Virus record (IMG/VR): IMGVR_UViG_3300045988_143938
DNA from: a virus
Strand: one strand, 5' to 3'
DNA length: 64,000 bases
Shown: piece after piece, positions 1-64,000 of the stretch
Position numbering within the stretch: position 1 is the stretch's first letter
Layout: every line of letters starts with the position of its first letter
Made by a program: the position numbers and the translations under genes
The notes under the pieces: model-generated
Databases searched by the model: none
What the model saw: the letters and a program-made list of their open reading frames with translations, nothing else
What the model was told of the DNA's origin: nothing

Positions 1-365
1 GGGTATATGGGGATTTACTTCATCGCCCTAATGGTGTTTTGCACATCCTTACTTTAAACGAAGAAAAAGGATGTTATGAGAACAATATAATAGATCCAAA
101 AACGGTAGGACAGTTTACCGGGATGCCTGACAAGGGCGGTAAAGAAATCTATGAAGGCGACATTGTTCTGTGGAGAAGAGATGGTAAGCTGTATCTTGTT
201 AAGTTCTACGCAGGAATGTTCTATGCTTCCGTTGAAGAGCTTAATAAAGGAGTTTACGGAGGATTCCCGCTTCATGTTTTAACTGTAGACGAAGAAGATG
301 GGTATAAGTGCGAGGTTTGCGGTAATATTTATGATAATTCGGAGTTGTTGAAAGGAGGTAAGTAA
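1..365 (+). CDS. YopX-family phage protein, 5' end runs off window
   Basis: Frame open from nt 3; GKEIYEGDIV core and C-terminal GNIYDNSELL motif typical of YopX. Confidence 0.7.
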   Translation, partial: VYGDLLHRPNGVLHILTLNEEKGCYENNIIDPKTVGQFTGMPDKGGKEIYEGDIVLWRRDGKLYLVKFYAGMFYASVEELNKGVYGGFPLHVLTVDEEDGYKCEVCGNIYDNSELLKGGK

Positions 366-730
366 TGAAGCATATATTTTTTTTATTTGTAGGAATTTTG
401 GCTTTATACGAAATCATGAAAGCCTTAAACTGTAAGAGGGTTTATTCTCGTACATACGAATATATACATTCTCCCAAAGAAGATAAGAATACATATTTTA
501 AAAAGCACCCCATGCTTCTTTTAATGAGCGTTTTGGATCTTTTTGAGTGGATGACATTAATGGCAGGACTAATGACAAGTCAATGGGTTTTATTTTTGGC
601 GGTGATGGCTTTGTCTTTATCAAGATTCTACCGCCTCGGTAGTTGGGCCGTATGTATAGACTGTATTATTACTGTGGCTATTTACTTGTTTGCTATTATT
701 AATACTTATCATTTACATATAGAATTATGA
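365..730 (+). CDS. small integral membrane protein
   Basis: ORF track; ATGA-type overlap with upstream gene; three to four hydrophobic segments. Confidence 0.55.
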   Translation: MKHIFFLFVGILALYEIMKALNCKRVYSRTYEYIHSPKEDKNTYFKKHPMLLLMSVLDLFEWMTLMAGLMTSQWVLFLAVMALSLSRFYRLGSWAVCIDCIITVAIYLFAIINTYHLHIEL

Positions 731-906
731 GTAAATTAAGAAGATATAAAAAGGTAGATACGAGTCTGTCTCATTTGTGCACTTTTGCACCAGTTAAAGA
801 TCCAGCAGTGGTAATAGGGTCTTATTACTGCAAAAACATTTGTCCTCATTGCCGAGGGACGTTGAATATATTAGGAGTTAGATATGTAAGATGTGATAAA
901 CCATGA
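727..906 (+). CDS. 59-aa Cys-rich small protein (below ORF-track cutoff)
   Basis: ATG 727 overlaps stop of upstream gene; MSKLRRYKK...YYCKNICPHCRGT...VRCDKP; CxxxC/CxxC spacing suggests zinc ribbon. Confidence 0.4.
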   Translation: MSKLRRYKKVDTSLSHLCTFAPVKDPAVVIGSYYCKNICPHCRGTLNILGVRYVRCDKP

Positions 907-945
907 GTAAAAAAAGGGATGCCTGTACATCCCCTTAAAACAGCA

Positions 946-1080
946 TTACGCCACTTTCTTACTATCTACCAAGAAAGAAAAGTATTTGGAATGTTTTGGA
1001 TATATCCGCTTACCGTTCCTTATGATATACCGACAGAAAATACGAGTTTTGCCGTTTTCATTTTGCGTTCTAACAGTCAT
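946..1080 (-). CDS. 44-aa basic small protein (below ORF-track cutoff)
   Basis: AGGAGG 7 nt upstream of ATG 1080; MTVRTQNENGKTRIFCRYIIRNGKRIYPKHSKYF...; hairpin plus T-run follows at about 913-940. Confidence 0.35.
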   Translation of the reverse strand: MTVRTQNENGKTRIFCRYIIRNGKRIYPKHSKYFSFLVDSKKVA

Positions 1081-1155
1081 ATAATACACCTCCTTTCCGT
1101 TTTGCCTACTAACCTGTATTAGCAGACTTCAAGCTGCACCCTGTCAAGTGCAACT

Positions 1156-1270
1156 AAAAAAGCCCAAAGTTACAGGACATTGGGCTTAAATGTCTTTTCT
1201 CAATGAGAACGGACAAGAAAGGTGACGAATGACAGTTCGTCGGATTGGAGGTATTATACTCCTGTTAAAA
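1156..1270 (-). ncRNA. candidate small RNA (promoter to intrinsic terminator)
   Basis: Minus-strand -7 box TATATTTG (1278-1285), no ORF, hairpin AGCCCAA/TTGGGCT (1161-1186) followed by U6 on minus strand. Confidence 0.3.
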
Positions 1271-1447
1271 CGCGGTACAAATATAGGTTTTAGCCTACAA
1301 GTAAGGAACTTTATTAACGATTTTAATAGTCAAATTAACACATGAGTAAACTCTACAAAGCAACCATTTTCGGCAAACCGTTCATGCTTGGATGGTTCAG
1401 TCATGCGGACAAATGGTATCATAAAATTGGAATAATATATTGAGACA

Positions 1448-1846
1448 ATGAGAGCAACCGAAAAGAAACTAAGAGACAGACACGCCCGTCTGCCTGAACA
1501 ATACAAGAAGGTAGACACGACAGTCAACGGGGATGCGGAAAACCTAATAGAGGAGCGCAAACAGTTTGAAAAGAACTTGGTTCCTCTGCGCCTTAGCAAT
1601 ACTACCGTTATATACGTAACAAAAGATAAGCAAAACGAAGCGTATGCAGCAGTGGCGCGTAAACGAATGGGAATAGCCGAACCGAGGAAAGTATTCGTTG
1701 ATCCTCTCTCACAGGAGAACATTACAAAGATGTACAAGGAGGACGGCATATCTCCCCGTAGAATAGCCGAAATATTGAATGTAAGCGTCAGGACGGTGTA
1801 TCTAAGATTAGCCAAATACGGGCTTACAAAAGTGAAATGCAGATAA
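1448..1846 (+). CDS. DNA-binding protein with C-terminal helix-turn-helix
   Basis: C-terminal ISPRRIAEILNVSVRTVYLRLAKYGL resembles sigma70-r4/resolvase-type HTH. Confidence 0.65.
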   Translation: MRATEKKLRDRHARLPEQYKKVDTTVNGDAENLIEERKQFEKNLVPLRLSNTTVIYVTKDKQNEAYAAVARKRMGIAEPRKVFVDPLSQENITKMYKEDGISPRRIAEILNVSVRTVYLRLAKYGLTKVKCR

Positions 1847-1861
1847 TTAAAACTTGTAATT

Positions 1862-2371
1862 ATGAAAGATATTAAAAGAAAATACAGTTTCTCTGATATA
1901 GAGTTTAAGCCTTACTTTACAGAGGAAGAGGTAAATTTTATCAAAAAGATGAAATTGATGAAAGATGTTGATAAGTACATGCAGGGAGTGGTTGAGTTTG
2001 AGAATGGTTATGGCGTCAGTGTACTTTTAGGACAGCTGTTTTATTCAGACGGAAAAGACACATACGAGGTGGCCGTTACCTATGACGGCCATATAATCAA
2101 CCGAGATAACGAGCAGTGGGTAGAATGCTTTTTGGACCGCTATGAAGTTGAGAAGCTGATGAACAATGTTGCCGGGCTTAACCCTATTGTCGTTGATTCG
2201 TTCGACAAAGGCGATTACTTGGTGTATAATTTTGATAAATATCATACATATATAGTCAGTCCGGGAAGAGAAAACATTAGATTGTTTGGTTCTTTTTACG
2301 AAAGAAGAAAAGCCACCTATGAAGAAAGAGAGAAGATATTCGAGAGATTGAGAAAATCATTAATTGTTTAA
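1862..2371 (+). CDS. hypothetical phage protein
   Basis: ORF track, 169 aa, tight spacing after upstream gene. Confidence 0.6.
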   Translation: MKDIKRKYSFSDIEFKPYFTEEEVNFIKKMKLMKDVDKYMQGVVEFENGYGVSVLLGQLFYSDGKDTYEVAVTYDGHIINRDNEQWVECFLDRYEVEKLMNNVAGLNPIVVDSFDKGDYLVYNFDKYHTYIVSPGRENIRLFGSFYERRKATYEEREKIFERLRKSLIV

Positions 2372-2380
2372 ACAAAAGCT

Positions 2381-2542
2381 ATGGAAGATAATACATTAGA
2401 CCAAAATCTTTATACCACCGCAATGAAAGAAGCGCTAAAGGTGGAGTTCTTGGAAAGCAACGAAGAGATTAAACTATATGCCGCCTCGCTGTATAATGCG
2501 ATGATATGGGGTAGAAATCATACGGTTAAAGTAAAATATTAA
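2381..2542 (+). CDS. hypothetical 53-aa protein (below ORF-track cutoff)
   Basis: ATG 2381, 9 nt after upstream stop; uninterrupted 53 codons. Confidence 0.35.
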   Translation: MEDNTLDQNLYTTAMKEALKVEFLESNEEIKLYAASLYNAMIWGRNHTVKVKY

Positions 2543-2573
2543 GTTTTTTATTTGGCGTTATAGAAAAAGGGCG

Positions 2574-2581
2574 TATATTTG
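2574..2581 (+). promoter_or_regulatory. Bacteroides-type -7 promoter box TATATTTG
   Basis: Matches TAnnTTTG consensus; upstream of antirepressor leader. Confidence 0.45.
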
Positions 2582-2614
2582 CAGCGTTCAACTTTTATCC
2601 AAAGGCAAGCGGAA

Positions 2615-2638
2615 GCCTGCCATATGCAGGCGTTTTTT
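2615..2638 (+). terminator. leader hairpin plus T6 (attenuator-like)
   Basis: GCCTGC-CATAT-GCAGGC then G TTTTTT, about 35 nt after the -7 box. Confidence 0.4.
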
Positions 2639-2817
2639 ATGCTTGCGAGTTTGACGCTACAATATAGTGGCTGCCACCCCCATAGGTATAGTTAATGCTA
2701 TATCTGCCTTTGGATAGGTTGAACAATGGGACAGGGCAGCCTTTTTCTTTGCCCTTCCGAAAAGCCGGATATGGGCAGGCTACCAGCCCTATAATGCCAA
2801 TAAAGTTCAATAAATCT

Positions 2818-3618
2818 ATGGCAGAAATTAACAATTTGGGAGAACTGCTCCCTATCAGTGAAAACAACGGGAAAAAAGCCGTTAACGCACGTTACTTACA
2901 TTCTTTTCTTGAAAGTAAACAAGAATTTGCTAATTGGATAAAAGGGCGTATTAATAAATACGACTTTGTAGAAGGAAAAGATTTTGAAACGCTCTATTTT
3001 GACTATCAAGGTAACTTATTGAATATCAGACATGATAATTTTATCAAGTCTGAAAATCAGCAAGTTAGCAAAATAGAATATGCACTATCTATCGGCATGG
3101 CAAAAGAGCTTTCAATGCTCGAGAATAATGAACGAGGCAAACAAGCCCGAAAATATTTTATAGCATGCGAGGAAAACAAGCGTGAACTTTCCCGTAAGGA
3201 ACTTCTTTTAATGGCTCTTCAAGCGGAAGAAGACAAGGAACGTTTAGCTTTGGAGAATGAAAAACAGCAGAAACAGATAGAAAGACTTAAACCTAAAGCT
3301 GATTTTGCTGAAAAAGCTTTTGCTATGGAAGGTAAGGTAGACATAGGCCAAGCCGCCAAAATTCTTAATCTTGGATATGGTAGAAACACCCTTTTCAAGA
3401 AGCTAAGGGAAGTTGGCGTATTCTTTGCAAATCGTAATGAACCTAAGCAGAAATACATTGATGCAGGCTACTTTGAAATGACAGAAAAGCCTATATCAAG
3501 AAAAAATCATCCTGGATTTATTGTAATGGTTGTGACATGTACTCAAAAGGGATTAGCATACATCAATCACCTGTTTGGCGGCAATCCCTCAGACGGGAAA
3601 TTAGCAAGAATAAGATAA
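2818..3618 (+). CDS. phage antirepressor, AntA-like N-domain plus KilAC/ANT C-domain
   Basis: KAVNARYLHSFLESKQEFANWIKGRINKYDFVEGKDF (AntA-like); KPKADFAEKAF..GKVDIGQAAKILNLGYGRNTLFKKLREVGVFF (KilAC-like). Track start 2695 lies in a structured leader; ATG 2794 also possible. Confidence 0.8.
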   Translation: MAEINNLGELLPISENNGKKAVNARYLHSFLESKQEFANWIKGRINKYDFVEGKDFETLYFDYQGNLLNIRHDNFIKSENQQVSKIEYALSIGMAKELSMLENNERGKQARKYFIACEENKRELSRKELLLMALQAEEDKERLALENEKQQKQIERLKPKADFAEKAFAMEGKVDIGQAAKILNLGYGRNTLFKKLREVGVFFANRNEPKQKYIDAGYFEMTEKPISRKNHPGFIVMVVTCTQKGLAYINHLFGGNPSDGKLARIR

Positions 3619-3682
3619 ACTAATATTATTTTGGGTAGGCGTAATCAGTCTGCCCGCTTAAAACCTAAAACAAATATTCATC

Positions 3683-3916
3683 ATGGAAAGAAATACAATA
3701 CCTGCTAAAAAGCAATATGACGTCAGCGCAATGGGCGAATTTTTTAGAGACATTATAGCTCCTGAAGAACTTAGAAAAGAACTTGTAGAACTGGCGTTTG
3801 ATTATGCGCAATACGTAGATGAAGGAAGCACATATTTGTTCAAAAACAATATGAGTACCATATACATACTGTATAGGGCACTGGAGGATGTGAAAGAATT
3901 AGAGACACAGGGTTAA
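3683..3916 (+). CDS. hypothetical protein
   Basis: ORF track, 77 aa. Confidence 0.5.
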   Translation: MERNTIPAKKQYDVSAMGEFFRDIIAPEELRKELVELAFDYAQYVDEGSTYLFKNNMSTIYILYRALEDVKELETQG

Positions 3917-4008
3917 CAGCATAGCCAGTTTTACCGCAACAATAAGCGGTATAGCATTGCAAATAACATCCTCGGCTATCTTTAGAGCACGTTCCATTGC
4001 ATCATAGC

Positions 4009-4053
4009 AAGCAGTCGGCAGAACATCCAGTGCGGTAAGTCTTCCGACTGCTT
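4009..4053. terminator. bidirectional terminator hairpin between convergent genes
   Basis: 10-bp stem AAGCAGTCGG / CCGACTGCTT. Confidence 0.5.
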
Positions 4054-4072
4054 AATCAATATGTCTAATTGT

Positions 4073-4552
4073 TCATTCATAGCTATATTTTAGGCACATG
4101 TAAGACCATATTTTATTATCTCCCGGCATCCAGTCTTCATCGTCAAACCAAAAGGCATATGCCGCTTCGATAATATCCTCTCCGTCCAAAACCTTGCACA
4201 GATCGGCCCAAAAAGCATTAAAGGCTACGTATTTATCCCAGCGTGTACATCCTGACGGGAAATTCTTGTTCTTGGTGGCTTCCTCTATCTGATCTACCGT
4301 CCAATATCCACCCTTGTGTTCGTTGCCTTCCTTGTCGGTGTACTCCATATCGGCAACATCGTGCATGGCAAACTCCTCGTTGTAATGGCATCCGCTCATG
4401 GCACCGTACAGCTTCCTTAACGCCAGCCAATACTTTTTAGGCTCTTTCTCTTTCATCGGCTCCAGCACATCCGAAAGGATGCGGGTGCTCTCTATCATTA
4501 CAGCTTCACCCTTGCCTTTGCCGTACTTTTCTATCAATTCATAAATAGTCAT
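4073..4552 (-). CDS. hypothetical phage protein
   Basis: ORF track, 159 aa; last gene of the long minus-strand block. Confidence 0.65.
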   Translation of the reverse strand: MTIYELIEKYGKGKGEAVMIESTRILSDVLEPMKEKEPKKYWLALRKLYGAMSGCHYNEEFAMHDVADMEYTDKEGNEHKGGYWTVDQIEEATKNKNFPSGCTRWDKYVAFNAFWADLCKVLDGEDIIEAAYAFWFDDEDWMPGDNKIWSYMCLKYSYE

Positions 4553-4588
4553 AATCTTTTCCCTTTCTTTTAATTAGTAGTATGTTTC

Positions 4589-4858
4589 TTATCTGAATAT
4601 CCTGCTTGCACCTCTTAGCAACACCTCAAAAATAGCGTCTCCGGTAAGGTTTGCTCCCACCTCCCGCCAAAAATTGGGCTTGCTTTGCTTTCTGATTATT
4701 TGAAGCAGCAAGTCCTGCTGGCGAAGGTGATGTTCGTTGTTCTTTTCAATGTCTTTTTGTAATAATAAAAGAGCCTTGACACCGTCATCCTTGCAGTTAC
4801 CTATACACTCGTTGAGGTATTTGTCCATGCAATACTTCATAATCTTCTTGTTGCCCAT
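4589..4858 (-). CDS. hypothetical protein
   Basis: ORF track, 89 aa. Confidence 0.55.
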   Translation of the reverse strand: MGNKKIMKYCMDKYLNECIGNCKDDGVKALLLLQKDIEKNNEHHLRQQDLLLQIIRKQSKPNFWREVGANLTGDAIFEVLLRGASRIFR

Positions 4859-4918
4859 ATTGTTATTTCTTTCCGCATGACGGGCATTTAACCGTCTTTA
4901 CGGGCTTTGGTTTTACAA

Positions 4919-5230
4919 TCACAAATCTTCCCATAACCGATCGTATTTTTTGTTTATATAAGCCAAAAGCAAATCAATCCATAGTGCGGCCAAAGCGCAC
5001 AGAAAAGAAACAAGGATGCAACGAATAACCGGACCTCCGCATGCAATGCTGTAAGCCAGCGTGAGCCAAAAGCTGATACACTTGCTGCATTTCAGCTTCT
5101 CCGATAAGTGTCCTATCTTCTCCGGGTTTACCGGAACAAGTCTTTTCAAAATGCCTGCTATGGCATTGAAAAGTCCCAAATAGATGAACAGGCATACGGA
5201 AACGGTTATTATCATTGCATCCCCAATCAT
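4919..5230 (-). CDS. small membrane protein
   Basis: ORF track, 103 aa with three hydrophobic segments. Confidence 0.55.
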   Translation of the reverse strand: MIGDAMIITVSVCLFIYLGLFNAIAGILKRLVPVNPEKIGHLSEKLKCSKCISFWLTLAYSIACGGPVIRCILVSFLCALAALWIDLLLAYINKKYDRLWEDL

Positions 5231-5233
5231 ACA

Positions 5234-5782
5234 CTACTTGTTTTTGGATGATTTGGTTTCGTTTGCTAAGCTTTCATCTTCACCAAGCAATGCAGCTACG
5301 GCAGGCGCAGGAGCAGGGCTTGTGACAGTCAGGCCGAACTCTATTTCCACCGCATTTGTTTTCGTGCAGCAGTCTTGTACGTTGGTAGGACTTACCAGCA
5401 CATTAGGCGTAACGGTAAGCGTTGCCGATGTGGGTACTGTGGTTGAATAGAACGGTACGGTAATTGAAGTGAACACTGTATCCGTCTGCGGGCATACGTC
5501 ACAATTGTTGCATCCGCATACGTATGGCAGATAACTTACCGAACCTACCAATTGGATAGACAGCGAATAAAGGTTTCCGCCTAAAGAATCAATAGACTTT
5601 AAAACGGCCCTCATGGTCCCGCTCAAAGGATATTGGGCGGTGATACAGATGTTCCGGTTACGACACAGATAATGAATCAGGTCAATGTAATACATTATTG
5701 GGGATGGTGTCGTAGTCCCTGTGGCTACGGGGACAAGCTCCAATACGGAGGTTTGTCCCGATTTGTTTTTACAACAGCTCAT
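5234..5782 (-). CDS. Cys- and Thr-rich hypothetical protein
   Basis: ORF track, 182 aa; CGCNNCDVC and DCC clusters. Confidence 0.55.
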   Translation of the reverse strand: MSCCKNKSGQTSVLELVPVATGTTTPSPIMYYIDLIHYLCRNRNICITAQYPLSGTMRAVLKSIDSLGGNLYSLSIQLVGSVSYLPYVCGCNNCDVCPQTDTVFTSITVPFYSTTVPTSATLTVTPNVLVSPTNVQDCCTKTNAVEIEFGLTVTSPAPAPAVAALLGEDESLANETKSSKNK

Positions 5783-5805
5783 AATGAATCGTTTTTTTAT
5801 TAATA

Positions 5806-6012
5806 TTATTCAGCAACGGGTTCCTCTGCTGATTGAGGGTATTTCTTTGGAGCCGGAACCCGGCTCTTCATCTCTTTTACAGAATCAGGCGTTCCTACAC
5901 CCAGCAGCACATCGAGTTTTGCTTCAATGTTTATCAGCCGTTGTTCCGTAGCTATCAGGAACTTATTGTTTGATACTGCTATCTCGTAAATGGCTTGTAT
6001 GTATTCGTTCAT
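5806..6012 (-). CDS. hypothetical protein
   Basis: ORF track, 68 aa. Confidence 0.45.
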   Translation of the reverse strand: MNEYIQAIYEIAVSNNKFLIATEQRLINIEAKLDVLLGVGTPDSVKEMKSRVPAPKKYPQSAEEPVAE

Positions 6013-6021
6013 ATTGTTTTG

Positions 6022-6222
6022 TTATTTAAAATATTTGATGATTTGATTTTTTACAAACAGGTTGTCTTTCCATTTAGGAACGCACTCTGTCAGCTTTTGT
6101 GCTGTTACCGCTCTTCCCTCGGCAGCATGTTCGTTTACAAAATCCTGCAATGCCTTTGAGGCTGCATCCGCTTCTTCCTGCGTATCGGCATATACTTTAA
6201 AATTTATTTCAAATCCTTTCAT
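6022..6222 (-). CDS. hypothetical protein
   Basis: ORF track, 66 aa. Confidence 0.5.
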   Translation of the reverse strand: MKGFEINFKVYADTQEEADAASKALQDFVNEHAAEGRAVTAQKLTECVPKWKDNLFVKNQIIKYFK

Positions 6223-6238
6223 AGTGCATTTGTTTTAA

Positions 6239-6562
6239 TTACAACGGAGGCAGAGGCGGTGATACTGGAGCGGCACCCGAAGGCGGCATTCCACCTCCTT
6301 TTTTCAGGCTTTTCAAGAACTCTATGCCTTGCATGATATCGTTCTGATTTTCTTTCACCCAGCCGAATATCGTTCCGGCGGTATCCCTCACCTGTTGCAT
6401 GGTTGTGGGAGGAACAACATCAAACGTAGGCAGTTCTTCCATGTCCTTAGCGAGAAAATCATACAGCTTCTCCGCTTCCTCTACGTTTCCTTTGGCTATC
6501 ATCAGAGTTTGCATTTTCAGTGCAACCTTACTGGTAGGCTTTATCATTTTCAGCATTTCCAT
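6239..6562 (-). CDS. hypothetical protein, Pro-rich C-terminus
   Basis: Track start 6655 is a TTG; first plausible ATG gives MEMLKMIKPT...; ends PPSGAAPVSPPLPPL. Confidence 0.5.
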   Translation of the reverse strand: MEMLKMIKPTSKVALKMQTLMIAKGNVEEAEKLYDFLAKDMEELPTFDVVPPTTMQQVRDTAGTIFGWVKENQNDIMQGIEFLKSLKKGGGMPPSGAAPVSPPLPPL

Positions 6563-6655
6563 ATTGTATTTTTTCTTTCTCCAAAACATAAGTAGCAATG
6601 TTTTTTTGTAAAAAGGGAAAGGCTTAGTGTGCCCTTCCCCGATACCGAAATGCAA

Positions 6656-7132
6656 TTATCCGTTGCAAGGACATCCGCAAGGCTGCGGTGCGCTGTACAA
6701 TGCTACGGGCTGCGGACACATCTGTGAGCGACCAGTCAAACGGTCAGCCACGATCTGTGCTTCTGCCTGTGCGTATGCGCTTGCTCCTGCTCCCGCCAAA
6801 GCGTTAGCCGTAGCGCCTGTCTGAACATTTACGTAGTCAATCATGCGAGGTTGCTGATTTACACGTTCTGCGCGTTCTGCAATAGCCAGTTGAGCCAGTC
6901 GGTCAATGTCTCTTTGATTAGCCTTGCTTCCCTGTGCGGCATAAACGCCACCGAAAATCCAAGCGCCGATACCAGTTAACAAGGCCGCACTACCGATAGT
7001 AATAGCTGCAATTGATGTTCCGCTGGGTCTCTTCGCTGTTTTTTCAGCCACCATGAAGTGTTCGTAGGAACTCATGTCGGTTCCATCGGACATGGCTTTC
7101 ATTGCCATTAAATCTTCTGCTGTCATAGTCAT
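6656..7132 (-). CDS. membrane-anchored protein with Cys-rich C-terminal tail
   Basis: Central TM segment IAAITIGSAALLTGIGAWIFGGVY; C-terminus CPQPVALYSAPQPCGCPCNG. Confidence 0.55.
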   Translation of the reverse strand: MTMTAEDLMAMKAMSDGTDMSSYEHFMVAEKTAKRPSGTSIAAITIGSAALLTGIGAWIFGGVYAAQGSKANQRDIDRLAQLAIAERAERVNQQPRMIDYVNVQTGATANALAGAGASAYAQAEAQIVADRLTGRSQMCPQPVALYSAPQPCGCPCNG

Positions 7133-7190
7133 AAAATATTTATTGTTTCAAGGCAGCCCGATGTAGGCTGCATGACAAAGGACGACAGAA

Positions 7191-7502
7191 TCAATGTGCT
7201 ATTATAGAAGAAACGAGCGGGTTATGGGCAAGTTCGGAGCTAATTTCGTGCAGGCAGTTTTTTACGCTCCACTTGTTTATTTTTACATCGAAATGGTTTC
7301 GTATCCTGTTTACCGACTGACGGGGTATCTTAGTTTGACGGGATATTTCCTCGTCCGTTAAAAACTGCGATAGGAAGTACACCAAAAGATAGCGCGCGTC
7401 TACGCATTCTTCTTTTTTACTGTCTATCAGTTCCAATTCTCCAACCCCTGTATGCCTGCATACCGTAGACATCATAATCTGATACAAATCTCCTGTTTTC
7501 AT
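7191..7502 (-). CDS. putative HTH regulator (DnaA C-terminal-like fold, tentative)
   Basis: VDARYLLVYFLSQFLTDEEISRQTKIPRQSVNRIRNHF resembles the DnaA domain IV-type HTH. Confidence 0.45.
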   Translation of the reverse strand: MKTGDLYQIMMSTVCRHTGVGELELIDSKKEECVDARYLLVYFLSQFLTDEEISRQTKIPRQSVNRIRNHFDVKINKWSVKNCLHEISSELAHNPLVSSIIAH

Positions 7503-7530
7503 ATTATTCTGCTTTAAAACATGTAATTAT

Positions 7531-7596
7531 TAAAAACAAAAATCACAACCCGGCGTTATTAAACTCGAAAGCCTCGTAACAACTCGGATTGTGATT
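7531..7596 (-). terminator. intrinsic terminator
   Basis: On minus strand AATCACAATCCG...CGGGTTGTGATT stem followed by TTTTTGTTTTT; further hairpins at 7600-7670. Confidence 0.55.
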
Positions 7597-7696
7597 GTTG
7601 TCTCTTGTGTTCGTTTCGCAGACAGAGGACAAGAGATAGGGGCTTTCTTTCTACTCTAAGCCCCGAAAGAGCGTCAGCTAAAGCCAACTTCTACAC

Positions 7697-8182
7697 TTAT
7701 TTCTTTTTTATCCTTATGGCAAGCCAAATAACGGCCAATGCGACACATGCAATGTTTAGCATCATGCTCGCACCTCCGTAATTGATTTTAAACCGTTCCC
7801 ACCATGATAGTTTCCTTTCCACAGGATAGGGCTTTGGCACTTCAATTCTTCTTATCTTTTCAATGAAGTAAGGTATCTTGACCGTCACCGTAGATTGGGG
7901 ATAGATGCCTAATGAGTGGTTCAATATCCCCTTATTCCAAGACGCATAACTATAAGCATACGGGTTATGCAGGAATGACACAGTATCGCGGGTAGACACG
8001 CTGTCTTTATAAGGTATCAGCTTCTCCTGAAACGTTGTATCGTGGTAGACTATACTGTCAAGCACTTTGGTTTCAACAGGCACATAGACCGTCCTCGTTC
8101 GGCACGAAGCAAACACGAACACCAGCAGCATAGCCAGCAATCCAACAGACGCCCAAAACAATAGATTTCTTAGTTCTTTCAT
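7697..8182 (-). CDS. candidate unimolecular spanin (N-terminal lipoprotein signal plus C-terminal TM)
   Basis: ATG 8182 overlaps upstream stop (ATGA); LLAMLLVFVFASC lipobox; C-terminal GGASMMLNIACVALAVIWLAIRIKKK. Confidence 0.5.
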   Translation of the reverse strand: MKELRNLLFWASVGLLAMLLVFVFASCRTRTVYVPVETKVLDSIVYHDTTFQEKLIPYKDSVSTRDTVSFLHNPYAYSYASWNKGILNHSLGIYPQSTVTVKIPYFIEKIRRIEVPKPYPVERKLSWWERFKINYGGASMMLNIACVALAVIWLAIRIKKK

Positions 8183-9540
8183 AATTTTTCCCAGTTTTCT
8201 TTTAACCATGTTATTTCATCATCGGTAAGTGTACGATTAAAGAGAAGAATATCGCCATGACAACCGACAAACTCTCCAGTAATCTGTCCTCCTATTGCTA
8301 ATACTTCACCGTCAGATGAATCACCGAAAGAGATAGGATTTCCGTTATAAGATTGCTTTGTCTGATAAGTTATGCCACTTTTATTTCTTAAATCGTCAAT
8401 TCCCGTTGCTTTTGAAAATGAAAAGGTTTCACTATTTAATGAAACATTGATTTTTTCAAAAGTAAATGCACAATTAGGCCAAATGTTCCCCTTATTAGCA
8501 AATACTCTATTCCCGTCATTCTCAAACCACGTCCTATCAGCAATAATAGTATAATCACTCAAGATAGGAAGTCCATAAGCAACCCCATAAGAACTACCAT
8601 TATAACATAACTGGTTGGGATAGTCGGGAATTTGGGTAACAGTAACTTTAGAGTCTTCTTTTAATGAGATAGAAATTTTTGATGCTACACCTGATGTCTC
8701 CGATTCCGACCCGGGGATTGTATATATTCCATCTTTAAATACATTAATTTCCTTTGACGTACCATTATCAATGTAGCCCAGCCTTAAATATTTGACTTTA
8801 TCGCTGAAACCCTTAACTTGTACATTAATAGAGTTAGACTTGGTACCGTATAAGGTAATATTTTTAACACCAGCGGTAGTAAACACGACTTGCTCAGGAG
8901 AAACCTCATCTGAATTACTATTAGTCCATTCCGTAAAATCAGCATGATATAACCCTATCCCGCTATCCAGTTTCCCTTTAAACTTATAGAGAAACAAATC
9001 ATGTCCATTGGCACTGAAATCTTTAGCTTTAGAGGTAGGAAGTTGGGTAATTTTGATATTGCATTCGCCGACAGCATTCGTCTTAAAACCAAAATAACGG
9101 GAATTATTCTTAAAGGTATATATGCCGTCTTTTTTAATTTCCCCTTTTCTTCCTGTATTATCTGAAACAATCAGAAATAAATCATCAGATACTCCAGTGA
9201 TATTAATAGTTAAATCAGAATAAGGTTCTTGTTTATCTTCAATAATATTATAAAGTTCTTTACTTTCAGTAATAAGAATTGTATTTTGAGTAACAGTTAC
9301 CGTACCCCTATTAGGAAACTTATCCCATGTAGTAAAGTCCTCTGCATAGCTTTCAATCACATCATATTCAGTCAGTCCTTGCTTGCGAGGAGAATACCAA
9401 CAAACAATACTGTATTTGAGACCGGACGGCCATGCAAGCCTATTACCGGAACGATCAGCAGGCAGCCCGATAGCAGAAAGACCCAAAGAGGGCATCCTAA
9501 ATTCAGGGATTCGGATAGGAGGAATATTGATTTGTTTCAT
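8179..9540 (-). CDS. tail/receptor-binding-type protein with LamG-like C-terminal domain
   Basis: C-terminal GDILLFNRTLTDDEITWLKENW resembles the end of concanavalin/LamG-like jelly-roll domains. Confidence 0.55.
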   Translation of the reverse strand: MKQINIPPIRIPEFRMPSLGLSAIGLPADRSGNRLAWPSGLKYSIVCWYSPRKQGLTEYDVIESYAEDFTTWDKFPNRGTVTVTQNTILITESKELYNIIEDKQEPYSDLTINITGVSDDLFLIVSDNTGRKGEIKKDGIYTFKNNSRYFGFKTNAVGECNIKITQLPTSKAKDFSANGHDLFLYKFKGKLDSGIGLYHADFTEWTNSNSDEVSPEQVVFTTAGVKNITLYGTKSNSINVQVKGFSDKVKYLRLGYIDNGTSKEINVFKDGIYTIPGSESETSGVASKISISLKEDSKVTVTQIPDYPNQLCYNGSSYGVAYGLPILSDYTIIADRTWFENDGNRVFANKGNIWPNCAFTFEKINVSLNSETFSFSKATGIDDLRNKSGITYQTKQSYNGNPISFGDSSDGEVLAIGGQITGEFVGCHGDILLFNRTLTDDEITWLKENWEKL

Positions 9541-9542
9541 TG

Positions 9543-9824
9543 TTACCCCTCCTTAACAACCTTAGCCTCCAACACTTCCGTAAACGATTCAACCGACACA
9601 TTAACCCCTGCCGGGACATCTACATTGAAAATCAAGTTGGCACTACCGTTGTACGGGCCATAGCCGCCTACGTAGATTGCATCCATGCCGTCAATGTTGG
9701 CATAGATATTTAGCGAACCTGCTTCTTGTCTCTTCACCTGTATGGTAACAGGCCCTTCGGATACGAAAGATGCTACGTACTTGTTTTCCTCGTTTTTACT
9801 GAATGATAAATCTGTTGCTGCCAT
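9543..9824 (-). CDS. hypothetical virion-associated protein
   Basis: ORF track, 93 aa, beta-rich. Confidence 0.55.
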   Translation of the reverse strand: MAATDLSFSKNEENKYVASFVSEGPVTIQVKRQEAGSLNIYANIDGMDAIYVGGYGPYNGSANLIFNVDVPAGVNVSVESFTEVLEAKVVKEG

Positions 9825-9862
9825 AATGCTTTTATTTAATTGTTAATAATTATCCTTTATAA

Positions 9863-10447
9863 TTACGATTCAAATCCCAAATATTTCATAATACCCCACA
9901 CATGAAGCGAGACAATAGCCCTTTTACCTTCCTCGGACAACAAGAACTCCACATCCTCCCTATTATCCTGGAACAGATTCTCAGTAAGAACAGCCGGACA
10001 ATTCGTGTGCCTCAGTATGTAAAACTGTGATTCTTTGTCAGGATCACCATCTGCCATATCTTTGCGCATTTTCATTCCCGGCAAACAGTGTTCAGCACCC
10101 TCGTACAGACAAGTAGCCAATTTATCAGCCTTTGTTTTGCCAACACTGGTCCATGCTTCCCAACCGCGGGCAGACATCCAATCACTTCCATTACCGGCAG
10201 CATTGCAGTGAATAGAAACAAGTATAGCCTGTGTAGGCTTGTATTCATTCGCTCTCCGGCAACGTTCGGATAACGGCACATCTATTTCTTCTTTTACAAT
10301 TCGTTCCGCATCAATTCCGTTCTTTCTAAGCTCCATCATCAGACGTTCAGCTATCTCACGAGTATAAGCATACTCCCTCAACCGGCCGTCCGGAGAACGC
10401 TTGCCAGGAGTGTTACTGCCATGCCCGTTGTCAATCAAGACTTTCAT
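9863..10447 (-). CDS. N-acetylmuramoyl-L-alanine amidase (Amidase_3-type endolysin)
   Basis: VLIDNGHG...PLSERCRRAN...ILVSIHCNAAGNG...ARGWE pattern. Confidence 0.85.
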   Translation of the reverse strand: MKVLIDNGHGSNTPGKRSPDGRLREYAYTREIAERLMMELRKNGIDAERIVKEEIDVPLSERCRRANEYKPTQAILVSIHCNAAGNGSDWMSARGWEAWTSVGKTKADKLATCLYEGAEHCLPGMKMRKDMADGDPDKESQFYILRHTNCPAVLTENLFQDNREDVEFLLSEEGKRAIVSLHVWGIMKYLGFES

Positions 10448-10911
10448 TTCTTTTCCTCCTTATCTTTCGTTATTATCTCACTAACATCTTCTTTATCAAC
10501 ATTAAAAACCTTTTTGCAGAATACGCCCAAAGCCTTTAATACATTAAAATCATACCCTTTAGGCTTTAATATGTTGCTTATAATAGAGCAAAACTCTATG
10601 AAGCACACAAAGAGACAGGAATATATATCAATGTTCCACTTGTCTCCGGAAGCAATGTTTATCATCACAACCATGCAGACAAAGGCAAAGTAAGTTACCA
10701 TTTTACCCATAGTACGGCGTATGGCTCCGGAGAAACGTACTTCCTCATTCATTAATAAACTCTTCCTAACTCCAAATGCCAAATCGCAGATAATAACTGA
10801 AAATGATACTATCAGCCAAGGTATCATGTGCTCCAATGACTGCATAATAAAGCTGCTTGCTATCACCGCGAATCCACCCGGTATGCTTTGGGTAACAATG
10901 TTTTCTTTCAT
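10444..10911 (-). CDS. holin (Phage_holin_4-like)
   Basis: Multi-TM; ICDLAFGVRKS...FIEFCSIISNILKPKG pattern; 4-nt overlap with the amidase gene. Confidence 0.7.
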   Translation of the reverse strand: MKENIVTQSIPGGFAVIASSFIMQSLEHMIPWLIVSFSVIICDLAFGVRKSLLMNEEVRFSGAIRRTMGKMVTYFAFVCMVVMINIASGDKWNIDIYSCLFVCFIEFCSIISNILKPKGYDFNVLKALGVFCKKVFNVDKEDVSEIITKDKEEKK

Positions 10912-11019
10912 TTTATCGTTATGTTTAAATTTCTTCTTATCTTTGTATCATTCATAGTATCAGAACTAATTACTACTGCATCCCCGTTTGGCTCGTGAGA
11001 GTGGAACGGGGAGTTGTTG

Positions 11020-11724
11020 TTATTTGGAAGTCCAACCTACTGAACCATGATAATAATTTAATGCGCCGTTCCATATAGCCTTTCCGCTTCGGTTGAAGTT
11101 CATTTCAACCGTAGTGTTTATATTACCTGTCTTTATATTGTATAGTATATCCTGAAAATAGAACCAAACATATTTAGAGCCATTAGCAGGAACGGATATA
11201 CTTGTAACTCCACCCGATACACTTCCCGGCTCCTTTTCAAACATATATGTTGGATACTTATCTATATCTCCGTCATAGAATTGATATGCCCTGAAATCAT
11301 TCCTCTTAAATGTTGCTGAGAAATTAGACGTATTTGTCAACTTAACTCTGATGAGAAGCTCACCCGTAGTATTACTCATCACCATGTTTCCTGAGAACTC
11401 GTCAGTACATTCGTTCGCTCTGTAATATTCATGACCGAATGAAGGACTGAAAGCAATATCATTACCCGGATTGTCAATACCGCCACCGCCTTCTTCTGCA
11501 TTGGAAGAAACGTTTAGATACATTATTGCCGGATTAAAGTCACCCTGTTTAGGCAACGGTATGAAATAAAACTTCCCGCTATTGTAATAGTACATACATA
11601 GATATATGCGATATCTGTAAGCGGGCTGCATCTGATCTAATCCGTCTATTCTAAAGGTTATGTAATCACTCTGCAAGTTTCCGTAAGAATCAAGTATTGT
11701 ATCCGAACTTTCTGAATATTCCAA
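11020..11724 (-). CDS. distal part of second receptor-binding cassette
   Basis: IYLCMYYY... region parallels YLCLGLL... of the 377-aa paralog; follows 11735-12280 after a 10-nt gap. Confidence 0.5.
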   Translation of the reverse strand: MEYSESSDTILDSYGNLQSDYITFRIDGLDQMQPAYRYRIYLCMYYYNSGKFYFIPLPKQGDFNPAIMYLNVSSNAEEGGGGIDNPGNDIAFSPSFGHEYYRANECTDEFSGNMVMSNTTGELLIRVKLTNTSNFSATFKRNDFRAYQFYDGDIDKYPTYMFEKEPGSVSGGVTSISVPANGSKYVWFYFQDILYNIKTGNINTTVEMNFNRSGKAIWNGALNYYHGSVGWTSK

Positions 11725-11734
11725 TATGTTATCA

Positions 11735-12280
11735 TTATAATCGCACAGAACCCCCCTCGAAATAGCATTCTCTTAAATCAATTTTGCCTTCAATAAGGTC
11801 ATAGGCTTGCAAGTTATAAGTGCTATCATCCGGGTCTAAATCAAAGTTGATATCTAAGAATGATTGCGATGTGTTGTTTATTTCCCAACCACTGGCAGGA
11901 TATACTGCCTGTATCGGAGGAACGGCATCTGTGTAATAATTCTTAAAATCAGAAAGTCTAAAAGGCTCATTCTCACCCCCTACGGGAAGCCTATATTTCC
12001 AGTCTCCATGCGCTGCTTGGATAATATATTCTTGCTCAAAGCTGGAGAAAGCGTACGTATCAATGGTTATGCCATGCCCGACACTTCTTCTGTCTGCGTC
12101 GGAAATGTCAAATAATGCTGGATATGCTACGGGTTTATATCTTGAGAACTTATTCAAGTTTGCATCCGCGGTAAAGTAACTTGGCGCATAATTGATATTA
12201 ACACTGCCTCCTGCATCACGCAGAACCGCACCTACTTCGGAGCTTAAATCGACATCGGTATTAGGTACAATAGCCATATC
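11735..12280 (-). CDS. receptor-binding protein paralog B (N-terminal module)
   Basis: MAIVPNTDVDLSSEVGAVLRDAGGSVNINYAPSYFTADAN closely matches N-terminus of 14009-15142; track start 12400 probably too far upstream. Confidence 0.55.
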   Translation of the reverse strand, partial: DMAIVPNTDVDLSSEVGAVLRDAGGSVNINYAPSYFTADANLNKFSRYKPVAYPALFDISDADRRSVGHGITIDTYAFSSFEQEYIIQAAHGDWKYRLPVGGENEPFRLSDFKNYYTDAVPPIQAVYPASGWEINNTSQSFLDINFDLDPDDSTYNLQAYDLIEGKIDLRECYFEGGSVRL

Positions 12281-12424
12281 ATACCTCCTTCCGTATAATG
12301 GTGATACCACCAGTAACAGCAATAGACATATCACTGCCACCGTCAATCTCGTAGTCTCCATGTACGACCCTGTCCGCTTCATATAGGCTTTCATCTGCAT
12401 AACAATTCCAATTAGTGGATATTA

Positions 12425-12433
12425 CCCCCCCCC
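12425..12433. repeat. C9/G9 homopolymer tract
   Basis: Nine consecutive C on plus strand in the 230-nt gap upstream of paralog B. Confidence 0.9.
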
Positions 12434-12513
12434 AGCAAACTATTGATAATCAATAGATTACCAACTACCAACAAATCAACCTTTACCTTTTTCATGACAC
12501 AACCCCTTTCTGA

Positions 12514-12978
12514 CTACTGAACCATTACTTCTTGGATTGTGATTATATCATCTACCTTGAAGTCATTGCTGGAGATGAATTTACCGAAAGCATCTTCTGA
12601 TAGTTTTTCATATTCCAATTCATGCTTCCTTTCCCTTTCTTCTTTCAGGCACTCTTCCACATTCTTGTTAAATTCGTAGAAGAACATGTTGACTTCCTTG
12701 CGTTCATCTTCTGTCAAAGTGGTTTTACCACCTTCCTCATTCCATTGCAGAGCTTTCTTCTGCATCTCCTCGAAGTTTTCCCCTTTTAACTTTTCCTGCA
12801 CGTCTTTTTTTAAATCTTCAAAGTCGGCCGCAATAGGTTTGAACTTTCTTACCGCCTTAATCACAATGAACTTATCCTTATCTTCCATTTTGGTAAGTTT
12901 GCTATCATTAAGGAGCTTATATACTGACTTGACGGTGTCTGTTGTAATTTCATTTTTTGATTTTTTATTTTCGCTCAT
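12514..12978 (-). CDS. hypothetical Lys/Glu-rich protein
   Basis: ORF track, 154 aa. Confidence 0.6.
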   Translation of the reverse strand: MSENKKSKNEITTDTVKSVYKLLNDSKLTKMEDKDKFIVIKAVRKFKPIAADFEDLKKDVQEKLKGENFEEMQKKALQWNEEGGKTTLTEDERKEVNMFFYEFNKNVEECLKEERERKHELEYEKLSEDAFGKFISSNDFKVDDIITIQEVMVQ

Positions 12979-13005
12979 TTTATTATTCTTTTAATGTTTG
13001 TACAA

Positions 13006-13338
13006 TTACAATGAAACAGGCTGTGCAGTAGCTATCTTGGCTTTCGTGTCGGCAATAAAGGTATTGACGGCCGCAGTAATCTCGCATTGTTCCTGCTTGT
13101 CTCCCACGTTATGGTTGATGCTCAGGTTCTCGTTGCCGTAGCTGTTGAAAGTAGCCACCTGTGAGCCGTCTTTCTTCACTGTGCCTGAATTGATGTTACC
13201 TACAATGCCGTTGTTTATCTCGGCATCCGCTTCAATGTCATAGACCTTAGATTCGTCTACGGAGTTATTTACTCTTACTGTTGCTCTCACTAACTTTTCA
13301 TAAGCCACTTTTTCAGCAGCGGTTGTTGATGTACTCAT
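13006..13338 (-). CDS. hypothetical protein
   Basis: ORF track, 110 aa. Confidence 0.6.
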   Translation of the reverse strand: MSTSTTAAEKVAYEKLVRATVRVNNSVDESKVYDIEADAEINNGIVGNINSGTVKKDGSQVATFNSYGNENLSINHNVGDKQEQCEITAAVNTFIADTKAKIATAQPVSL

Positions 13339-13360
13339 AACTTTTGTTTTTATTGGTTTA

Positions 13361-13606
13361 TTATTCTACTATTTCAATCTCTTCAATCTGAAAGAAGTAC
13401 GTGTAATATCCTTTGAACTCACAGTACCAGTATGCGCGCCTTTCCTGCATGGCACTATCGTAGTCAGTTCCTTTCTTGAAAGCTTCAATCATTCTTTCAA
13501 GAGCTTTGTCTGCGTCCTCTGATTTCAAGTAATATTCTCTGTCGTACAGTTCGTCAACACCGATGTCAGGTGCGTGGTATTTGCTTAAAACTAAGTATGC
13601 TTTCAT
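13361..13606 (-). CDS. hypothetical protein
   Basis: ORF track, 81 aa. Confidence 0.55.
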   Translation of the reverse strand: MKAYLVLSKYHAPDIGVDELYDREYYLKSEDADKALERMIEAFKKGTDYDSAMQERRAYWYCEFKGYYTYFFQIEEIEIVE

Positions 13607-13607
13607 G

Positions 13608-13997
13608 CTATTCGATTATTATCATATTGTCATTTGCATCTACTTGCATCGATGCGATTTTCATTTGGGAAAGGCCGATTATTCCCAGTATCTCTATCCC
13701 GGTCTCACGCTCTATGCTGTTTCTCACGCCTGATATGTCGGTAATGAGGAACTGCGGAATATCTTTCCCGCCAAACCGCACAAGCGTATTGCAGTAATAC
13801 ACATCTTCCATTTCACCGCCAGCGCCAACAAGAGAGCCGGGGTATTTGCGTCCTCTCACGATGTCGAACTTCTTTACCTTGTCCTCGGCAATAAGCCCAA
13901 CACTCGCACCTGTATCGATAAGGAAGAAGCCTTTCTTTCCGTTTACCTCGGCTTCAATGATAAGCCGCTTGTCTGATAATGATTTGAACTGTTTCAT
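13608..13997 (-). CDS. retropepsin-like (clan AA) aspartic protease
   Basis: FFLIDTGASVGLI (D-T-G-A active-site motif) and ILGIIGLSQM flap/dimer motif; single 129-aa domain. Confidence 0.7.
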   Translation of the reverse strand: MKQFKSLSDKRLIIEAEVNGKKGFFLIDTGASVGLIAEDKVKKFDIVRGRKYPGSLVGAGGEMEDVYYCNTLVRFGGKDIPQFLITDISGVRNSIERETGIEILGIIGLSQMKIASMQVDANDNMIIIE

Positions 13998-14008
13998 GGT
14001 CTATTACA

Positions 14009-15142
14009 TTAATAATTCTGTATATCTACTGTTTGAGATAGCGTTTGTCCATTGATTACGACAGTTACATTCACTTTCTTTGCTCCGTCAAAATTGGATA
14101 TTTGAGAACCAAGATATGACTTACCGAAACTAAGGTAGGTATCGGCGTCAATGTACTCGTTGTAAGTAAATGTGTTTATAACAGATTCATACTGAGTATA
14201 TATAGTAACCTTGATATCGGCCGATAATCTACTGTTGGTATTATTGTATATCTTGCAGTTTACAGATATTACCTTTGTTCCGGTGCTAATCTTAGTAGCG
14301 CTTAATTCTTTTAATTCTACTGGTGGCGCGTAATTCTTCAATGTAACCTCACCGTATGTGAATGTTAACGGCGTGAAGAAACCGGACGTAGGAGCCGCAC
14401 TTGAACCTACATCCTTAACGCTCGAAACAAAGAGGAATGATTTATATTTTCCAGCAGCATGGAGAACCCTATCAAATACGAATATAGCATTACCCGGATA
14501 ATTGCCTATTGTTGGGTCATCAGCGACAGAAGCGTTACCAGTAGCCATATAAAACTCTGTACTACCAATCTTTAGCAGTCCGAGACATAAATAGCTATTT
14601 CTCCAATCACCAACTACACTACCTCCCGAATTAATATAATAGAGATCGGCTAATGTAAGGTTGTATTGCTGAGACGGTTGTACGTTAACAGGAACCGTTA
14701 TTGAAAAGGCGGTTGTGCTGTCAGCCATCATTACAGAGTCATTATAAGGTAAGTATGGCTGTACAGCTTCGGTGTAATATCCCCTGAAATCTTCAAGTCT
14801 TAGGGGTTCCGAAGTGCCACCGACTGGAGGTATATAGGCAAAATAAGGAGTATCACAATTTCCAGCAAGAGGCGAGCCGTTACGAACATAATCAGCCATG
14901 TAGTTGACATTGTCCCAATACGGCACATTAGATAATCCCCAGTTTCTTGAACTGCGCTCATTATCGGTTACGTTAAAGTTTTTCGGGTATTTGAACGGCT
15001 TATACTTCGCCCATTCTCTAATATTTGCATCCGCCGTAAAAAAGCTTGGCGCATAATTGATATTAACATTACCCCCTGCATCTCTCAGCACCGCACTGAT
15101 GTTGTTTGACAGGTTAATATTGGTATCGGGTATTATTGCCAT
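14009..15142 (-). CDS. receptor-binding protein paralog A
   Basis: Start overlaps fibre stop; N-terminus shared with 11735-12280. Confidence 0.65.
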   Translation of the reverse strand: MAIIPDTNINLSNNISAVLRDAGGNVNINYAPSFFTADANIREWAKYKPFKYPKNFNVTDNERSSRNWGLSNVPYWDNVNYMADYVRNGSPLAGNCDTPYFAYIPPVGGTSEPLRLEDFRGYYTEAVQPYLPYNDSVMMADSTTAFSITVPVNVQPSQQYNLTLADLYYINSGGSVVGDWRNSYLCLGLLKIGSTEFYMATGNASVADDPTIGNYPGNAIFVFDRVLHAAGKYKSFLFVSSVKDVGSSAAPTSGFFTPLTFTYGEVTLKNYAPPVELKELSATKISTGTKVISVNCKIYNNTNSRLSADIKVTIYTQYESVINTFTYNEYIDADTYLSFGKSYLGSQISNFDGAKKVNVTVVINGQTLSQTVDIQNY

Positions 15143-18100
15143 TATGCTGCCCTCCTTTCCAGTTCGATAATACGGTTCATCATTTCTTTATTGCTATCTT
15201 TCAGCTCCTTGTTCTCTCTTTCAAGAAACTCTATTCTCGTTTCGTGGTTATTGAAATCCTCTATCAAAAATCTTTGGAAATGCTTTGCCATAGACAGTAC
15301 GCATGTAGTTGCAAGCACATCATAACTCATTGTGAAGAAGCCCTCATTGTCTGTGTCTGTCACCTGTGGAAGAAATGCGTTCCAATACTGGGCGCTCGTT
15401 CCTGCTCTGACCTTGTATTTTTCATCTGTCTTGAAAGTGTAATCGAAAAGGTCAGCGTTTGCCATTACGTCAAGAGGTACGATGATGCTGTTCAGGACGT
15501 TCTTCTTTCTTAAGTCGGAGTACATGGTTATTCCGCCATAGGTGAGAAGATTACCCGGGCAAATAGTATTGCCACTTCCATCCAGCAGAGTTAAAGTTCT
15601 TGTAATTGACGCAAACTTACCTGTGTATTGCCTTACATAGATAGGCTCTGTGCCGTCATCCGCTGTTGCAATCTCTACCCAGCCTTGATTTGACGGGCCA
15701 CCGCACCTAATACGGAATAAATCATTATCTGCCATTTGCTGGTATAGCAAGTTACGCTCGCTGCCGCCTGAAAGAATTTCGAAGTAGATAGTTCCAGCTA
15801 CTCCAACATCTCCGTTTACATAAAGCTTGTTACCTGATGTCGATAAACTGCCTATGCCGACGTTGCCGCCACCAAAGCACATTGTTATACCTCTTGATGT
15901 ATTATATTGGAGGTGTAATTCGCTGCCATAATTATTTATCTCACTATTTCTTTCGCTATCATTTCCGTTGTTATCTGTCTCAATGCAGATAGCGTTAAAT
16001 TTAGCTCCTCCTGTTACATTGTTTGTACCGTCAAAAGGCTTGCTGAATATTGTGCGAGGAGTTTGCAGCTTAGTGGCGGACGCTACATTGTCTCCAAGTG
16101 TAGCGAGAGTCCCACTTGAGGTAGGTAGGTGTAATGTATTTTGATAATCTCCTTGCGACATTATTCTGCAAGAAAAGTCACTACTCACACCTTGCTCTTC
16201 ATGGAAATCTATATACTTTCCTATTTCCAATACGCCGTCTCCTCCGATGTAACATATTGAATTCCATTGTCCTTGATTTAAATGTTTGCCGTCCAACAAA
16301 TCCGCATCCAGCCCTGAACCTGAACCATCGTTGCCGGCATGCCAAACTTTATAATTATTAGACCCTAAAAGAATATTTACGTCTCCGCTTACCCAGTCTT
16401 GATTAATATCGGTTTTAGCTATTCTTAGGTTACCGTCTCCGTCTGTGAAGTTAATTCCAATTCTATTGGAATCTGCGTTATTAAAACTGATAGCAGACTT
16501 GGTTCTTGGAATAGATATAAGGTCAATGCCGGAATCTGCGTTAAATAACAGTTTTCCCGTCATCGTATCCCCTGCCTTGTTGACGTAGCGATTATCTGTA
16601 TAATGAAGATAGTTAACTTCATCAAGAAGCATTCGCCAGCTTTTCTTATCATCACCCCATCCTGATCTAAATTGTATGCCATTAGGTCCATCATTAGGAT
16701 CTGACGAAGAGTGAGTAGAATATAATTGGAATCTTGAAGATCCAGCTATAAAAGATGTTACTTGTCCATAACCATGTCTTTTAATAGTAACTCCGTCTGG
16801 AAAAGCATTCAAATAAGTAAATGTTCCAAGTTTTTGCCACATGAAATCATCACCATCGTCAGTTGTGTAACCAAAATATCGGAAAAATCTTCCATCAGCA
16901 TCAGACTGTGTATACGCATCCGTAATCCCATATCCCCCCAGCGTAGTAGGATGAGAGGACAACTCACTGAACGAATAACTCGGCTTGTTCGGCTGCTTGG
17001 CCCAAGAATACACGTCACTTGCTGGCAATGTGGTTGGGTAATTAGGTAATGTAATAAGCTTTGTGGTTTCATCAGGAGAATAGGTTGTTCCGTTAAGGAT
17101 AATCCCGTCTACCGAACCACCGCCAACACCGCCTATTACGCTTAATACACCACCCTCTTTGGATAATGTAGTATTGTCAATCGGAAGCGCATCAAGAATG
17201 GTAGATGCCGTATGACTGCCTTGTGCAAACATGGTAAGACTACCTGTCAAAATCAAATCACCGTCTAACTCAACCACTCCGTCAGAATGCTTCTTCACAA
17301 GTATATCACCGATATTCAAGCCATTTATAAACGACTTGATACCTGTAATGTCCTGTGCACCTGATTTGGTTACGTAATCGGCTAATAGCCCGGATATGTC
17401 GTTTTTGGTGTAGGCGTCTGTGATGCCATAGCCTGCAATAGTAGTAGGCTTGTTCTGTATCTCACTGAAATCATAGGCCGGTTTGGTGGCACCTATCCAT
17501 GAGGGTTTGTCCGAAACATTCTCCCAATTGGTAGGGAACACTGACGGTTTACCGCCAATTTCATCCCATGAGTAAGAGGGCTTTGTACTACCTATCCAGC
17601 TGGGTTTTCCTGATATGTTGCCCCATTCAAGCGAAGTCGGATAATTAGGCAAGGTGATTATTCCGTCCTCATTAGGAGTGTAGGTATTACCATTAACCAC
17701 TATACCGTTAGCAGTACCCTTTCCACCTGTTGCGACAAGCTTTCCGTCAACCCATTGGATTGTCACACCGTCTATTGGGAGACCTTCGTAGATTGAAGGG
17801 ACTTGAACGTCTGCGCCTGAGTACATGGTTACTCCGTAGGCGGTAATCAACGGTTTGGTTAAGAACAAGTATTCCTTTCCGTTGTCGTCAACCCTCTCTT
17901 CAAGGTTTCTGTCCCAAACTACTTTGTCGAGCTTCTTTCTATATTGTTTGCTTAGTTCGCTTTGTGATGAAAACTTATTATTTACAGATGTTTCAATCTC
18001 ACTAATCTGTCCTTGTATTCTTTCAAGGGTGCTTGCGCTTGGCTCATTATTAAGAGTTACTTCAAATGTCGGTATCAACCCTTCTCCCTCTTTTATAGAG

Positions 18101-19539
18101 AGAGACTGTATTATCACGTTCTCATGGTCTATCCCCATTTCGGGATCATTCACAGTAAGCCGCTTACCTTCCATTATTTCATTATAGAAGTTAGCGTTTC
18201 TTGCCATGAAAATTTCGTCGACGCCTATATTGTAAGAGTAGTTTGTGATGCTGTATTTGGCAAGATACTCTTTAGCCCTTTCCAATAACCTGTTTTCGGC
18301 AGCACGAATATATTCTTGTGGCATAAGTATGTTCAGAAGAACAAACTTGTCCCCGGCTTTCATGTTCCAGTCCTTGTTAGGAACTGTGAAATTATCTGTA
18401 TCCGCTTCTTCGAGGGTGTTTCTTCCGAGCGTAAGGGTGTAGCTGCCATCCGAAGCCTTGACTATTTTGGCAATAGCGAAGGCATACCCTTGCAATGCAC
18501 CGCTCTTCATGGAAAGCTGCGCTTCTGGCATATAGCTTTCGTTTAAGTCAAATCCCAAGTCATAAAGCTGTACCGTAAAAGTGGGTTGCGTTTCACTTGT
18601 TATTGCGTCAACACTCTTTATCTCGTCAATAGCCTGTCCAGCAGAGTTCTTCATCCCCGTAATAGAGGGATAAATATCGTCATAGGTTATCACGCCTTCG
18701 CGAATCCCGTATTTGGCGATAGCCTCGTTTGACGCCAGCACAAAGTCGGTAACTCCGTCAGTCTTAAAACTTGGCAGCATAAGACGAAGAGGAGATAAGG
18801 CGTAGTTGGCGGGGAGAATACTGTCAGTCCATTCAGGCTTTTTCGGATAACTGTAATCAAGGTTTCTTGTGCCACCATAGGCTCGTAACTTAGTTACAAT
18901 CCCTGTGTCCGCATCAGATATTCGTTCAATCTCATATAACCCCTTACCTTTGCCGTATTCAAAAACATTATTCACTACCGGTTCCGCACCGCCAATGGTA
19001 ACGCTTCTTCCTTTTACGAAATAATTCAGCTTGTATTCTGTGTTTACAAGAGAAAGAGCGCTCCAGCAGTTTTGGTTACTCATGGAGATGTTCTTTTCCT
19101 CGCTGTCTACGCCATCTGCAAGGGTTATGCTCCATACACCTTTCCCGTACATGGCGTCCAAGCATGCCTGTATTCTTTCTGCAAGATATTTGACCGTTCC
19201 TGTAAACTCAACAACCAAAGGAGTAGGGTAGACTATTCCGTTGTCGCTGGGAACAATATTACGCATCATGCACCTTTCAAGTTCGTATTTCAGAGAAACG
19301 AAATTAAGGTCATAACTGTATTGATGCTTTGATATTTTCTTTACCGTAGGAAGAAGCTCCAGTTCAAACCGTTCTCCTCTATAATCTATGTAATCAAATA
19401 CGTCAAAGTTTATTTTGGCATCAGATATAAAAGTTGATGTGCACGCGCGTTCCGCCATGAAAACCCCGGTGTACTCCAGCTTATCCAGTACACATCTGAC
19501 TGTTTGTCCGTCCTTGCTATATACCGTAAACCGTCCCAT
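15142..19539 (-). CDS. tail fibre / Tal-like protein with C-terminal S74-type intramolecular chaperone domain
   Basis: 1465 aa; repeated LPNYPT...KPS(Y/W)...GYGITDAYT modules; C-terminal YSDLRKKNV...coiled coil resembles self-cleaving CIMCD (Ser 15517-15519). Confidence 0.85.
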   Translation of the reverse strand: MGRFTVYSKDGQTVRCVLDKLEYTGVFMAERACTSTFISDAKINFDVFDYIDYRGERFELELLPTVKKISKHQYSYDLNFVSLKYELERCMMRNIVPSDNGIVYPTPLVVEFTGTVKYLAERIQACLDAMYGKGVWSITLADGVDSEEKNISMSNQNCWSALSLVNTEYKLNYFVKGRSVTIGGAEPVVNNVFEYGKGKGLYEIERISDADTGIVTKLRAYGGTRNLDYSYPKKPEWTDSILPANYALSPLRLMLPSFKTDGVTDFVLASNEAIAKYGIREGVITYDDIYPSITGMKNSAGQAIDEIKSVDAITSETQPTFTVQLYDLGFDLNESYMPEAQLSMKSGALQGYAFAIAKIVKASDGSYTLTLGRNTLEEADTDNFTVPNKDWNMKAGDKFVLLNILMPQEYIRAAENRLLERAKEYLAKYSITNYSYNIGVDEIFMARNANFYNEIMEGKRLTVNDPEMGIDHENVIIQSLSIKEGEGLIPTFEVTLNNEPSASTLERIQGQISEIETSVNNKFSSQSELSKQYRKKLDKVVWDRNLEERVDDNGKEYLFLTKPLITAYGVTMYSGADVQVPSIYEGLPIDGVTIQWVDGKLVATGGKGTANGIVVNGNTYTPNEDGIITLPNYPTSLEWGNISGKPSWIGSTKPSYSWDEIGGKPSVFPTNWENVSDKPSWIGATKPAYDFSEIQNKPTTIAGYGITDAYTKNDISGLLADYVTKSGAQDITGIKSFINGLNIGDILVKKHSDGVVELDGDLILTGSLTMFAQGSHTASTILDALPIDNTTLSKEGGVLSVIGGVGGGSVDGIILNGTTYSPDETTKLITLPNYPTTLPASDVYSWAKQPNKPSYSFSELSSHPTTLGGYGITDAYTQSDADGRFFRYFGYTTDDGDDFMWQKLGTFTYLNAFPDGVTIKRHGYGQVTSFIAGSSRFQLYSTHSSSDPNDGPNGIQFRSGWGDDKKSWRMLLDEVNYLHYTDNRYVNKAGDTMTGKLLFNADSGIDLISIPRTKSAISFNNADSNRIGINFTDGDGNLRIAKTDINQDWVSGDVNILLGSNNYKVWHAGNDGSGSGLDADLLDGKHLNQGQWNSICYIGGDGVLEIGKYIDFHEEQGVSSDFSCRIMSQGDYQNTLHLPTSSGTLATLGDNVASATKLQTPRTIFSKPFDGTNNVTGGAKFNAICIETDNNGNDSERNSEINNYGSELHLQYNTSRGITMCFGGGNVGIGSLSTSGNKLYVNGDVGVAGTIYFEILSGGSERNLLYQQMADNDLFRIRCGGPSNQGWVEIATADDGTEPIYVRQYTGKFASITRTLTLLDGSGNTICPGNLLTYGGITMYSDLRKKNVLNSIIVPLDVMANADLFDYTFKTDEKYKVRAGTSAQYWNAFLPQVTDTDNEGFFTMSYDVLATTCVLSMAKHFQRFLIEDFNNHETRIEFLERENKELKDSNKEMMNRIIELERRAA

Positions 19540-20009
19540 TAGATCGAAAGTGTTATTTGGGTTTGAGGGTCAGTAACCCGGAATGTAACACTGAACGTCA
19601 ACACATCTCCCTCGTCAGTCTTGCGAACGAAAAGATCCGGTTCTACGGATTTGTAGTAGACACCCTGCCTGCCTATCTTGGTGTAGGTGTCGTAAACCTT
19701 AAGCTCTGCACCGGAATTGTCTTTGCCGGAAAGGTAATCCAAAAAGCCAATCACCTTTTCATTGGCTGTATCCATTTCTCCCTTGTATGCAAATTCCACG
19801 TCAAGTTCATAGGCTTGCATGTAAAGTCTATCAGGGATAAATGTATCCTCTCCGTCCTCGTCTTTCCAGTCTCTCTTCGGCAATTCTTTAGTTTCTCCGT
19901 AAACAGCAAACGGAAAGTCCTTGCACACAACTCCCCATTGGGACTTTGTATCAATAACAGGACTTCCCGGCTTACTCTTTTGAAAATAGATACTGTAAAG
20001 CTTTGCCAT
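19539..20009 (-). CDS. distal tail protein (Dit)-like
   Basis: 156 aa immediately upstream of and overlapping the Tal-like fibre; call based on position and size. Confidence 0.5.
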   Translation of the reverse strand: MAKLYSIYFQKSKPGSPVIDTKSQWGVVCKDFPFAVYGETKELPKRDWKDEDGEDTFIPDRLYMQAYELDVEFAYKGEMDTANEKVIGFLDYLSGKDNSGAELKVYDTYTKIGRQGVYYKSVEPDLFVRKTDEGDVLTFSVTFRVTDPQTQITLSI

Positions 20010-20030
20010 GTGTTATCTTGAGTTTGTGTT

Positions 20031-20088
20031 GTAAAAAAACAAAAAGAGCCAACTAACGGGAATACCGTTAATCAGCTCTTTGGCTTGT
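20031..20088 (-). terminator. promoter-proximal leader hairpin plus U-run
   Basis: mRNA sense CAAGCCAAAGAGC...GGCUCUUUUUGUUUUUUU; near-identical copy at 35679-35729. Confidence 0.45.
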
Positions 20089-20100
20089 TCAATGTTGATG

Positions 20101-20108
20101 CAAATATA
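20101..20108 (-). promoter_or_regulatory. -7 box TATATTTG (minus strand)
   Basis: Plus strand reads TGCAAATATA; same decamer at 22490, 35942 and 43883. Confidence 0.45.
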
Positions 20109-20141
20109 TAGAATATATTCTAAATAATCAATACAAAAACA

Positions 20142-20155
20142 TAGAAAATAGATGA
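20142..20155 (+). promoter_or_regulatory. TAGAAAATAGRTGA motif copy 1
   Basis: tagaaaatagatga, intergenic. Confidence 0.5.
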
Positions 20156-20209
20156 TTTTTATTGCTTCTGCTTATGATTAATAGCCAATACTATCCGGCC
20201 ATATAAATT

Positions 20210-20383
20210 TCATTTGCCCGGAGTAACTATTTTCATGTATGGATTTATCATGCGTTTCCCTTTCAGCGTCTTTTCAAGCTCATCTATTCTTTCGTGTGCC
20301 ATCTGTAAATCTTCGGACAGGCGCAATAATTGTCTCGCAAGGGAAACATTCTCTTTCTGCAATTCGTATATTTTTTCTTCCAT
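20210..20383 (-). CDS. 57-aa coiled-coil protein (below ORF-track cutoff)
   Basis: MEEKIYELQKENVSLARQLLRLSEDLQMAHERIDELEKTLKGK... Confidence 0.3.
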   Translation of the reverse strand: MEEKIYELQKENVSLARQLLRLSEDLQMAHERIDELEKTLKGKRMINPYMKIVTPGK

Positions 20384-20472
20384 GATGAAATATTTGTTTA
20401 GATATTAATAATAGGGGTATAGTTATAGCTATCGGGCATTTGAACCGACTGCTAATTTATTAAATAGTACGA

Positions 20473-20790
20473 TTAGTATTTCCTCATGCAGCTTACGAAT
20501 AAGGCTATAATAGATATAATAATACCTATGACGGAAAGTATTAAATTCCAATTAACAGGATTATGCAAGTTTGGATTAACGGCAAGGTAATGCTTTCCCT
20601 CTTCGGTGAGTTTGACGCTCCACACTTGACCGCCAACCAAATAAGAAGCCTTTACTAACCCTTTTCTTTCAATGGAGCGAACGGATGCGGCAAATACATG
20701 CTTCGGATATGTAACAGGACATTCTCCGCCAAATTCCGAAACGATCCTAAATGCTTGCTTTTCCTCCTTTGTAAGTCTTATTCGCTCCAT
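20473..20790 (-). CDS. small protein with wHTH-like N-domain and C-terminal TM
   Basis: ORF track, 105 aa; C-terminal LILSVIGIIISIIALFVSC. Confidence 0.5.
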   Translation of the reverse strand: MERIRLTKEEKQAFRIVSEFGGECPVTYPKHVFAASVRSIERKGLVKASYLVGGQVWSVKLTEEGKHYLAVNPNLHNPVNWNLILSVIGIIISIIALFVSCMRKY

Positions 20791-20850
20791 AACCTACTCG
20801 TTTTCTGCAAATTTACTAAATACTACGCAAATATGTGTTGTTGTGCTATA

Positions 20851-21672
20851 CTATTTTATAGGCGAAATCTTTCTGTCAGAAGGTTTCCCACCGAACAACT
20901 GATTGATATAAGCAAGTCCTTTGGGCTTACAAAGTACCTTTTGATATAATATGTCGGGGTGGCTGTCTCTGTGTATAGGCGGTAACAGCGTCATTTCAAA
21001 ATACCCGGCGTCAATGTACTTTTGTTTCGGTTCGTTCCTGTCTTTAAAGAATACGCCCACTTCCTTTAGCTTTTTAAAAAGGGTGTTTCTCCCGAAACCG
21101 AGGTTGAGAATCTTTGCGGCTTGGCCTATGTCTACTTTGCCCTCTGCTTTGAAAGCGGCTTCGGCAAAGTCGGCTTTGGGTTTTAGTTTGGCGTTCTTCT
21201 CTTCAAGCTGCTTCTTTTCTTGTTCTAATCTCGCCTTTTCCTCACGCTCATTTTTTAACTGTGTGGCAAGGCTGATAACAAGATCGGGGTTGTTTATCAT
21301 CTGCTCCAAAGTTGGCTGCGTGGCGGTCATGCCGTATTGGAGAAGCTCTTTGATGCGGTCATTGCACCATAAATAAAAGTCAGGAGAAAGCCATTGAGCG
21401 AAGATTAATGCCAAATCCTCATGTAACCATGTACCTTGATTGTTACCTCCTTGATTTACAGTAACTAAACCCGTTGCGGGAATTCCCGTTTTGGCTGATA
21501 ATGAGCTAATTAACTCATTTGTCTGTTTTGTTGACAAAAAGTCATTACAGCGTTTTCCAAACGGTTTGGCCATTTCGGTGGCGTTCACCATTACACTATC
21601 GCCTTTCTGAAAGGTAATAGGACTTCCATTGTATTGGAAGATTTGATTTTCATTCAAGTGTCGCATAAACAA
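20851..21672 (-). CDS. phage antirepressor, KilA-N N-domain plus KilAC/ANT C-domain
   Basis: GTWLHEDLALIFAQWLSPDFYLWCNDRI (KilA-N-like); KPKADFAEAAF..GKVDIGQAAKILNLGFGRNTLFKKLKEVGVFF. Confidence 0.8.
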   Translation of the reverse strand: MFMRHLNENQIFQYNGSPITFQKGDSVMVNATEMAKPFGKRCNDFLSTKQTNELISSLSAKTGIPATGLVTVNQGGNNQGTWLHEDLALIFAQWLSPDFYLWCNDRIKELLQYGMTATQPTLEQMINNPDLVISLATQLKNEREEKARLEQEKKQLEEKNAKLKPKADFAEAAFKAEGKVDIGQAAKILNLGFGRNTLFKKLKEVGVFFKDRNEPKQKYIDAGYFEMTLLPPIHRDSHPDILYQKVLCKPKGLAYINQLFGGKPSDRKISPIK

Positions 21673-21931
21673 TGAAAATTAAAAGTTAATAATATAAGAA
21701 GAAAGCAGAGGCTTTCTCCAAGTTGCGACACTTCCATATTGGCTTTGGGGCGAAATATGTACGGAGAAACCTCTGCTTATATTTTGGGCAGTAGTTCAAT
21801 ATAGGGCATAAAAAATCCCCAATCCAAATATGTATATAAAAGTGTCGCACTGCAAAGATAGATATAATCTTTGAAATAGCAATGGTAGCCAAATATATTT
21901 TCAATAATTAGCTACCTTTGCTGCGACAATT
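21656..21931. promoter_or_regulatory. divergent promoter region with four TGCGACA(C/A)TT sites
   Basis: AAGTGTCGCA 21656-65 and 21840-49; TGCGACACTT 21724-33; TGCGACAATT 21922-31; -7 boxes 21913-20 (+) and 21853-60 (-) each abut a site. Confidence 0.45.
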
Positions 21932-21946
21932 AAAATTTATCTATAT

Positions 21947-22246
21947 ATGAAAGATGTATTTGATAGTTTCTCTATTGGAGATTTTGTATTCCAATCAGAG
22001 AATATGACCTATTCAGAATTTCTTGCTTTTTGCAAATCTGTGTTAGACGAAATTGAAAAACTCAACTTATCAGATAACGGATTCTACAAAGAGAAGAAGA
22101 ACTCTATTGTAAAACTTTACAGATTTGCAAAATCAGCAGAAGCGTACGTTCGCACAAACGGAGCTACCGCAGGCGGTAATTCAGAGACTGATCTTGTTTA
22201 TTTGAAAGCAATCCTCGACGGGATAAAAAAACGTCACAATCTCTAA
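21947..22246 (+). CDS. hypothetical protein
   Basis: ORF track, 99 aa. Confidence 0.5.
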   Translation: MKDVFDSFSIGDFVFQSENMTYSEFLAFCKSVLDEIEKLNLSDNGFYKEKKNSIVKLYRFAKSAEAYVRTNGATAGGNSETDLVYLKAILDGIKKRHNL

Positions 22247-22460
22247 TGGGTTGCACAAAATCCTTTAGGCTGGCGTTCATCTTCTTAATGGCTGCCAGTC
22301 TTTTGTCTATTTCTTCTTCTTGCTCTAATCCGTTATCTGCTCTCCACAGCTCTAAATCCGCAACTTCTGCTATAAGCATTTCAAGCTGAACAATAAACTC
22401 GTTACAATTCCTGTGTAATTGCAATTCCTTTCGTTCTCTTTTACTTATCTCATCTTTCAT
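22164..22460 (-). CDS. hypothetical coiled-coil protein
   Basis: ORF track, 98 aa; 3' end overlaps 21947-22246 by 83 nt. Confidence 0.5.
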   Translation of the reverse strand: MKDEISKRERKELQLHRNCNEFIVQLEMLIAEVADLELWRADNGLEQEEEIDKRLAAIKKMNASLKDFVQPIRDCDVFLSRRGLLSNKQDQSLNYRLR

Positions 22461-22499
22461 AATTATTTCATGTATTTTCTATATTTTTGTGCAAATATA

Positions 22500-22513
22500 T
22501 AGAAAATAGGTGA
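22500..22513 (+). promoter_or_regulatory. TAGAAAATAGRTGA motif copy 2
   Basis: tagaaaataggtga directly abutting minus-strand -7 box (22492-22499). Confidence 0.5.
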
Positions 22514-22657
22514 TTTTCTCAAGCGATGCGGATAATAAAAGGGTGGATGTGTTTTATAACATACAATAGTTGTTACAATAAATCATAAATAAAATAATAT
22601 TTATCAATATAAAGTTGTTAACTTTGCCGCACATTAATTAACAAAAACAAATGCTTT

Positions 22658-23041
22658 ATGAGAAAGATTTTATTTTTACTGGCAATGTTGCCAATGTTAA
22701 TGTTTAGTGCATGTTCGGATGATGACGACGAAGTTAAGATTACCTCTGAGCAAGTTACAGGAAAATGGAATGTTACTTGGGTGCAAGAGGGAAGCGCAAG
22801 TTCTGATATATCCAAAGGGAATATATATATGGAACTAAGAAGCGATGGGTCTTACAAGACTGTAATATTCGGAGATTACTACATTGGAAAATGGAAACTT
22901 GAAGGGAGTACCGTTGTTGGAACTACAATAGACCCTATTACCGAACGTTATACATTTACGTCATTTGACGGTAAGAATGCGGAAATAGACTACTCTAATA
23001 GCGAAGGTGATAAAATGAAGTTCAGAGCTACAAAAGAGTAA
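22658..23041 (+). CDS. surface-exposed lipoprotein (lipocalin-like), moron
   Basis: MRKILFLLAMLPMLMFSAC lipobox followed by SDDDDE (acidic lipoprotein export signal of Bacteroidota); GKWNV/GKWKL lipocalin-like strands. Confidence 0.75.
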   Translation: MRKILFLLAMLPMLMFSACSDDDDEVKITSEQVTGKWNVTWVQEGSASSDISKGNIYMELRSDGSYKTVIFGDYYIGKWKLEGSTVVGTTIDPITERYTFTSFDGKNAEIDYSNSEGDKMKFRATKE

Positions 23042-23081
23042 TACACAACTTTAAGGCTTAATATATTAGTACATCATCAGG

Positions 23082-23112
23082 TCAAGCGGAGGAAACTCCG
23101 CTTGATTTGTTT
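23082..23112 (+). terminator. intrinsic terminator
   Basis: TCAAGCGGA-GGAAAC-TCCGCTTGA then TTTGTTTG. Confidence 0.6.
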
Positions 23113-23244
23113 GTGAGAGAAAGTTATTCTGTATTAATAAGTAATCTATTAAAAACTAAACATTTAGATTGGTGCCACTTCGTTGTATGCTATTAAACAT
23201 GTATAAAAAAATAAGTGATTTATTGCAATATAAACTTTAGTCGC

Positions 23245-23252
23245 TATATTTG
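23245..23252 (+). promoter_or_regulatory. -7 box TATATTTG
   Basis: Followed by structured ~90-nt leader ending in T6 (23340-23345). Confidence 0.4.
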
Positions 23253-23478
23253 CATCATAATTACGCTCATGGCTACGCATACCCGAAAGCAGCTTCTTGC
23301 CGCTTATCCTTAAATAATGGGTATGCCGACCCCTGGGCATTTTTTATAAATAACCATAATGAAAAAAGACAACAACTTCTCACCTGTAAGGGTTGCCGTA
23401 TTGGTAGATAGCGGTTTTTATAATTTTGATTAGGTATTTCCAATCGAAATTTTCTCTGCTTTTCTTGCCTTACATATT

Positions 23479-23566
23479 TTCGTTCTATCTTTCTAAAATT
23501 ACTATTGTTAAAAAACTGATTTATTGGTTATTTATTTGCTTGTTCGTTCTATCTTTCTTATATTTG
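23479..23566 (+). promoter_or_regulatory. two 16-nt direct repeats plus -7 box
   Basis: TTCGTTCTATCTTTCT at 23479-94 and 23543-58; second copy abuts TATATTTG (23559-66). Confidence 0.45.
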
Positions 23567-23585
23567 CATATCAAATAGCGCTATA

Positions 23586-23834
23586 ATGAGTAATTGGAGC
23601 GAAAAACAAGAAGCGAAGAAAGAGGGCAAGGAAAAGGATAAGGTAAGGCGTGAAAAACTTGCAGGATTCTTTTTTAATTTGGCGCAAGTTTCTTTCACTG
23701 TATTATCTTTGGGATTGGCAATAACCCTTGTGAAAGAAGAACTTTATGATAACATTTTATTAATTGTTCTTGTTTCTATGGGAATTATACTTACGGTATT
23801 ATTTGCAAAAATAGGTAATAACATTTTAAGATAA
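23586..23834 (+). CDS. small membrane protein
   Basis: Lys/Glu-rich N-terminus then two TM segments. Confidence 0.6.
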   Translation: MSNWSEKQEAKKEGKEKDKVRREKLAGFFFNLAQVSFTVLSLGLAITLVKEELYDNILLIVLVSMGIILTVLFAKIGNNILR

Positions 23835-23839
23835 ATATT

Positions 23840-23941
23840 ATGGTTGCATTATATGGGTTTGGGCTTATAACAGTAATAACTGTTGCCTTTTGGATTTATA
23901 CAGAAACTCCCTCCGGTAAAAAGTGGATAAAAGGGCTGTGA
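23840..23941 (+). CDS. 33-aa single-TM peptide, paralog 1
   Basis: MVALYGFGLITVITVAFWIYTETPSGKKWIKGL. Confidence 0.45.
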   Translation: MVALYGFGLITVITVAFWIYTETPSGKKWIKGL

Positions 23942-23945
23942 TAAT

Positions 23946-24050
23946 ATGGATGGATTGACAATATTATTTATATTTACGAGTATAATAGGGGGAGGTTTTG
24001 CACTTTGGCTTAAAACCAAGTCAGGCAAGAAGTGGTTAAGAGAACTGTAA
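23946..24050 (+). CDS. 34-aa single-TM peptide, paralog 2
   Basis: MDGLTILFIFTSIIGGGFALWLKTKSGKKWLREL. Confidence 0.45.
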   Translation: MDGLTILFIFTSIIGGGFALWLKTKSGKKWLREL

Positions 24051-24052
24051 TT

Positions 24053-24157
24053 ATGGAAGGTTTGTTAATCGTTTTGGGAGGTTCTGGAGCTTTAGCCTTT
24101 TTATTTGCTCTTTGGCTGAATACTCGAAAAGGCAAGAAGTGGCTTGCAAGCTTATAA
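24053..24157 (+). CDS. 34-aa single-TM peptide, paralog 3
   Basis: MEGLLIVLGGSGALAFLFALWLNTRKGKKWLASL. Confidence 0.45.
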   Translation: MEGLLIVLGGSGALAFLFALWLNTRKGKKWLASL

Positions 24158-24185
24158 ATTGACTATTATTTAGATAAAACAATAA

Positions 24186-24211
24186 AGCCAGACACTACAT
24201 CTGGCTTTTTC
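24186..24211 (+). terminator. intrinsic terminator
   Basis: AGCCAG-ACACTACAT-CTGGCT then TTTTT. Confidence 0.5.
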
Positions 24212-24701
24212 TTTGCAATACATCTCCCTCGGTTTCTACTACACAGTCCTCTCCATGAATATATACATATACAGAGGCTATTCCTCTTTGAATTACGTTT
24301 ACCTTTGCCCGGTCATACACATTAATGAATATCTTGCAATACTGAGAACAGTCAATAGTCACTTCGCTATCATGACGGACATACAAATCACATATAGAGA
24401 AACCGTCAAATAGGAGAGTACCTTTACAGCTTCCGTTCAGTACGGATGTGTGGCTCATATTTCGCTTTTGTATATCTTCGTCAACAAATATGTTGTTTCT
24501 GTGAAGAATATCCTTATCGAAGTTTTCCTTTATGAAATTATTGGTAGGATACCCTTTGTCTATACAGAAATCAATCCCATGCAAATACTTGTCAATTAAC
24601 GCTTGTTGATCGGGAGAACCCCATTGTTCCGTCCATTCCGTACATAATCCCAGTGATACTGCTTGGTTGAGTAATGTTCTGCTTAAAGCCTTGTCGTTCA
24701 T
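24195..24701 (-). CDS. protein with helical N-domain and degenerate 8-residue-period beta-solenoid
   Basis: Directly downstream of tape measure gene; SVLNGSCK/GTLLFDGF/SICDLYVR/HDSEVTID... 8-aa periodicity. Confidence 0.6.
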   Translation of the reverse strand: MNDKALSRTLLNQAVSLGLCTEWTEQWGSPDQQALIDKYLHGIDFCIDKGYPTNNFIKENFDKDILHRNNIFVDEDIQKRNMSHTSVLNGSCKGTLLFDGFSICDLYVRHDSEVTIDCSQYCKIFINVYDRAKVNVIQRGIASVYVYIHGEDCVVETEGDVLQRKSQM

Positions 24702-24705
24702 AATT

Positions 24706-27700
24706 TTATATATTAATCTTTCGTTTCCCTTTGTCTATAACCATACCCACTAATCCCATAAACTCCTTTAACACAGCCAAGTTGGCTTCTGTGTTTTGAG
24801 CACTTCTTAGCGTATTGTTAGCTATCGCTCTTAATTGCGTTAGTTGCTGTTCTGCGAGAATATTGTACTTTGGGAAAATTTCATTTCCTAATTTTTCAAG
24901 AAGAGCACGTTTTACACTTACATCCTGTCGGATGCTATTCAGGTATGAACCTAAAAGGTTTGCCGTATCTTCTGTTACACCTTGTATTCCTTTTGTTAAT
25001 CCGGAAGTGGAAGATTCCCCGGTAGCCGTAAGCGCTCCTCCGGTAGCTTTATCAAAGGTTTCAAGGAAAGATTGTGAGGCATCTATCATGGCTTTCCCCT
25101 CATTGTCGAAAAAGTCTTTTATAGCCCCTGCTGCAACAGCGCCATTATCTTGAATATCCGTAAACTCCTTAAACAGGCCTTTTTCTCCGAAAAGTTTATC
25201 CTGTAACTTTTCAAACATGGGCTGTATTACCAAGTTCTTTAATATGTTGTTGGCAACACTTCGCATGATGTTGTTCACTACGTTGTCAAAAGCCTGCGCT
25301 GCATCTTCTCCGTTGGCAAAGGCTTCCGTTAACGCATCACTTATCTGACTTGCCCAATCCTGAAAATCTATTCCGTACAAATCTTTGGTAAGGTCTTCCA
25401 CGAAATAGGCGATTTGCTCGTTCAGTTCCGCAAGCTGGTTCTTATAGTCTTGTATCTTTCCTGCATCAGATTTCTTTTTCCCTTCTTCGTTTCTTAATTG
25501 GCCCTCTATCTCTGCACGTTGAGAAACAAGTCCCACGTATTGGGCCTGATATTGTTTAAGGACGCTGTTATCAAGTTCCTTTCCTACGCCAACCTTTTCC
25601 AATGCTTCCAGCGCTTCCTTGTCTACACCTATTTTAAAGTTTAATCCCATAAAACGCTGCATCCCGGCAGGAAGGCTCTCCATTGATTTTATCCGTTTTT
25701 TTAATTCTTCCACATAGTCCAAACCCTCGTCTTTTAATACTCGGAATTGCATTTTATAGCTTTCGGTAAGCGAACTCCCGGCGCGTTTAACTTGTTCTTC
25801 CAACTGTTCATATAGCAATATGGCACGCTCTATACTTTCGTCTCCACCAAGCGATCTGTCTATGGATTTTCCTAATTGATCGTAGGCGGACTTTAATTCC
25901 TCAACTCTTTGTTTGCTACGCTGGATACTTCTTTCAAGTCTTTTGTCATGTAGTTGCGCAATGCTTCCGATAAAACCGGTTATCCCACCGACTATACCGG
26001 CGGCTCCTTGCATTATAGCCATAGGATTTCCACTGGTAATTCCGGCAAAAAGGGTTCCTCCGCTTTGAGCAATGTTTAATAGTCCTCCTCCAACACTTTG
26101 AATTGTACTTAACGCGTCGGCCATACTGTCATTTCCCAAAGTATCGAACATAGAACTTAGATTACCTAATGTTCCAATGAGTAGATCAGACATTTCTATG
26201 ATCTCCCCAAGTCCTATGCGTACCTTGTCAGATGAGCCAGTTTGCTTGTCTTGTGCATCAGTAACATTTTTTTCGGCATCCGCTAAAGTCTTTAGTTTAG
26301 GTACTAATTTATCAACAACCTTAGTCCGATAAGATAAACCACTATCCGTTCTTTTTGTTTCAGTATGGCTCGTGTCTGAAACGCCAGTAATCACCTTGCC
26401 CCCGTTTTGGATAAACGCAAGTTCTTGTTGAGCTTTTTTCAACTCTTTGGTAGCTTCTACGTACTCCTTTATTCCATTTGATAACGTCTTAAAAGGATTT
26501 CTGCTCTCGCTCTCATCGCGCAGCTTCTTTAATACATTGATAAGCTCTTTGAACTCGTTGACTTTTAGGCTTTGCCCGGTAGTGTTTTTAAAATCCTCTA
26601 AATTTTTAATTAACCTATCAAGCGTTGCGGAAGACAATCGGTCAAGATCATCGAAGGTTTTTGCCCAATCTTCTGAACTTTTGAATTGCTCAAATTTGAT
26701 TGATGCGACATCTTCGCCCGCTTTCTCTTTCCTTTGTGTTATAAGTCTATCGGTAGCTTCTTCTCCAAACTTCTTTCTTCGACTTTCAATATCCGCTAAA
26801 TCTTTTTGAAGATTGCGTTCAATGTCTTCTATCTTTTGGGAATAGTCCTTATAATCTTCTATCATGCCTAAAAGATTATCAAGGCTTTCCGACCGCATTT
26901 TCTTGCCCTCCTCGCTTATTGCTTGATACAGCTTTAAAACGGCTCCTTCTCCGAATTGCTTCTTTACATCATCCTCTTTCATGGCAAGGACATCAGTAAT
27001 GGAAAACTTGCTTCCTGTCTTTTTTAGGGCATCTCCAAGCTGATTGCGGAAATCTTCAACAATGCTTTCAAATGATATGTTTTCACCGAAAGCAATGTTC
27101 ATGGAAAGCGCTTTGTTTCCGGTCGCTTCAAATAGCTTTTTATACAAGTCCCATTTCTCTCCGGCTTGAGAGACATATTTCTCTATTTCCTTTAAGGCGT
27201 TATCGGCTTCTTTTTTTGCGTTTTCAATCTGCTCTTTGTCTATCTTAACGCCAAGAGAAACATATAAATCTTTTTGCTTCTCCTTGCTTTGATCCAGCTG
27301 GTTTTGGATATACTTGTACGCCTTACTCGGATCGCTCAAGTCTAAATTTACCCCCTTGCTATCAAATACTGGTGCAAATTCGGGTATATTCTTTACTCTT
27401 TGGGCGGCCGATTCTTCCCCCTCTATTTTCCTCCATTTCTCGTAGCTGGATATAGCTTTTTCTATGAGGTCGGCACGATTCTTCCATTGCTCGGCAATAG
27501 GGTCTTTGGCTGTATCTGTTGACTTTTCTCTTCCGCCTAACGTTTCGTATATTTTCCTTGTCGTATCAAGTTCTTTGTTATAGGACGCTAATTGTTTTTC
27601 TGAAAATTTATTATCCGGATTAAGGCTGTCTATTTTCTTTTTTAAATCACTTATATTAGTAGACAACCTGCTCATGTATTCTTCATACGATTCACTCTCT

Positions 27701-29667
27701 TTAGGCTTTATGACATTCAAATCTCCAGCGAGCAAGTTTGCTTCCTTTTCCCAATCAGTCAATGGTTTACTTATATCTATTTGGCTCATCGAATGATAAG
27801 ACTGTCTGGCTGTATCTATAATGTTAGCCAAGTCTAAACTTTGCTTTTCAAGTTCCAACAGTCTGTTTCTTGCTTTAGTAATATCCTCCGGTTTATATTT
27901 GGCAAAGGATAGTTCTCTTCCTGTCTCGTCAAACCTTCTATATCCACCCTCTCTGATAATCCCGGCAAGCCTTTCTCTTTCAACATCTACGCTCTGCTTT
28001 TGTATTTGCGCATTTGCCATGGTGCCGATAAATTGTTTTTTGTACAATTCCTTTTGCTCTTGAGAAAGTTTTCGCATCTTCTCAACAGAAAGGGATATTG
28101 CTACTCCGTATTTGTCTGTTTGGGCTACTGCATCCTTGAAGGTGTTAGATAAGTTCTTGGTTATACGTCCTAATTCCCTGCTTTCTTCTGCGCTTTTGTT
28201 GGCTTTTTGGCTAAGGGTTTCGTATCGGTCTATAAGTCCGTCAACGGCCTTGTTCCCCTTCATCTTATCGTTCGTATCGGAAATAGTCTTATTTAAATCT
28301 GTAATAACTTCTGTTGTAGTTTTGACTTCCTCTCGAAACATAACCAATGCTCCTACTACGGTTCCGATAAGAGTTATAATCCAAATTATTGGATTCTTTT
28401 TCATTGCAGCGTTTAACGCATTTTGCACAACCAGTAATCCCTTAGTTGCGACATTTGTCAACATAACAGCAGTTCTATACGAACCATATACAAACGCCAA
28501 CATGCCAAGTATATCGGCAACGGTTTCCCAATGTTTCATCAGCTTGGTAAGTATTTCCAAACTATCAGAAAGGACGCCGCTATTACCCTCTGCAATGTCT
28601 GCCATCATTACATCCCAAGCATCTTGCAAGTTGCTCCATTTACCCGCAAGACTTTCTGCGAGAGCTTCCTGCATGTTGTAGAATTTCCCGCCTTCATTGG
28701 TTAACTCCCAAAGAACATCTTTCACCATGCCAAAGCTGACTTCTTTTCGGCTGATCTTATCGAATACGTCTCCAGCACTGACAACTTTATTTTCAAGAAC
28801 GGTAAACCGTTTCGCCAGCTCATCAACTAACGGAATGCCTGCTTCTGTGAACTGTCTAAGCTCTTGCCCGCGAAGAAACGCGGCACTACGAACTTGTCCG
28901 TATGCCAATATGATACGTCCCATATCAACACCGACACCCGCGGAAATATCAGCAAGCCGCTTAGTCGTATCGTAAAGCTCTTCGTAGGGGATACTATATG
29001 CAGAAAGCTGTTTTGCGTATGACGCTAATTCCTTAAACTGGAACGGGGAAGCCACCGCTAACTCCTTGATGCGGTTGAATATCGTTTCAGCTTTCATGCT
29101 ATCCCCGATAATAGAGGTCAGTGCGATGCGTTGTTTTTGGAACTCCCCACCAATGGTATATAATCCCCTAACAAAACGCTCTACTGTATATATGGAATAC
29201 ACGTTGGCGATTTGATTTCTTAACTCTCCGGCTATTCGAGACTGGGAAGACATGGTTGTATTTGCCCGCTTCATAGCGGAATTATGCGTATCTGCGGCTT
29301 TTGCTGCTTGTAAACGGACGTTTCTAAGCTGCTCAAGGGCTTTTTGAGAGTTGGCGTAAGCGTCGGCACGCATTATTTGAGAAACACCCCTCATGGCTCT
29401 TAATTCGCTTGTATTCACACCTTGCCCTTTAAAGGTTTCTGTAAGCTTCTTGATACTCTCACTATCCACCTCAAGCTTCACCTTGTACGTCTTGTTTTTC
29501 AGCAAGGAATCTACTTTATCCTCAATCTCTTTTACATCAACCTTCAATCCTACTTTCGCGCTGACGGTTGCGTGCATGTTGACGAGCTTTTTTTTGATAG
29601 CTTCGTATTCTTGTGGTGTATAGTCTTTCAGGTGAATCCCAAAATTCAAATTTCCGAGGTCTGCCAT
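24706..29667 (-). CDS. tail tape measure protein
   Basis: 1653 aa, coiled-coil rich; RLADISAGVGVDMGRIILAYGQVRSAAFLRGQELRQFTEAGIPL core; TM/Gly-rich segments. Confidence 0.9.
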   Translation of the reverse strand: MADLGNLNFGIHLKDYTPQEYEAIKKKLVNMHATVSAKVGLKVDVKEIEDKVDSLLKNKTYKVKLEVDSESIKKLTETFKGQGVNTSELRAMRGVSQIMRADAYANSQKALEQLRNVRLQAAKAADTHNSAMKRANTTMSSQSRIAGELRNQIANVYSIYTVERFVRGLYTIGGEFQKQRIALTSIIGDSMKAETIFNRIKELAVASPFQFKELASYAKQLSAYSIPYEELYDTTKRLADISAGVGVDMGRIILAYGQVRSAAFLRGQELRQFTEAGIPLVDELAKRFTVLENKVVSAGDVFDKISRKEVSFGMVKDVLWELTNEGGKFYNMQEALAESLAGKWSNLQDAWDVMMADIAEGNSGVLSDSLEILTKLMKHWETVADILGMLAFVYGSYRTAVMLTNVATKGLLVVQNALNAAMKKNPIIWIITLIGTVVGALVMFREEVKTTTEVITDLNKTISDTNDKMKGNKAVDGLIDRYETLSQKANKSAEESRELGRITKNLSNTFKDAVAQTDKYGVAISLSVEKMRKLSQEQKELYKKQFIGTMANAQIQKQSVDVERERLAGIIREGGYRRFDETGRELSFAKYKPEDITKARNRLLELEKQSLDLANIIDTARQSYHSMSQIDISKPLTDWEKEANLLAGDLNVIKPKESESYEEYMSRLSTNISDLKKKIDSLNPDNKFSEKQLASYNKELDTTRKIYETLGGREKSTDTAKDPIAEQWKNRADLIEKAISSYEKWRKIEGEESAAQRVKNIPEFAPVFDSKGVNLDLSDPSKAYKYIQNQLDQSKEKQKDLYVSLGVKIDKEQIENAKKEADNALKEIEKYVSQAGEKWDLYKKLFEATGNKALSMNIAFGENISFESIVEDFRNQLGDALKKTGSKFSITDVLAMKEDDVKKQFGEGAVLKLYQAISEEGKKMRSESLDNLLGMIEDYKDYSQKIEDIERNLQKDLADIESRRKKFGEEATDRLITQRKEKAGEDVASIKFEQFKSSEDWAKTFDDLDRLSSATLDRLIKNLEDFKNTTGQSLKVNEFKELINVLKKLRDESESRNPFKTLSNGIKEYVEATKELKKAQQELAFIQNGGKVITGVSDTSHTETKRTDSGLSYRTKVVDKLVPKLKTLADAEKNVTDAQDKQTGSSDKVRIGLGEIIEMSDLLIGTLGNLSSMFDTLGNDSMADALSTIQSVGGGLLNIAQSGGTLFAGITSGNPMAIMQGAAGIVGGITGFIGSIAQLHDKRLERSIQRSKQRVEELKSAYDQLGKSIDRSLGGDESIERAILLYEQLEEQVKRAGSSLTESYKMQFRVLKDEGLDYVEELKKRIKSMESLPAGMQRFMGLNFKIGVDKEALEALEKVGVGKELDNSVLKQYQAQYVGLVSQRAEIEGQLRNEEGKKKSDAGKIQDYKNQLAELNEQIAYFVEDLTKDLYGIDFQDWASQISDALTEAFANGEDAAQAFDNVVNNIMRSVANNILKNLVIQPMFEKLQDKLFGEKGLFKEFTDIQDNGAVAAGAIKDFFDNEGKAMIDASQSFLETFDKATGGALTATGESSTSGLTKGIQGVTEDTANLLGSYLNSIRQDVSVKRALLEKLGNEIFPKYNILAEQQLTQLRAIANNTLRSAQNTEANLAVLKEFMGLVGMVIDKGKRKINI

Positions 29668-29675
29668 GTCGATTG

Positions 29676-29933
29676 TTATTTTGTGTCCTTTTTAATAGCG
29701 TTAACGCCGTTTACTATAAAATCATTAAGAGATATCCTTTGTCCTTTAGCTTCCTGCTCTTTCCTTTTTGCCTCCCATTTTTTTGTCAGCTCTTTCATCT
29801 CTTTGGAAGTGTGCATTCCCTTGTCTACCTTATCGTCATTATTGTACACCACAATAGGAGCATCGCATATAAGAAGCTCATACAGAGCATTGGTAAGCAC
29901 CCAGTCCATGTACCAGTTAGGGATATTCACCAT
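29676..29933 (-). CDS. tail assembly chaperone, downstream (-1 frame) part
   Basis: Lies in the -1 frame of 29960-30436; that frame is open from the A9 run to this ORF. Confidence 0.55.
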   Translation of the reverse strand: MVNIPNWYMDWVLTNALYELLICDAPIVVYNNDDKVDKGMHTSKEMKELTKKWEAKRKEQEAKGQRISLNDFIVNGVNAIKKDTK

Positions 29934-29959
29934 TCCCCAAAAGAGAACGAGAGGGCGGG

Positions 29960-30436
29960 TTAATTCGGGATGTTTTTCTCCGTTTGCAAAGGCTGCTCCT
30001 GCCGAAGTTCTTGAAGGATACGATCTGCTTCCTTTCTCGTCATCGTCATCACTGTGTCCTTCATTCCTGTCAAGAACATGGTAATGTTCAAGTATTGAAG
30101 TCTCTGAAATTCCACTTTTTTTTTACCAAGAGCGACGACACTTGTCAGTTCTTGGTCTGTATATTTCTTCCACAGCATGCGCCAATGTATCCAATGGAAA
30201 AGCCTTATTTTCCACCAGTTATTCAGGATTATAAGAGACGCACATCGGGCTGTCACCTCATCGTCTTGTTTACATGATATAAAGGTGTGTGTCAGCTTTC
30301 TTATCGTTCCCCGGTGAAGCCACTTTATTCCAATCTCCTTTTCGCGAAGAGATACATAGTCTGTGCTGTTTTCAAGCACTTCATCAAGTCTTTCCTGTTC
30401 TACCGAAGTAGGTTGAGTTATCGTTTTGTCGTTCAT
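29960..30436 (-). CDS. tail assembly chaperone (gpG-like by position)
   Basis: Between major tail and tape measure genes; probable start MNDKTI. Confidence 0.55.
   Translation of the reverse strand: MNDKTITQPTSVEQERLDEVLENSTDYVSLREKEIGIKWLHRGTIRKLTHTFISCKQDDEVTARCASLIILNNWWKIRLFHWIHWRMLWKKYTDQELTSVVALGKKKVEFQRLQYLNITMFLTGMKDTVMTMTRKEADRILQELRQEQPLQTEKNIPN
30116..30124 (-). promoter_or_regulatory. candidate -1 frameshift site (A9; A AAA AAA)
   Basis: GGT AAA AAA AAA GTG in 0 frame; -1 frame has no stop for 146 codons to 29676. Confidence 0.45.
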
Positions 30437-30492
30437 AATGTTTTGAGGTGTAAAAAGAAAAGGCGGCGGCATAAAGCTCACCGCCATTAATA

Positions 30493-30762
30493 TTAGGTAC
30501 CAGTACCAGCCTGTGTAACTTCTACTGCTGCTGCTTTGCTTGCGGTAGAAATGTTCACAATGGCAGTTCTTGCAGATGCTCCATTATTTGCATCAACCTT
30601 GACCGTTACCACTTTGCCGCTTACGGAAGTCTTGCACCATGTTTCTGTTGATGAAGCAGATACTGGGCTTTCTTCTGTTGTAGCTGTAATGGTCTTCCCT
30701 GTATTATCAGCGCTGCTGACGAAAGACAGGGAAGTAGGAGCTACGGTCAGGAGGCTTTTTTT
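30493..30762 (-). CDS. -1 frame C-terminal extension of major tail protein, BACON/Ig-like domain
   Basis: A AAA AAA heptamer (30756-30762) 2 codons before the stop; -1 frame gives 87 aa: SLLTVAPTSLSFVSSADNTGKTITATTEESPVSASSTETWCKTSVSGKVVTVKVDANNGASARTAIVNISTASKAAAVEVTQAGTGT; no ATG, so absent from ORF track. Confidence 0.65.
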   Translation of the reverse strand, partial: KKSLLTVAPTSLSFVSSADNTGKTITATTEESPVSASSTETWCKTSVSGKVVTVKVDANNGASARTAIVNISTASKAAAVEVTQAGTGT

Positions 30763-31316
30763 GTTAAGAACGCGATATTGTCGTCAGAAGCAGCAGTGGA
30801 CGCTGCACCGTCTTCAATTTCAATCGTTCCACTAAGCGCAAATGCAAACGGAGTGGTGGATGCGTTCTCGAACAACGGGCGTGCGTAGATAGCCATTTTC
30901 TTAACCAATATACATTTCTCTCCGTCTTCGCTCAACAACGCAAAACCTGCATTAATCTTCTTACTGTTCAGAGTTACGGAGATTCCGGAATACTCTTGTC
31001 CGTTTACGGAAGCAGTTGCTACCTTGTTGGCTTCTCCGAGGAAGAAACTAACCAAATCCTCGCTTATACTCGGTACGGTAGCCGCAAATGTAATGTCACC
31101 TGCCGTACTTGTTACAGCCCAGTCCGCTTGAAGCCCATGTACCTTTGTACGGTTCAACGTGGGTTCTGCTTGGGACAGGTTCAGGGAATCCACAGTAACG
31201 GGCAAGTCAAAGTCCGGCTCCACTGTTGCAAAGTCGGCAATACCACCCTTTACCAGCATGATAGAAGAAAGACCGCTAAACACTTCTTTCAACTCTTGTT
31301 TTGATTTCATTGCCAT
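30747..31316 (-). CDS. major tail protein
   Basis: 189 aa, upstream of the chaperone pair and tape measure gene. Confidence 0.7.
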   Translation of the reverse strand: MAMKSKQELKEVFSGLSSIMLVKGGIADFATVEPDFDLPVTVDSLNLSQAEPTLNRTKVHGLQADWAVTSTAGDITFAATVPSISEDLVSFFLGEANKVATASVNGQEYSGISVTLNSKKINAGFALLSEDGEKCILVKKMAIYARPLFENASTTPFAFALSGTIEIEDGAASTAASDDNIAFLTKKAS

Positions 31317-31346
31317 AATAAAAAGTTTTAATCGTTTATTTTATGT

Positions 31347-31751
31347 TTATTTTATCACAAGGTCAGCCCTTATCAATGTAGCGCTGAACCCTAATCCGTC
31401 ATTACCTTTCAGTGTCAGCTTTGGGTTAGAGACGGTGATGACACTGTCACTAATCGGGAACAAGGAAAGGACTTTCCCAACAAGGGCGTCCATTACATTT
31501 AAATCTTCAACGCCGCTTTTCTTTAATCTCACGTAGACCTCTACGGTGCAGTATGTTTGTACGTTTCCGAAACCGCATCCGTAAGTCGAGGAAGTCAATT
31601 GTCCCGGTAGTGATACTACTATGAAATTATCCATTTGCTTAGGAACGGCAGCGGGTCGGTCATTGGTAAACACGTTATCACTAACCGCAGCTGCTGCATT
31701 AAACAATGATTTAAGCGCGTCTTTGTATTTAAAATCCTGCTCGTATCCCAT
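31347..31751 (-). CDS. tail completion / tail terminator-like protein
   Basis: Position immediately upstream of major tail protein. Confidence 0.45.
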   Translation of the reverse strand: MGYEQDFKYKDALKSLFNAAAAVSDNVFTNDRPAAVPKQMDNFIVVSLPGQLTSSTYGCGFGNVQTYCTVEVYVRLKKSGVEDLNVMDALVGKVLSLFPISDSVITVSNPKLTLKGNDGLGFSATLIRADLVIK

Positions 31752-31754
31752 AAC

Positions 31755-32294
31755 TTACATCGGTTTAAATGTCATCTTAGCTATGCTCTCTGCGTAATCG
31801 TATGTGTCGGAAAGCACATTCAGTCCTTTCTTGGATTCCAAATAGTTGGAATATTCAGTACCTGTGCACATTACCAACCCTATTACATCACGAGGAGACC
31901 TATAATTCTTGAGGAAATTTACAGATGTGGTTAATCCGTATTCTCCGTTAGTATCAATCAGATTGTACTTTTTTATAGGTATAAGCCTTCCGTTTTCATA
32001 GCTTCTTACCATTATCACTCCAAGTCCGTCTCCTCTGCTCAATTTAGGGCGGGTAGCGTTCTTTAATCCTTGTGTGACAACAGCGGTTATTATTCGGGAA
32101 AGCCCGCCTCTATAATAAATTCCGACAGCCAATGAAGTCAACGTATTTCCGGTTACATTATGATATTGCGCTGATACTACTCCGTCATGCAGGAGCTTAA
32201 TGGCGATCTCCGTTATCCTATCCAACATATAGTTGTCAATAACAGAATTAATCTTCTTCTTCGCGTCCTCCAAGACTTTAGCATTATCTTCCAT
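31755..32294 (-). CDS. head-tail connector region protein
   Basis: Position between capsid and tail genes. Confidence 0.45.
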   Translation of the reverse strand: MEDNAKVLEDAKKKINSVIDNYMLDRITEIAIKLLHDGVVSAQYHNVTGNTLTSLAVGIYYRGGLSRIITAVVTQGLKNATRPKLSRGDGLGVIMVRSYENGRLIPIKKYNLIDTNGEYGLTTSVNFLKNYRSPRDVIGLVMCTGTEYSNYLESKKGLNVLSDTYDYAESIAKMTFKPM

Positions 32295-32297
32295 ACC

Positions 32298-32630
32298 TTA
32301 ATTTTTAGCCAGATTGAAATATAACGTTGTTCCCATTTCCGTAGGATAGCAATCAGTTACAACACACGCTTCAAAGGTTCCGCCGTAGTCGGTAACGTCA
32401 ACAAGGTCTCCCGCGATAATACCCTTCACAAGTCCGGGAATATCTATGGCGTAATCGCTTTTTATAACGTTGCTTTTCGTAAATGTTCTCAAAGAGGAGC
32501 TTCCATACTTGTTGCATTCTCCCTCATACAGAACTGTTTCCGATCCGTCTTCAAACGAGGTTTCCCCCGAAATACGATACACCTTGCATGTATGCGGAAA
32601 ACGTGGATTGTTTACTTTCATAGAGGCCAC
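32298..32630 (-). CDS. head-tail joining / head closure-like protein
   Basis: Position; 110 aa. Confidence 0.45.
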   Translation of the reverse strand: MASMKVNNPRFPHTCKVYRISGETSFEDGSETVLYEGECNKYGSSSLRTFTKSNVIKSDYAIDIPGLVKGIIAGDLVDVTDYGGTFEACVVTDCYPTEMGTTLYFNLAKN

Positions 32631-33019
32631 CTTTTGTTCATGTTCATACCCAAGTTGACAATCTTAATAGACGATTTCTTAACATTCTCTCCATACAAAG
32701 CATATATGTCATTAGCCATTTGCCGTAAATTGCGCTTGTCATAAGCGGAACTCTCTGTACCGCCTTCTTTATGTTTCCAAACGCCATTGGCATCCTCTAC
32801 ACTTCCCGTTACACTCGGAGTGCTCGCGCACCACATATAAAGATCTGCCCGGCATAAGTCCTTGAGACGCTTTTCGATTGTAGTTACATCAGAACCGGAG
32901 GTGATGCTTCTGTCAATCAATATCGTATTGATTGCGTTGTCTGTAACCTCGAAGCCGACACAGCCACGAAGATATTCTTCAATGGTTGTGCCGGTAGTTG
33001 TATTTAGAGAATCTTTCAT
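32618..33019 (-). CDS. head-tail adaptor-like protein
   Basis: Position directly after major capsid gene; overlaps next gene. Confidence 0.45.
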   Translation of the reverse strand: MKDSLNTTTGTTIEEYLRGCVGFEVTDNAINTILIDRSITSGSDVTTIEKRLKDLCRADLYMWCASTPSVTGSVEDANGVWKHKEGGTESSAYDKRNLRQMANDIYALYGENVKKSSIKIVNLGMNMNKRWPL

Positions 33020-33021
33020 GG

Positions 33022-34233
33022 TTATTTACCCTTTATGTTCAAGTAGTAGAACCAACGAACCTTGTTAGGAACAACCAATCCGGTAACTTCCGATTTGATA
33101 GTCTGCGTCATGGTTTCGTCGTTGAATACTTGGCGAATCAGAGTGCGGCCGCCGTCATACAATGCTGTACGTGCACCCGGAGTTTCCATGAAGATAGGAC
33201 GTCCGCATTGCACGTCTCCCAAATCTTCGTTCGGGACATACGCCATAACTCCTTCCTCGAAGTTCTGCAAGGTCTTGTAGTTGATTTTCTGCGTATCCTT
33301 GTCGTAGCTTTCTACTACGGAGATAGAATCAATTACTCTGATTTTGGCACCGATACGAGCTTCGATAAACGCCTTGATTGCTTCGTCAGGAACAAGATTT
33401 GCAAAAGCAAGCTGCATGTCTTTGTCGGAAATGTCCGGACGGTTGGCGACTGTGTACATCTGACGGAAATACGGCAGATTGATGATGTCGTCCCATGTGG
33501 TCTTGCTTACTTCCCAGTGCCCCTGTGGTGCAAAGTCTTTCTGTCGGCTGTCTCGGTTGACGTCACGCATTACCTTGATAGGATCAATTGTAGTACCTAC
33601 GGCTGCTTTTTGTGTGACAACTCCGGTTGCATCAACCTTATTGTACCAATGAGAATCTTTAATGTTCTTCTTGGGAACGCCAAAGTCTATTGACAAAGAG
33701 ATGCCAAGAGGATTATTAGCCGCATCAATAATCAGGTTTCCTTTTTTGGATACGACTTGGTTTCTCTGATAAAGGAACGTGTTATAGTTACCTCCAAGCA
33801 AGCTGTCTACTCCATTAAACAGAAGTTCCATGATTGTAGCCTCTATTTCCGGTGTAGAACTGCCGATAGCATCCATCAGCATCATCTTTTCACGCAAGAT
33901 TTTACGGCTTAACGTAATCTCGTGCTTGAAAGTAGGCAGTCCGCCCATTTGCAATGAAAGGCCGTCAGTTGACTTGGTAGCACCGTCACTGTCAATATCT
34001 ACGTAGGTAGCCAGCGTGTACGGGCGAATTGTTGCCTCAATCTGTTCGTAAGTAGGATTCAGAGGAATGTTAGGATTTAACGGGAAACCCATTTGGGCAA
34101 AAGTCTGTTCTGCGTTATACTTATCCGCAAACATGTCGTTAATCCATGCCTCCAACGGTTTGTTGCCGGTATATCCCATAGCAGCAAGCCCTCTTCCTAC
34201 AATATCGTAAAATTCTTTGTTTCTTGTGTACAT
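33022..34233 (-). CDS. major capsid protein
   Basis: 403 aa, preceded by scaffold-like and decoration-like genes (lambda D/E-like order). Confidence 0.8.
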   Translation of the reverse strand: MYTRNKEFYDIVGRGLAAMGYTGNKPLEAWINDMFADKYNAEQTFAQMGFPLNPNIPLNPTYEQIEATIRPYTLATYVDIDSDGATKSTDGLSLQMGGLPTFKHEITLSRKILREKMMLMDAIGSSTPEIEATIMELLFNGVDSLLGGNYNTFLYQRNQVVSKKGNLIIDAANNPLGISLSIDFGVPKKNIKDSHWYNKVDATGVVTQKAAVGTTIDPIKVMRDVNRDSRQKDFAPQGHWEVSKTTWDDIINLPYFRQMYTVANRPDISDKDMQLAFANLVPDEAIKAFIEARIGAKIRVIDSISVVESYDKDTQKINYKTLQNFEEGVMAYVPNEDLGDVQCGRPIFMETPGARTALYDGGRTLIRQVFNDETMTQTIKSEVTGLVVPNKVRWFYYLNIKGK

Positions 34234-34247
34234 ATTATCCCCCTTTC

Positions 34248-34967
34248 TTATTCATTGGATTCGCGCACAAACTCAATCATAGGTAATTGTGCTTCTACTG
34301 ATTTAGGAATACCGCCACCCGCTACGCGGTCCGCGTATATTCTGCCTGCTCTTACTACGGCACATGTTGCAGAAATGCAACCTTCGGGGATGCAGACATC
34401 CTCAAATACAAGGCCGTTTACGTCACTTAAGTTTCCGCTTGAAGTTGCACCTTGCTTGGTAAGTTCCATTGTCCCTGTTACTCCGGTGCTTCCGGGGATA
34501 AACATGTAGGCCGGAACCATTGCAGCTGTCTTTTGCGTGAATGTCAGCACTGCGCCACTTCTTTTCACATCCCACTCTGTGAAAGTGGCCTTGCCGCCTT
34601 CAATCTTTGTAGCGACCAGTTCGGGGGTTGTTTCCGAAGCGCTTGTTACTGCGATTGAGTAGCTTTTGCTCCCCAATACAAAGGATAAATCTCCGTTGGC
34701 GGTAGCCTTGTTGGTGATAGTCAGCGTTACTACCGCTTTTACACCTGTCACTCCCTCCGCAGTAATCACCTCTACCTGTTTGCCGGGGCCGTTGAACTTA
34801 ACCATTGTGCCAGCATGTATAATATCGCCAGGGTTTAATCCCATTCCGGCAACATCAATCATACCGCCTCCTTGATACAGTTCTCGAACTCTCGACCATA
34901 CAGGAAAATTACCGCCAAATTCCGACCGGAATTGACCGATAGTGTTGAATGTTCCTAATTGTCTCAT
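34248..34967 (-). CDS. head decoration-like protein
   Basis: Position directly upstream of capsid gene; Gly/Thr-rich central insert. Confidence 0.45.
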   Translation of the reverse strand: MRQLGTFNTIGQFRSEFGGNFPVWSRVRELYQGGGMIDVAGMGLNPGDIIHAGTMVKFNGPGKQVEVITAEGVTGVKAVVTLTITNKATANGDLSFVLGSKSYSIAVTSASETTPELVATKIEGGKATFTEWDVKRSGAVLTFTQKTAAMVPAYMFIPGSTGVTGTMELTKQGATSSGNLSDVNGLVFEDVCIPEGCISATCAVVRAGRIYADRVAGGGIPKSVEAQLPMIEFVRESNE

Positions 34968-34991
34968 CTTTTTTGTCTGTTTTAAAATGTG

Positions 34992-35654
34992 TTATTTGGT
35001 TTTCGGGAGCTTGCCTCTTGATTTCATTAACTCCTTAAAGGCTTCTCTTCGGCTTTTTGCCTGCTCTTCTCCGGTTTCCGCAAACTGATTGATACTTGGG
35101 GATGCTCCGTCTCCGAAAATCGCCTTGTATCTTTTCTCGTAGTTGCGTTTAGCACAGTTTACAATGTCCTCCACTTTCATTCCGTCTGTAATTTCCACAT
35201 CGGAAATGGCAATGCCGAGGATCTCATCGTTGCAGATGTTTTTACCACCATTCTCGATTTGAGATTTCAACTGGCTTTTGGATTCGGCCTTTAACTCGTT
35301 GATTGACGCGGCTCTTTTCTCCGCTTCTTTTTCCCCCTTTAGCTGCAAAAGCTCTTCTTCCATTTTTTTCAATTTGGCGGCAAGCGTTCCCTCGTTTGGT
35401 TCGTCTTTTGCATCGTCCGGGATTGGTTGAGGTTTGTAGTTTTTCTTGAAATCCTCAACTTGTGTTGCTACATCATGATTGTACTGTCCCTGTAACCCTT
35501 GCAGAAATCCGGTAGCCTTGTTGAAGTAAGTATCGTCAGGTTCACTTCCTTCCTCTAACGGGTTAAGGTCTATGTACTTCATTAATGTCTGTGACGAAAG
35601 GCTGGTTTGTCCAAGTCTTGTCGTTAATTCGGATAAGATTTGTTCTTTCTCCAT
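34992..35654 (-). CDS. scaffolding protein
   Basis: Acidic, coiled-coil (KKMEEELLQLKGEKEAEKR); first gene of head operon. Confidence 0.55.
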   Translation of the reverse strand: MEKEQILSELTTRLGQTSLSSQTLMKYIDLNPLEEGSEPDDTYFNKATGFLQGLQGQYNHDVATQVEDFKKNYKPQPIPDDAKDEPNEGTLAAKLKKMEEELLQLKGEKEAEKRAASINELKAESKSQLKSQIENGGKNICNDEILGIAISDVEITDGMKVEDIVNCAKRNYEKRYKAIFGDGASPSINQFAETGEEQAKSRREAFKELMKSRGKLPKTK

Positions 35655-35678
35655 CGTGTTTTATTTAGTTGTGTTATA

Positions 35679-35729
35679 AAAAAAAGAGCCTATCAACGCT
35701 TTGTGCGTCAATAAGCTCTTTGGCTTGCA
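35679..35729 (-). terminator. leader hairpin plus U8
   Basis: mRNA sense CAAGCCAAAGAGC...GGCUCUUUUUUUU, 25 nt before the scaffold ATG; paralog of 20031-20088. Confidence 0.45.
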
Positions 35730-35744
35730 TATCTAATATTACTA

Positions 35745-35924
35745 TTATTCCTTCGTCAGTCTAACTCTCATAAATTTACGGCATCTCCTGCATATAATCC
35801 TAATGGAAGAACTTCCGCAAACTTCCTCAACGTCCATTATTTTCTGTTTACACACCGGACATATTGCAAAGTTTCCTTTTCTATCAGGTAACTCTTCATC
35901 GAGTTGGACGTCAATTTTTATCAT
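35745..35924 (-). CDS. Com-like zinc-ribbon protein, 59 aa (below ORF-track cutoff)
   Basis: MIKIDVQLDEELPDRKGNFAICPVCKQKIMDVEEVCGSSSIRIICRRCRKFMRVRLTKE; CPVC...CRRC spacing as in Mu Com family. Confidence 0.5.
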   Translation of the reverse strand: MIKIDVQLDEELPDRKGNFAICPVCKQKIMDVEEVCGSSSIRIICRRCRKFMRVRLTKE

Positions 35925-35943
35925 ATCACATGATTTAATAATG

Positions 35944-35951
35944 CAAATATA
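35944..35951 (-). promoter_or_regulatory. -7 box TATATTTG (minus strand)
   Basis: Plus strand reads TGCAAATATA. Confidence 0.45.
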
Positions 35952-35965
35952 TCACCTATTTTCTA
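35952..35965 (-). promoter_or_regulatory. TAGAAAATAGRTGA motif copy 3
   Basis: tcacctattttcta on plus strand; inverted partner of copy 4. Confidence 0.5.
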
Positions 35966-36004
35966 TAAAAACAACATTATAGACATATTTTTATGGGTAA
36001 AATT

Positions 36005-36018
36005 TAGAAAATAGATGA
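36005..36018 (+). promoter_or_regulatory. TAGAAAATAGRTGA motif copy 4
   Basis: tagaaaatagatga, 7 nt upstream of plus-strand -7 box. Confidence 0.5.
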
Positions 36019-36025
36019 AAAATCG

Positions 36026-36033
36026 TATATTTG
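36026..36033 (+). promoter_or_regulatory. -7 box TATATTTG
   Basis: Upstream of the terminase leader. Confidence 0.45.
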
Positions 36034-36063
36034 CACTATATATTACTCATAGAGCTGTGAATC

Positions 36064-36110
36064 AAGCCGGAGTATGCAAAATCATATTGCATGCGACGGC
36101 TTATTTTTTT
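36064..36110 (+). terminator. leader hairpin plus T7 immediately before terL ATG
   Basis: AAGCCG...CGGCTT outer stem, ATGCAA/TTGCAT inner stem, then ATTTTTTT. Confidence 0.4.
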
Positions 36111-38801
36111 ATGGAATACGACGGAATTGTACATACAAAAAATGGAGAGGGCGTATTTACTTATGCGCACATGGAAAAGCTGCGTGAATATGGAAATCCG
36201 CTTAATATAATCGCCCAAAAAGGATGTCAAGAAAAGTTCCTTGCGTCTCCGGCAGATATTACTATATTTGGAGGAAACCGTGGTGGCGGAAAGGCGCTGA
36301 TATTCAATGAATTAGTGTGTACTCCGTTCGGATTTAGAAAAATCCAAGACATTAAAGCCGGCGACATAATCACTGGCCTTGACGGAGGAATGCAAAGGGT
36401 TGTTTACAACTCCTATCAGGGATTTAAAGAGTGTGTAAGACTTAAATTCGTTGACGGCTCTTATGCTGACTGCTGCATAGATCACTTATGGAATATCAAG
36501 CAATCTAACCATTGTTCAAAGAAAAGGGCTTTATATAACCTCCCCTTAGAGGATGAATGGCGGGTGTGGACTACTCAAATGATTATAGACCACATGGAAA
36601 AGCAGAAGGGGAAGAAGCAGCCGCGCCATTTATCTGTTCCGTTGTGCAAGCCAGTTCGATTCACCAAAGGGAAATACTTCAAGCCTAAATTCAGTCCGTA
36701 TCTGATTGGTGCGCTCATCGGGGACGGATGTATTGCCGATAGTGTAATCAGTAAAAACTGCTGTTATTTATTTAATCCTGACGAGGAAGTCATTGGCGAG
36801 TTCAAGAAATCAGTAGGGTATTCTTCTTGCGAGTTTGAGAAAGGCTGCTACCGCATGCGCATCAACGACAAAGAGCTTATCGCAGAGATTCAGAAATTGA
36901 ATATAACAGGGCGTGCGGCAGATAAACACGTTCCTGACATGTATTTATATGGGTCGCTGGAGGAAAGATGGGCGCTTGTTCAGGGCTTAATGGATACCGA
37001 CGGAACTATTGATGAAAGAGGGCACCTGTCTTATACTACAATAAGCAAACAGCTTGCGGAAGATGTAAAATTCCTTATCAACAGTTTGGGAGGATTGGCG
37101 ACGATTGGCAGAGGCACCGCGGGGTATAGAAATAGCAATGGAAAATTTATCCAATGTAATGACGCATACACTCTTTATATAAGAATCCCGGATGCCGAAA
37201 GGATGTTTCGCGTAAAAAGGAAAAAGGAAAGATGCAAACCTTATAATGGCGGAATAAGCATCAATGCGAGAAGAATTATAGGCTACGATATGATAGGGAA
37301 GAAGGAGTGTTGCTGTATTGCAGTAACCAATCCGGATAGTTTGTTTCTGACAAGGGATTTTATTGTCACCCATAATTCTTGGGCCTTGCTAATGGAGGTC
37401 TTGAAAGATATAAATAACCCGAATTTTGCTTCTGTAATCCTGAGAAACGAAAAAGAGGACTTGAGTAATATAGTAAACAAGTCTTATGAACTTTTCTCTC
37501 AATACGGAAAGTACAACCGCTCTATCTCGGACATGACTTGGAACTTCTATAACGGAGGTTTTTTAAAGTTTTCCTATTATGCGGATTCTTACGAAGACTT
37601 CGTAAAGCGTTTTCAGGGAAAAGAGTTTGCCTTTATCGGTATAGACGAAATCACTCACTCTGATTACCTGAAGTTCAAATACCTTATTACCAACAACCGT
37701 AATGCCTACGGTATAAGAAACCGTTTTTATGGCACATGTAACCCTGACCCGGATAGCTGGGTACGTAAATTCATAGACTGGTGGATTGATGAAAACGGTA
37801 ACCCTATTCCGGAGCGAGACGGGGTAATACGCTATTGCTTCATGGATGGCGACCGACCGGAAGATATTTACTGGGGGGATTCCGTAGACGAAGTTTATAA
37901 CCAATGCAGGCATATCATAGATCCGTTGCTTACGCCGGGTCTTATCAGTAAGGGTTACGACAAGTCGGCATTCGTGAAGACAGTCACATTCATAAAGGGA
38001 AAGCTTGAAGAGAACGTTGCTCTTATATCTTCCGACCCTAATTATTTAGCCAACCTGGCCCAGCAGGACGAAGAATCTCGCGCAAGGGACTTGGAAGGGA
38101 ACTGGAACTTTAAAGCTGCCGGGGATGATATTATCAAGATGGAACACATGGAGCGCTTCTTTAAAAATACCGCCCAATACGGAGACGAGAAGCGTAGGGT
38201 ATCATGCGATATTGCATACGAGGGAGGAGACAACCTTGTCTTGTGGCTGTGGATCGGGAACCATATCGAAGATGTATATGTGAGTAGGGATAATTCCAAG
38301 CGGACGGAAGAGTGTGTTGCCCATAAACTTAGAGAGTGGGGCGTGCTGGAAAAGGATTTTGTTTTTGACTTAAACGGCCCCGGCCAGGATTTTAAAGGGA
38401 AATTCCCCGATGCGGTCAGGTTTAATAATATGGCTGCTCCAATACCCGCGACAAAAGCGGATGAGAAATCAATCAAGTATGTGTACTCCTCTTTAAAATC
38501 ACAGTGTGCGGATATTCTTGTAAAAAAGATAAAGAACGAGGAGATATCCATAAATCCCGATTTGTTATCGCGCAAATTCTCCGGTAACGGATATTCCGGA
38601 GTAACCCTTTATAATATTCTTATGAAAGAGAGAAAGGCTATTCGGGACGCGGAAACAGACAAAGGGTTTGCCTTGATTAAAAAGGAAACTATGAAAAAAT
38701 ACGTCGGGCACTCTCCTGACTTTATAGAAGCGATGATTTACAGACAAATTTTTGATATAAAAAAACATAACACAAAACCAAAAGGATTATGGAGATTATA
38801 A
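36111..38801 (+). CDS. terL: terminase large subunit, interrupted by intein
   Basis: Walker A GGNRGGGK|S split by insert; Walker B FAFIGIDEITH. Track start 36015 lies upstream of the predicted -7 box, so ATG 36111 is preferred. Confidence 0.9.
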   Translation: MEYDGIVHTKNGEGVFTYAHMEKLREYGNPLNIIAQKGCQEKFLASPADITIFGGNRGGGKALIFNELVCTPFGFRKIQDIKAGDIITGLDGGMQRVVYNSYQGFKECVRLKFVDGSYADCCIDHLWNIKQSNHCSKKRALYNLPLEDEWRVWTTQMIIDHMEKQKGKKQPRHLSVPLCKPVRFTKGKYFKPKFSPYLIGALIGDGCIADSVISKNCCYLFNPDEEVIGEFKKSVGYSSCEFEKGCYRMRINDKELIAEIQKLNITGRAADKHVPDMYLYGSLEERWALVQGLMDTDGTIDERGHLSYTTISKQLAEDVKFLINSLGGLATIGRGTAGYRNSNGKFIQCNDAYTLYIRIPDAERMFRVKRKKERCKPYNGGISINARRIIGYDMIGKKECCCIAVTNPDSLFLTRDFIVTHNSWALLMEVLKDINNPNFASVILRNEKEDLSNIVNKSYELFSQYGKYNRSISDMTWNFYNGGFLKFSYYADSYEDFVKRFQGKEFAFIGIDEITHSDYLKFKYLITNNRNAYGIRNRFYGTCNPDPDSWVRKFIDWWIDENGNPIPERDGVIRYCFMDGDRPEDIYWGDSVDEVYNQCRHIIDPLLTPGLISKGYDKSAFVKTVTFIKGKLEENVALISSDPNYLANLAQQDEESRARDLEGNWNFKAAGDDIIKMEHMERFFKNTAQYGDEKRRVSCDIAYEGGDNLVLWLWIGNHIEDVYVSRDNSKRTEECVAHKLREWGVLEKDFVFDLNGPGQDFKGKFPDAVRFNNMAAPIPATKADEKSIKYVYSSLKSQCADILVKKIKNEEISINPDLLSRKFSGNGYSGVTLYNILMKERKAIRDAETDKGFALIKKETMKKYVGHSPDFIEAMIYRQIFDIKKHNTKPKGLWRL
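36294..37376 (+). mobile_element. 361-aa intein with LAGLIDADG homing endonuclease, class 3 hallmarks
   Basis: Starts Ala after GGGK, ends IVTHN|S; DHLW (block B Trp), ECCCIAV (block F Cys), THN (block G Thr); LIGALIGDG and LVQGLMDTDG motifs. Confidence 0.8.
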
Positions 38802-40324
38802 ACACACGCCAGATTATGGTACGTCGTCCGTTCCGGAGGATATTGCCAAATGGCTATAAAGCCGCTGCTGGGGTTATTTCAGGAAACACCCTCATCAATG
38901 AACCGTCTGATAATCCTACGTATCAGATAATAACTCAAATGGACTTCATGCGTGAGTTTGAGCCTTCGGGACATGCGATTAATGACCCGCTGGTATATCC
39001 TGACAGGTTAAGGCAGGACCCGGAGACGAAGCAATGGTTCAGGGAGTATGTTATCAGATGCGCTTTTGCTTTTCAAAGAATAATAACGGTCAAGCATCTT
39101 GTCCACCTTTGCGGGAATGATATTCAGTTTGAAATGGAAGGCGATACCGAGAATGAGAAAGTGAAAGATACCTTCTTTAAATTTAGAACGGGATGGGCCG
39201 TAAAAGACATGGAAATCGCATGGTACGAGGCCGCTAAGTCTGTAAAGATAACCGGAGATACGGCATTTGTGGGATACCTTAGAAAAGGAAAATTCTATTG
39301 GAAAGTCCTTTCTTTTGAAAAAGGTGATGTATTGTATCCTCATTTTGATAATGTTACAGGAGAGCTATCCTTGTTTGCCCGTTCTTATTCCAATTACGAC
39401 AGCAGCGGGAATATTGTGACCGACTGGCTGGAGGTGTGGGATGAAAAGTATCTCCGTCGCTTTAAAAAAGGAGGAAAGGGATACAGCAAAATCAAACAAG
39501 TAATAAAAAACTTATTTGGATTGGACGGTTATGAACTCGTCTCTCAGCAAGAGCATGGGTTTACGTTTATTCCTGTGGCTTACCATAGATGCGATGCCGG
39601 AGCTTGTTGGTCTCCCTCGCAAGACAGTATAGAGCAATACGAACTCGCTTTCTCCCAGCTATCTCAAAACAATACAGCCTATGCGTTCCCGATTATGTAT
39701 TTCAAGGGAGAAAATATAAATATAGATGGAGGTGTTGACGGAACTGTAAAATGTATCACAATGGGGCCGGACGATGAAGCCGGATACCTTAATAAACAGG
39801 ATGTATCTACGGCTTTCGAAAAGCAGCTCGATACTCTTTACAAGCTGATATATGAACAGTCGTTTGCTGTAATTCCTCCGGAGGTAAGAAGCGGCGATCT
39901 TCCGGGTGTGGCTATAAAGCTGCTTTATTCACCGGCGTTTGAGAATGCGATGAAGGATGCGCAAGAATATAACCGCCTCGTGGACGACATGGTGAAGATT
40001 TTCACCTATGGATACGGAGTGGAAACGGAAAATCTTATAGACCTGCAAAACTTGAGTGTATATGCTTGGATAAAACCCTATATCCATTTGAATGAATCGG
40101 AGCTTGTGCAGAATCTTGCCACTTGTGTGCAAAACGGATTTTTATCACGTCAAACCGCAAATGAGCAGATTCAAATGTATAGCAATCCCCGCGACTGGGA
40201 CAGGATAATGAGAGAGAAAAAGGAAGAGCAGCAGGCTGATATCCTTTATCAACTCAAAACCACGCAACCTACTCCCGAAGAAGAGGAACCCGAACACAAC
40301 CCGGCTGGAGATGATAAGCAATGA
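38789..40324 (+). CDS. portal protein
   Basis: 511 aa directly after and overlapping terL; acidic C-terminus. Confidence 0.8.
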   Translation: MEIINTRQIMVRRPFRRILPNGYKAAAGVISGNTLINEPSDNPTYQIITQMDFMREFEPSGHAINDPLVYPDRLRQDPETKQWFREYVIRCAFAFQRIITVKHLVHLCGNDIQFEMEGDTENEKVKDTFFKFRTGWAVKDMEIAWYEAAKSVKITGDTAFVGYLRKGKFYWKVLSFEKGDVLYPHFDNVTGELSLFARSYSNYDSSGNIVTDWLEVWDEKYLRRFKKGGKGYSKIKQVIKNLFGLDGYELVSQQEHGFTFIPVAYHRCDAGACWSPSQDSIEQYELAFSQLSQNNTAYAFPIMYFKGENINIDGGVDGTVKCITMGPDDEAGYLNKQDVSTAFEKQLDTLYKLIYEQSFAVIPPEVRSGDLPGVAIKLLYSPAFENAMKDAQEYNRLVDDMVKIFTYGYGVETENLIDLQNLSVYAWIKPYIHLNESELVQNLATCVQNGFLSRQTANEQIQMYSNPRDWDRIMREKKEEQQADILYQLKTTQPTPEEEEPEHNPAGDDKQ

Positions 40325-41103
40325 AACAGCCCACGCAACAACAGATACAGGAAGCCAAAGATTTTATAAGGCAGCGGCTAAAGGCTGAATTATCCATGCA
40401 GAAGCATTTGGATAATCTTCTCTTGCAAGCCGCAAACGAGATTGTGGATATATCTTTGAAGTATAAGATAAAACCGTCCATGTTCCGCTTTTCCGCAAAT
40501 GAAAAACTCGAAAGGGAGGTAGGTGTTGTTATCGGAAAGTTGCGAGAGATGATTTACGACTATACCGAAACACTTTCCGTTTATGACAGGAAAGAAGAAA
40601 GGGAGGCTATCATTGCTTTTATAAATAGGGAAGATCATGGAAAGACGCTTTCGGAGCGTATTGATATTTATTGCAACCGCTTTAAGTATGAGATAGAGGC
40701 TGCTGTCGCCGCCGGGCTTATTGCCGGGATAAGCCGAAACAAAATAAAGGACAGCATAAGGGAGAACCTTAAATCTCCGTATGATAGCTCCTATTTCAAA
40801 AAGGCCGTAGAATCCGGGGTATCCGCAGCAACCCGCATTAATACAAATGGAATAAGTTATGGAGTAGGGAAGTCCAACTCTTCCTATAACTCACTGAATA
40901 CCCTTACCCGGTATGCTATCGGGTCCGCATGGATGTGGTTTAATGGAGTTCATAAACAAAAAGAAGGAGCTATCGGTTTTTATTCATATAGAGGGAGCGG
41001 CTACCCATGCTCTTATTGTGATAGTATGGTCGGGTATCATCCTATATCCGACTATCAGAGCCAGTGGCATATAAGGTGCTGTTGTTATTTTGTATTTGTA
41101 TAA
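40321..41103 (+). CDS. head morphogenesis protein (Mu F / SPP1 gp7-like)
   Basis: Follows portal with ATGA overlap; C-terminal CSYCDS...WHIRCCCY resembles the HPNCRC-type end of the family. Confidence 0.6.
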   Translation: MKQPTQQQIQEAKDFIRQRLKAELSMQKHLDNLLLQAANEIVDISLKYKIKPSMFRFSANEKLEREVGVVIGKLREMIYDYTETLSVYDRKEEREAIIAFINREDHGKTLSERIDIYCNRFKYEIEAAVAAGLIAGISRNKIKDSIRENLKSPYDSSYFKKAVESGVSAATRINTNGISYGVGKSNSSYNSLNTLTRYAIGSAWMWFNGVHKQKEGAIGFYSYRGSGYPCSYCDSMVGYHPISDYQSQWHIRCCCYFVFV

Positions 41104-41120
41104 TTAAAAGTTACAATAAT

Positions 41121-41678
41121 ATGTTGAGAGGTAAAGAGGAAAAAATCACATTCAGCAAAGGACTTGGGACCGAATGTAGGAAACTGGGAATCAGCGCAAA
41201 AGAAAAGGCTTTTGCAGACCTTTTAGCGCTGGGATGGAAAGATAAAGACGCTTATCTCATCTCCGGCCTTTATAACCCTGTGTATAATTTAGAGATGAAT
41301 AAGAAGAATATGAATGCCCTCCTTTCCCAGGATAAGGACTTCATGGATTATCTTACCTTTATAAACAAGCGTGTAAATCGTAGACAGAAAGAGAGCGAGA
41401 AAGAGGAAGAGTTTTTGGTTGAAGGTGTTAGTGATGAAGATATTGCTTCTGAGCTTTCAAAGGAAAACCAGCTTCGTAAGCTTATCGCCGCCCGTAAAAA
41501 GTACGATGGCAAAGAGGGCTGCAAGGAATGGATAGACCTCACCAAAATGATTGCAGACATCACGCAGATTAAGAAAGACGAGATAAAAGAAGAAGATACT
41601 ACCACTCATTTTTATCTTCCAATTTCATGCAATAATTGCTCCTTGTACCTTGCCGCTAAAAAGAAAGCCGGGAAATGA
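41121..41678 (+). CDS. possible small terminase-like / DNA-binding protein
   Basis: LGISAKEKAFADLLALGWKDKDAYLISG resembles the TerS N-terminal HTH; position atypical. Confidence 0.35.
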   Translation: MLRGKEEKITFSKGLGTECRKLGISAKEKAFADLLALGWKDKDAYLISGLYNPVYNLEMNKKNMNALLSQDKDFMDYLTFINKRVNRRQKESEKEEEFLVEGVSDEDIASELSKENQLRKLIAARKKYDGKEGCKEWIDLTKMIADITQIKKDEIKEEDTTTHFYLPISCNNCSLYLAAKKKAGK

Positions 41679-41714
41679 CACCCGGCTACTTCTTCCTTAT
41701 ACATAGGTTTGTGT

Positions 41715-42104
41715 TCAGTTTTTGTCTTTATCAGACGCTTCCTCCATCTCCTTTTTCATCTCATACATCTGCCTTTCCTCCTCAATAATCTTGGCGTCCT
41801 CCTCGTCAGAAATCGGCTTGGCGTCCGCGCGGTCAAGGGCATCCCAGACTGCCTTTAGCACATCCACCTGCAACTTCGCGTCAATACAATTCCCTACATA
41901 CTGGGTATTACGCAGCATTAGCATAGGCAGATTATCAACCCTGTCTTCTATCGGAACGCTATCCAATAGTACAAACATTATGCTTCCCGCGCTGTACTCA
42001 ATGGAGAAATCACCGCATACCGTTGATGCCTTGATAAAAGGAATGCCGTCTTTCTTATACTTGAGAATAGTTATATTCCCGACTTGTGTCTTTCCGAAAT
42101 CCAT
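41715..42104 (-). CDS. hypothetical protein, acidic C-terminus
   Basis: ORF track, 129 aa, downstream of primase-helicase. Confidence 0.6.
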   Translation of the reverse strand: MDFGKTQVGNITILKYKKDGIPFIKASTVCGDFSIEYSAGSIMFVLLDSVPIEDRVDNLPMLMLRNTQYVGNCIDAKLQVDVLKAVWDALDRADAKPISDEEDAKIIEEERQMYEMKKEMEEASDKDKN

Positions 42105-42136
42105 AATCTTTTTGTGTTATATTTATTATTGCAAAT

Positions 42137-43744
42137 CTATTCTTCAACAAAATCATCACTCAGGAAATCATCATCCGAATATTCCCAGCCCTCAAACAGG
42201 TTCGTTTTCGCTTCTTCGGCAATGTTGGGTACATGTCTCATAAAATTGTTCGCGATGTCCTCGTTCCCACACCACAGATTATAAGAGTTGTTGTATCCCT
42301 TTTCCCTCACGTATCCGAGAGAAAGCATGTCGATACCCAGCTTTCTTTGCGACATAGGGACGATCCCGTTCTTCTTGCAGAATCGTTCATAGTTCTTGTA
42401 TATCTCCGATGATGTGAAATTGATAACGCCGCTTCCTTCAAATTCTTCGGGCTGGCACTCCTTGTATTTGAGGTATTCCGATATACTTCCGTCCACAAGC
42501 TTTCCGTCCCGTCCTATGACCGTAGAGCGTATCCTCTCCAGCTTCATATCTATCTTTCCTCCGAGATTCTCCGGCATCCTCCAGTTGTTTTTCTTTAGCT
42601 CGCAAAGACCTTTGACTATCCAAGCCATTATGCCGGCATGTTCCGATTTGAGCCTTTCCGCGAGCATGGTATCCCTTTTCTCTACGGGGATAGTCTTGTC
42701 GAAATTAAGTACGAGCGCCCGTCTCTGCATACTCTCATCATCCGGGTCCTCCCGGTTAAGAAAGTCCTTTGGCTGCCAACGGTAGTTAGAGTTACACAGC
42801 ATGATAGGCGGTCTTTGCATCATCGTTATATTGCCGCCTATTCCCCGGCAGGCAATAGGTTCCCCGCTGGAGATAGCCTTTATGATGCTCATATCCTTAA
42901 AATCCCCTCGGTTACTCTCCGTACAGTACATAAGCCTCTTCCCGGACATGGAATACGCAGCACGAAGCTGTTCATCACCTCTGCTGGCAAACTGGCTCAT
43001 CTTGATATTAAGTATCTCGTCCTCTCCGAACATATCCTTAAGCACCCGGTAGATAACACTCTTCCCGTTTGCTCCCGTACCTTGCAATATCAGGAAATAC
43101 TCAAAGCTTATATTACGTCTGTTGACAAGACAGGCTCCAAGAAACATCTGTAATATTCTCCGCTTGTGCTTCTCAGGAAGAACACCGTCCATATCATCCG
43201 TAGGCATCCAGTTCTCTCCGAGGAAACTTCTCCATATAGGACAGTTGAATATCTCCTTGCGGTCATACTTGAACGGATACATCTTCACACAATCAAAGCG
43301 GGGAGAGTGGGGATAGGTCTTTAACCGGTTCATGTCAACGACACAGTTAGTGAAGCACATAATACTAAGGTCGGGACGAAGCTCATGGTCCCGGATAACA
43401 TTGATTATACGGTTCATATAGGCATACATGGCCTTATTGGTACGGTCACGAGCTGCAACACCCATCTTCTCAAGCCACCTGTCTACGGCATCATACAGGA
43501 CATTGTAATCCATGAACTCATATATCTTACCCGTAAAAACATACAAGGAGCTATAATGAGAGGTGTTATCCCTCGTCAAAACACCATAACCCTCCCTGAA
43601 TAACTCCTCAAGGCGTCTGCCGTATCTGTCTGTGCGCTCAGGATTGCTTGTAACCAAAGATATATCCCTGAACGTAGCCGCATATTCATCGCAATGTTCG
43701 GATAATAATCCAAGTACGTAATCCTTTAAATCCTTCCTATCCAT
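42137..43744 (-). CDS. D5/P4-family primase-helicase (NTPase domain)
   Basis: Walker A ILQGTGANGKSV; LQMFLGACL D5_N-like segment; 535 aa. Confidence 0.8.
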   Translation of the reverse strand: MDRKDLKDYVLGLLSEHCDEYAATFRDISLVTSNPERTDRYGRRLEELFREGYGVLTRDNTSHYSSLYVFTGKIYEFMDYNVLYDAVDRWLEKMGVAARDRTNKAMYAYMNRIINVIRDHELRPDLSIMCFTNCVVDMNRLKTYPHSPRFDCVKMYPFKYDRKEIFNCPIWRSFLGENWMPTDDMDGVLPEKHKRRILQMFLGACLVNRRNISFEYFLILQGTGANGKSVIYRVLKDMFGEDEILNIKMSQFASRGDEQLRAAYSMSGKRLMYCTESNRGDFKDMSIIKAISSGEPIACRGIGGNITMMQRPPIMLCNSNYRWQPKDFLNREDPDDESMQRRALVLNFDKTIPVEKRDTMLAERLKSEHAGIMAWIVKGLCELKKNNWRMPENLGGKIDMKLERIRSTVIGRDGKLVDGSISEYLKYKECQPEEFEGSGVINFTSSEIYKNYERFCKKNGIVPMSQRKLGIDMLSLGYVREKGYNNSYNLWCGNEDIANNFMRHVPNIAEEAKTNLFEGWEYSDDDFLSDDFVEE

Positions 43745-43884
43745 ATTTATTATATAACGTTTTTATAAGCATACCATAAAGAACATAACGGAACTGGGAT
43801 TAGGTCTCATTCTTAAAAATAACATCTTCTCTTCTCTCTTTTGAGGGTTAAAAATATATATATATGTTCTTTATCATCATTATG

Positions 43885-43892
43885 CAAATATA
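43885..43892 (-). promoter_or_regulatory. -7 box TATATTTG (minus strand)
   Basis: Plus strand reads TGCAAATATA, upstream of primase-helicase. Confidence 0.45.
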
Positions 43893-43944
43893 CAACTACT
43901 TGATAATAAAACAAGTAATTTTCTAAAAAAATAGGGGTAAAATT

Positions 43945-43958
43945 TAGAAAATAGGTGA
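43945..43958 (+). promoter_or_regulatory. TAGAAAATAGRTGA motif copy 5
   Basis: tagaaaataggtga; shares the longer GGGTAAAATTTAGAAAATAG context with copy 4. Confidence 0.5.
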
Positions 43959-43959
43959 T

Positions 43960-44700
43960 TTTTTAGAGAATAACGGGAGTTATTGAAAAAATACGGCTTT
44001 TTTGGAGGGTAAAACATCCTTACAAATGCGGGAAATTGGACAAAAAATGGGGGAAAATAAAAATTTTTAGGGGTGGTGATTACATCCGATATTCTTACAT
44101 ATAATAGGGGTGGGGTGGGGTGCTTTCTACGTGGTTGTGTATGGTGTATTATTGATTATAAATGTGTTATAGTTTATATTATTGCTATAATATAAAGTTG
44201 TAATATCATTACAAAAGAGGATAATTTTCCGAATATCACGAAAGCTCCAAAATAAACGTAATTCATTGATTGTCAACCAAATACCCCAATCTCCTTAACC
44301 TGCAACTACAACATAACCGTATAATCACCTATTAACCAGTCAATTACCCATACATAATTAATCCTATTATACCCCTGTATTCCTATTATAAATAATATCT
44401 ATAAATTAATTATCTGCAATAGATAAAATCTATTATGAGGCTATGCTTGTTGATCCAGTTATTATATACTTATACGTTCGTATGCTATAATGTTCCTATA
44501 TACCCTATTATTTAGTATTATATATTTACATTGGTATGCATGTGTTGTTACGCTTATATATCATTGTAAATCAATGTATTATGATTATATATTTTATGCT
44601 GTAAAACATGCTTATTTTATTGAAATATTTTGCTATTTTCTTTGCTGTTTCAAATATAATTCGTATATTTGTAATGTAAGAAAGAGGTAAACATAAGGCC
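43960..44700. other. origin-of-replication-like AT-rich repeat region
   Basis: No credible ORF; GGGGT-type G clusters 43930-44125; CCTATTAT at 44363, 44382, 44504 plus near copy at 44429; adjacent to primase-helicase. Confidence 0.35.
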
Positions 44701-44910
44701 TTTAATCTTACAAGCGTTGTTTATATGATGAGATATAAAAGAACCTGCTAACACAGGGAATGCTAACAGGTTCAAAGAAGGGAATAACTTAGATAAGTAC
44801 CCAACAGGAAAGGCAAAGGTACTTATCTTGGTTTAAACTTCCAAATTATCCGCTTATAAAATTTAGACGCTGTAATAAAGTTGAATTATAAACATTTAAA
44901 TATTACAGTT

Positions 44911-45306
44911 ATGAAGACATTAGAAAGTATCTTTTCAGAGATTAAAGAAGCTGGTGTAATCACTAAACAGCAATTACAGTTATTAAAGAACCGTTCTAAC
45001 AGAGAACAGAAAGACGTTATCAACTACGATTGGATTGAAAGTATCGGAGACGGTTACGGTATTCCCTTGACAGAGGAGCAAGGCGAACAGGGCTTGAAGT
45101 GGTTAAAGAAGTTCATCAAGAAGAACGGAGAAAGTAACGTTTTTGGATATAGAGAGCTTGAAATAATTGGTAGTGCTTCTCCTTGTGATTTTGTTTTTAA
45201 AGGTTTTTATGATGCCGGTAACGGTTGGTTTAGAAACTTCCTGCCTATCTACCAGCTTAACGGAATGGAATATATTCCCATGAAAGAACCTTATATCATA
45301 GGATAA
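44911..45306 (+). CDS. hypothetical early protein
   Basis: ORF track (ATG at 44911 preferred to TTG at 44881). Confidence 0.6.
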   Translation: MKTLESIFSEIKEAGVITKQQLQLLKNRSNREQKDVINYDWIESIGDGYGIPLTEEQGEQGLKWLKKFIKKNGESNVFGYRELEIIGSASPCDFVFKGFYDAGNGWFRNFLPIYQLNGMEYIPMKEPYIIG

Positions 45307-45413
45307 TATGTTCTGCGTTATGTTGCTATTGTTCGGTGCTGTGTTGTTCATCAGCGGCACCGATATTACAGAGATAAGAAAATACAAGGATCAATCAGAT
45401 AAATTTTAAGGTT

Positions 45414-45653
45414 ATGAAAAAGTTAATATATACACTGTTACTTATTTTGACAAGCGCCGTTTGTTTCTCCAATGGGAATAATATACATACTATCTACTCG
45501 TTTGCCAAGACACAAAGCGATACTATTTTCATGGTAAGCGTGAAGGGTGATAAGGTGACTAAGATTAACGGGTATAAAAACCCGGATCACCTCTCTAAAT
45601 TAAATAAAGCTTTAGACGAAAATAGTAATAAGGTTTTGAGGCTTTCAAAGTAA
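45414..45653 (+). CDS. small secreted protein
   Basis: N-terminal signal-like MKKLIYTLLLILTSAVCFS. Confidence 0.55.
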   Translation: MKKLIYTLLLILTSAVCFSNGNNIHTIYSFAKTQSDTIFMVSVKGDKVTKINGYKNPDHLSKLNKALDENSNKVLRLSK

Positions 45654-45676
45654 TAACAAATAAAATATATACAATT

Positions 45677-45880
45677 ATGAGAACAAAAACACAGCTTTCA
45701 GATTTTAACTTCCAGTTTTCCGGATACGGGCATTATAGAGTATCTTATACAAGTCCGGCAACCGGCAAGCAATGGAGTACGGTAATCAGTGACATGACAT
45801 TGATAGACGCTACCAAGAATGCGGACGAGCCGAAACGGAAAGATTTGGAAGCGTTGAAACGGTTATGTAAGAATAATTAA
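45677..45880 (+). CDS. hypothetical protein
   Basis: ORF track, 67 aa. Confidence 0.5.
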   Translation: MRTKTQLSDFNFQFSGYGHYRVSYTSPATGKQWSTVISDMTLIDATKNADEPKRKDLEALKRLCKNN

Positions 45881-45893
45881 AAGATATACGATT

Positions 45894-46190
45894 ATGGCAA
45901 AGACATTAAAGCAGTTAAGCGATCAGCAAGAGAGATTTAATAAGCTGTGGAAATATGCAAGTAATAGCACAAAACGGCTTGCAAAAAGGGTTTGGATAGT
46001 GAGATATCAAGAAGTTCATAAAACTTGTGATTGCGGGCAATATTCGAATAATATGCCCGGCGGCTTCCTCCCTGATTACGCAGTACATTACGCTGCTAAG
46101 ATTAACGGAGGGAAAGCAACGGAATATTACGACGGCTTTAAGCTTGATAAAATTGCATCCGACATATTTAATAGGGTGGCAATGTTTTAA
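45894..46190 (+). CDS. hypothetical protein
   Basis: ORF track, 98 aa. Confidence 0.55.
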   Translation: MAKTLKQLSDQQERFNKLWKYASNSTKRLAKRVWIVRYQEVHKTCDCGQYSNNMPGGFLPDYAVHYAAKINGGKATEYYDGFKLDKIASDIFNRVAMF

Positions 46191-46218
46191 TTGATTTTCA
46201 ACTTTAAAACAAAAGGAT

Positions 46219-46413
46219 ATGAAAAAAAACTATTTCATACAGATAAACGAGGAAGTGCGCAGTATAATGCTTCAACCATGCAGCGCTTTTGAGGCTATAA
46301 GATTGTTGAATTTTTACAGGGATGGGATAAGCTTACTAAAAGATACACAACAAGTTACAAGCATTGAACTGTATAAGATTGGCGAATCATTGCCAAAACG
46401 AACTTTAATATAA
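46219..46413 (+). CDS. hypothetical protein
   Basis: ORF track, 64 aa. Confidence 0.5.
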   Translation: MKKNYFIQINEEVRSIMLQPCSAFEAIRLLNFYRDGISLLKDTQQVTSIELYKIGESLPKRTLI

Positions 46414-46426
46414 GGAGGAATAAACT

Positions 46427-46567
46427 ATGTATTTAGGCTTTATACTTTGGGCGATAATTTTAGTTGTGATCGTGTGGAATACTAACCCGGCACTAGTTAT
46501 TATATCCGTAGTGATAGGGGTTGTGTTTGCGATTGCAAAAACAACAGATAATAAACCAAAAGAATGA
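46427..46567 (+). CDS. 46-aa two-TM peptide (below ORF-track cutoff)
   Basis: AAGGAGG 8 nt upstream; MYLGFILWAIILVVIVWNTNPALVIISVVIGVVFAIAKTTDNKPKE. Confidence 0.4.
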   Translation: MYLGFILWAIILVVIVWNTNPALVIISVVIGVVFAIAKTTDNKPKE

Positions 46568-46568
46568 C

Positions 46569-47411
46569 ATGGAAACATTGAAGGACGTTTTTTTGAAAAA
46601 ATACCCGCAATACGGAAAGGTGCTGCGGGTATATGAAGAGGTTAACGAAACGGAGTGCACCTTCGAGAGTATTACAAAACCAAGGTTGTACAACTTCGTT
46701 CAGGCTCTTAATGACAGGCTGGCAACAAACAGTGCTAAAACCTATTGCGCTATGTTTAAATCGGTTCTTAACCTGTACAGCGATATGTATTCTTTCCCGA
46801 AAGGCTTTGAAGCTATATTAACCCTGAAGAAGGACGCAACGCAAAGTACATGGTTAACGGATGAAGAAATTAAAAAACTACTCTCATACGATCCGGCTAA
46901 TGATACAGAACGGACAGTGAAAAACTGTTTTCTTCTCGGTTGTCTGACAGGTGCAAGACATTCGGACTACGTATGTTTTACAGAGGACAATATAATAGAC
47001 GGACGACTGGTCTATATTTCCCAAAAAACAAAAACGAAAGCGGAGATTCCAGCGGCTCCGGCTGTGTTACGGATATTAGAGGAAAACAAAAAGTACAACC
47101 TTAGCCAGCGGAAACTGTCTGATGTGACATTTAATGATACGATAAGAAGTATATGCCGGAAGTGTGGAATAAACCAACGAATAAAACTGTATCAGGCGGG
47201 CGAATATGCAACAGGGGAAAAGTGGGAGTTTATTTCCTCGCATTCAGCGCGGAAGTCTTGCGCAACCAACTTATATTTAAGGGGAGCGGATCTGTATTCT
47301 ATCAGCCGGATGTTAGGACACTCCAGTGTAACCATGACGGAAACGTATATTTGTTGCGGGCTGCGTGAATTGTCAGATAAGATAATAGGATATTTCAACG
47401 GGTTTAAATAA
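46569..47411 (+). CDS. tyrosine recombinase (second, short form)
   Basis: GARHSDY...HSARKSCATNL...LGHSSVTMTETY catalytic R-H-R-Y pattern. Confidence 0.85.
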   Translation: METLKDVFLKKYPQYGKVLRVYEEVNETECTFESITKPRLYNFVQALNDRLATNSAKTYCAMFKSVLNLYSDMYSFPKGFEAILTLKKDATQSTWLTDEEIKKLLSYDPANDTERTVKNCFLLGCLTGARHSDYVCFTEDNIIDGRLVYISQKTKTKAEIPAAPAVLRILEENKKYNLSQRKLSDVTFNDTIRSICRKCGINQRIKLYQAGEYATGEKWEFISSHSARKSCATNLYLRGADLYSISRMLGHSSVTMTETYICCGLRELSDKIIGYFNGFK

Positions 47412-47491
47412 TATGCTTTAAAACATACTGTATAAGATGAATTAAAGAGAGATAAACGGTATTTTTGCAAACAATTTTAAAAAAAAAGGTT

Positions 47492-47692
47492 ATGAAAACT
47501 TACGATGTACACTTCAACGACGCTAACGACTCTAATAGCAAAGGTTTTAATGAATCATTTGAGTATTGCAAAAATTATATAGAAACCTATAACGGCACCA
47601 ATGAATCATATTTCGAGGACTACAAGGGAGGAATCGTATCGATCGTGTGTAATGAAACCGGAGAAGAGGTTTATTCGGAGGATATAAGATAG
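47492..47692 (+). CDS. hypothetical protein
   Basis: ORF track, ATG at 47492. Confidence 0.5.
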   Translation: MKTYDVHFNDANDSNSKGFNESFEYCKNYIETYNGTNESYFEDYKGGIVSIVCNETGEEVYSEDIR

Positions 47693-47693
47693 A

Positions 47694-47936
47694 ATGGAGC
47701 AAGAAAGTAGATACGCATACGACGAGGAAAGCGTAAAACATATTGTGCACTGGGCTTTAACGGCCCAGCTGCCTACTCAAATAGAGTTGAGCGAATCGGA
47801 GAGTATATTTGATGTTAAGAAGTACATACAGGCGAACATAAACGACATAAACCAACATTTTCCGGACCCATTTTACAATCCGGCAATTGATAGACTGTAC
47901 AGGTTGAAGGAATTTATGGATAACTCGCAATCCTGA
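47694..47936 (+). CDS. hypothetical protein
   Basis: ORF track, 80 aa. Confidence 0.5.
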   Translation: MEQESRYAYDEESVKHIVHWALTAQLPTQIELSESESIFDVKKYIQANINDINQHFPDPFYNPAIDRLYRLKEFMDNSQS

Positions 47937-47953
47937 AACGAACATATACACAC

Positions 47954-48001
47954 AGCCCGGCGAACGATTTTGCATCTTTATAAGACCTCTTCCGCCGGGC
48001 T
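47954..48001. terminator. bidirectional terminator hairpin
   Basis: 9-bp stem AGCCCGGCG / CGCCGGGCT between convergent genes. Confidence 0.5.
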
Positions 48002-48007
48002 ATTGAA

Positions 48008-49141
48008 TTACAATTTACTGTCCATCTTTTCAAATTCTTCTTGTACGGACTTGTTTAGCACTTTGGCGTAGATCTGTGTAGTTTTTATATCCGTATGTCC
48101 CATCATTTTTGCAAGGTTTTCAATCGAAACTCCCATATTCAATGCCATAACCGCAAAACTATGCCGGGCCATGTGCGAATGTAGGTTTTGTTTTATCCTC
48201 GCGAGCTCCTGAACGACTTTCAGTCTTAAATTATACTGATAGTTGCTTATTACGGGCAGTTTGAAATCGTATTTTTGCAGAATTTCCATTGCGGGCTTAA
48301 GAAGCATCAGGAAATACTCTTCTTCCGTTTTTACTCTTACGTCTCTTATAAAGAATTTGTTCCCTTTCTTGATTACACCGCTAAAATCAAAGTTGAACAA
48401 ATCTGCATAAGACAAACCCGTAAAACATTGGAATACGAACAAGTCTCTAACCCGTTCAATGCTCTCGGATGCCGTTTTTAAGCCTTGTATTTGCTTTATC
48501 TGTTCTAAGGTGAGGTATTTTATACCTTCGCTCTTTCCGCGCTCAAATTTGAGCTTATTATACGGGTTGTCTTTCAGCAAATCATATTTGATGGCTTCGT
48601 TTATATATCTTTTCAGGCGCTTATGATAACCATGTATTGTCGTCTGCTTGTTGTACTTCCCATGAAGGAAATTGTCATAGTGCATTATGTTAGCCGTAGT
48701 AACGTCCGTAAAGTAAACGATCCGACCGAACTCTTTCAGGGATGTTATTAAGGAGGCATGCGTATTTAACGTTCCTTGCCTGAGGTCGGTTCTTTCGCCC
48801 ACTCTCCGTTTTATAAAATCTATAAAGCTTTCTTTTGTTTGGGAATACTTTAAAAAGTGTTCCAGCTTATCAAAACTGAAAGGTTCTTTGTTTTTTACCA
48901 ACCCGTTTATGAACTCGTTGATGTTCCGCATTTGCGTATCAAGCCTTTCGTTGAGGTCTAAAGATTGAACGGTATTCTTAACCTTTGTTTTTTCGCTCCA
49001 TTGGTCGGAATACAACCGAACGCCTGTACTTAACCATTTTCTTTTCCGTTCAAACAAAATTTCTATTTGAACGGTTCCTTTCGTTGTCTTGCTTGCCGTA
49101 TGTTTACGGTCAAAAACAAACCTTAATACTGGATACTTCAT
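48008..49141 (-). CDS. int: phage integrase (tyrosine recombinase)
   Basis: 377 aa; HMARHSFAVMAL...MGHTDIKTTQIYAKV; N-terminal arm-binding/SAM-like region. Confidence 0.9.
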   Translation of the reverse strand: MKYPVLRFVFDRKHTASKTTKGTVQIEILFERKRKWLSTGVRLYSDQWSEKTKVKNTVQSLDLNERLDTQMRNINEFINGLVKNKEPFSFDKLEHFLKYSQTKESFIDFIKRRVGERTDLRQGTLNTHASLITSLKEFGRIVYFTDVTTANIMHYDNFLHGKYNKQTTIHGYHKRLKRYINEAIKYDLLKDNPYNKLKFERGKSEGIKYLTLEQIKQIQGLKTASESIERVRDLFVFQCFTGLSYADLFNFDFSGVIKKGNKFFIRDVRVKTEEEYFLMLLKPAMEILQKYDFKLPVISNYQYNLRLKVVQELARIKQNLHSHMARHSFAVMALNMGVSIENLAKMMGHTDIKTTQIYAKVLNKSVQEEFEKMDSKL

Positions 49142-49156
49142 AATTTAAAAGATTTG

Positions 49157-49230
49157 GTATCACACAAGGGTATCACATTTGTATCACATTTCGTGAAATA
49201 GAATGAAATAGAATGAACTAAAATGAAACA
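49157..49230. repeat. direct repeats upstream of int (arm-type or operator sites)
   Basis: GTATCACA at 49157, 49170 and 49181; then tandem (A)TAGAATGAA units. Confidence 0.5.
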
Positions 49231-49258
49231 ACATTAGCGGTGTGTTTGTTCTCCTAAA

Positions 49259-49468
49259 TCATTGATTATTACGTAAAACGCTGATAATAAACAAAAAGGG
49301 ACTACGTTTTTGTAATCCCTTGCTGTGATCCGCAAGAAATGTGCAAACTTTAGTATCTTTAAATAATTTATACGACAAAGGGTCTATTTCATTTTTGTCA
49401 ATATAATCTCCATTTATCATTCTTTTTAAGAGAATTTCCGTATTACTGTATTTTTCATAGTTTTCCAT
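49259..49468 (-). CDS. hypothetical 69-aa protein
   Basis: Internal ATG (MENYEKY...) preferred; the upstream part of the track ORF is low-complexity. Confidence 0.4.
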   Translation of the reverse strand: MENYEKYSNTEILLKRMINGDYIDKNEIDPLSYKLFKDTKVCTFLADHSKGLQKRSPFLFIISVLRNNQ

Positions 49469-49679
49469 ACTCTTAAAATTCAAATAGTTACATAAAATAT
49501 GTTTTATAACATATAGAATAGTGTGCAAATAATACAAAATATATACTATCTTTGCATTGTTGTTAGAACGATAGAACGACAGCAACAATACATAAAAAAC
49601 AGAAGCAGCTATAAAAACCGCTTATTAGTATTTGTTGATGGCAAAAATAACAATTTTCTAAATAAAATCAAATAAAACA

Positions 49680-49693
49680 TAGAAAATAGGTGA
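49680..49693 (+). promoter_or_regulatory. TAGAAAATAGRTGA motif copy 6
   Basis: tagaaaataggtga, 10 nt before ATG 49704. Confidence 0.5.
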
Positions 49694-49703
49694 AATAAAT
49701 AGT

Positions 49704-49910
49704 ATGAAAGTAACGAGAGAAGAAATTTTAAAGATTAAGCCGGGAAGTTCACTTACAGTGTATATGCCCGATTATAGAGCTTGTGATTCAGTAAGAGCCA
49801 CCGCGTATAGAACCGCATTAGCAGACCCGAGACCGGACGTAGAGAGATATAGGGTATCTATTGATACTAAAAAATGGAAAGTAACAATTACAGCAATAAA
49901 AAGATCATGA
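49704..49910 (+). CDS. hypothetical protein
   Basis: ORF track, 68 aa. Confidence 0.55.
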   Translation: MKVTREEILKIKPGSSLTVYMPDYRACDSVRATAYRTALADPRPDVERYRVSIDTKKWKVTITAIKRS

Positions 49911-50155
49911 ACCGCACAGAAGCAAGAATAGTAGCAGAAGAACTGTATAAGCTTATGCGCAAAGACGTGAAAAGGCTTGTGGAGGAGACAATAATTGAAT
50001 GTTCCGATGAATGGATTGGAGTAGGAGAGGCTGCAAATATTCTTGGATGCTCTGTTGGTACCTTGTATAACAATATAGACAGTATCCCACATACTAAAAA
50101 CGGGAGATTGCTCCGATTTAGAAAAGCGTCATTGATTAAATATTTAGAAAGATGA
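49907..50155 (+). CDS. xis: excisionase-family HTH protein
   Basis: WIGVGEAANILGCSVGTLYNNIDSIPHTKNGRLLRFRKASLIKYLE (MerR/Xis-type HTH); ATGA overlap; ATG 49874 is an alternative start. Confidence 0.6.
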   Translation: MNRTEARIVAEELYKLMRKDVKRLVEETIIECSDEWIGVGEAANILGCSVGTLYNNIDSIPHTKNGRLLRFRKASLIKYLER

Positions 50156-50388
50156 GAAGCTTCAATTTGAATAAAATCACAAGTCTTGGACTGCGAATAG
50201 CATTGATTATGGTTGTTATGGCAGGATGTGTATATGGTGGCCGCGTAGAGTATAATGATGATGTATTATCCGGTATAAGCTCTGAAAAATACGACTTTAT
50301 CAGCAGCAGGATAAGCGATAATTCAAGATCGGCAGTCGTAAATGAATACATGAAAAACAAACGGTACTACGACAGTATTGAATTTTAA
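50152..50388 (+). CDS. hypothetical protein
   Basis: ORF track, ATGA overlap with xis-like gene. Confidence 0.5.
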   Translation: MRSFNLNKITSLGLRIALIMVVMAGCVYGGRVEYNDDVLSGISSEKYDFISSRISDNSRSAVVNEYMKNKRYYDSIEF

Positions 50389-50414
50389 AAACCGCGTTGT
50401 GTGAATAACGCTCC

Positions 50415-50527
50415 TTCCTCTTAGCTCAACGGTTAGAGCATCGCTAAGGTTATTTGTTCGTAAGGGTTTAGCGTTTCCGGTCTGTTCCGGTTAGCGATTG
50501 TTGCACGTTCGATTCGTGCAGAGGAAG
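50415..50527 (+). ncRNA. tRNA-like gene with 43-47 nt insertion in place of the anticodon loop
   Basis: Acceptor TTCCTCT/AGAGGAA; D arm GCTC-AACGGTTA-GAGC; T arm GCACG-TTCGATT-CGTGC; anticodon-type stem TCGCT(AA)/(TT)AGCGA enclosing 50446-50492. Confidence 0.6.
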
Positions 50528-50905
50528 CAAGATACACCGTTCTTTGACGTATTGAATGTGAAACAAAGTTTGAATATCTGATATTCGGATTTGTTTCAAT
50601 ATAACTAAGGATTACGTATAGCGGAAACGCCGAAACTACGTATAGGCTTGGTTATCGTGATTGTTTCTCGCACCGAAATGTCCTACGGTAGAGAAGTATG
50701 CGGTTTGGGCGCCCGTATCGCGAGAAACAACAGGTCATAAAGACAATATAAGCGTCCGATACAGTCTTAAATCGGTATAAAGTATGCGGTGGTAATGAAA
50801 GGCGGCCGTACACGCTTATTATATATATTCTCGTGGCTCACCATAAGGCGAGTGGTAAGGCTTAACATCGGAACGCTCACGAGAACAATTACTAATCACT
50901 AATTT
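50528..50905 (+). ncRNA. ORF-free region of consecutive long hairpins (candidate large structured RNA)
   Basis: Stems 50559-67/50590-98; 50613-18/50637-42 with GCG-GAAA-CGC cap; 50661-71/50720-30; 50748-55/50812-19; 50828-35/50878-85. Confidence 0.45.
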
Positions 50906-50920
50906 AAAATCAAAATTATT

Positions 50921-51313
50921 ATGAAGAATTATTTTATAGCAGCTATTATCGGGGTTGTTGTGTTAGTGGGAATTTTTGCAGTTATTCCTTATTATAATGT
51001 ATGGCAACAAGAAATGTCCGGTAAGGCGGAATTTGCAAAAGCAGAGCAGAACCGCAAGATAAAAATTGAAGAAGCGAAAGCTAATCTTGAGGCTGAAAAA
51101 TTAAACGCTCAAGCAGAAATAGAGCGAGCCAAAGGAGCCGCGGAAGCAATAAAGATAGAGAACGGAAGCATTACTCCTGCTTATATTCAATATCTATGGG
51201 TAAGGCAGCAAAGTAACTTAAATGATAAAACTGTCATCTATATTCCGACAGAAACTAATCTTCCAATTTTAGAAGCATCCAGACAATATGGAAAATCGAC
51301 AAGTAGTATTTGA
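50921..51313 (+). CDS. membrane-anchored SPFH/band-7-like protein (tentative)
   Basis: N-terminal TM then Ala/Glu/Lys-rich helix; resemblance to prohibitin-type proteins is weak. Confidence 0.4.
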   Translation: MKNYFIAAIIGVVVLVGIFAVIPYYNVWQQEMSGKAEFAKAEQNRKIKIEEAKANLEAEKLNAQAEIERAKGAAEAIKIENGSITPAYIQYLWVRQQSNLNDKTVIYIPTETNLPILEASRQYGKSTSSI

Positions 51314-51677
51314 CGGAAAGGACATTACTTTTTGTGCCGATAACGTTCCTGTTGTAAACGGAAATCCGCCGGAAGAGATAGTAATTAGTGGAGATTATAC
51401 TATTGACGCGTTTTCTTTGGTTGAACTGGTTGCTGCTATTAATAAAAATGCATGCGGCATGGTAGTATCAACTCCTATTGTTTTTCATTGTGAGGCATAT
51501 GGAACATCCTGTATTCGAATATTTTCAAGAGAAAAACTACCGGAAGAGATTGAAGATGCGCTTAATGTACCGAAAAGGATGTTGAACGCTTTAGAAAAAG
51601 ACGTACAACAATTAAAAGAAAAAATAGAAGCACATAATAACCTTGTGTGGTATAAGCGCATAAGAAAGATAGTATAG
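51288..51677 (+). CDS. hypothetical protein
   Basis: ORF track, 129 aa. Confidence 0.55.
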   Translation: MENRQVVFDGKDITFCADNVPVVNGNPPEEIVISGDYTIDAFSLVELVAAINKNACGMVVSTPIVFHCEAYGTSCIRIFSREKLPEEIEDALNVPKRMLNALEKDVQQLKEKIEAHNNLVWYKRIRKIV

Positions 51678-51721
51678 GATATCTTATCAGTAGATAATAT
51701 ATAACTAAATCAAAATCGAAC

Positions 51722-51943
51722 ATGAAATACTGCAAAAACCAATACGGAATACCAATAAAAAAGTGGTGCGTCACATGCCAGTTTTATGATAGCTGCAAAC
51801 AAAAAGCTAATAATATGGGCTTGAAAGATAACTGTTGGGTTATGAAAGATGCTTATCAGAAAGCCGGGAAAGGTGACGGAAGATTACGTAAGCTGGTGAT
51901 TGAAGATACTTTAGCAGGGAAAACTTTTAAATTCTCTGATTAA
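51722..51943 (+). CDS. small Cys-rich protein
   Basis: MKYCKNQ...WCVTCQFYDSC. Confidence 0.5.
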   Translation: MKYCKNQYGIPIKKWCVTCQFYDSCKQKANNMGLKDNCWVMKDAYQKAGKGDGRLRKLVIEDTLAGKTFKFSD

Positions 51944-52016
51944 ATATTTGTTTAGGTTGCCGGGCGGTCTGAGAAGATAGTCCGGTTTTTAGTTGGAAAT
52001 CATCAATAACAATTAT

Positions 52017-53033
52017 ATGAAAACATTTGAAGAATTAAAAGAAGAACTATTGAACCGGGCAAAAAACGCAAATGCCTGCCAAAACGGTTACAAAATGGGA
52101 CTTGATGCTAAAAATAAGGCTGATCTATTAAAAGCCATCACCGCTAACTGGTTTTGGGTATTAATAGATGCAAGGATAGTTGATGCAATATATCTCGAAG
52201 AAAATTTTACTGAGGAAGAACTTTCGGAAGCTGGTATCTATACACGAAAATGCCATGAGGTAAGAGCTGTGTCTTTTGCCTGCGGCAGTGCAACGGTGAA
52301 AGCCTGCGGCAGTGCAACGGTGAAAGCCTGCGACAGTGCAACGGTGAGAGCCTGCGGCAGTGCAACGGTGGAAGCCTGCGACAGTGCAACGGTGAGAGCC
52401 TGCGGCAGTGCAACGGTGGAAGCCTACGACAGTGCAACGGTGAGAGCCTACGGCAGTGCAACGGTGGAAGCCTACGGCAGTGCAACGGTGAGAGCCTACG
52501 GCAGTGCAACGGTGGAAGCCTACGGCAGTGCAACGGTGGAAGCCTACGACAGTGCAACGGTGAGAGCCTACGGCAGTGCAACGGTGGAAGCCTACGGCAG
52601 TGCAACGGTGGAAGCCTACGGCAGTGCAACGGTGAAAGCCTGCGACAGTGCAACGGTGAGAGCCTGCGGCAGTGCAACGGTGGAAGCCTACGACAGTGCA
52701 ACGGTGGAAGCCTACGGCAGTGCAACGGTGGAAGCCTACGGCAGTGCAACGGTGAAAGCCTGCGACAGTGCAACGGTGAGAGCCTACGGCAGTGCAACGG
52801 TGGAAGCCTACGACAGTGCAACGGTGAGAGCCTACGGCAGTGCAACGGTGAAAGCCTGCGACAGTGCAACGGTGAGAGCCTACGGCAGTGCAACGGTGAG
52901 AGCCTGCGACGAATCCTATGTAGAAGACTGTACGGGTAATATTAGACCGAGATATGATTACGCAATAGTCAAAGATTACCATAACCATAAGATATATATC
53001 AGAAAAGGAAAATTTGAGATAATAGAGGTTTGA
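52017..53033 (+). CDS. octapeptide-repeat (beta-solenoid-like) protein
   Basis: Helical N-domain then 26 copies of (C/Y)(G/D)SATV(K/R/E)A. Confidence 0.75.
   Translation: MKTFEELKEELLNRAKNANACQNGYKMGLDAKNKADLLKAITANWFWVLIDARIVDAIYLEENFTEEELSEAGIYTRKCHEVRAVSFACGSATVKACGSATVKACDSATVRACGSATVEACDSATVRACGSATVEAYDSATVRAYGSATVEAYGSATVRAYGSATVEAYGSATVEAYDSATVRAYGSATVEAYGSATVEAYGSATVKACDSATVRACGSATVEAYDSATVEAYGSATVEAYGSATVKACDSATVRAYGSATVEAYDSATVRAYGSATVKACDSATVRAYGSATVRACDESYVEDCTGNIRPRYDYAIVKDYHNHKIYIRKGKFEIIEV
52278..52901 (+). repeat. 26 x 24-nt perfect-register tandem repeat (coding)
   Basis: GCC T[G/A]C G[G/A]C AGT GCA ACG GTG [A/G][A/G]A; all other positions invariant. Confidence 0.95.
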
Positions 53034-53144
53034 CCTATTTCAACCGCAATAAGGTAGTGCTATTACTGTACTAAAAGCCGCGAGATAAACGAAGTGCGCA
53101 CCGTTTTGATTTAACCTTGTACAGGCGGTTCAAAAGAAGAAATA

Positions 53145-53381
53145 ATGGAAAATGAGCTTGAAGAATTATATAAGGAACTGAACAAAGTTAAGTCCTCCCC
53201 ATTAGCGTATCTTCCTGAATACGGATATTCTTCAAAGGAGGAAATTATTCAGCTTATAGAGGAAGATATAGAGGAATTGCGCACAGAAATAGAACGCAGT
53301 CAATACGATTACACACCTGATGAGCTTGAAGAAGAAAGAATGAGCCTTTGTGTTAGTCAGGGGTTATCAAGATATTGTTAA
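53145..53381 (+). CDS. acidic hypothetical protein
   Basis: ORF track, 78 aa. Confidence 0.5.
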   Translation: MENELEELYKELNKVKSSPLAYLPEYGYSSKEEIIQLIEEDIEELRTEIERSQYDYTPDELEEERMSLCVSQGLSRYC

Positions 53382-53400
53382 ACTAATAAATATAGAAATA

Positions 53401-54255
53401 ATGGGTTTAGAAAATTATGAAGTGCTTCCAGTAGAAGCACAAGATGTTCAAATCGTACAGGTAGATGCAGTTGAACGCGCAAACGTAGATAGTCAAGTTG
53501 CAACAGCAAAACAATATCCAAGAAGTATCAAAAGGTGCGTTGACAATTCTATTGCTATGGCAACAATGGACGCAGAAACGGCTCAAAGTTGCGGGTATGC
53601 GTTGCCTCGCGGTGGAAAGCCTATTACCGGGCCGTCCGTTCACCTTGCAAAGATTATTGTTTCCAATTGGGGAAATATGAGAACAGAAGCTAAGGTAGTT
53701 CAAATCACCGACAAGCAAATAATCAGTAGAGGCACCTGCTGGGATTTGGAAGCTAACGTAGCCTCTGCCTTTGAGGTGAGAAGAAGCATTGTAGGTAAAA
53801 ACGGAAATAGATTCAGCGATGATATGATTACCGTTACCGGAAATGCAGCAAATAGCATTGCATACAGAAATGCGGTGTTTGCCGTTGTTCCTAAAGCGGT
53901 GGTTGAAAAGGTATATAAAGCCGCACAAAAATTTATCACCGGCGATCTATCCGATGAAGAAAAAATAATAAAAAGAAGAAAAGGTGCAATAGACTTCTTG
54001 TTTGATGAATACGGTATTACAGAGGAGGAAACAATTAAGTTGTGCGGCAAACAAACAATCAATCAGATTAAAGCGAATGAAATAGCGCTGCTTCTTGGAA
54101 TTGTTCAGTCTCTGAAAGACGGAGATACTACCGTTGATGAACTTATGAAGCCAATCAGAGGAAGCAAGGAAGCAAAAAAAGAGGCTATGAGAAAGGCAAT
54201 GGAACCGGTAGTTGATAAAACAACAGGTGAAATCTTTAACCAGCCAGCGCAATGA
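53401..54255 (+). CDS. possible single-strand annealing / recombination protein
   Basis: Function inferred only from position, overlapping the YqaJ-like exonuclease gene. Confidence 0.35.
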   Translation: MGLENYEVLPVEAQDVQIVQVDAVERANVDSQVATAKQYPRSIKRCVDNSIAMATMDAETAQSCGYALPRGGKPITGPSVHLAKIIVSNWGNMRTEAKVVQITDKQIISRGTCWDLEANVASAFEVRRSIVGKNGNRFSDDMITVTGNAANSIAYRNAVFAVVPKAVVEKVYKAAQKFITGDLSDEEKIIKRRKGAIDFLFDEYGITEEETIKLCGKQTINQIKANEIALLLGIVQSLKDGDTTVDELMKPIRGSKEAKKEAMRKAMEPVVDKTTGEIFNQPAQ

Positions 54256-54920
54256 TAGAACAAAATTCAAGTGAATGGTTGAAGTCTCGAATTGGTTTTT
54301 TTACGGGAAGTCGCATTGGAGACCTTATGACAAGCGGGAAAAAAGGGGAACTGTTTGGAAAGACAGCCCTTTCCTATATATATGAAGTGTGCGCAGAGAG
54401 AAATCTACTCCCTAAGTATATTGAAGACGATTACTACTTCGAGATATACCAGCAGCAAGTAAGCTTCAGTAATAAATATACTGATTGGGGACATGAGGTC
54501 GAGGACTTTGCAGCAGAACGTTACCAACTTGTCACAGGTTGCGAACTTGAAGAGTGTGAAAGCATACAGCATCCTACAATACCTTACTTTTCCGCTTCTC
54601 CTGACCGGATAGCAATTAAGGATGTCTTAAGAAGGGTGGTAGAGATAAAATGCCCAACTCCTAAAAAGTTCATGGAGTATATGAATGAGGTTAAGGATAA
54701 CGATACGCTTAAATCAGTAAATCCTCTATACTTCTACCAAACACAAGCGGAGATGTCCTGTACGGCTTTGGACAAAGCCGATTTTGTCGTTTTCTGCCCG
54801 TTCTTGAAACATAACATTCACATTGTAGAGATAACGAGGGATGAAGCTGTAATATCCGAATTCGAGAAGCGGATAACTGCTGCAAATGAAATTATTAATC
54901 AAATACTTAACAAAAAATGA
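54252..54920 (+). CDS. YqaJ-like (lambda Exo-type) recombination exonuclease
   Basis: SEWLKSRIGFFTGSRIGDLM...SASPDRI...VEIKCP PD-(D/E)XK pattern. Confidence 0.8.
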   Translation: MIEQNSSEWLKSRIGFFTGSRIGDLMTSGKKGELFGKTALSYIYEVCAERNLLPKYIEDDYYFEIYQQQVSFSNKYTDWGHEVEDFAAERYQLVTGCELEECESIQHPTIPYFSASPDRIAIKDVLRRVVEIKCPTPKKFMEYMNEVKDNDTLKSVNPLYFYQTQAEMSCTALDKADFVVFCPFLKHNIHIVEITRDEAVISEFEKRITAANEIINQILNKK

Positions 54921-55297
54921 ATTTAACCGGAAGCATAGATTTGCTAAAGCTTGAAAAGACAGGCATAGCAACAATTAAAAACAAAAAGTGTGTTATTATT
55001 CCCATTGAGGAAAATGACTTGTATGTAAGCATGGACGAAAATCTGAAAGCGAAGTCCGTATATCTTGGCCTTAATGTTAATGAACGAAGAGAACCGAGCC
55101 AGTTTGGGAAGACGCATTATTGCAAGCAGTCTTTATCAAGGCAATACAGGGACGCGAACAAGACGGAGGCAGAGGCCAAATCAAAGGTTTATCTTGGAGA
55201 CTTCAAGCCTTATGAGTTTGAGGGTTCAAGCAATGCGGCTGCTACGGTGGAAGCGCCTGTTGAGCAGGTTGGTGACGATTCAGATTTGCCGTTTTAG
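54917..55297 (+). CDS. SSB-like protein with acidic C-terminal tip
   Basis: C-terminus DDSDLPF matches the DDD(I/L)PF partner-binding tip of bacterial and phage SSBs. Confidence 0.5.
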   Translation: MNLTGSIDLLKLEKTGIATIKNKKCVIIPIEENDLYVSMDENLKAKSVYLGLNVNERREPSQFGKTHYCKQSLSRQYRDANKTEAEAKSKVYLGDFKPYEFEGSSNAAATVEAPVEQVGDDSDLPF

Positions 55298-55344
55298 TTT
55301 CTAAATATATGAAAACAAATAGCTATTTAAAAAGCGGTTAATAA

Positions 55345-55409
55345 ATAACAAATATGTTATAAAGCACTATTGAACTCCATTGCTTATTATAACAAATATG
55401 TTATCTTTG
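55345..55409 (+). promoter_or_regulatory. two 16-bp palindromic operators plus -7 box upstream of hicAB
   Basis: ATAACAAATATGTTAT at 55345-60 and 55389-404; TATCTTTG at 55402-09 overlaps the second copy. Confidence 0.5.
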
Positions 55410-55437
55410 TGCCGTAAACAAATGGTCTTTGATTATC

Positions 55438-55623
55438 ATGAAAGTATCAGAGTTCTTGAAAAAGGCTGCGAAGATAGGATGCCAGTTTGTTAGTCATGGG
55501 AAAGAACACGATGTTTGGTACAGTCCAAAAACTGGAAAGTATTTTCGTGTCGGCCGGCATGGCTCTCAAGAGATAAAAGGCGGAACCCTTAACAGCATGA
55601 TGAAAGATGCGGGTCTTAAGTGA
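55438..55623 (+). CDS. hicA: HicA-family toxin
   Basis: 62 aa; ...SHGKEHDVWYSPKTGKYFRVGRHGSQEIKGGTLNSMMKDAGL. Confidence 0.75.
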   Translation: MKVSEFLKKAAKIGCQFVSHGKEHDVWYSPKTGKYFRVGRHGSQEIKGGTLNSMMKDAGLK

Positions 55624-55669
55624 CCCGCACATTTGTTTGCCCTAAACAAATATTCATTCTATTGCAATT

Positions 55670-56074
55670 ATGAAAGTAACAGCGGTAATTGAAATGTGGG
55701 ACGACAAGACAATCAGTGTATATGTCCCCGAATTTGACGGTTTCAGCTTGAGCGGTCAAGGAAAAAGTGTAGATGAAGCAAAATGTGCGCTACATGAATG
55801 TGTCGAAGATTATGTTACCATGTTTAAAGAACAAGGCAAAGACGTTCCTAAATCATTGGTTGATATAAACTTTGAATACAAGTATGATATAGCGTCTTTT
55901 TTTGAGAATTTCAAGTTTATAAGCGTATCTACCTTTGCCAAGTATGCGGGTATTAATCCATCGCTAATGCGGCAATATAAACAAAGAATAGCTTTTGCTT
56001 CTGAAAGTCAAAAGAATAAGATCGAAAGTGCTATACATAAAGCTGGTAAAGAACTGGCAGCCGTAAGGCTTTGA
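55670..56074 (+). CDS. hicB: HicB-family antitoxin
   Basis: N-terminal VYVPEFDGFSLSGQGKSVDEAKCALHECVEDYV (HicB/UPF0150 fold) plus C-terminal DNA-binding-like region. Confidence 0.7.
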   Translation: MKVTAVIEMWDDKTISVYVPEFDGFSLSGQGKSVDEAKCALHECVEDYVTMFKEQGKDVPKSLVDINFEYKYDIASFFENFKFISVSTFAKYAGINPSLMRQYKQRIAFASESQKNKIESAIHKAGKELAAVRL

Positions 56075-56112
56075 TATATCATTTGTTTACATCTCCTCTT
56101 TTGAGGAACTAA

Positions 56113-56145
56113 GGCGGTGGAATTAATTTTCACCGCTTTTTTATT
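56113..56145 (+). terminator. intrinsic terminator
   Basis: GCGGTG...CACCGC then TTTTTT. Confidence 0.6.
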
Positions 56146-56176
56146 GATTTTCCTTTGGCATTTTGATTTGAGTTAG

Positions 56177-56184
56177 TATCTTTG
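56177..56184 (+). promoter_or_regulatory. -7 box TATCTTTG
   Basis: Followed by a structured leader with T6 at 56232-37 and long-range pairing of about 56191-203 with 56316-330. Confidence 0.4.
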
Positions 56185-56374
56185 CGGTGAACACGCCAAG
56201 TTCATGTATTAGACATAATTTGTAGTAGCTATTTTTTGTGGCTGCGCATTGCGTTTATATTGCAAAGATATAGAGGCTATCACTCACATGGGTTACTACG
56301 ATTATGTAATAACTTGGACTTGGCGGTTCGTGAGGCGATAGCCTTTCTTATTTTAATAACTCAAATTTCATAAC

Positions 56375-56995
56375 ATGCCAAGTCCAATGAAATTGAGCAG
56401 CAATCGAAGTATAGTAAATTGTGGACTCACGTCTGCACACGACACGTGCACCCTTTCATTATCTTCTTCAACCGAAGAAATCAAACGTTATTTTAAAGCC
56501 ATTTTGGAACTTTCAAAACTGGATGTTCCCTACCCAGTAAACCTTGATAGTTGCTGGATGCTGTGCTATTCTGCAAAAGAAAAAGCAGTGCGAGCTTTAA
56601 AGGAAAATTTTATAGAAAGTGTTGATTATCAATTTTTAGCCCAAAATGGCGAAAACTCAAAATGCGGCAGACCATCAATAGAATACCACCTCTCCGTCTC
56701 ATGCTTAGAATACTTCATCGCCCGCAAGGTTCGCCCTGTCTTCGATGTGTACCGCGAAGTCTTTCACAAGGTGAACGAGATTGCCCCGAATATTGCCAAG
56801 TCAAGCGCAGCCGACAAGCGGAAAATAGCCCGTCTCGAAGCGGAAATCGAAAGGCTCGAAGAACAACTCAAATGGGCAAGGTGGAGCGAACGCAGGGAAA
56901 TAGAACTAAAATGCTCATGCTTCCACTACCTTGTCAAGACGAAGCAGTACGACAAGTGGGATGAATACAGACGGACCGGAATAATAAAACCATAA
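56375..56995 (+). CDS. AntA/Rha-like regulatory protein (tentative)
   Basis: VNLDSCWMLCYSAKEKAVRALKENFIESVDYQF resembles AntA-type N-domains; coiled-coil C-terminus; start uncertain. Confidence 0.45.
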   Translation: MPSPMKLSSNRSIVNCGLTSAHDTCTLSLSSSTEEIKRYFKAILELSKLDVPYPVNLDSCWMLCYSAKEKAVRALKENFIESVDYQFLAQNGENSKCGRPSIEYHLSVSCLEYFIARKVRPVFDVYREVFHKVNEIAPNIAKSSAADKRKIARLEAEIERLEEQLKWARWSERREIELKCSCFHYLVKTKQYDKWDEYRRTGIIKP

Positions 56996-56999
56996 CGCC

Positions 57000-57083
57000 A
57001 TGATTGAAATACTTATCGTGCTTGGTAGCCTATATGCGGGCTACCTCACTTTCCGCAAAAAGGGAGAGAAACTTTTCTATTGA
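57000..57083 (+). CDS. 27-aa TM peptide (below ORF-track cutoff)
   Basis: MIEILIVLGSLYAGYLTFRKKGEKLFY. Confidence 0.3.
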   Translation: MIEILIVLGSLYAGYLTFRKKGEKLFY

Positions 57084-57107
57084 GTAAAATCTAAGAAATT
57101 AAATATT

Positions 57108-57941
57108 ATGAACACTTCAATTATTAAATTCGATTACAACGGAAATCAAATTCCTTTTGAAAAAGGAGATGATGTAATGGTAAACCTTACAGCTATGGCA
57201 AAAGCCTATCCTGATAAGAATTTATCCACAATTGTTAACTCGCAGGAAATCAGTGATTATTGCGCATCACTTTCCAAACTAAAAAATTTTAGTTTGGCTG
57301 ATTTACTGATAGTTAAGAGAGGCGGAGATAATCCTGGTACTTGGGCTCACCGTCTTGTCGCTATTCGTGTTGCACAAAAACTAAATTCCGATTTAGCGGT
57401 GTGGGTGGATATGAGAGTAGATGAGCTTCTTAAATACGGTATGACCGCCACGCAGCCAACTTTGGAGCAGATGATAAACAACCCCGATCTTGTTATCAGC
57501 CTTGCCACGCAGTTAAAGAGCGAACGCGAGGAGAAACAAAGGATAGAGACGGAGAACTTGTATCTAAAAGAACAGAACGAAGCTCAACGCCCAGCTGTAA
57601 TATTTACAGAAAGCGTAAAGGTAAGTAGTACGAACATACTTATTGAAGACCTCGCAAAACTCATTACTCAGAACGGATATAAAATCGGAGAAATCAGATT
57701 GTACAATTGGTTTGTGGATAATGGGTATTTGGTACGGCACAAGAGATGGAGCAATTCAAGAAGGAAATACGAGAACTATTACACCCCAACACAGAGGGCT
57801 GCGGAAATGAAGCTGTTTTGGGTATCAGAAAGGGTTATTTCAAATCCGGGTCAACCACAGTTTACAAGATTTACATGTTATGTAACCGGAGAGGGACAGG
57901 TATATTTCATTAATAAATTCAATAAATTAAAAGTTGCATAA
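57108..57941 (+). CDS. phage antirepressor, KilA-N N-domain plus distinct ANT-type C-domain
   Basis: GTWAHRLVAIRVAQKLNSDLAVWV (KilA-N-like); linker YGMTATQPTLEQMINNPDLVISLATQLK identical to 20851-21672. Confidence 0.75.
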   Translation: MNTSIIKFDYNGNQIPFEKGDDVMVNLTAMAKAYPDKNLSTIVNSQEISDYCASLSKLKNFSLADLLIVKRGGDNPGTWAHRLVAIRVAQKLNSDLAVWVDMRVDELLKYGMTATQPTLEQMINNPDLVISLATQLKSEREEKQRIETENLYLKEQNEAQRPAVIFTESVKVSSTNILIEDLAKLITQNGYKIGEIRLYNWFVDNGYLVRHKRWSNSRRKYENYYTPTQRAAEMKLFWVSERVISNPGQPQFTRFTCYVTGEGQVYFINKFNKLKVA

Positions 57942-58323
57942 AATGAAAACAGATGTAAGAACAGTGTACCATTGCGAACACTGCAATAAAATATCACTCA
58001 ACAAAGGGGCTATGACATTACATGAGGATAAATGTAAGAGAAACCCCGTTAATAGGGCTTATTGCATAGGATGCAAGCATCTCATAGTAGAGGATATAGA
58101 ATATAGCGATAAGATTAGTGAATGCGATTCTGATGAGTTTACTCCAGGTGTAAGGCCTCGCCGCAAATTTATATGCGATATGGACAACAAGGTAATGTAT
58201 CATCCAAAAGTCAGAACGTTCAGTAAGGAGAAAAGAGATATGATACTTAGCATATCTCAAAAGCCTATGCCTAATCAGATTGAAGGTTGCAAGGACTTTG
58301 AGGAAAGGGACATTCCATTTTGA
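57934..58323 (+). CDS. Cys-rich zinc-finger-like protein
   Basis: CEHCNK...CKRNP...CIGCKH. Confidence 0.55.
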   Translation: MHKMKTDVRTVYHCEHCNKISLNKGAMTLHEDKCKRNPVNRAYCIGCKHLIVEDIEYSDKISECDSDEFTPGVRPRRKFICDMDNKVMYHPKVRTFSKEKRDMILSISQKPMPNQIEGCKDFEERDIPF

Positions 58324-58356
58324 TTATGAAACTATTATTATTAAAATACAAGTATT

Positions 58357-58767
58357 ATGCTGTACGAATTTAAGCTTAAAGTAAACAAGGTTAACGAGAA
58401 AGGCGATGAAAAAGAAGTCACCGAGCAATTCATCACTGATGTAGATTTGTTCTGTCAGGCAGAACAGAAAGGCCTTGAAATGTACGCTTCTAACAATATG
58501 GAGTGTGACGTTTTCGCAATCAGCCGTAGCAAGATACGTGAGATTGTCAATGAGAAGCAGGATGATGAGTTCTTTTACAAGATAACCCTTGTTGAAGTTT
58601 TTGTTGACGACAACGGGAAAGAAAAAGAGAATAAATATTACGTTCTCATAGCGGCAAAGAATATGGATGATGCCAACAAAAAGGCGGCGGAATACATGAA
58701 GCAGGGACTTCAAGATATGAAGCTGGACGCTATTGCCAAAACAAAGATTTTGGACTTAGTAAAATAA
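58357..58767 (+). CDS. hypothetical phage protein
   Basis: ORF track, 136 aa. Confidence 0.6.
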   Translation: MLYEFKLKVNKVNEKGDEKEVTEQFITDVDLFCQAEQKGLEMYASNNMECDVFAISRSKIREIVNEKQDDEFFYKITLVEVFVDDNGKEKENKYYVLIAAKNMDDANKKAAEYMKQGLQDMKLDAIAKTKILDLVK

Positions 58768-58905
58768 ACCAAAAGCCCTCTACTGATGTAGAAGTTCTGT
58801 GAAAGGTTCAGGTTAAGATTTAATCAGCTAACAAATTAACTATCCCGGTGTGGTTTGACCGCCTATCCGGGAACAAGGGCCTGTGAAGATTGGGCAGGTG
58901 AATAT

Positions 58906-59049
58906 GGAGAAGTGGTGTAATTGGTAGGCACGCCGTGGGTAGCGCGGTGAGTGTAATAGAAATAGGAAGTTGGTGCTTTTCCACCTTAGCAGTCATGCTA
59001 TAGTAACAAGCCGAATAAACTCGTCCCGGTTCGAGCCCGGGCTTCTCCT
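58906..59049 (+). ncRNA. tRNA-like gene with ~77 nt insertion at the variable-arm position
   Basis: Acceptor GGAGAAG/CTTCTCC; D arm GTGT-AATTGGTAG-GCAC; hairpin CCGTG-GGTAG-CGCGG; T arm CCCGG-TTCGAGC-CCGGG. Confidence 0.55.
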
Positions 59050-59064
59050 CTAAATATATTTACC

Positions 59065-59229
59065 ATGAGACTTACATTAACTAAAACCGAAATTGCAATT
59101 GTTCAGAAACTTGTGATAGACCGAAAGCGTGACATTCATAATGCAGGAGGTGACAGCAAGCAGTATGAGATGCTAAGTAAGCTAAATAAAAAGATTGCAA
59201 GGCAGGCAAAGAAATTTTATAAAACATGA
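59065..59229 (+). CDS. 54-aa protein (below ORF-track cutoff)
   Basis: MRLTLTKTEIAIVQKLVIDRKRD...; ATGA overlap with next gene. Confidence 0.4.
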   Translation: MRLTLTKTEIAIVQKLVIDRKRDIHNAGGDSKQYEMLSKLNKKIARQAKKFYKT

Positions 59230-59411
59230 AACCCTACGTAATTACCTCTATGGCTCTCATTACACACAGCGGAAAAAAGTTACCGCTTACAGTAATAGAG
59301 AGCCACATCCTAACAAAACCTTTGGAAACAATCAAGGATAAGCTGCTTGATGCTTTCTCTACGATGAAAGACAAGCCGGTGAATGTTGAATTGAAAATAA
59401 AATATGTATGA
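59226..59411 (+). CDS. hypothetical protein
   Basis: ORF track, 61 aa. Confidence 0.5.
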   Translation: MKPYVITSMALITHSGKKLPLTVIESHILTKPLETIKDKLLDAFSTMKDKPVNVELKIKYV

Positions 59412-59761
59412 AAAATGTAGAAAGTAAAATACAAATAGCTTGTGTTAATTGGTTTCGTTACCAATATCCCAAATACAAAAAACTCCTATTTTCTGTTCCT
59501 AATGGTGGCGCAAGAAATTCAATCACTGGAGCAATCCTAAAAATGGAGGGCGCGCTTGCAGGCGTGTCTGATCTTATTTTTTTGAAACCGAACCGTTTTT
59601 ATGGCTGCTTGTGCATTGAAATGAAACAGCCAAAAGGGAGACAACAAGAAAGCCAAAAAGAGTGGCAGAAAGCCGTAGAGTCAGCAGGAAATAAATATGT
59701 TGTTGTCCGTTCGCTTGACGAGTTTATAGAAGTAGTAACCGATTATCTGAAAGATGTATAA
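59408..59761 (+). CDS. VRR-NUC domain nuclease
   Basis: ...NGGARN...GVSDLIFL...CIEMKQPKG PD-(D/E)XK pattern. Confidence 0.75.
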   Translation: MKNVESKIQIACVNWFRYQYPKYKKLLFSVPNGGARNSITGAILKMEGALAGVSDLIFLKPNRFYGCLCIEMKQPKGRQQESQKEWQKAVESAGNKYVVVRSLDEFIEVVTDYLKDV

Positions 59762-59763
59762 CT

Positions 59764-60057
59764 ATGGCAGAATCATTTAAGAATGATTACAAGGACGACA
59801 AACTCCGCTGGGATTTGCTCCCGCTGGATTTGATAGAGGAAATAGTTAAGGTATATCACTTTGGCGCAAAAAAGTACGCTCCTAATAGCTGGCAGAATCT
59901 TCCTGACGCGGAAAACCGATATTATTCTGCGCTTCTTCGGCACTTGGTAGCATATCGAAAAGGTGAAACGAAAGACGAGGAAAGCGGGCTTCATCCGCTT
60001 GCTCATGTTATATGGAACGGGCTTGCACTACTCTATTTTGCTTTAAAGAGGAAATAA
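59764..60057 (+). CDS. DUF5664-like (dNTP pyrophosphohydrolase-type) protein
   Basis: KLRWDLLPLDLIEEIVKVYHFGAKKYAPNSWQNL...LRHLVAY...GLHPLAHVIWN. Confidence 0.5.
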   Translation: MAESFKNDYKDDKLRWDLLPLDLIEEIVKVYHFGAKKYAPNSWQNLPDAENRYYSALLRHLVAYRKGETKDEESGLHPLAHVIWNGLALLYFALKRK

Positions 60058-60060
60058 GAT

Positions 60061-60828
60061 ATGAGGAATAGTTTTATTTTTTATGGTAGCTGGTGGGAAG
60101 CAATTGAGAATTTGCCGAGAGATATTCAGGGAGACGTGCTTACATCCATAATTGAGTATGGATTATATGGAGAAACAACTGATAATCTAAAGCCGATTAC
60201 AAAAGCTATGCTGGCTATTGTGAAACCGCAGATAGACGCTAATAGAAAAAGGTTTGAAAACGGGAAAAAAGGAGGTAGGCCAAAGGTTGAAACAAAACCA
60301 AACAATAACCAAGAAGAAACCAAAGGAAAACCAAGCAATAACCAAACAATAACCAAAGCAGAACCTAATAATGATAATGTAAATGATATATATAAAGAAA
60401 CTACTACTGACGTAGTAGTAAAGAAAAAGGCTATTAGAAACAATAGTCCTGATCTATCTTTTGTTGATGAAGATTTTAAGGATCTGTTTATGGAATGGCT
60501 TGAATATAAACGAGACCGTAAAGAAAACTACAAGTCTGAAAAATCACTTAAGATGTGTTATAACCGATTACTCAAATTAAGCGGTAACGACTGCAACCAA
60601 GCAAGACTTGTGGTTGAGCAATCAATTGCCAGCAATTATGCCGGATTATTTGAACTAAAGAATTATGGAGCAAAAACAACTTACAGCAACATTTACGAAC
60701 AAAACCGAAAAGATAGCGAGCAGCGAAAACTTAATTCAGTTCTTGCGGTCGCAACAACCGTTAGGGAGGCAGCTGCAAAAAAGAGAGCTGAACTTGAAGC
60801 AGAGGGCATTATTGACAAAATACCCTGA
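60061..60828 (+). CDS. replication-associated protein (DUF6291-like N-domain, tentative)
   Basis: FIFYGSWWEAIENLPRDIQGDVLTSIIEYGLYGE; basic Asn/Lys-rich linker. Confidence 0.45.
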   Translation: MRNSFIFYGSWWEAIENLPRDIQGDVLTSIIEYGLYGETTDNLKPITKAMLAIVKPQIDANRKRFENGKKGGRPKVETKPNNNQEETKGKPSNNQTITKAEPNNDNVNDIYKETTTDVVVKKKAIRNNSPDLSFVDEDFKDLFMEWLEYKRDRKENYKSEKSLKMCYNRLLKLSGNDCNQARLVVEQSIASNYAGLFELKNYGAKTTYSNIYEQNRKDSEQRKLNSVLAVATTVREAAAKKRAELEAEGIIDKIP

Positions 60829-60844
60829 TCCGGCCCAATTCATC

Positions 60845-61387
60845 ATGGATTACAATCCGGATTTACAGTTTAAGATAGTAAAATGCAAAGCATCCCATTC
60901 TGATTTGGCTATGAATTTATCAATACCGACACTCGGCCTATTAGCTTCCACCTATGGCGATGAAACCCCTGTTGAGTGGCTTAAAATTCAATTCGGTACG
61001 CTTAATGACTTTGCGGAAGTTTCTGCTAAAATGGGAAACGATCAATTACAAGAACTTGCGGAGATATTTATTTCAGAATACTATTACATAAATGCGGCTG
61101 AAATATGCTTTTTCATTGCAAGGTTCAAGTCCGGTAAATATGGGAGATTTTACGGAGCTATTGATCCAATGAAGATTACAAGCGCTATGCTTGATTATAT
61201 CAAAGAACGCCGTATTGATATTGAGCGCTATGAACGCGAGCAATACAGGGTGCAACGTGAGAGGGAAATTGAAGAGCGAGGCAACAACCGTATATCATAC
61301 GCCGAATACCTTGAGCGCGAACGTAAGCTTGTTGAAGCAGGAGATGAGAATGCGAAGAAGAGAGCGGAAAACAGGGTTTTAAGATAA
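60845..61387 (+). CDS. hypothetical replication-module protein
   Basis: ATG 60845 avoids the 164-nt overlap implied by the track start. Confidence 0.55.
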   Translation: MDYNPDLQFKIVKCKASHSDLAMNLSIPTLGLLASTYGDETPVEWLKIQFGTLNDFAEVSAKMGNDQLQELAEIFISEYYYINAAEICFFIARFKSGKYGRFYGAIDPMKITSAMLDYIKERRIDIERYEREQYRVQREREIEERGNNRISYAEYLERERKLVEAGDENAKKRAENRVLR

Positions 61388-61430
61388 ACAATATATTCTT
61401 TGAGAATAAATTCCTTAATTCGTTTTCAAT

Positions 61431-61622
61431 ATGAAGCTAACAGTATGTTGGACCGCAAGAGGCAGAAACAAACGTTTCTATCACGATATATGCCGAAAGC
61501 TTGGAATATCAGACTATATGAGCATCAACCATGAAACACCATGTGATATAAAGGATGAAGATATGGAGTTGCTGCGTGAATGTGAGAAGCGCGGATTTTT
61601 ACAGATAAGAAAAAAGCAATGA
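61431..61622 (+). CDS. hypothetical protein
   Basis: ORF track, 63 aa. Confidence 0.5.
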   Translation: MKLTVCWTARGRNKRFYHDICRKLGISDYMSINHETPCDIKDEDMELLRECEKRGFLQIRKKQ

Positions 61623-61800
61623 ATATTCAGGGATACCCAATTCTCTGCACCGGGAGAAGCGAAAACAAAAGAACTCTTCCCCGGTGCAGGCGATGTCCGT
61701 TGTTCAACAGAAGATATCCGGTTTATTCTTCATGGAGGATAGACGGAGAATGTTGCTGTGTAGCGGATATTATTGTAATTGATAAAAATATAACATAATA

Positions 61801-62358
61801 ATGGAAAAACTAACTATAAACGACCTACCCGAAGATGTCTTAGAGAGAATGAGAAGAGCAATTAGGGAGGACAGCCAAATGATTTCTCTAAAGAACAAGC
61901 ACTCCCAGTATATAATCAACAGGCAATATGCCAAAGCCGTTTTGCTAAAGGAAAAAATGCAAAAAATAGAGGATCGGGTAATACGTGAATATCTTGACAG
62001 CTACGAAGGTGAAACGGAGAATATGCAGAGCCTCATGTCGGATATGTCGCCCGAAGACAGGGAGTATATCAATACCTGCACCAATGCGATTATTCTAATC
62101 TGTGACATGATAGAAACGTTTACAATGGACTTTAACCAAGTTCTTAAGAAATATCATCCTGATTACCGATTGGAGATGTACGATAAGATAATGCAGGTAG
62201 GAAAAGAAGCTAAGGCCCATGTACAGTTCATGTCGGAGTGTACGGACAATGTATATCAGTGTTCCTTTGCAGACAGCGCGGATGATATTACGGAGCTTGT
62301 GAGGAACAAGGCCCGTTCGCTAATACGCAAGGTTAAGGCTAAGGAGGAGAATAAATGA
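61801..62358 (+). CDS. hypothetical protein
   Basis: ORF track, 185 aa. Confidence 0.6.
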   Translation: MEKLTINDLPEDVLERMRRAIREDSQMISLKNKHSQYIINRQYAKAVLLKEKMQKIEDRVIREYLDSYEGETENMQSLMSDMSPEDREYINTCTNAIILICDMIETFTMDFNQVLKKYHPDYRLEMYDKIMQVGKEAKAHVQFMSECTDNVYQCSFADSADDITELVRNKARSLIRKVKAKEENK

Positions 62359-62446
62359 AACTAATCTATAACGCAATAATATTTCTCATGGACTGGCTTT
62401 CGATAGAAGTTGGAGAGGATGAGGAGTGGTTTTAAAAATAAAAACA

Positions 62447-62920
62447 ATGAATACACAATTTGAACGTTTAGCTAAACCTACCGATGAGTGGTATACACCA
62501 AAAGAAATAATAGACGCATTGGGGAAGTTTGATTTAGACCCATGCGCTCCGGTTCACCCGTTATGGAAAACCGCAGATGTAATGTACAACAAGGACAATG
62601 ACGGGTTGTGTCAAGAATGGTTTGGAAGAGTTTGGCTTAATCCTCCCTACTCAAAGCCTCTGATGTGGCAATTTGTAGAAAGATTATCGGAGCATGGTAA
62701 CGGTATAGCATTGCTATTTAATAGATGTGATAGCAATAAATTTCAAGACATAATTTTTGAAAGAGCTACGGCGATGAAGTTTTTAAGAAATAGAATAAAA
62801 TTCTTTCGCCCGGACGGTACTCGCGGAGATTCGCCCGGATGTGGCAGTATCCTCATTGCTTTTGGAGAGGATAATGCAGAAGTGCTAAGGACGTGTGATA
62901 TAGCAGGTAAATACGTATGA
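62447..62920 (+). CDS. phage-type DNA N6-adenine methyltransferase
   Basis: EWYTPKEIIDALGKFDLDPCA...VWLNPPYS (NPPY motif). Confidence 0.8.
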   Translation: MNTQFERLAKPTDEWYTPKEIIDALGKFDLDPCAPVHPLWKTADVMYNKDNDGLCQEWFGRVWLNPPYSKPLMWQFVERLSEHGNGIALLFNRCDSNKFQDIIFERATAMKFLRNRIKFFRPDGTRGDSPGCGSILIAFGEDNAEVLRTCDIAGKYV

Positions 62921-62946
62921 ATAAATTAAACTAACAACAATATATT

Positions 62947-64000
62947 ATGAAAAAGAAATTAACTCCTGATAATATTCAGGAACTTACAGAAAATCAGATA
63001 TTCGTTTTTGGCTCTAACATGAACGGTAATCATGCCGGAGGGGCAGCAAGATTAGCCGTAGAAAAATTTGGTGCAGTGATGGGGCAGGCAGAAGGCATAC
63101 AAGGCCAGTCCTACGCCATTCCAACGTTAGATAAGGATATGCAGAAAGTAACCGAGGAAGAGTTAATTACCTATTTAGGAAACTTCCGAGAGTTTGCTGA
63201 AGAGCATCCGGAAAAGGAATTTCTTTTCACCGCCATTGGTACAGGAATAGCCGGATTTGATACAAATTATATGGCGTACATGATACTTAGAGCAAATCTT
63301 CCGGATAACGTTACTCTACCAAAGGAGTTTACCAAAATAAAAGGATACAAGGGTTTTAATCCGGATATGACATGCCGAGGGTTTAAATACGAAGAAGGCA
63401 AGGACTACGAGGAGCAAGGAAAAATAGGAGCTTGCAAAAATGGATTTCATTTTTGTCTTCATCCATTGGATGTCTTTGGATATTATCCGCCTGCTTATAT
63501 AGGTATGAATAAGTTTCACGAAGTTGAGGGAAGCGGTTATATGGATGCGGATGAGGATGATACAAAGATCGCTTGTTCTAAAATACATATCGGAGCAAAA
63601 CTCGATATAAAAGGGCTTGTGAAAGCAACCGTATCTTATGTAAAGGAACGGTGCACTAATAGGAATAATGCAAATCCGGGGTTTCCTGCGACCGCTGGTA
63701 ATTATGGTGCTGCGACCGCTGGTAATTATGGTGCTGCGACCGCTGGTGATAGTGGTGCTGCGACCGCTGGTAATTATGGTGCTGCGACCGCTGGTAATTA
63801 TGGTGCTGCGACCGCTGGTGATAGTGGTGCTGCGACCGCTGGTAATTATGGTGCTGCGACCGCTGGTTATAGAGGTGCTGCGACCGCTGGTAATAGAGGT
63901 GCTGCGACCGCTGGTTATAGAGGTGCTGCGACCGCTGGTAATAGAGGTGCTGCGACCGCTGGTAATTATGGTGCTGCGACCGCTGGTGATAGTGGTGCTG
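62947..64000 (+). CDS. three-part protein ending in AATAGxxG octapeptide repeats, 3' end off-window
   Basis: ATG 62947, open to window end (absent from track, no stop); FVFGSNMNGNHAGGAA...GQSYAIPT N-domain; GFHFCLHPLDVFGYY middle; repeats from 63685. Confidence 0.7.
   Translation, partial: MKKKLTPDNIQELTENQIFVFGSNMNGNHAGGAARLAVEKFGAVMGQAEGIQGQSYAIPTLDKDMQKVTEEELITYLGNFREFAEEHPEKEFLFTAIGTGIAGFDTNYMAYMILRANLPDNVTLPKEFTKIKGYKGFNPDMTCRGFKYEEGKDYEEQGKIGACKNGFHFCLHPLDVFGYYPPAYIGMNKFHEVEGSGYMDADEDDTKIACSKIHIGAKLDIKGLVKATVSYVKERCTNRNNANPGFPATAGNYGAATAGNYGAATAGDSGAATAGNYGAATAGNYGAATAGDSGAATAGNYGAATAGYRGAATAGNRGAATAGYRGAATAGNRGAATAGNYGAATAGDSGA
63685..64000 (+). repeat. 24-nt tandem coding repeat, at least 13 units, truncated by window
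   Basis: GCT GCG ACC GCT GGT (AAT/GAT/TAT)(TAT/AGT/AGA) GGT. Confidence 0.95.

Follow-up and report, generated by a model that had tools for sequence, protein, structure and literature searches.

A conserved recoding site at the end of a tail tube gene leads into a hidden BACON domain in uncultivated siphophages

Background

The tail tube gene of the virus in IMG/VR record IMGVR_UViG_3300045988_143938 ends in a run of seven adenines, and behind this run the -1 frame stays open with no start codon of its own. The locus therefore raises the question of whether this frame is translated, by which route it is reached, and what its product would add to the virion. An earlier note, made from the sequence of the window (the whole 64,000-nt stretch of DNA analysed here), had proposed that a -1 frameshift on the A run fuses a BACON/Ig-like domain to a fraction of the major tail protein subunits.

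Phage adherence to mucus and epithelia has been proposed to rest on Ig-like decorations. BACON-bearing phage proteins in particular are reported to mediate adherence to epithelial layers (PMC13370021, PMC8008677, PMC6949934), and in a 2026 study that scanned predicted ORFs for domains, no domain of this kind was commoner in adherent gut phages than BACON (PMC13370021).

Results

The end of the tube gene and the hidden frame

The gene for the 189-aa protein ends in ...TTC TTA ACA AAA AAA GCC TCC TGA, and its A7 run lies, as the earlier note had read it, in the X XXY YYZ register (Table 1). Translated from the last A of the heptamer, the -1 frame gives SLLTVAPTSLSF...VEVTQAGTGT, an 87-aa extension of which the peptide SLLTVAPTSLSFVSSADNTGK forms a part. 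The 87 sense codons, the TAA that closes them at 30493-95 and the lack of an ATG were likewise found as described, and every coordinate and feature of that observation held on re-reading. On the upstream side the nearest stop closes the -1 frame only 8 codons before the junction. Counting ATG, GTG and TTG, the first possible start of this ORF in the window is the GTG of extension codon 49, which lies within the BACON domain, and initiation there would halve the domain.

Table 1. Coordinates of the tail module features in the window
Feature	Coordinates	Strand	Remarks
MCP	33022..34233		followed by four small genes, tube, chaperones
Tail tube (major tail) protein gene	30747..31316	(-)	zero-frame product 189 aa
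Slippery heptamer A AAA AAA	30756..30762	(-)	zero-frame codons AAA AAA; next base G
-1 frame extension	30493..30756	(-)	87 codons + TAA; own start codon absent
BACON domain	30505..30750	(-)	extension residues 3-84; PF13004, PF19190
Candidate stimulator helix A, 5' arm UGACCGU	30743..30749	(-)	6 nt past heptamer; includes zero-frame UGA
Candidate stimulator helix A, 3' arm ACGGUCA	30600..30606	(-)	extension codons 51-53
Hairpin B	30694..30734	(-)	inside domain closed by helix A; CUUCCCUG (30727-30734) pairs with CAGGGAAG (30694-30701)
Helix C	30608..30693	(-)	adjoins helix A; ACCAUU (30688-30693) with AGUGGU (30608-30613); RNAalifold
Terminator-like hairpin + T tract	30454..30486	(-)	6 nt past extension stop
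Tail assembly chaperone pair with -1 recoding site	29676..30487	(-)	GGT AAA AAA AAA GTG, A9 at 30116-30124
TMP	24706..29667		beyond chaperone pair

Stops occur in the -1 frame of the structural genes at 0.069 per codon, which gives P ~0.002 for 87 open codons. A7 runs are under-represented in the window, with 35 observed versus 57.6 +/- 10.7 expected. At the level of sequence, the decisive support for recoding is conservation.

Conservation and selection across relatives

Both the A7 run and the open -1 frame, whose persistence in relatives the earlier note had left to be checked, are kept in 80 of 80 IMG/VR loci and in more distant ones. In these 80 relatives (79-99% amino acid identity) the A7 stands in the same register with a TGA two codons on, and the -1 ORF is open for 86-87 codons; the extensions comprise 26 distinct proteins with one in-frame 3-nt indel. 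Relatives at 63-70% tube identity have A7 or A9 in X XXY YYZ register followed by an open, diverged BACON ORF, and overall the open -1 ORF of 86-87 codons was found at about 90 loci. The clade is represented by 115 confirmed IMG/VR contigs and by protein clusters of up to 650 distinct sequences.

None of the 42 unique extension sequences contains a stop. The -1 frame of the extension has a pS of 0.418 and a pN of 0.103 (pN/pS 0.25), and its variable sites are distributed 26/25/67 over the three codon positions, with the third dominating; the other two frames of the same region have pN/pS values of 1.40 and 1.42 and 1-7 stops each. Judged by these substitution patterns, the extension is under purifying selection in the -1 frame only. 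The heptamer itself is kept at synonymous positions beyond the need of the protein: both slip-site lysines are encoded by AAA in all 53 unique genes, versus a mixture of AAA and AAG in every one of the nine other conserved Lys columns of the tube gene. An invariant third base was found in none of the 32 fourfold-degenerate columns of this gene.

An A run alone is not diagnostic, since the distant tube lineage of P0092 has a Lys-rich C-terminus and an A9/A10 run and lacks the extension; we therefore rejected the notion that every C-terminal A run in the tube family marks a frameshift. Scanning viral contigs with the tube homologues P0077 and P0089 (38-55% identity range) returned zero loci. The C-termini of these two proteins read ...KKAS and ...KKKAA, respectively.

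Identity of the tube protein and of the extension

The 189-aa protein gave zero Pfam or PHROG matches at E <= 1, and we claim no membership of a sequence family for it; its predicted fold and its position identify it as a siphophage tail tube protein, which bears out the earlier assignment as major tail protein. The AF2 model of P0002, a 98%-identical in-frame variant, has a pLDDT of 84.2 and matches the tail tube proteins of Douge, Chi, Bxb1, YSD1, Sf11, T1 and JBD30 with a Foldseek probability of 1.00. The top Foldseek matches are siphophage tail tube proteins that have an Ig-like domain at the C-terminus, and the BFVD fold matches include 'Major tail protein' entries and one 936-group 'Major tail protein extension'. 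The gene order agrees with this assignment (capsid, four small genes, tube, chaperone pair, tape measure), and a sheath gene is absent.

The closest deposited homologues belong to LoVEphage and its relatives, at ~25% amino acid identity and annotated as hypothetical; DNA and protein searches of deposited phages returned only such LoVEphage-type relatives, in which the extension is absent. The window contains zero tRNA genes. The siphovirus whose tail module it carries is uncultivated and a distant relative of Bacteroides/Phocaeicola phages, and its host probably belongs to the Bacteroidota.

The extension passed the HMM check that had been suggested for it. Pfam PF13004 (BACON) matches with 31.5 bits against a gathering score of 25 (E 1.7e-7), and PF19190 (BACON_2), spanning residues 3-84, scores 24.7 bits and falls just below its cut-off of 25. 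For the diverged extension of P0018, matches to both families were already precomputed. In the AF2 model of P0002 the extension (residues about 190-270) is predicted to form a beta-sandwich with a block pLDDT of 88-96. A PDB sequence search with the extension gave no significant match (best E 0.11), and the BACON-bearing GH5 3zmr appeared at a likewise non-significant E of 0.15. Judged from the domain family, the BACON domain may bind glycans or mucin, as the earlier note had suggested.

A second A-run site and downstream RNA helices

A second A-run recoding site lies 640 nt downstream of the first, in the tail assembly chaperone pair of the same phage, so that both sites fall within 650 nt. 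Here the -1 frame opens exactly at an A9 run, continues for about 147 codons to 29676 and links the ORFs 29960..30487 and 29676..29933. Nearly all of the examined relatives have both the A9 run and the open frame; in one contig the run is A8.

Downstream of the tube heptamer lies a conserved RNA domain that we regard, from sequence comparison, as a candidate stimulator and that probably promotes the slip. MFE folding of the window on its own and the RNAalifold consensus both give its closing helix A (7 bp), which is paired in 22 of 22 sequences with zero variation, so that there is no covariation. The third positions of codons CTG and ACC in its 5' arm are invariant in 42 of 42 unique sequences, as are codons ACG and GTC in its 3' arm, and the invariant third positions of the two arms pair with each other. 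Hairpin B likewise appears in both of these folds, with 94% of cells paired and codons TCC and GGG invariant in 42 of 42 sequences; convincing covariation is absent from it. All six invariant synonymous sites of the extension sit in helix A or hairpin B (Fisher p 5e-5, an optimistic value because helix A was noticed post hoc from the invariant codons). The zero-frame UGA accounts for part of the invariance of CTG but not for that of ACC, ACG or GTC, and the invariant sites could have a cause other than RNA structure. In helix C, pair 72-153 is CG in 19 sequences and changes to UA in the other 3, which is compensatory, and pair 75-150 is UA in 14, CG in 3, AU in 1 and broken in 4.

Two other pairings were rejected. 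The helix GUAGCU/AGCUAC of the first single-sequence fold (nt 19-24 with 78-83) is not conserved. An extension of helix A towards the heptamer (nt 7-11 with 164-168) can form in the window but fails in most relatives, its pair 10-165 being paired in only 6 of 22 sequences.

In-frame fusions and a terminator-like hairpin

Natural A8 genotypes, in three lineages, encode the exact tube-BACON fusion in frame. They are a minority among the distinct sequences of the protein clusters (9 versus 142 and 36 versus 650). Contigs with A8 include ones of about 32 and 37.6 kb, with lengths of up to about 51 kb in the cluster tables, and in them the chaperone A9 run is intact and other A runs are normal. One A8 lineage (L186/L187) has a nonsense codon in the extension and has lost the UGA and helix A, which indicates that the domain is dispensable. 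Fusions are also found beyond these genotypes: a tube homologue with 45% identity (P0078) has an in-frame C-terminal domain with a BACON-like sequence pattern and no Pfam match, and other proteins of about 230-260 aa have an in-frame C-terminal BACON domain.

Between 29600 and 31800 there is one terminator-like site only, and it stands 3' of the extension, not of the tube stop. Relatives that lack the extension, LoVEphage included, have a homologous hairpin directly 3' of the tube stop, so the BACON segment sits between the tube C-terminus and the hairpin.

Discussion

Proposed mechanism and alternatives

We judge the locus to be a real programmed recoding site. We hold it to be very probable that the extension is expressed as a tube fusion by some form of slippage on the A run, and a -1 slip of the ribosome on A7 is its likely cause. 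By this mechanism, most ribosomes would stop at the tube UGA and release the 189-aa tube subunit, and a fraction, at A AAA AAA two codons short of the UGA, would shift back by one base, read on through AGC CUC CUG... and add the 87-residue BACON domain, an Ig-like beta-sandwich. The slip would be promoted by the RNA domain that the 7-bp helix closes 6 nt past the heptamer. Its product would be a 274-aa tube-BACON subunit with the junction ...AFLTKK|SLLTVAP.... Since the tube core is common to both forms, co-assembly is expected; a fraction of the subunits would be decorated, and the tail would carry sub-stoichiometric, outward-facing BACON domains. By analogy with other Ig-like decorations, weak binding to glycans of the host surface or of mucus would be expected of them. 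No peptide of the tube-BACON protein, and no sequence like it, turned up in the supplements of PMC13370021. Trypsin cleaves exactly at KK|S, so the junction peptide proposed in the earlier note needs another protease.

The same fusion would be made if RNA polymerase stuttered on A7 (T7 in the template) and gave some of the transcripts an extra A, with normal translation of these A8 mRNAs, a source that we consider possible though unlikely. The site is a pure homopolymer, the tube site of some relatives and the chaperone site are A9, and efficient slippage in vivo is documented for runs of 9 A or T (PMC5009743). In E. coli, moreover, A_AAA_AAA is far less shift-prone than A_AAA_AAG (PMC5009743), and AAG would be tolerated, or would even be better, under ribosomal shifting of the E. 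coli type. The last Lys codon is nevertheless never AAG, which matters for run length, and the absence of AAG from the slip site would also fit a run-length-dependent mechanism such as transcriptional slippage. Against this stand the shortness of A7 relative to the documented efficient 9-mers, the constant X XXY YYZ register of the run, and the conserved candidate helix 6 nt downstream, which is irrelevant to a polymerase and fits the spacing of a ribosomal stimulator (a 3' stimulatory RNA structure is expected about 5-9 nt past the heptamer). In a host with a separate tRNA-Lys(CUU), the missing AAG is expected under ribosomal shifting too.

The remaining explanations dispense with programmed slippage. 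Heritable switching between A7 and A8 by replication slippage could be the main route to the fusion, as a form of phase variation in which A7 phages would have bare tubes and A8 phages full decoration; we think this very unlikely. It can point to the in-frame A8 genotypes of three lineages with normal A runs elsewhere, but the A7 of all 80 IMG/VR contigs speaks against it, the selection on the extension (pN/pS 0.25, pS 0.42) and on AAA AAA would be hard to maintain via rare A8, the conserved downstream helices are left unexplained, and some A8 assemblies may be homopolymer miscalls. That the extension is a dead remnant of an ancestral in-frame tube-BACON gene, left untranslated and decaying after the loss of one A, is barely conceivable: in-frame tube-domain fusions do exist in relatives and the L186/L187 lineage does show decay, yet no stop interrupts any of the 42 unique extensions, their single indel measures exactly 3 nt, most of the variation is at third positions, only the -1 frame has a pN/pS as low as 0.25, and even relatives with 63% tube identity, in which the extension is clearly divergent, keep this frame open. 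This coding signature effectively refutes a remnant. We give as little credence to the idea that the BACON ORF has an internal or non-canonical start and is translated by itself into a small free protein. Gene callers do report a 79-aa GTG-start ORF in L099-L101, a 54-aa BACON ORF in L104 and an 82-aa protein, P0099, but the start codon is not conserved (where L099 has GTG, the window has GTA and L102 has GTT), the first possible start in the window falls within the domain at codon 49, the frame opens 8 codons before the junction and overlaps A7, and a free 87-aa domain would have no evident attachment to the virion.

Ribosomal slippage, our preferred explanation, could also operate together with mutation. 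BACON display would then be under two-level control by a single A run, in which the -1 slip sets a low basal decoration and heritable A7 to A8 switching and back gives fully decorated sub-populations or, as in L186, domain-less ones, with the slip promoted by an unusual long-range RNA domain, a 7-bp helix that spans about 135 nt and encloses the first half of the sequence coding for the BACON domain. We regard such two-level control as unlikely. If it were true, virion adhesiveness would be phase-variable in a prevalent gut phage clade, and ORF-based surveys of 'adherent' phages would systematically overlook hidden adhesins of this kind.

Being part of the tube protein and lacking a start codon, the BACON domain of a common phage clade escapes ORF domain scans or cannot be attributed by them. 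The locus also provides a compact natural -1 recoding cassette for Bacteroidota, consisting of a heptamer, a 6-nt spacer, conserved helices and a neighbouring A-run site. Translation signals of Bacteroidota differ from those of E. coli, and to our knowledge few frameshift sites have been characterised in this phylum.

Comparison with known systems

In its sequence features, the genetic architecture of this locus matches that of the frameshift-extended major tail proteins of SPP1, PSA/A118 (Tsh), A2 and the 936 group (TpeX). The earlier note had cited SPP1 and PSA as precedents, and both do have frameshift-extended major tail proteins, but their shifts are +1, not -1 (PMC5009743, PMC6316719). 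In SPP1, recoding at the end of the tube gene yields gp17.1*, which gains an Ig-fold (FN3) domain that also measures 87 residues; gp17.1 and gp17.1* share a common N-terminus and co-assemble at about 3:1, the extension is dispensable, and SPP1, like the window phage, also has a -1 chaperone frameshift (PMC6316719, PMC8718954). The SPP1 shift occurs at CCC UAA and is driven by the rare codon together with the stop, whereas the one proposed here is a -1 shift on A AAA AAA. The added domain is FN3 in a phage of a Firmicute host, versus BACON in a phage of a probable Bacteroidota host, and the two have no sequence homology.

The slip sites, domains and hosts of Lactobacillus phage A2 and of Listeria phages PSA, A118 and A500 differ from those of the window phage. 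The -1 case of A2, the precedent for a shift in this direction, includes its major tail protein. A2 acquires an Ig-like extension by a -1 shift, as here, and PSA, A118 and A500 have frameshift-extended major tail proteins, but by +1 (PMC5009743). In the 936 group, programmed frameshifting at the end of the major tail protein gene produces TpeX and adds carbohydrate-binding modules along the tail in sub-stoichiometric amounts (PMC6669499); these lie past an in-frame Ig-like adhesin domain in a protein of 470-530 aa in total, whereas the 87-aa BACON domain directly follows the tube core.

Other phages combine the same tube core with an outward C-terminal Ig-like domain and do not need recoding, as in lambda gpV (Big_2), T5 and YSD1 (Big_1) (PMC8718954), where the domain is present on every subunit; here recoding would be used. 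The tube proteins of YSD1, Chi, Bxb1 and Douge are the best fold matches to that of the window. The BACON proteins of crAss-like and other gut phages belong to the same domain family and likewise occur in structural modules of Bacteroidota phages, but they are ordinary ORFs known from domain scans, in contrast to the start-less -1 frame described here. The gpG/gpGT pair of lambda shares -1 recoding in the tail module, but its product is a chaperone absent from the virion and here it would be a tube subunit. Our literature search found no description of a tail tube gene from which a frameshift leads into a BACON domain. The mechanism itself is not new and the known picture of phage tail decoration is unchanged by this locus, which is a well-supported new example of a known phage device.

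Slip site and open -1 frame

The tube gene ends ...GCG TTC TTA ACA AAA AAA GCC TCC TGA, in which the A7 run is phased A AAA AAA relative to the tube (zero) frame. From the last A of the run the -1 frame reads SLLTVAPTSLSFVSSADNTGKTITATTEESPVSASSTETWCKTSVSGKVVTVKVDANNGASARTAIVNISTASKAAAVEVTQAGTGT and remains open for 87 codons; its upstream limit is a stop 8 codons before that A, so the -1 ORF starts shortly before the run and overlaps it. This extension contains no ATG, and its earliest GTG is codon 49. With a stop frequency of 0.069 per codon, as seen in the -1 frame across neighbouring structural genes, 87 open codons have P ~0.002, and A7 runs in the window are depleted if anything (35 observed vs 57.6 +/- 10.7 expected). 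The description of this site in an earlier note was thus accurate in coordinates, run, register, open frame and lack of an ATG.

Features of the tail module and its slip sites
Feature	Position	Strand	Remarks
Tube gene	30747..31316	-	189 aa
Tube slip run, A7	30756-30762	-	last A at 30756
Extension stop, TAA	30493-95	-	
Helix A, 5' arm UGACCGU	30749-30743	-	6-nt spacer after heptamer; holds zero-frame UGA
Helix A, 3' arm ACGGUCA	30606-30600	-	7 bp with UGACCGU
Hairpin B, CUUCCCUG/CAGGGAAG			inside helix A
Helix C, ACCAUU/AGUGGU			adjoins helix A
Terminator-like hairpin	30486-30464		6 nt past extension stop; then T tract
First chaperone ORF	29960..30487		175 aa
Chaperone slip run, A9	30116-30124	-	GGT AAA AAA AAA GTG
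ORF within chaperone -1 frame	29676..29933		85 aa
Tape measure protein	24706..29667	-	1653 aa; TMP_3, phrog_9959
A7/A8 runs in tape measure gene	25696-25702, 26267-26273, 27211-27217, 29588-29595		last kept as A8 in close relatives
Major capsid protein	33022..34233		Phage_cap_E
Protein directly upstream of major capsid gene	34248-34967	-	239 aa

Identity of the tube protein and the extension

The extension matches the Pfam BACON model PF13004 at 31.5 bits, above the gathering score of 25, as the BACON/Ig-like reading of the earlier note had anticipated, and the viral BACON_2 model at 24.7 bits (gathering score 25) over residues 3-84. The 189-aa tube protein itself has no match in Pfam or PHROGs, so its proposed identity as a major tail protein needed testing by another route. 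We used the structure predicted, with 50 homologues, for P0002, which occurs naturally as an in-frame version and shares 98% identity with the fusion of the window. The model has a mean pLDDT of 84.2 and folds at its C-terminus into a beta-sandwich domain (block pLDDT 88-96). Foldseek returned siphophage tail tube proteins as top PDB matches (Douge, Chi, Bxb1, YSD1, JBD30, Sf11 and T1), several of which carry C-terminal Ig-like domains; the top BFVD matches bear the name of major tail or tail tube protein and include the lactococcal 936-group 'Major tail protein extension'. The gene order, from major capsid protein through four small genes, tube gene and two small ORFs to tape measure, holds no sheath gene and agrees with a siphophage tail tube, so that fold and synteny together bear out the assignment. 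The 239-aa protein upstream of the capsid gene, with only a weak C-terminal match to phrog_909 ('major head protein'), could be an auxiliary protein of the head or one that decorates it.

Conservation and selection

A scan of IMG/VR with the 187-aa tube core confirmed 115 loci, the best 80 of which (79-99% amino acid identity) were analysed. All 80 carry exactly seven A's in the register of the window, with G as the next base and TGA two codons further on, and in each the -1 ORF is open for 86-87 codons. These loci and the window encode 26 distinct extension proteins, and the sole indel is exactly 3 nt. The variable sites among 36 unique extension sequences number 26/25/67 at codon positions 1/2/3 of the -1 frame, with pS 0.418, pN 0.103 and pN/pS 0.25, vs pN/pS of 1.40 and 1.42 and 1-7 stops in each of the other two frames. 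Relatives found via the protein database (L099-L104, 63-70% tube identity) also keep the slip site, as ACA AAA AAA GCC in some and CTG AAA AAA AAA GCC (A9) in others, and their BACON ORF is clearly diverged yet open. The conservation of run and open frame in relatives, named earlier as a check, is therefore borne out.

As a control for the heptamer, we compared 53 unique tube-gene sequences with pairwise nucleotide identity as low as 60%. Lys is conserved in 11 columns: nine lie elsewhere in the gene and each contains both AAA and AAG, whereas the slip-site pair reads AAA in 53/53. The third base varies in every one of the 32 fourfold-degenerate columns whose amino acid is invariant. Fixation of AAA solely at the slip site indicates that nucleotide-level selection maintains the A run.

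Mechanism of the slip and a candidate stimulator

A -1 ribosomal frameshift, which would proceed by tandem re-pairing of tRNA-Lys, is consistent with the register, the ORF overlap and the conserved synonymous sites. In the window sequence alone, the 185 nt past the run fold at -55.9 kcal/mol, and a 103-nt sub-segment of this fold has a z-score of -4.1 vs shuffles. All three helices (A, B and C) were recovered by RNAalifold on 22 diverse sequences; the pairing of helix A holds in 22/22 with zero variation, and helix C shows compensatory CG-to-UA changes in 3 of the 22. Thirty codon columns of the extension have an invariant, degenerate amino acid, and the six that are also nucleotide-invariant (CTG, ACC, TCC, GGG, ACG and GTC) all lie inside helices A or B, with four third positions pairing mutually. 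The Fisher p of 5e-5 for this association is optimistic, because helix A was first spotted from those invariant codons; the single-sequence fold predicts helix A independently of them. The domain formed by the three helices is a good candidate for a stimulator of the slip.

The fusion could also arise by transcriptional slippage on the A run: the site is a homopolymer, some relatives carry A9 there, a run length for which efficient polymerase slippage is documented (PMC5009743), and AAG is never used at the slip site, though it would favour E. coli-type ribosomal shifting (PMC5009743). We regard this explanation as unlikely, and a ribosomal slip as the rather more probable one. Expression of the extension fused to the tube protein, by either route, is very probable.

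A second A-run site lies ~640 nt downstream in the neighbouring chaperone gene, where the -1 frame opens exactly at the A9 (TAA of GG TAA A) and runs for ~147 codons to 29676, linking the 175-aa and 85-aa ORFs. Nearly every relative examined, L099 and L102 among them, retains both the A9 and the open frame; the IMG/VR contig L028:4198 has A8 instead, which puts length variants or miscalls at such runs at the ~1% level in assemblies. This is the expected gpG/gpGT-type tail chaperone -1 frameshift, and it shows that slippage on A runs in the host is something on which this phage lineage depends.

In-frame fusions, loss and origin of the domain

In-frame fusions of 272-274 aa are present in the protein database in three lineages (P0002, P0013 and P0018). 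In their contigs (L082, L083, L084 and L185, from Logan and ENA assemblies), which include ones of ~32 and 37.6 kb (up to ~51 kb in the cluster tables), A8 replaces A7. The chaperone A9 is intact and other A runs are normal in these contigs, which argues against a general homopolymer artefact. Among distinct cluster sequences such fusions are outnumbered (9 vs 142, 36 vs 650); they may reflect assembly error, or heritable variation that switches tail decoration on and off or changes its dosage. In one A8 lineage seen in two samples (L186:1201-2030 and L187), a GAA-to-TAA nonsense change follows 28 extension residues, a CTG-to-CCG change abolishes both the zero-frame UGA and helix A, and additional non-synonymous changes are present; the BACON domain appears to be decaying there and can evidently be lost.

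An exhaustive HMMER search with the fusion as query found a 45% identical tube homologue (P0078) with an in-frame C-terminal domain of BACON-like sequence pattern, for which a Pfam search gave no match. It also found many proteins of 230-260 aa, among them P0109, P0120, P0128, P0136, P0141 and P0153, whose N-terminal domains are of another kind (PHROGs 17745 and 14600, which carry no functional annotation). A similar linker (..LTVAP/LVVTP/LTVSP..) joins these in frame to a C-terminal BACON domain that shares up to 58% identity with the window's extension. These proteins are probably other Bacteroidota-phage tail tube families that share a mobile BACON module. The 470-aa P0081, a tube homologue (46% identity over residues 1-172), has an in-frame C-terminal extension of ~290 aa with no match in Pfam and PHROG searches, and would be a different decoration on the same tube core.

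Tube homologues that lack the extension comprise L085 (60% identity), L086-L098 (~37-39% identical to L085) and the LoVEphage group, in which a GC-rich hairpin directly follows the tube stop and precedes the chaperone gene. From the position of the homologous hairpin in the window, a 261-nt BACON segment lies between the tube C-terminus and the terminator-like hairpin. The tube family ancestrally ends in the motif ...AFL(T/K)K(K), and the distant P0092 lineage (L105, L106, L112 and L113) ends ...YLKKKAA with an A9/A10 run, no extension and a -1 frame that closes after 14-23 codons, that is, a slippery run with no reachable domain. In many tube genes of the P0092-related loci L114-L184 the +1 frame stays open over ~90 codons before the stop, which may be a composition effect. 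The simplest history is that a BACON module was inserted out of frame after an existing Lys-rich, A-rich C-terminus and that slippage on the run was fixed later, a scenario put forward generally for phage Ig-like domains (PMC5009743).

Comparison with known systems

The observation of the earlier note is real, and its interpretation as a programmed -1 frameshift yielding a tube-BACON fusion is supported by the HMM match, the conservation, the coding signature and the tube fold. We infer both the BACON ligand, which would be a glycan or mucin, and the stoichiometry of the domain in the tail. The nearest deposited relatives infect Bacteroides and Phocaeicola, from which the host phylum is taken to be Bacteroidota; in those genomes the extension is absent and the tube is annotated as hypothetical. 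A literature search found no description of a BACON domain reached via frameshifting from a tail tube gene. The recoding mechanism will not surprise phage specialists; the clade is abundant, its BACON domain is hidden from ORF-based adhesin surveys, and the slip cassette offers a clean test bed for Bacteroidota recoding.

Phage structural proteins with frameshift-derived C-terminal Ig-like domains are well documented (PMC5009743). SPP1 gp17.1* carries an 87-residue FN3 extension via a +1 shift at CCC UAA, with the two forms, gp17.1 and gp17.1*, at ~3:1 (PMC8718954, PMC6316719), and in the Listeria phages PSA, A118 and A500 a second product of the major tail protein gene arises via +1 shifts (PMC5009743). 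SPP1 and PSA, cited earlier as precedents, hold as frameshift-extended tail proteins, but the shift there is +1, unlike the -1 shift of the window (PMC5009743, PMC6316719); -1 shifts occur in Lactobacillus phage A2 (PMC5009743), and in the 936 group a frameshift extends the major tail protein by TpeX (PMC6669499). The FN3 extension of SPP1 is dispensable (PMC8718954, PMC6316719), likewise the BACON domain lost in the L186/L187 lineage. In logic and architecture the window locus is like all of these systems, and it differs from them in the BACON domain family, the A7, -1 slip site, the inferred host phylum and the candidate long-range stimulator.

Follow-up and report, generated by a model that had tools for sequence, protein, structure and literature searches.

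The large terminase gene (terL) of a LoVEphage-like, gut Bacteroidales-type phage carries a bifunctional class 3 intein, with a probability of about 0.9. Inteins of class 3 are the rarer type. This one is made up of a LAGLIDADG homing endonuclease nested in a HINT splicing domain and lies between the invariant Lys and the Ser of the Walker A motif; its splicing chemistry and DNA cleavage are predicted from characterised class 3 inteins. The gene is located in a window of 64,000 nucleotides, the whole stretch of DNA analysed (IMG/VR virus record IMGVR_UViG_3300045988_143938). The features are listed in Table 1.

Table 1. Positions in the window of the terL precursor, its exteins and the parts of the intein
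Feature	Position	Strand	Description or support
terL precursor ORF	36015-38801	+	928 aa with intein; ORF list, Pfam, LoVEphage TerL, N-termini of homologues
N-extein end, GGNRGGGK	36270-36293	+	translation; contiguous with SWALLMEV in intein-less P0101, P0103 and P0107
Intein, 361 aa, Ala1-Asn361	36294-37376	+	intein-less alleles, AF2, Foldseek
Block A, ALIFNELVCTPFG	36294-36332	+	Ala1 non-nucleophilic; T10, P11 and G13 invariant in homologues
Block B, GSYADCCIDHLWNI	36456-36497	+	His64 and Trp66 conserved; align to 6rix
LAGLIDADG homing endonuclease domain (putative), about intein aa 106-315	36609-37238	+	approximate limits; Pfam, Foldseek, pN
LAGLIDADG motif 1, LIGALIGDG (block C)	36702-36728	+	putative catalytic Asp144
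LAGLIDADG motif 2, LVQGLMDTDG (block E)	36975-37004	+	putative catalytic Asp236
Block F, ECCCIAVTNPDSLFLT	37305-37352	+	Cys341 (37314-37316) = F4, predicted class 3 nucleophile
Block G, DFIVTHN/S	37356-37379	+	Thr359 (G5), His360, Asn361, C-extein Ser+1
C-extein	37377-38801	+	Walker A Ser, remaining ATPase domain and nuclease domain; Pfam Terminase_6N; collinear with intein-less TerL

Insertion point in the large terminase

The precursor ORF is identified from its sequence as the large terminase (TerL). It is 55% identical to the large terminase of Bacteroides phage LoVEphage in a protein search, and the Pfam domain Terminase_6N is found at aa 455-698, solely downstream of the insert. The true start probably lies downstream of the annotated ATG at 36015, near Met33 (36111), as the N-termini of TerL homologues suggest. 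Moving the start to Met33 leaves the intein finding unaffected. In addition to the terminase, the phage encodes an SPP1-type portal, a tape measure and an integrase. A tRNA array adjoins terL in LoVEphage, whereas no tRNAs were found in the window. Megablast of positions 35800-39000 against GenBank phages gave no match, and the relatives came solely from the protein-level search.

The preliminary description had the Walker A motif split into GGNRGGGK and SWALLMEV by 361 residues, and every element that it listed was found in its place. The end of the N-extein holds the first seven residues of the Walker A motif (GNRGGGK), with Lys at position -1, and SWALLMEV opens the C-extein at 37377. The insert of 1083 bp corresponds to 361 codons, in frame and free of stops, starting with ALIFNELVCTPFG and finishing with DFIVTHN. 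The boundaries Lys/Ala1 and Asn361/Ser+1, also proposed earlier, are fixed because the intein-less homologues P0101, P0103 and P0107 (579-582 aa, ~81% extein identity) read GGNRGGGK-SWALLMEV ungapped, and the alignment gap in them is exactly the 361 residues of the insert. At the DNA level, terL minus exactly positions 36294-37376 aligns gap-free across the junction with the intein-less contig L003, in which the site reads AACCGTGGCGGAGGAAAA/TCGTGGGCATTGCTT (also given as AACCGTGGCGGAGGAAAA/TCGTGGGCATTGCTTATGG). In an MAFFT alignment of the unspliced gene to this contig, the large gap fell in the wrong place; that alignment was discarded and the spliced one used. The intein-less LoVEphage TerL reads GGCRGGSK-TFTLLME at the insertion site. 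An in-frame insert is therefore missing from orthologous alleles and its exact removal restores the Walker A motif, a pattern which, judged from these alignments, is not due to chance.

The same alignment decides on the start of the intein. A class 1 intein starting at Cys102 of the protein (Cys9 of the intein) had been mentioned earlier as a possible alternative, in which the N-extein would end in GGGKALIFNELV and an N-S acyl shift would take place at that Cys. Although a Cys is present eight residues into the insert, the intein-less homologues are without ALIFNELV and have SWALLMEV directly after GGNRGGGK. Furthermore, the position of Cys9 is occupied by Val or Ile in most homologues, and the spacing from residue 1 to the TPFG of block A is constant when it is counted from Ala1 or Pro1. 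The start at Cys102 was rejected because the alignment with intein-less homologues puts the boundary at Lys/Ala, and its probability is negligible.

Splicing blocks and class assignment

The intein from Ala1 to Asn361 contains blocks A, B, F and G and ends in His-Asn, and the +1 residue that follows it is a nucleophile. In block B, DHLW represents residues 63-66, in which His64 is B10 (36483-36485) and Trp66, two residues further, is B12 (36489-36491). In block F, ECCCIAV represents residues 338-344. Among the close TerL homologues (n = 118), His64 and Cys341 are conserved in 118/118 and Trp66 in 117/118, and the Thr (Thr359), His and Asn of block G are each present in 118/118. Position +1 is Ser or Thr in every TerL homologue, and Ser here. 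In distant intein domains, the Trp is retained in 180/187, Cys341 in 185/186 and the Thr in 182/184. The class 3 Trp-Cys-Thr triad of the preliminary description is thus near-invariant in the 118 close and about 185 distant inteins. Residue 1 varies between A, P, C, M, L and G among the homologues, with Cys in a minority. Class 3 is defined by the co-variation of the WCT triplet with a non-nucleophilic residue 1 (PMC2807308), so an invariant triplet together with an unconstrained residue 1 matches this definition. In the present intein, position 1 is not Ser, Thr or Cys, the triplet is composed of Trp B12, Cys F4 and Thr G5, and +1 is Ser, a position at which class 3 inteins have Ser or Thr and rarely Cys. 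Since a few members of the family start with Cys1, the class 1 route would be chemically open to some relatives, and not to this Ala1 intein. Moreover, when W, C and T were grafted onto a class 1 intein, no productive splicing was obtained (PMC7664689), so the triplet alone does not guarantee the mechanism.

Ala1 is also common to KlbA inteins (PMC2807308), and a class 2 (KlbA-like) mechanism would let the +1 residue attack the N-terminal junction directly, with no need for a block F Cys. Class 2 membership implies that an N-terminal nucleophile and the triplet are both absent; WCT is absent from class 2 (PMC2807308), yet it is invariant here, with Ser at +1, and the closest solved relatives belong to class 3. 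The class 2 mechanism was rejected as highly improbable.

For the class 3 intein, Cys341 is predicted to be an obligate nucleophile and to form a branched intermediate at block F. Three consecutive Cys had been noticed in block F, and of these Cys341 holds as the family-wide nucleophile, whereas Cys339 (110/118 close TerL homologues) and Cys340 (101/118) are not universal. Among the distant relatives, Cys341 is the sole conserved Cys of the three; position 339 is Cys in 44/186 domains of the wider family, and most of them have Gln or Arg at position 340. On these alignments, the Cys339-Cys340-Cys341 cluster is confined to LoVEphage-like TerL proteins. Among class 3 inteins, Msm DnaBi1 was reported as an oxidative stress sensor. 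By analogy, splicing might depend on redox state or on metals through the cluster. The terminase would then mature, and DNA would be packaged, only while the cytoplasm of a healthy anaerobic Bacteroidales host is reduced, an idea that we regard as speculative and unlikely.

A check against intein models had been proposed earlier, and it succeeded in part. The Pfam model LAGLIDADG_3 matched inside the insert (E = 3.5e-10), whereas the splicing-domain models stayed below threshold: Hint_2 had E = 0.3 and Intein_splicing gave no match in Pfam, and NCBIfam gave only partial, far sub-threshold matches to intein-containing Tes, GyrA and RFC models. With curated splicing profiles below threshold, the HINT fold is indicated by the AF2 model of the intein (pLDDT 94.3, pTM 0.92) and its best whole-chain Foldseek matches, PI-SceI (1vde), TliVMA (7qsu) and PI-PfuI (1dq3), with E = 1e-16 to 1e-11 and TM 0.55-0.68. 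These three likewise combine a HINT fold and, nested in it, a monomeric double-LAGLIDADG endonuclease, but they belong to class 1 (Cys1), have VMA and RNR exteins and are only 12-16% identical. The best sequence matches in the PDB were gp41-1_WCT (6riz) and the class 3 DnaB inteins 6rix, 6riy and 6bs8. The phmmer alignment to MchDnaB1 (6rix) puts His64, Trp66, Cys341 and Thr359 on His65, Trp67, Cys124 and Thr143, respectively, and Cys124 is catalytic in the solved class 3 MchDnaB1 intein (PMC7664689). Cys341 also aligns to Cys118 of 6bs8.

Embedded endonuclease, selection and mobility

The preliminary description had taken two LAGLIDADG motifs as a sign of an embedded homing endonuclease, which agrees with the Pfam match, the conserved Asp144 and Asp236 and the fold matches. 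LIGALIGDG covers intein residues 137-145 and LVQGLMDTDG residues 228-237. In the first motif, Gly139, Gly143 and Gly145 are conserved in 118/118 and Asp144 in 117/118, and in the second, Asp234, Thr235 and Asp236 in 118/118. As in monomeric two-motif LAGLIDADG enzymes, there are two helices, each ending in Asp, and the pseudo-dimer fold (alpha-beta-beta-alpha-beta-beta-alpha) is matched; in Foldseek, I-DmoI and I-Tsp061I match the endonuclease domain over ~190-200 columns. The motifs and the model thus support an embedded LAGLIDADG homing endonuclease, which would cleave DNA site-specifically. In comparison with L006, the HINT domain had a pN of 0.06 and the endonuclease domain one of 0.12. 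Synonymous sites were saturated (pS 0.77-0.91, with 0.91 in the endonuclease domain), therefore no dN/dS is computable and pN and pS are given. These values indicate that the intein is under purifying selection.

The similarity of the inteins does not follow that of their exteins. The nearest extein (81% identity) is without an intein, the nearest inteins (79-83%) reside in exteins that are just 57-59% identical, and in one extein with 76% identity, a different site is occupied by an intein of 48% identity. Related TerL alleles have no intein, an intein at the Lys/Ser or Lys/Thr junction, or a sister intein two residues upstream at GG/SK. The discordance between intein and extein similarity and the presence/absence polymorphism indicate that the intein has moved, and the discordance together with the two insertion sites points to repeated movement. 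On the other hand, no co-conversion tract was found beside the insertion site, where junction identity to L003 is no higher than in the rest of the gene, so there is no sign of recent homing. A six-frame scan of the window with the family HMM found no second intein of the same family beyond 36294-37376.

Clustering at 90% identity gives at least 118 protein clusters with the intein, one of which contains 3167 sequences; P0001, the 99%-identical cluster, comprises 560 sequences. Two Parabacteroides phages that are in culture and form plaques, PF672P1 and PF672P2, match the whole precursor with 92% coverage, and PF672P2 has an intein of the same type (Ala1, DHLW, ECRCIKV, VVTHN/T) at the equivalent Lys/Thr site. 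Because TerL is essential, its P-loop is split and cultured phages carry such a precursor, we infer that the TerL precursor must splice in the phage. This bears on whether the insert is decayed or domesticated, either with working splicing and a dead, fixed endonuclease or as a non-splicing pseudo-intein in a defective phage copy. Such decay would agree with the missing co-conversion tract, with the synonymous saturation even in the closest intein pair, so that no recent transfer is documented, and with the integrase in the window, which makes a prophage free of packaging selection possible. Against this, the catalytic Asp pair and the surrounding LAGLIDADG residues are conserved in 117-118/118, endonuclease pN is 0.12 against pS 0.91, every splice-site residue is intact, the P0001 cluster is large, and the discordance and the two sites speak for repeated movement. 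We therefore consider decay improbable.

Proposed splicing and homing, and related systems

For the intact bifunctional intein, we hypothesize the following course, in which splicing and DNA cleavage are modelled on characterised class 3 inteins. The unspliced precursor would have a broken P-loop and could not package DNA. Cys341 (F4), which His64 would activate and Trp66 and Thr359 would help to position, would attack the peptide bond between Lys(-1) and Ala1, which would give a block F thioester branched intermediate. The N-extein would then be passed to the hydroxyl of Ser+1, forming a block G branch, Asn361 would cyclise and release the intein, and an O-N acyl shift would restore GGNRGGGKSWALLMEV and with it an active terminase. 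The free intein or the precursor could cut intein-less terL alleles in co-infection or phage-prophage encounters, and repair of the cut allele would copy the intein in. Homing of this kind may explain the patchy spread of the intein over LoVEphage-like Bacteroidales phages.

Class 3 inteins are known from phage terminase large subunits, mostly in ATPase P-loops (Tori et al., 2010, PMC2807308). The prototype mycobacteriophage Bethlehem DnaB intein, MchDnaB1 (6rix, 6riy) and Msm DnaBi1 (6bs8) share with the present intein the non-nucleophilic residue 1, His B10, Trp B12, Cys F4, Thr G5 and Ser or Thr at +1, and the class 3 DnaB inteins are likewise inserted in a P-loop. The numbering is near-identical to that of MchDnaB1 (Trp66 against Trp67, and the Cys 20 against 21 residues before the terminal Asn), and the size is similar to that of the Bethlehem DnaB intein, with a terminal Asn341 (PMC2807308) against Asn361 here. 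However, the present intein sits in a Terminase_6-type TerL, from a Bacteroidales phage, and not in an actinobacterial or actinophage DnaB. It shows low identity to the solved class 3 mini-inteins (phmmer E = 0.003-0.06, confined to the splicing blocks), and, unlike in class 3 DnaB inteins, its nucleophile is preceded by two additional Cys (339 and 340) that are specific to its clade.

Among mycobacteriophage TerL inteins, which like the present one interrupt the ATPase domain, TerL1-a occupies the 'classic' Lys/Thr or Lys/Ser P-loop site and TerL1-b lies one residue away (PMC5050341), which parallels the two sites two residues apart in the present TerL family. The same source describes LAGLIDADG endonucleases of mycobacteriophage TerL inteins that were shown to cut intein-less alleles, and the class 3 TerL1-c intein (Bethlehem gp10), which was shown to splice (Kelley et al., 2016, PMC5050341). 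The class 3 TerL inteins that this source names are at the non-P-loop sites TerL1-c, -d and -e of the Terminase_1 family (PMC5050341), whereas the present one is in the P-loop of a Terminase_6N-type protein; the host phylum differs as well. In phages of gut Bacteroidota, terL is also interrupted by inteins in the crAss-like Delta group (Yutin et al., 2021, PMC7886860). As a refinement of the earlier remark that no characterised examples were known from Bacteroides phages, these Crassvirales inteins, compared here by description, were noted before and called 'Hint-Hop type' with no splicing class (PMC7886860); the present phage is LoVEphage-like. Since class 3 inteins in phage TerL and ATPase P-loops were already described in 2009-2010, the present intein adds one ordinary member to a very large family, and the current understanding of inteins is unchanged.

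Class 3 inteins, for which a phage origin was proposed, were studied mostly in actinobacteria and their phages, and the present intein extends the class into the gut Bacteroidales virome. The alleles without intein, with the intein at the Lys/Ser or Lys/Thr junction and with the intein at GG/SK represent a natural comparison set for the drift of homing sites. Standard profile libraries detect the LAGLIDADG domain alone here. Once the intein is recognised, TerL can be called correctly, and phylogenies built on it, in a common group of gut Bacteroidales phages. The equivalent gene of PF672P2 is labelled "hypothetical protein" in GenBank.

Boundaries and class of the terminase intein

The insert in the P-loop of the large terminase (TerL) translates as 361 residues without stops, and all strings quoted in the preliminary description were found at their positions in the translation. 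With the precursor as query, a protein search found 117 long homologues (823-1021 aa, mostly ~900) and three short ones (protein clusters P0101, P0103, and P0107; 579-582 aa), the latter ~81% identical to the exteins. The short proteins read ...IFGGNRGGGK-SWALLMEVLKDI..., with an alignment gap of exactly the 361 intein residues, and the LoVEphage TerL (GGCRGGSK-TFTLLME) is likewise uninterrupted. Exact deletion of the insert gave one collinear 7.4-kb DNA alignment with the intein-less contig L003 at 76.6% identity, gap-free for hundreds of bases on each side of the junction. Given the protein gap and the collinear DNA, the insert runs from Ala1 to Asn361 between Lys(-1) and Ser(+1), as claimed beforehand. 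An intein start at Cys102 of the precursor is excluded because the gap in intein-less homologues covers the full 361 residues from Ala1. The predicted spliced TerL has the Walker A motif GNRGGGKS, and intein-less protein and DNA alleles bear out that the insert splits this motif and that removal restores it.

Coordinates of features in the window (slash, insertion point)
Feature	Position	Strand	Remark
terL precursor ORF	36015-38801	+	928 aa
Codons 1-32 of called terL ORF	36015-36110		probably untranslated
Suggested terL start, Met33	36111		MEYDG...
Equivalent of second intein site	36288/36289
Intein	36294-37376		361 aa
Antisense ORF	36987-37373	-	128 aa
Cys339-Cys340-Cys341	37308-37316
Tyrosine-integrase-like gene	48008-49141	-	PHROG 1, E = 7e-36

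Tori et al. (PMC2807308) defined class 3 inteins by three features, among them a WCT triplet whose residues vary together (Trp at position 12 of block B, Cys at position 4 of block F, and Thr at position 5 of block G) and a +1 residue that is usually Ser or Thr. All three features are found in the TerL intein. The intein starts with Ala; His64 and Trp66 are part of ...CCIDHLW..., Cys341 is part of ECCCIAV, and Thr359-His360-Asn361 precede Ser(+1). Among 118 intein-bearing proteins (the 117 homologues and the window's own), His64, Cys341, Thr359, His360, and Asn361 are conserved in all and Trp66 in 117, while residue 1 is variable (A, P, C, M, L or G). The triplet is also retained in a distant set of 222 intein domains from 149 representative proteins (Trp 180/187, Cys 185/186, Thr 182/184). 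The best PDB sequence matches were gp41-1_WCT (6riz) and the class 3 DnaB inteins MchDnaB1 (6rix, 6riy) and Msm DnaBi1 (6bs8). His64, Trp66, Cys341, and Thr359 align to MchDnaB1 His65, Trp67, Cys124, and Thr143, of which Cys124-His65-Thr143 form the catalytic triad and Trp67 belongs to the WCT motif (Beyer et al., PMC7664689). Family conservation and the alignment to Cys124 point to the third Cys of "CCC", Cys341, as the predicted nucleophile. Thus, the observation is confirmed, and conservation together with the match to class 3 DnaB inteins supports its interpretation (Ala1, WCT, Ser+1) as a bona fide class-3-signature intein at the classic Lys/Ser position of the P-loop.

The preceding Cys339 (110/118) and Cys340 (101/118) are less conserved than Cys341, and their conservation is limited to the LoVEphage-like TerL clade. 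Distant relatives mostly have Ala at position 339 (44 of 186 domains have Cys) and mostly Gln or Arg, also Lys, at position 340. By sequence comparison, this clade-specific pair adjoining the nucleophile is the sole feature absent from the wider intein family. It might modulate splicing, for example via its redox state, and a redox or metal role is possible. The 361 intein residues include 16 Cys.

Endonuclease, splicing, and mobility

The AF2 intein model (43-sequence alignment) was confident, with pLDDT 94.3 and pTM 0.92. Its best PDB structure matches were the whole intein-endonucleases PI-SceI, TliVMA, PI-PfuI, and PhoVMA, followed by the free-standing monomeric LAGLIDADG enzymes I-Tsp061I and I-DmoI. 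The terminal Asp is kept in 117 of 118 homologues in LIGALIGD144G and in all 118 in LVQGLMDTD236G. With a Pfam LAGLIDADG_3 domain at precursor residues 320-373, these results agree with the embedded two-motif endonuclease proposed earlier, which is apparently intact. The antisense ORF lies within the C-terminal part of the intein.

We infer that splicing works, since TerL is essential and has a split P-loop, the splice residues are all intact, and a counterpart occurs in cultured phages. Matches to Parabacteroides phages PF672P1 and PF672P2 span the whole precursor (92% coverage), and PF672P2 has an intein of this type (Ala1, DHLW, ECRCIKV, VVTHN/T) at the same K/T site. In GenBank, the PF672P2 TerL (L002 1363-4203, OP172820.1, WAX17163.1, 946 aa) is a "hypothetical protein", an annotation that misses terminase and intein alike. 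By homology, attack by Cys341 would form the block F branch, followed by transfer to Ser+1 and cyclisation of Asn361, and the LAGLIDADG endonuclease would carry out homing. Compared with the nearest intein (contig L006), the splicing domain showed a non-synonymous divergence of 0.06 and the endonuclease domain one of 0.12. Because these values are low against saturated synonymous sites, both domains are under purifying selection.

The nearest exteins (P0101, P0103, P0107; 81% identity) lack the intein, whereas the nearest inteins (P0002-P0005; 79-83%) reside in exteins of 57-59% identity; P0006 shares 76% extein identity, with a 48% identical intein at another site. On these identities, intein and extein histories disagree. 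The second site lies two residues upstream, at GG/SK[ST]. In most of the intein-bearing TerL homologues it is occupied by a sister intein (~48-52% identical) that starts with Pro and is followed by Ser at +1 (P0006, P0008, P0040, and others). The intein-less LoVEphage TerL also has GGSK[ST], so this Ser is native and not intein-imposed. The two neighbouring sites parallel TerL1-a and -b of mycobacteriophages (PMC5050341). Discordance and two sites are the pattern produced by homing and site drift. A recent homing event is not documented, because no co-conversion tract was found beside the insertion site in the DNA alignment with L003.

Family breadth and genomic setting

The intein family is very large: 10,312 representative clusters match at E <= 1e-10, and 2456 of them reach E <= 1e-30. 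In the great majority of the matches listed, the intein occupies a GxxxxGK/[ST] P-loop of a terminase-like or helicase-like protein. Matches by tblastn in GenBank phages included other TerLs and jumbo-phage SNF2 or "DarB-like" helicases, which carry related WCT-type inteins (phage records H16-H40). Moreover, many metagenomic proteins have at least two intein copies per polypeptide, in the P-loop and at other sites (P0128, P0129, P0145, P0153, and others). The helicase and multi-copy cases illustrate the wide spread of this lineage among phage ATPases. For mycobacteriophage TerL inteins, including one of class 3, Kelley et al. (PMC5050341) demonstrated splicing and endonuclease activity, and TerL inteins were reported in crAss-like Delta phages of Bacteroidota (Yutin et al., PMC7886860). 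The literature searched yielded no paper mentioning inteins together with LoVEphage. The intein is of a known, populous kind, here in a phage group that is new as its host.

In the precursor, Terminase_6N was recognised by Pfam solely from residue 455 on. An SPP1-type portal gene directly follows terL, and the surrounding region also contains genes for the major head protein, tape measure, tail fibre, primase, and integrase. The nearest annotated TerL relatives belong to the Bacteroides and Phocaeicola LoVEphage group (~71 kb; 55% identity). This kinship identifies the window as a LoVEphage-like Bacteroidales phage or prophage. Because it has a tyrosine-integrase-like gene, the element may have a temperate life cycle or be a prophage. 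LoVEphage has at least eight tRNA genes in an array adjoining terL (all eight within the 5.8-kb stretch examined), whereas none was found across the 64-kb window. Homologues suggest that terL starts at Met33. The peptide-like sequence NRIFALYITHRAV.QAGVC upstream of it is also kept in intein-less contigs, which implies that something preserves this region, perhaps a regulatory role or a genuine N-terminal extension of TerL.

What the first reader, a model, noticed from the sequence alone, without database searches (positions are those of the whole stretch)
50415..50527. tRNA-like gene beside int/xis with canonical acceptor, D and T arms but no anticodon loop
Seen in the sequence:
- 7-bp acceptor stem (50415-21 TTCCTCT / 50520-26 AGAGGAA).
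- D arm GCTC-AACGGTTA-GAGC.
- 5-nt variable loop.
- T arm GCACG-TTCGATT-CGTGC.
- Discriminator G, with no encoded CCA.

The stem at the anticodon position (TCGCT(AA) 50441-47 / (TT)AGCGA 50491-97) encloses 43-47 nt instead of 7. That insert holds a CCGG/CCGG hairpin with loop TCTGTT. It also holds a duplicated TTAGCG (50468-73 and 50491-96), so the 5' strand has two possible partners. I could not draw any 5-bp/7-nt anticodon arm.

The insert is far too short for a group I intron. Short protein-spliced tRNA introns are not established for Bacteroidota or their phages.

Inferred possibilities:
(i) A tRNA with a novel short intervening sequence.
(ii) A tRNA mimic or decoy, for example against anticodon nucleases.
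(iii) An attP core that carries both halves of a host tRNA. The locus is about 250 nt downstream of the xis-like gene.
Basis: partly seen in the sequence, partly recalled or inferred. Interest (0 to 1): 0.75.

Follow-up and report, generated by a model that had tools for sequence, protein, structure and literature searches.

The report
Interrupted tRNA gene in gut phage
A temperate gut-bacteria (Bacteroidota) phage carries a conserved tRNA gene whose anticodon arm is split by a 38-base insert that pairs with and hides the anticodon. Bacteria have no known way to remove such a short insert, so this is an unexplained tRNA variant and not an integration-site remnant.

Summary
The tRNA-like arms are real at 50415-50527. 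My arm scan found 2 such elements in the window and 0 in 100 random windows.

If 50447-50484 (38 nt) is taken out, CGCTA / TTCCGGT / TAGCG forms a normal arm with anticodon CCG (ARAGORN with its intron option).

It is not attP. Prophage junctions for the window's integrase map to 49312-49333, at the 3' end of a host tRNA-Lys. A second integrase type found beside the same element has its own tRNA-fragment attP.

I found 97 copies in four diverged types (66-93% identical) in gut viral and metagenome contigs.
- All copies carry a 34-43-nt insert at the same junction; no uninterrupted copy turned up.
- The loop TTCCGGT never varies.
- Compensatory changes keep acceptor pair 2-71, anticodon-stem pair 31-39 and tertiary pair 15-48.
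- In all four types the insert is predicted to pair with the anticodon.

So this is a selected, interrupted tRNA-type gene on the + strand. Whether the insert is spliced out or the RNA works unspliced is unresolved: no splicing enzyme, ribozyme or group I fold was found. The closest precedent is the unexplained short tRNA introns of Lak megaphages.

The parts
50387..50414 (+). Conserved leader just upstream (AAACCGCGTTGTGTGAATAACGCTCC). It contains the hairpin GCGTT-N8-AACGC. Its left edge is a mosaic breakpoint.
   Evidence: BLAST of related loci breaks at 50387. The leader is shared by types W, B and D but not C.
50415..50421 (+). Acceptor stem, 5' strand (TTCCTCT, positions 1-7).
   Evidence: Pair 2-71 varies as U-A / U.G / C-G between types.
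50424..50439 (+). D arm GCTC-AACGGTTA-GAGC, with A14, A15, G18, G19 and A21. Position 20 is U, not the A20 typical of tRNA-Arg.
   Evidence: A15-U48 changes to G15-C48 in types B, C and D.
50441..50446 (+). Anticodon stem, 5' strand (TCGCT, positions 27-31, plus one extra A).
   Evidence: Pair 31-39 is U-A in W, B and D and C-G in C.
50447..50484 (+). Intervening sequence, 38 nt (AGGTTATTTGTTCGTAAGGGTTTAGCGTTTCCGGTCTG). Conserved blocks are GGTT, TTCG, GTTTAG and CCGG.
   Evidence: ARAGORN with intron option. It is 34-43 nt in the other types and 66-84% identical between types. It is present in all 97 copies.
50477..50480 (+). CCGG inside the insert, complementary to anticodon CCG plus G37. 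It forms the masking hairpin with 50487-50490.
   Evidence: Fold predictions. CCGG is invariant in all four types.
50485..50491 (+). Anticodon loop TTCCGGT: U33, anticodon CCG at 50487-50489, G37.
   Evidence: Invariant in 97 copies and 4 types.
50492..50497 (+). Anticodon stem, 3' strand (one extra T plus AGCGA, positions 39-43).
50498..50502 (+). Variable loop TTGTT (G46, U48).
   Evidence: It is AGGTC in types B, C and D, covarying with position 15.
50503..50519 (+). T arm GCACG-TTCGATT-CGTGC.
   Evidence: Only loop positions 57, 59 and 60 vary between types.
50520..50527 (+). Acceptor stem, 3' strand AGAGGAA, plus discriminator G. No encoded CCA.

Best explanation
Window 50415-50527 is a phage tRNA-type gene kept by selection, read from the + strand, with anticodon loop UUCCGGU (CCG, arginine by the standard code). 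A 38-nt intervening sequence splits it, sitting exactly between the 5' strand of the anticodon stem and the loop.

Shown here:
- The cloverleaf body.
- The fixed position of the insert.
- The invariant loop.
- Compensatory changes across four diverged types.
- Independence from both integrases.

Inferred from what is known of RNase P, RNase Z and the CCA-adding enzyme, which need only the acceptor/T-arm and elbow: the RNA is co-transcribed with the rightward xis/early genes, cut out as a ~113-nt tRNA-shaped precursor, and given CCA.

Predicted by folding: in this precursor the insert pairs with the anticodon (CCGG with CCG+G37), so it cannot decode.

The least certain step, and my commitment: the insert is then removed by a not-yet-identified endonuclease and an RNA ligase, most likely host enzymes. 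This would give a ~75-nt tRNA that reads CGG, so the insert would act as an anticodon-masking intron.
For: - ARAGORN with its intron option calls tRNA-Arg(CCG) in all four types, with the insert at the same junction.
- For type C, removing the insert gives a fully canonical 75-nt cloverleaf: 5-bp stem, 7-nt loop, 5-nt variable loop.
- TTCCGGT is invariant in 97 copies (21 distinct sequences), while the insert bases just before it vary.
- 98.1% of stem cells are paired. Both-sided changes occur at 2-71, 31-39 and 15-48. 0 of 500 shuffles reach the observed score, and slid controls score 0.083 or less against 0.177.
- G.U intermediates fit an RNA read from the + strand.
- The exon parts (75-93% identical between types) are more conserved than the insert (66-84%). 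The neighbouring stretch 50549-50693 does not align between types W and C.
- No uninterrupted copy exists in IMG/VR or in JGI metagenomes.
- Unrelated phage contigs hold other tRNA genes with short inserts in the anticodon arm.
- The Lak megaphage paper reports the same kind of thing (PMC6784885).
Against: - No mechanism is known. The insert is far too short for a group I intron, and there is no Rfam hit.
- I saw no bulge-helix-bulge motif, and the 31/32 position is non-canonical.
- None of the 30 window ORFs I tested has a Pfam splicing endonuclease or RNA ligase domain.
- There is no HDV-like ribozyme 3' of the gene.
- In types W and D the spliced stem would be 6 bp, not 5.
- A20 (an ArgRS identity element in E. 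coli, from my own knowledge) is absent. U1-A72 with G73 is unusual for tRNA-Arg.
- CGG is not enriched overall: 9% of Arg codons in both the phage and the host sample. The phage's excess is in AGA/AGG.
- The insert itself is conserved, which would also fit a functional unspliced domain.
- Only four lineages are available, so the covariation statistics are thin.
Confidence: 0.45

Rival explanations
1. A non-decoding tRNA-like RNA that works unspliced. RNase P and RNase Z cut it out as a stable ~113-nt L-shaped RNA whose enlarged, anticodon-masked arm is the functional part. It could be a decoy or binding partner for tRNA-directed enzymes or nucleases, or simply a processing signal that cuts the early transcript.
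For: - The insert is conserved in blocks (66-84% identity) while nearby intergenic DNA does not align.
- Stem length differs between types (5 or 6 bp), which a decoder should not tolerate easily.
- A20 is absent.
- There is no codon-usage need for it, and no splicing machinery was found.
- The same phage has a second tRNA-like element at 58906-59049 whose interior cannot be made into a tRNA.
Against: - Strict invariance of a canonical 7-nt loop with U33 and a purine at 37, next to variable insert bases, is most simply explained by decoding or synthetase recognition.
- A decoy for anticodon nucleases would be expected to display the loop, not hide it.
- No antisense target was found: the longest complement is 11 nt, the median for shuffled sequences.
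Confidence: 0.35
2. An inactivated tRNA pseudogene that persists only because it sits in a recently spread, conserved regulatory block.
For: - Within type W, diversity of the element (pi 0.011) is no lower than that of the noncoding block downstream (0.009-0.026 outside the inverted hairpin).
- The function is unknown.
Against: - Four types that differ by 7-25% in the exon parts keep every stem, through compensatory and wobble changes.
- They also keep the loop and the insert position.
- Flanks have been swapped around the element.
- Polymorphisms seen in two or more copies fall in loops or keep the pair as a wobble pair. The pair-breaking ones are singletons.
Confidence: 0.1
3. An attP core or att scar that carries both halves of a host tRNA.
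For: - It lies 260 nt downstream of an excisionase-like HTH_17 gene and 1.3 kb from the integrase.
- TTCCGGT occurs twice, 10 nt apart.
Against: - Host-phage junctions of this integrase lie at 49312-49333, in the 3' end of a host tRNA-Lys(UUU).
- The alternative integrase has its own attP.
- Real attP sites here carry only a 3' tRNA fragment.
- No reference genome contains either half.
- The divergence right after GCAAGATA in some relatives is a phage-internal mosaic joint, not a host junction.
Confidence: 0.02

Closest known systems
'Enigmatic' short introns in tRNA genes of Lak megaphages of Prevotella (Devoto et al. 2019, PMC6784885)
   Same: - Phage of a Bacteroidota host.
- An oversized tRNA gene with a short insert in the anticodon arm that is not a group I intron.
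- The insert sequence is near-identical across samples.
- Missed by bacterial-mode tRNA finders.
- No splicing mechanism is known.
   Different: - The one Lak example I read (tRNA-Tyr) has a 93-nt insert placed after position 36/37, as called in eukaryote mode. Here the insert is 34-43 nt and sits before the whole loop (31/32).
- This one is in ~60-70-kb temperate phages, not 540-kb megaphages.
- Here there is compensatory-change support and predicted pairing between insert and anticodon.
Archaeal and eukaryotic protein-spliced tRNA introns
   Same: A short intron in the anticodon arm that base-pairs with the anticodon. The mature body is intact.
   Different: - No bulge-helix-bulge motif could be drawn.
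- The position is not 37/38.
- Bacteria are not known to have the splicing endonuclease (my own knowledge), and no such Pfam domain was found in the 30 window ORFs tested.
Bacterial tRNA genes with group I introns (tRNA-Leu, fMet, Arg, Ile)
   Same: A bacterial-world tRNA gene interrupted in the anticodon loop.
   Different: Group I introns are about 200 nt or more with a conserved catalytic core (my own knowledge). This insert is 34-43 nt, and Rfam gives no match.
attP sites that carry the 3' part of a host tRNA
   Same: tRNA-derived sequence close to the integrase and excisionase genes of a temperate phage.
   Different: - Both true attP sites in this phage group were located, and each holds only a 3' fragment next to its integrase.
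- This element is a complete, covarying tRNA body found with either integrase.
tRNA genes followed by theta (HDV-like) ribozymes in gut phages (Kienbeck et al. 2024, PMC10879173)
   Same: Gut Bacteroidota phages, tRNA genes without encoded CCA, unconventional tRNA maturation.
   Different: No HDV-like fold could be drawn within 6 nt of the 3' end. The oddity here is inside the anticodon arm, not at the 3' end.

Membership tests
Standard bacterial tRNA gene | Uninterrupted cloverleaf with a 5-bp anticodon stem and a 7-nt loop, found by bacterial tRNA finders and Rfam RF00005 | tested here: not met
   Default ARAGORN finds 0 genes in the window. Rfam gives no hit at gathering score, nor at E<=10 on 50300-50700.
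Standard bacterial tRNA gene | Acceptor, D and T arms with the conserved tertiary-contact nucleotides | tested here: met
   Read directly from the sequence. Own scan: 2 hits in the window against 0.0 in shuffles. Stems are 98.1% paired across 19 variants.
Intron-containing tRNA gene (any kind) | Removing one contiguous insert restores a normal anticodon arm, and relatives agree on the same insert position | tested here: met
   ARAGORN with intron option: CCG anticodon in types W, B, C and D, with the insert always directly after the 5' stem strand. Type C becomes fully canonical. W and D would have a 6-bp stem.
Intron-containing tRNA gene (any kind) | The insert is actually removed from the RNA | not testable with these tools
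   Needs RNA data (small-RNA sequencing, northern blot, RT-PCR across the junction).
Group I intron in a tRNA | Intron of about 200 nt or more with the P1-P9 catalytic core | tested here: not met
   The insert is 34-43 nt. No Rfam group I match.
Archaeal/eukaryotic-type tRNA intron | Bulge-helix-bulge motif at the splice sites, usually at position 37/38 | tested here: not met
   The insert lies at 31/32 (32/33 by ARAGORN's count). In the predicted folds the 3' boundary lies in a hairpin loop and the 5' boundary at the stem end. This was manual inspection only.
Archaeal/eukaryotic-type tRNA intron | A splicing endonuclease and an RNA ligase are available | tested here: inconclusive
   None among the 30 window ORFs scanned against Pfam. 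Many small ORFs and the host genome were not examined.
attP / att scar on a tRNA | The prophage-host junction maps inside the element | tested here: not met
   The junction is at 49312-49333, next to host tRNA-Lys(UUU).
attP / att scar on a tRNA | Sequence identity with a host tRNA gene | tested here: not met
   The 3' 43-mer and the 5' 25-mer are absent from 185,579 species genomes. These were exact-match scans only.
Phage tRNAs with short unexplained introns (Lak type) | Phage-encoded, oversized tRNA gene with a short non-group-I insert in the anticodon arm, conserved across samples | tested here: met
   compared with PMC6784885. The insert position differs from the Lak example I read.
Known tRNA-like noncoding RNAs (tmRNA, YrlA and others in Rfam) | Match to the family's covariance model, or a tmRNA call | tested here: not met
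   No Rfam match. ARAGORN in tmRNA mode finds none.

The most novel reading that the evidence does not exclude
Gut Bacteroidota or their temperate phages have an undescribed way to splice short inserts out of tRNAs, either protein-catalysed or RNA-assisted. This phage would use an anticodon-masking intron as a switch that controls the supply of a CGG-reading tRNA. The integrase and second recombinase genes are unusually rich in CGG (7 of 22 and 7 of 16 Arg codons, against about 9% elsewhere). Unmasking the tRNA could therefore gate their translation and influence the lysis-lysogeny decision.
Probability: 0.12. Interest if true: 0.9.

Novelty: new variant of a known kind. Interest (0 to 1): 0.66.

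Why it matters
Bacteria are thought to lack protein-catalysed tRNA splicing; their only accepted tRNA introns are large self-splicing group I introns (my own knowledge). Short inserts in phage tRNA genes were noted once, in Lak megaphages, and left unexplained.

What this case adds:
- The same oddity in common ~60-70-kb temperate phages of human-gut Bacteroidota.
- Evolutionary evidence that the interrupted gene is under selection: an invariant loop, compensatory stem changes and a fixed insert position.
- A predicted pairing between the insert and the anticodon.

It also gives a practical test system for a question left open since 2019. Lysogens of culturable gut bacteria could show whether these inserts are spliced and by what, or whether anticodon-masked tRNA look-alikes have a job of their own.

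A practical consequence: standard bacterial tRNA finders miss such genes, so phage tRNA inventories are probably incomplete.

Tried and rejected
- **attP hypothesis.** Rejected by the mapped junctions.
- **Copy of a host tRNA.** Exact scans of 185,579 genomes found nothing.
- **Uninterrupted ancestor or allele.** Four pattern scans of IMG/VR and JGI metagenomes all returned zero.
- **Known RNA family.** No Rfam hit at the curated thresholds or at E<=10.
- **Insert made by local tandem duplication of the tRNA's own sequence.**
  - Tandem Repeats Finder found nothing.
  - Similarity of the insert to the exon parts is no better than for shuffled sequence (p = 0.3-0.7).
- **Antisense regulator.** The longest complement in the window is 11 nt, the median for shuffles.
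- **Theta/HDV-like ribozyme 3' of the gene.** A permissive descriptor found none.
- **Phage-encoded splicing or repair enzymes.** None in the 30 window ORFs tested.
- **Codon supplementation.** CGG use is the same in the phage and the host sample; the phage's excess is in AGA/AGG.
- **Own promoter.** No Bacteroides-type TAnnTTTG motif nearby, and sigma-70-type hits are at chance level. This is weak negative evidence only.
- **Isotype by similarity.** The spliced type W best matches phage tRNA-Arg(UCU), and the spliced type C best matches phage tRNA-Pro. Both matches are weak, so I assign no isotype this way.
- **Within-type diversity test for selection.** No contrast with the flanks. Evidence of selection came only after diverged types were found.

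Full report
**1. The observation**

- a perfect 7-bp acceptor stem
- a 4-bp D stem with loop AACGGTTA
- a 5-nt variable loop
- a 5-bp T stem with loop TTCGATT
- discriminator G, with no encoded CCA
- an 8-bp stem ATCGCTAA/TTAGCGAT enclosing 43 nt

All nucleotides that build the tRNA elbow and core are canonical. Default ARAGORN and Rfam see nothing here.

My own scan looked for a T arm followed by a 7-bp acceptor and a D arm. It found exactly two elements in the window and none in 100 shuffled windows. The tRNA-like body is therefore real and not chance.

ARAGORN with its intron option takes out 50447-50484 (38 nt). That leaves stem CGCTA/TAGCG with loop TTCCGGT, which has U33, anticodon CCG and G37. 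On one sequence alone this is weak. About 32 different excisions are possible, and about 2 of them would give a canonical-looking loop by chance (my own estimate). The comparison with relatives in section 4 is what makes it convincing.

**2. Setting**

The window is a temperate phage genome. Pfam hits include:
- a large terminase carrying a LAGLIDADG domain, and a portal protein
- a YqaJ-type nuclease
- two antirepressor-like proteins
- a D5-type primase/helicase
- an integrase with an arm-binding domain at 48008-49141 (- strand)
- a second tyrosine recombinase at 46521-47411
- an excisionase-like HTH_17 protein at 49874-50155

. The element lies in a 532-nt noncoding gap, between a 78-aa ORF and the rightward early genes, on the same strand as those genes.

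**3. It is not attP**

I looked up contigs that encode exactly this integrase. Five were integrated forms. In them the integrase gene abuts a complete host tRNA-Lys(UUU) and host genes: an AI-2E transporter, thymidine kinase, MarC and a SusD-like protein. Aligned with the window, the phage-host junction falls at GCGGATCACAGCAAGGG…, which is window 49312-49333 on the - strand. That is about 1.1 kb from the element.

Many relatives carry the same element at more than 97% identity but have an integrase only 22% identical. That integrase has its own attP about 130 nt upstream of its start. It consists of the anticodon arm through the 3' end of a tRNA-Gly(CCC)-like gene.

So real attP sites in this phage group hold only a 3' tRNA fragment next to their integrase. 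The element keeps both halves and goes with either integrase. Neither the 3' 43-mer nor the 5' 25-mer occurs in 185,579 reference genomes. Some relatives diverge right after GCAAGATA (50535). They rejoin window homology at about 51938, so this is a phage-internal mosaic joint and not a host junction.

**4. Relatives**

Exact-pattern scans first gave 21 viral and 22 metagenome copies, nearly identical to the window and all with the same insert length.

Homologues of the excisionase-like protein then led to diverged versions at the same genomic position:
- type B: 82% identical to the window's element, 36-nt insert
- type C: 75% identical, 43-nt insert

A scan based on the insert sequence added an abundant type D with a 34-nt insert.

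In total there are 97 copies and 21 distinct sequences: type W (the window's type) 50, D 31, C 12 and B 4. ARAGORN with the intron option calls every type tRNA-Arg(CCG). In every type the insert sits directly after the 5' strand of the anticodon stem, with a 1-nt ambiguity in B and C.

- TTCCGGT is invariant, while the insert bases just before it differ (G, T, T, A).
- After the insert is removed, type C is a textbook 75-nt cloverleaf.
- Types W and D would have one extra A-U pair, giving a 6-bp stem.
- Type B has that extra pair but a C.A mismatch at 27-43.
- No uninterrupted copy of any type was found in IMG/VR or the JGI metagenomes.

**5. Evidence of selection**

I counted pairs on the alignment of 19 distinct sequences, using the cloverleaf with the anticodon stem drawn across the insert.
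- 98.1% of cells are paired.
- Three pairs change on both sides:
  - acceptor 2-71: U-A, U.G, C-G
  - anticodon stem 31-39: U-A, C-G
  - tertiary pair 15-48: A-U, G-C
- Several one-sided changes give G.U pairs.
- No shuffle out of 500 reached the observed score.
- Sliding the partners drops the score from 0.177 to 0.083 or less.

There are only four lineages, so this is qualitative support rather than a statistical proof. G.U intermediates point to an RNA read from the + strand.

Between types the exon parts are 75-93% identical and the insert 66-84%, with indels. The stretch 50549-50693 does not align at all between types W and C.

Within type W, polymorphisms seen in two or more copies lie in loops or keep a wobble pair. 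The two pair-breaking ones are singletons.

A decaying pseudogene would not behave like this.

**6. The insert**

Conserved blocks are GGTT, TTCG, GTTTAG and CCGG.
- In types W, B and D the predicted fold pairs the insert's CCGG with anticodon CCG plus G37, closing a 6-nt loop.
- In type C the start of the insert pairs with the same bases instead.

In all four types the anticodon is therefore predicted to be hidden. These folds are predictions, and neither CCGG copy varies, so there is no covariation to test the pairing.

The following found nothing:
- known RNA family
- tandem-duplication origin
- antisense target
- HDV-like ribozyme
- splicing or repair enzyme among 30 window ORFs

**7. What it does**

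Shown: a conserved, structured, tRNA-type RNA gene with a fixed insert and an invariant CCG loop.

Inferred: it is transcribed with the early operon and trimmed by RNase P and RNase Z, and CCA is added. Those enzymes need only the acceptor/T-arm and elbow (established knowledge).

Open: whether the insert is removed.

For removal:
- the canonical invariant loop
- the sharp conservation boundary at its 5' edge
- the fully canonical spliced form of type C
- pairing between intron and anticodon, as in other domains of life

Against removal:
- no known mechanism
- the 5-bp versus 6-bp stem difference between types
- no A20, and U1-A72 with G73, unlike usual tRNA-Arg (my own knowledge)
- no overall need for CGG
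- a conserved insert

My estimates are 0.45 for a spliced, decoding tRNA, 0.35 for a tRNA look-alike that works unspliced, 0.10 for a pseudogene and 0.02 for an att remnant.

**8. Comparison with what is known**

The closest precedent is the set of 'enigmatic' tRNA introns predicted in Lak megaphages of Prevotella (PMC6784885). The host phylum, the kind of oddity and the lack of a mechanism are the same. The insert position, insert length and phage type differ.

A pattern scan that kept this element's D arm and T loop but required an oversized gap also picked up unrelated phage tRNA genes with short inserts in or next to the anticodon loop: L035, L036/L043, L041, L045, L051 and L053. It also found tRNA-within-tRNA arrangements. 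The phenomenon is therefore recurrent and under-annotated.

I found no paper in the held library that explains it.

**9. Verdict**

The finding is real. The att-site reading is refuted and the 'short intervening sequence' reading is the best supported. The element is best filed as a new variant of intron-containing tRNA genes, in a setting where no splicing pathway is known. Interest is moderately high because the mechanism is open and can be tested in culturable gut bacteria.

Noticed in passing
window 58906-59049 (+): A second tRNA-like element: 7-bp acceptor GGAGAAG/CTTCTCC, a D arm, and T arm CCCGG-TTCGAGC-CCGGG, but about 90 nt between the D and T arms. ARAGORN gives two inconsistent anticodon calls (Cys or Ala), and a T>C change in relatives fits a local hairpin rather than either call. 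Some relatives replace 58889-59024 with a different ~195-nt sequence that lacks the D arm but keeps a similar T arm and the same 3' acceptor strand. No Rfam match.
   Followed up: partly
window 49312-49333 (-): True attP core of the window's integrase. It is identical to the 3' end of a host tRNA-Lys(UUU); integrated forms sit next to host AI-2E transporter, thymidine kinase, MarC and SusD-like genes.
   Followed up: yes
window 50556-50600: An imperfect-palindrome hairpin about 30 nt downstream of the tRNA gene. Its inner part is inverted in L019 and L021 and replaced by an unrelated hairpin in L048, so the structure is kept while the sequence changes. It is not followed by a T run.
   Followed up: partly
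window 50528-50830, especially 50694-50830: The noncoding block downstream of the gene folds unusually well as RNA (z = -3.3; 0 of 100 shuffles fold as well). The part 50694-50830, which holds two AAGTATGCGGT repeats, is 91% identical even in type C phages whose tRNA gene is only 75% identical. It could be an operator or iteron region, or another RNA.
   Followed up: partly
window 48008-49141, 46521-47411, 42137-43744: CGG codons are concentrated in the integrase (7 of 22 Arg codons), the second recombinase (7 of 16) and the primase/helicase (8 of 43). That is 22 of the 64 CGG codons counted, in 9% of the codons analysed. CGG is also frequent in the other reading frames of these genes, so this may be a composition effect rather than codon choice.
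   Followed up: partly
window 36015-38801 (+): The large terminase ORF (928 aa) contains a LAGLIDADG_3 domain ahead of the terminase domain, which suggests an intein or a homing-endonuclease insertion.
   Followed up: no
window 51993-53033 (+): A 346-aa ORF made almost entirely of tandem 8-residue repeats (GSATVEAY / DSATVRAC). The repeat number differs between related phages.
   Followed up: no
L035, L036/L043, L041, L045, L051, L053; also L034, L039, L050: Unrelated viral contigs hold tRNA genes with 12-48-nt inserts in or beside the anticodon loop. One example is L041, readable as tRNA-Gln(UUG) with a 48-nt insert at 37/38 (ARAGORN instead calls Lys(UUU) with the insert at 36). Others have a 5' tRNA fragment directly followed by a complete tRNA-Met.
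   Followed up: partly
L033, L037, L038, L040, L044, L049, L055, L056: Mostly large phage contigs (50-398 kb; five of the eight over 175 kb) carry a tRNA with anticodon UAU and a long variable arm of the kind seen in tRNA-Leu/Ser/Tyr. That is unusual for tRNA-Ile.
   Followed up: no
L001 7090-7170: attP of the alternative integrase type: the anticodon arm through the 3' end (with CCA) of a tRNA-Gly(CCC)-like gene, about 130 nt upstream of that integrase.
   Followed up: partly
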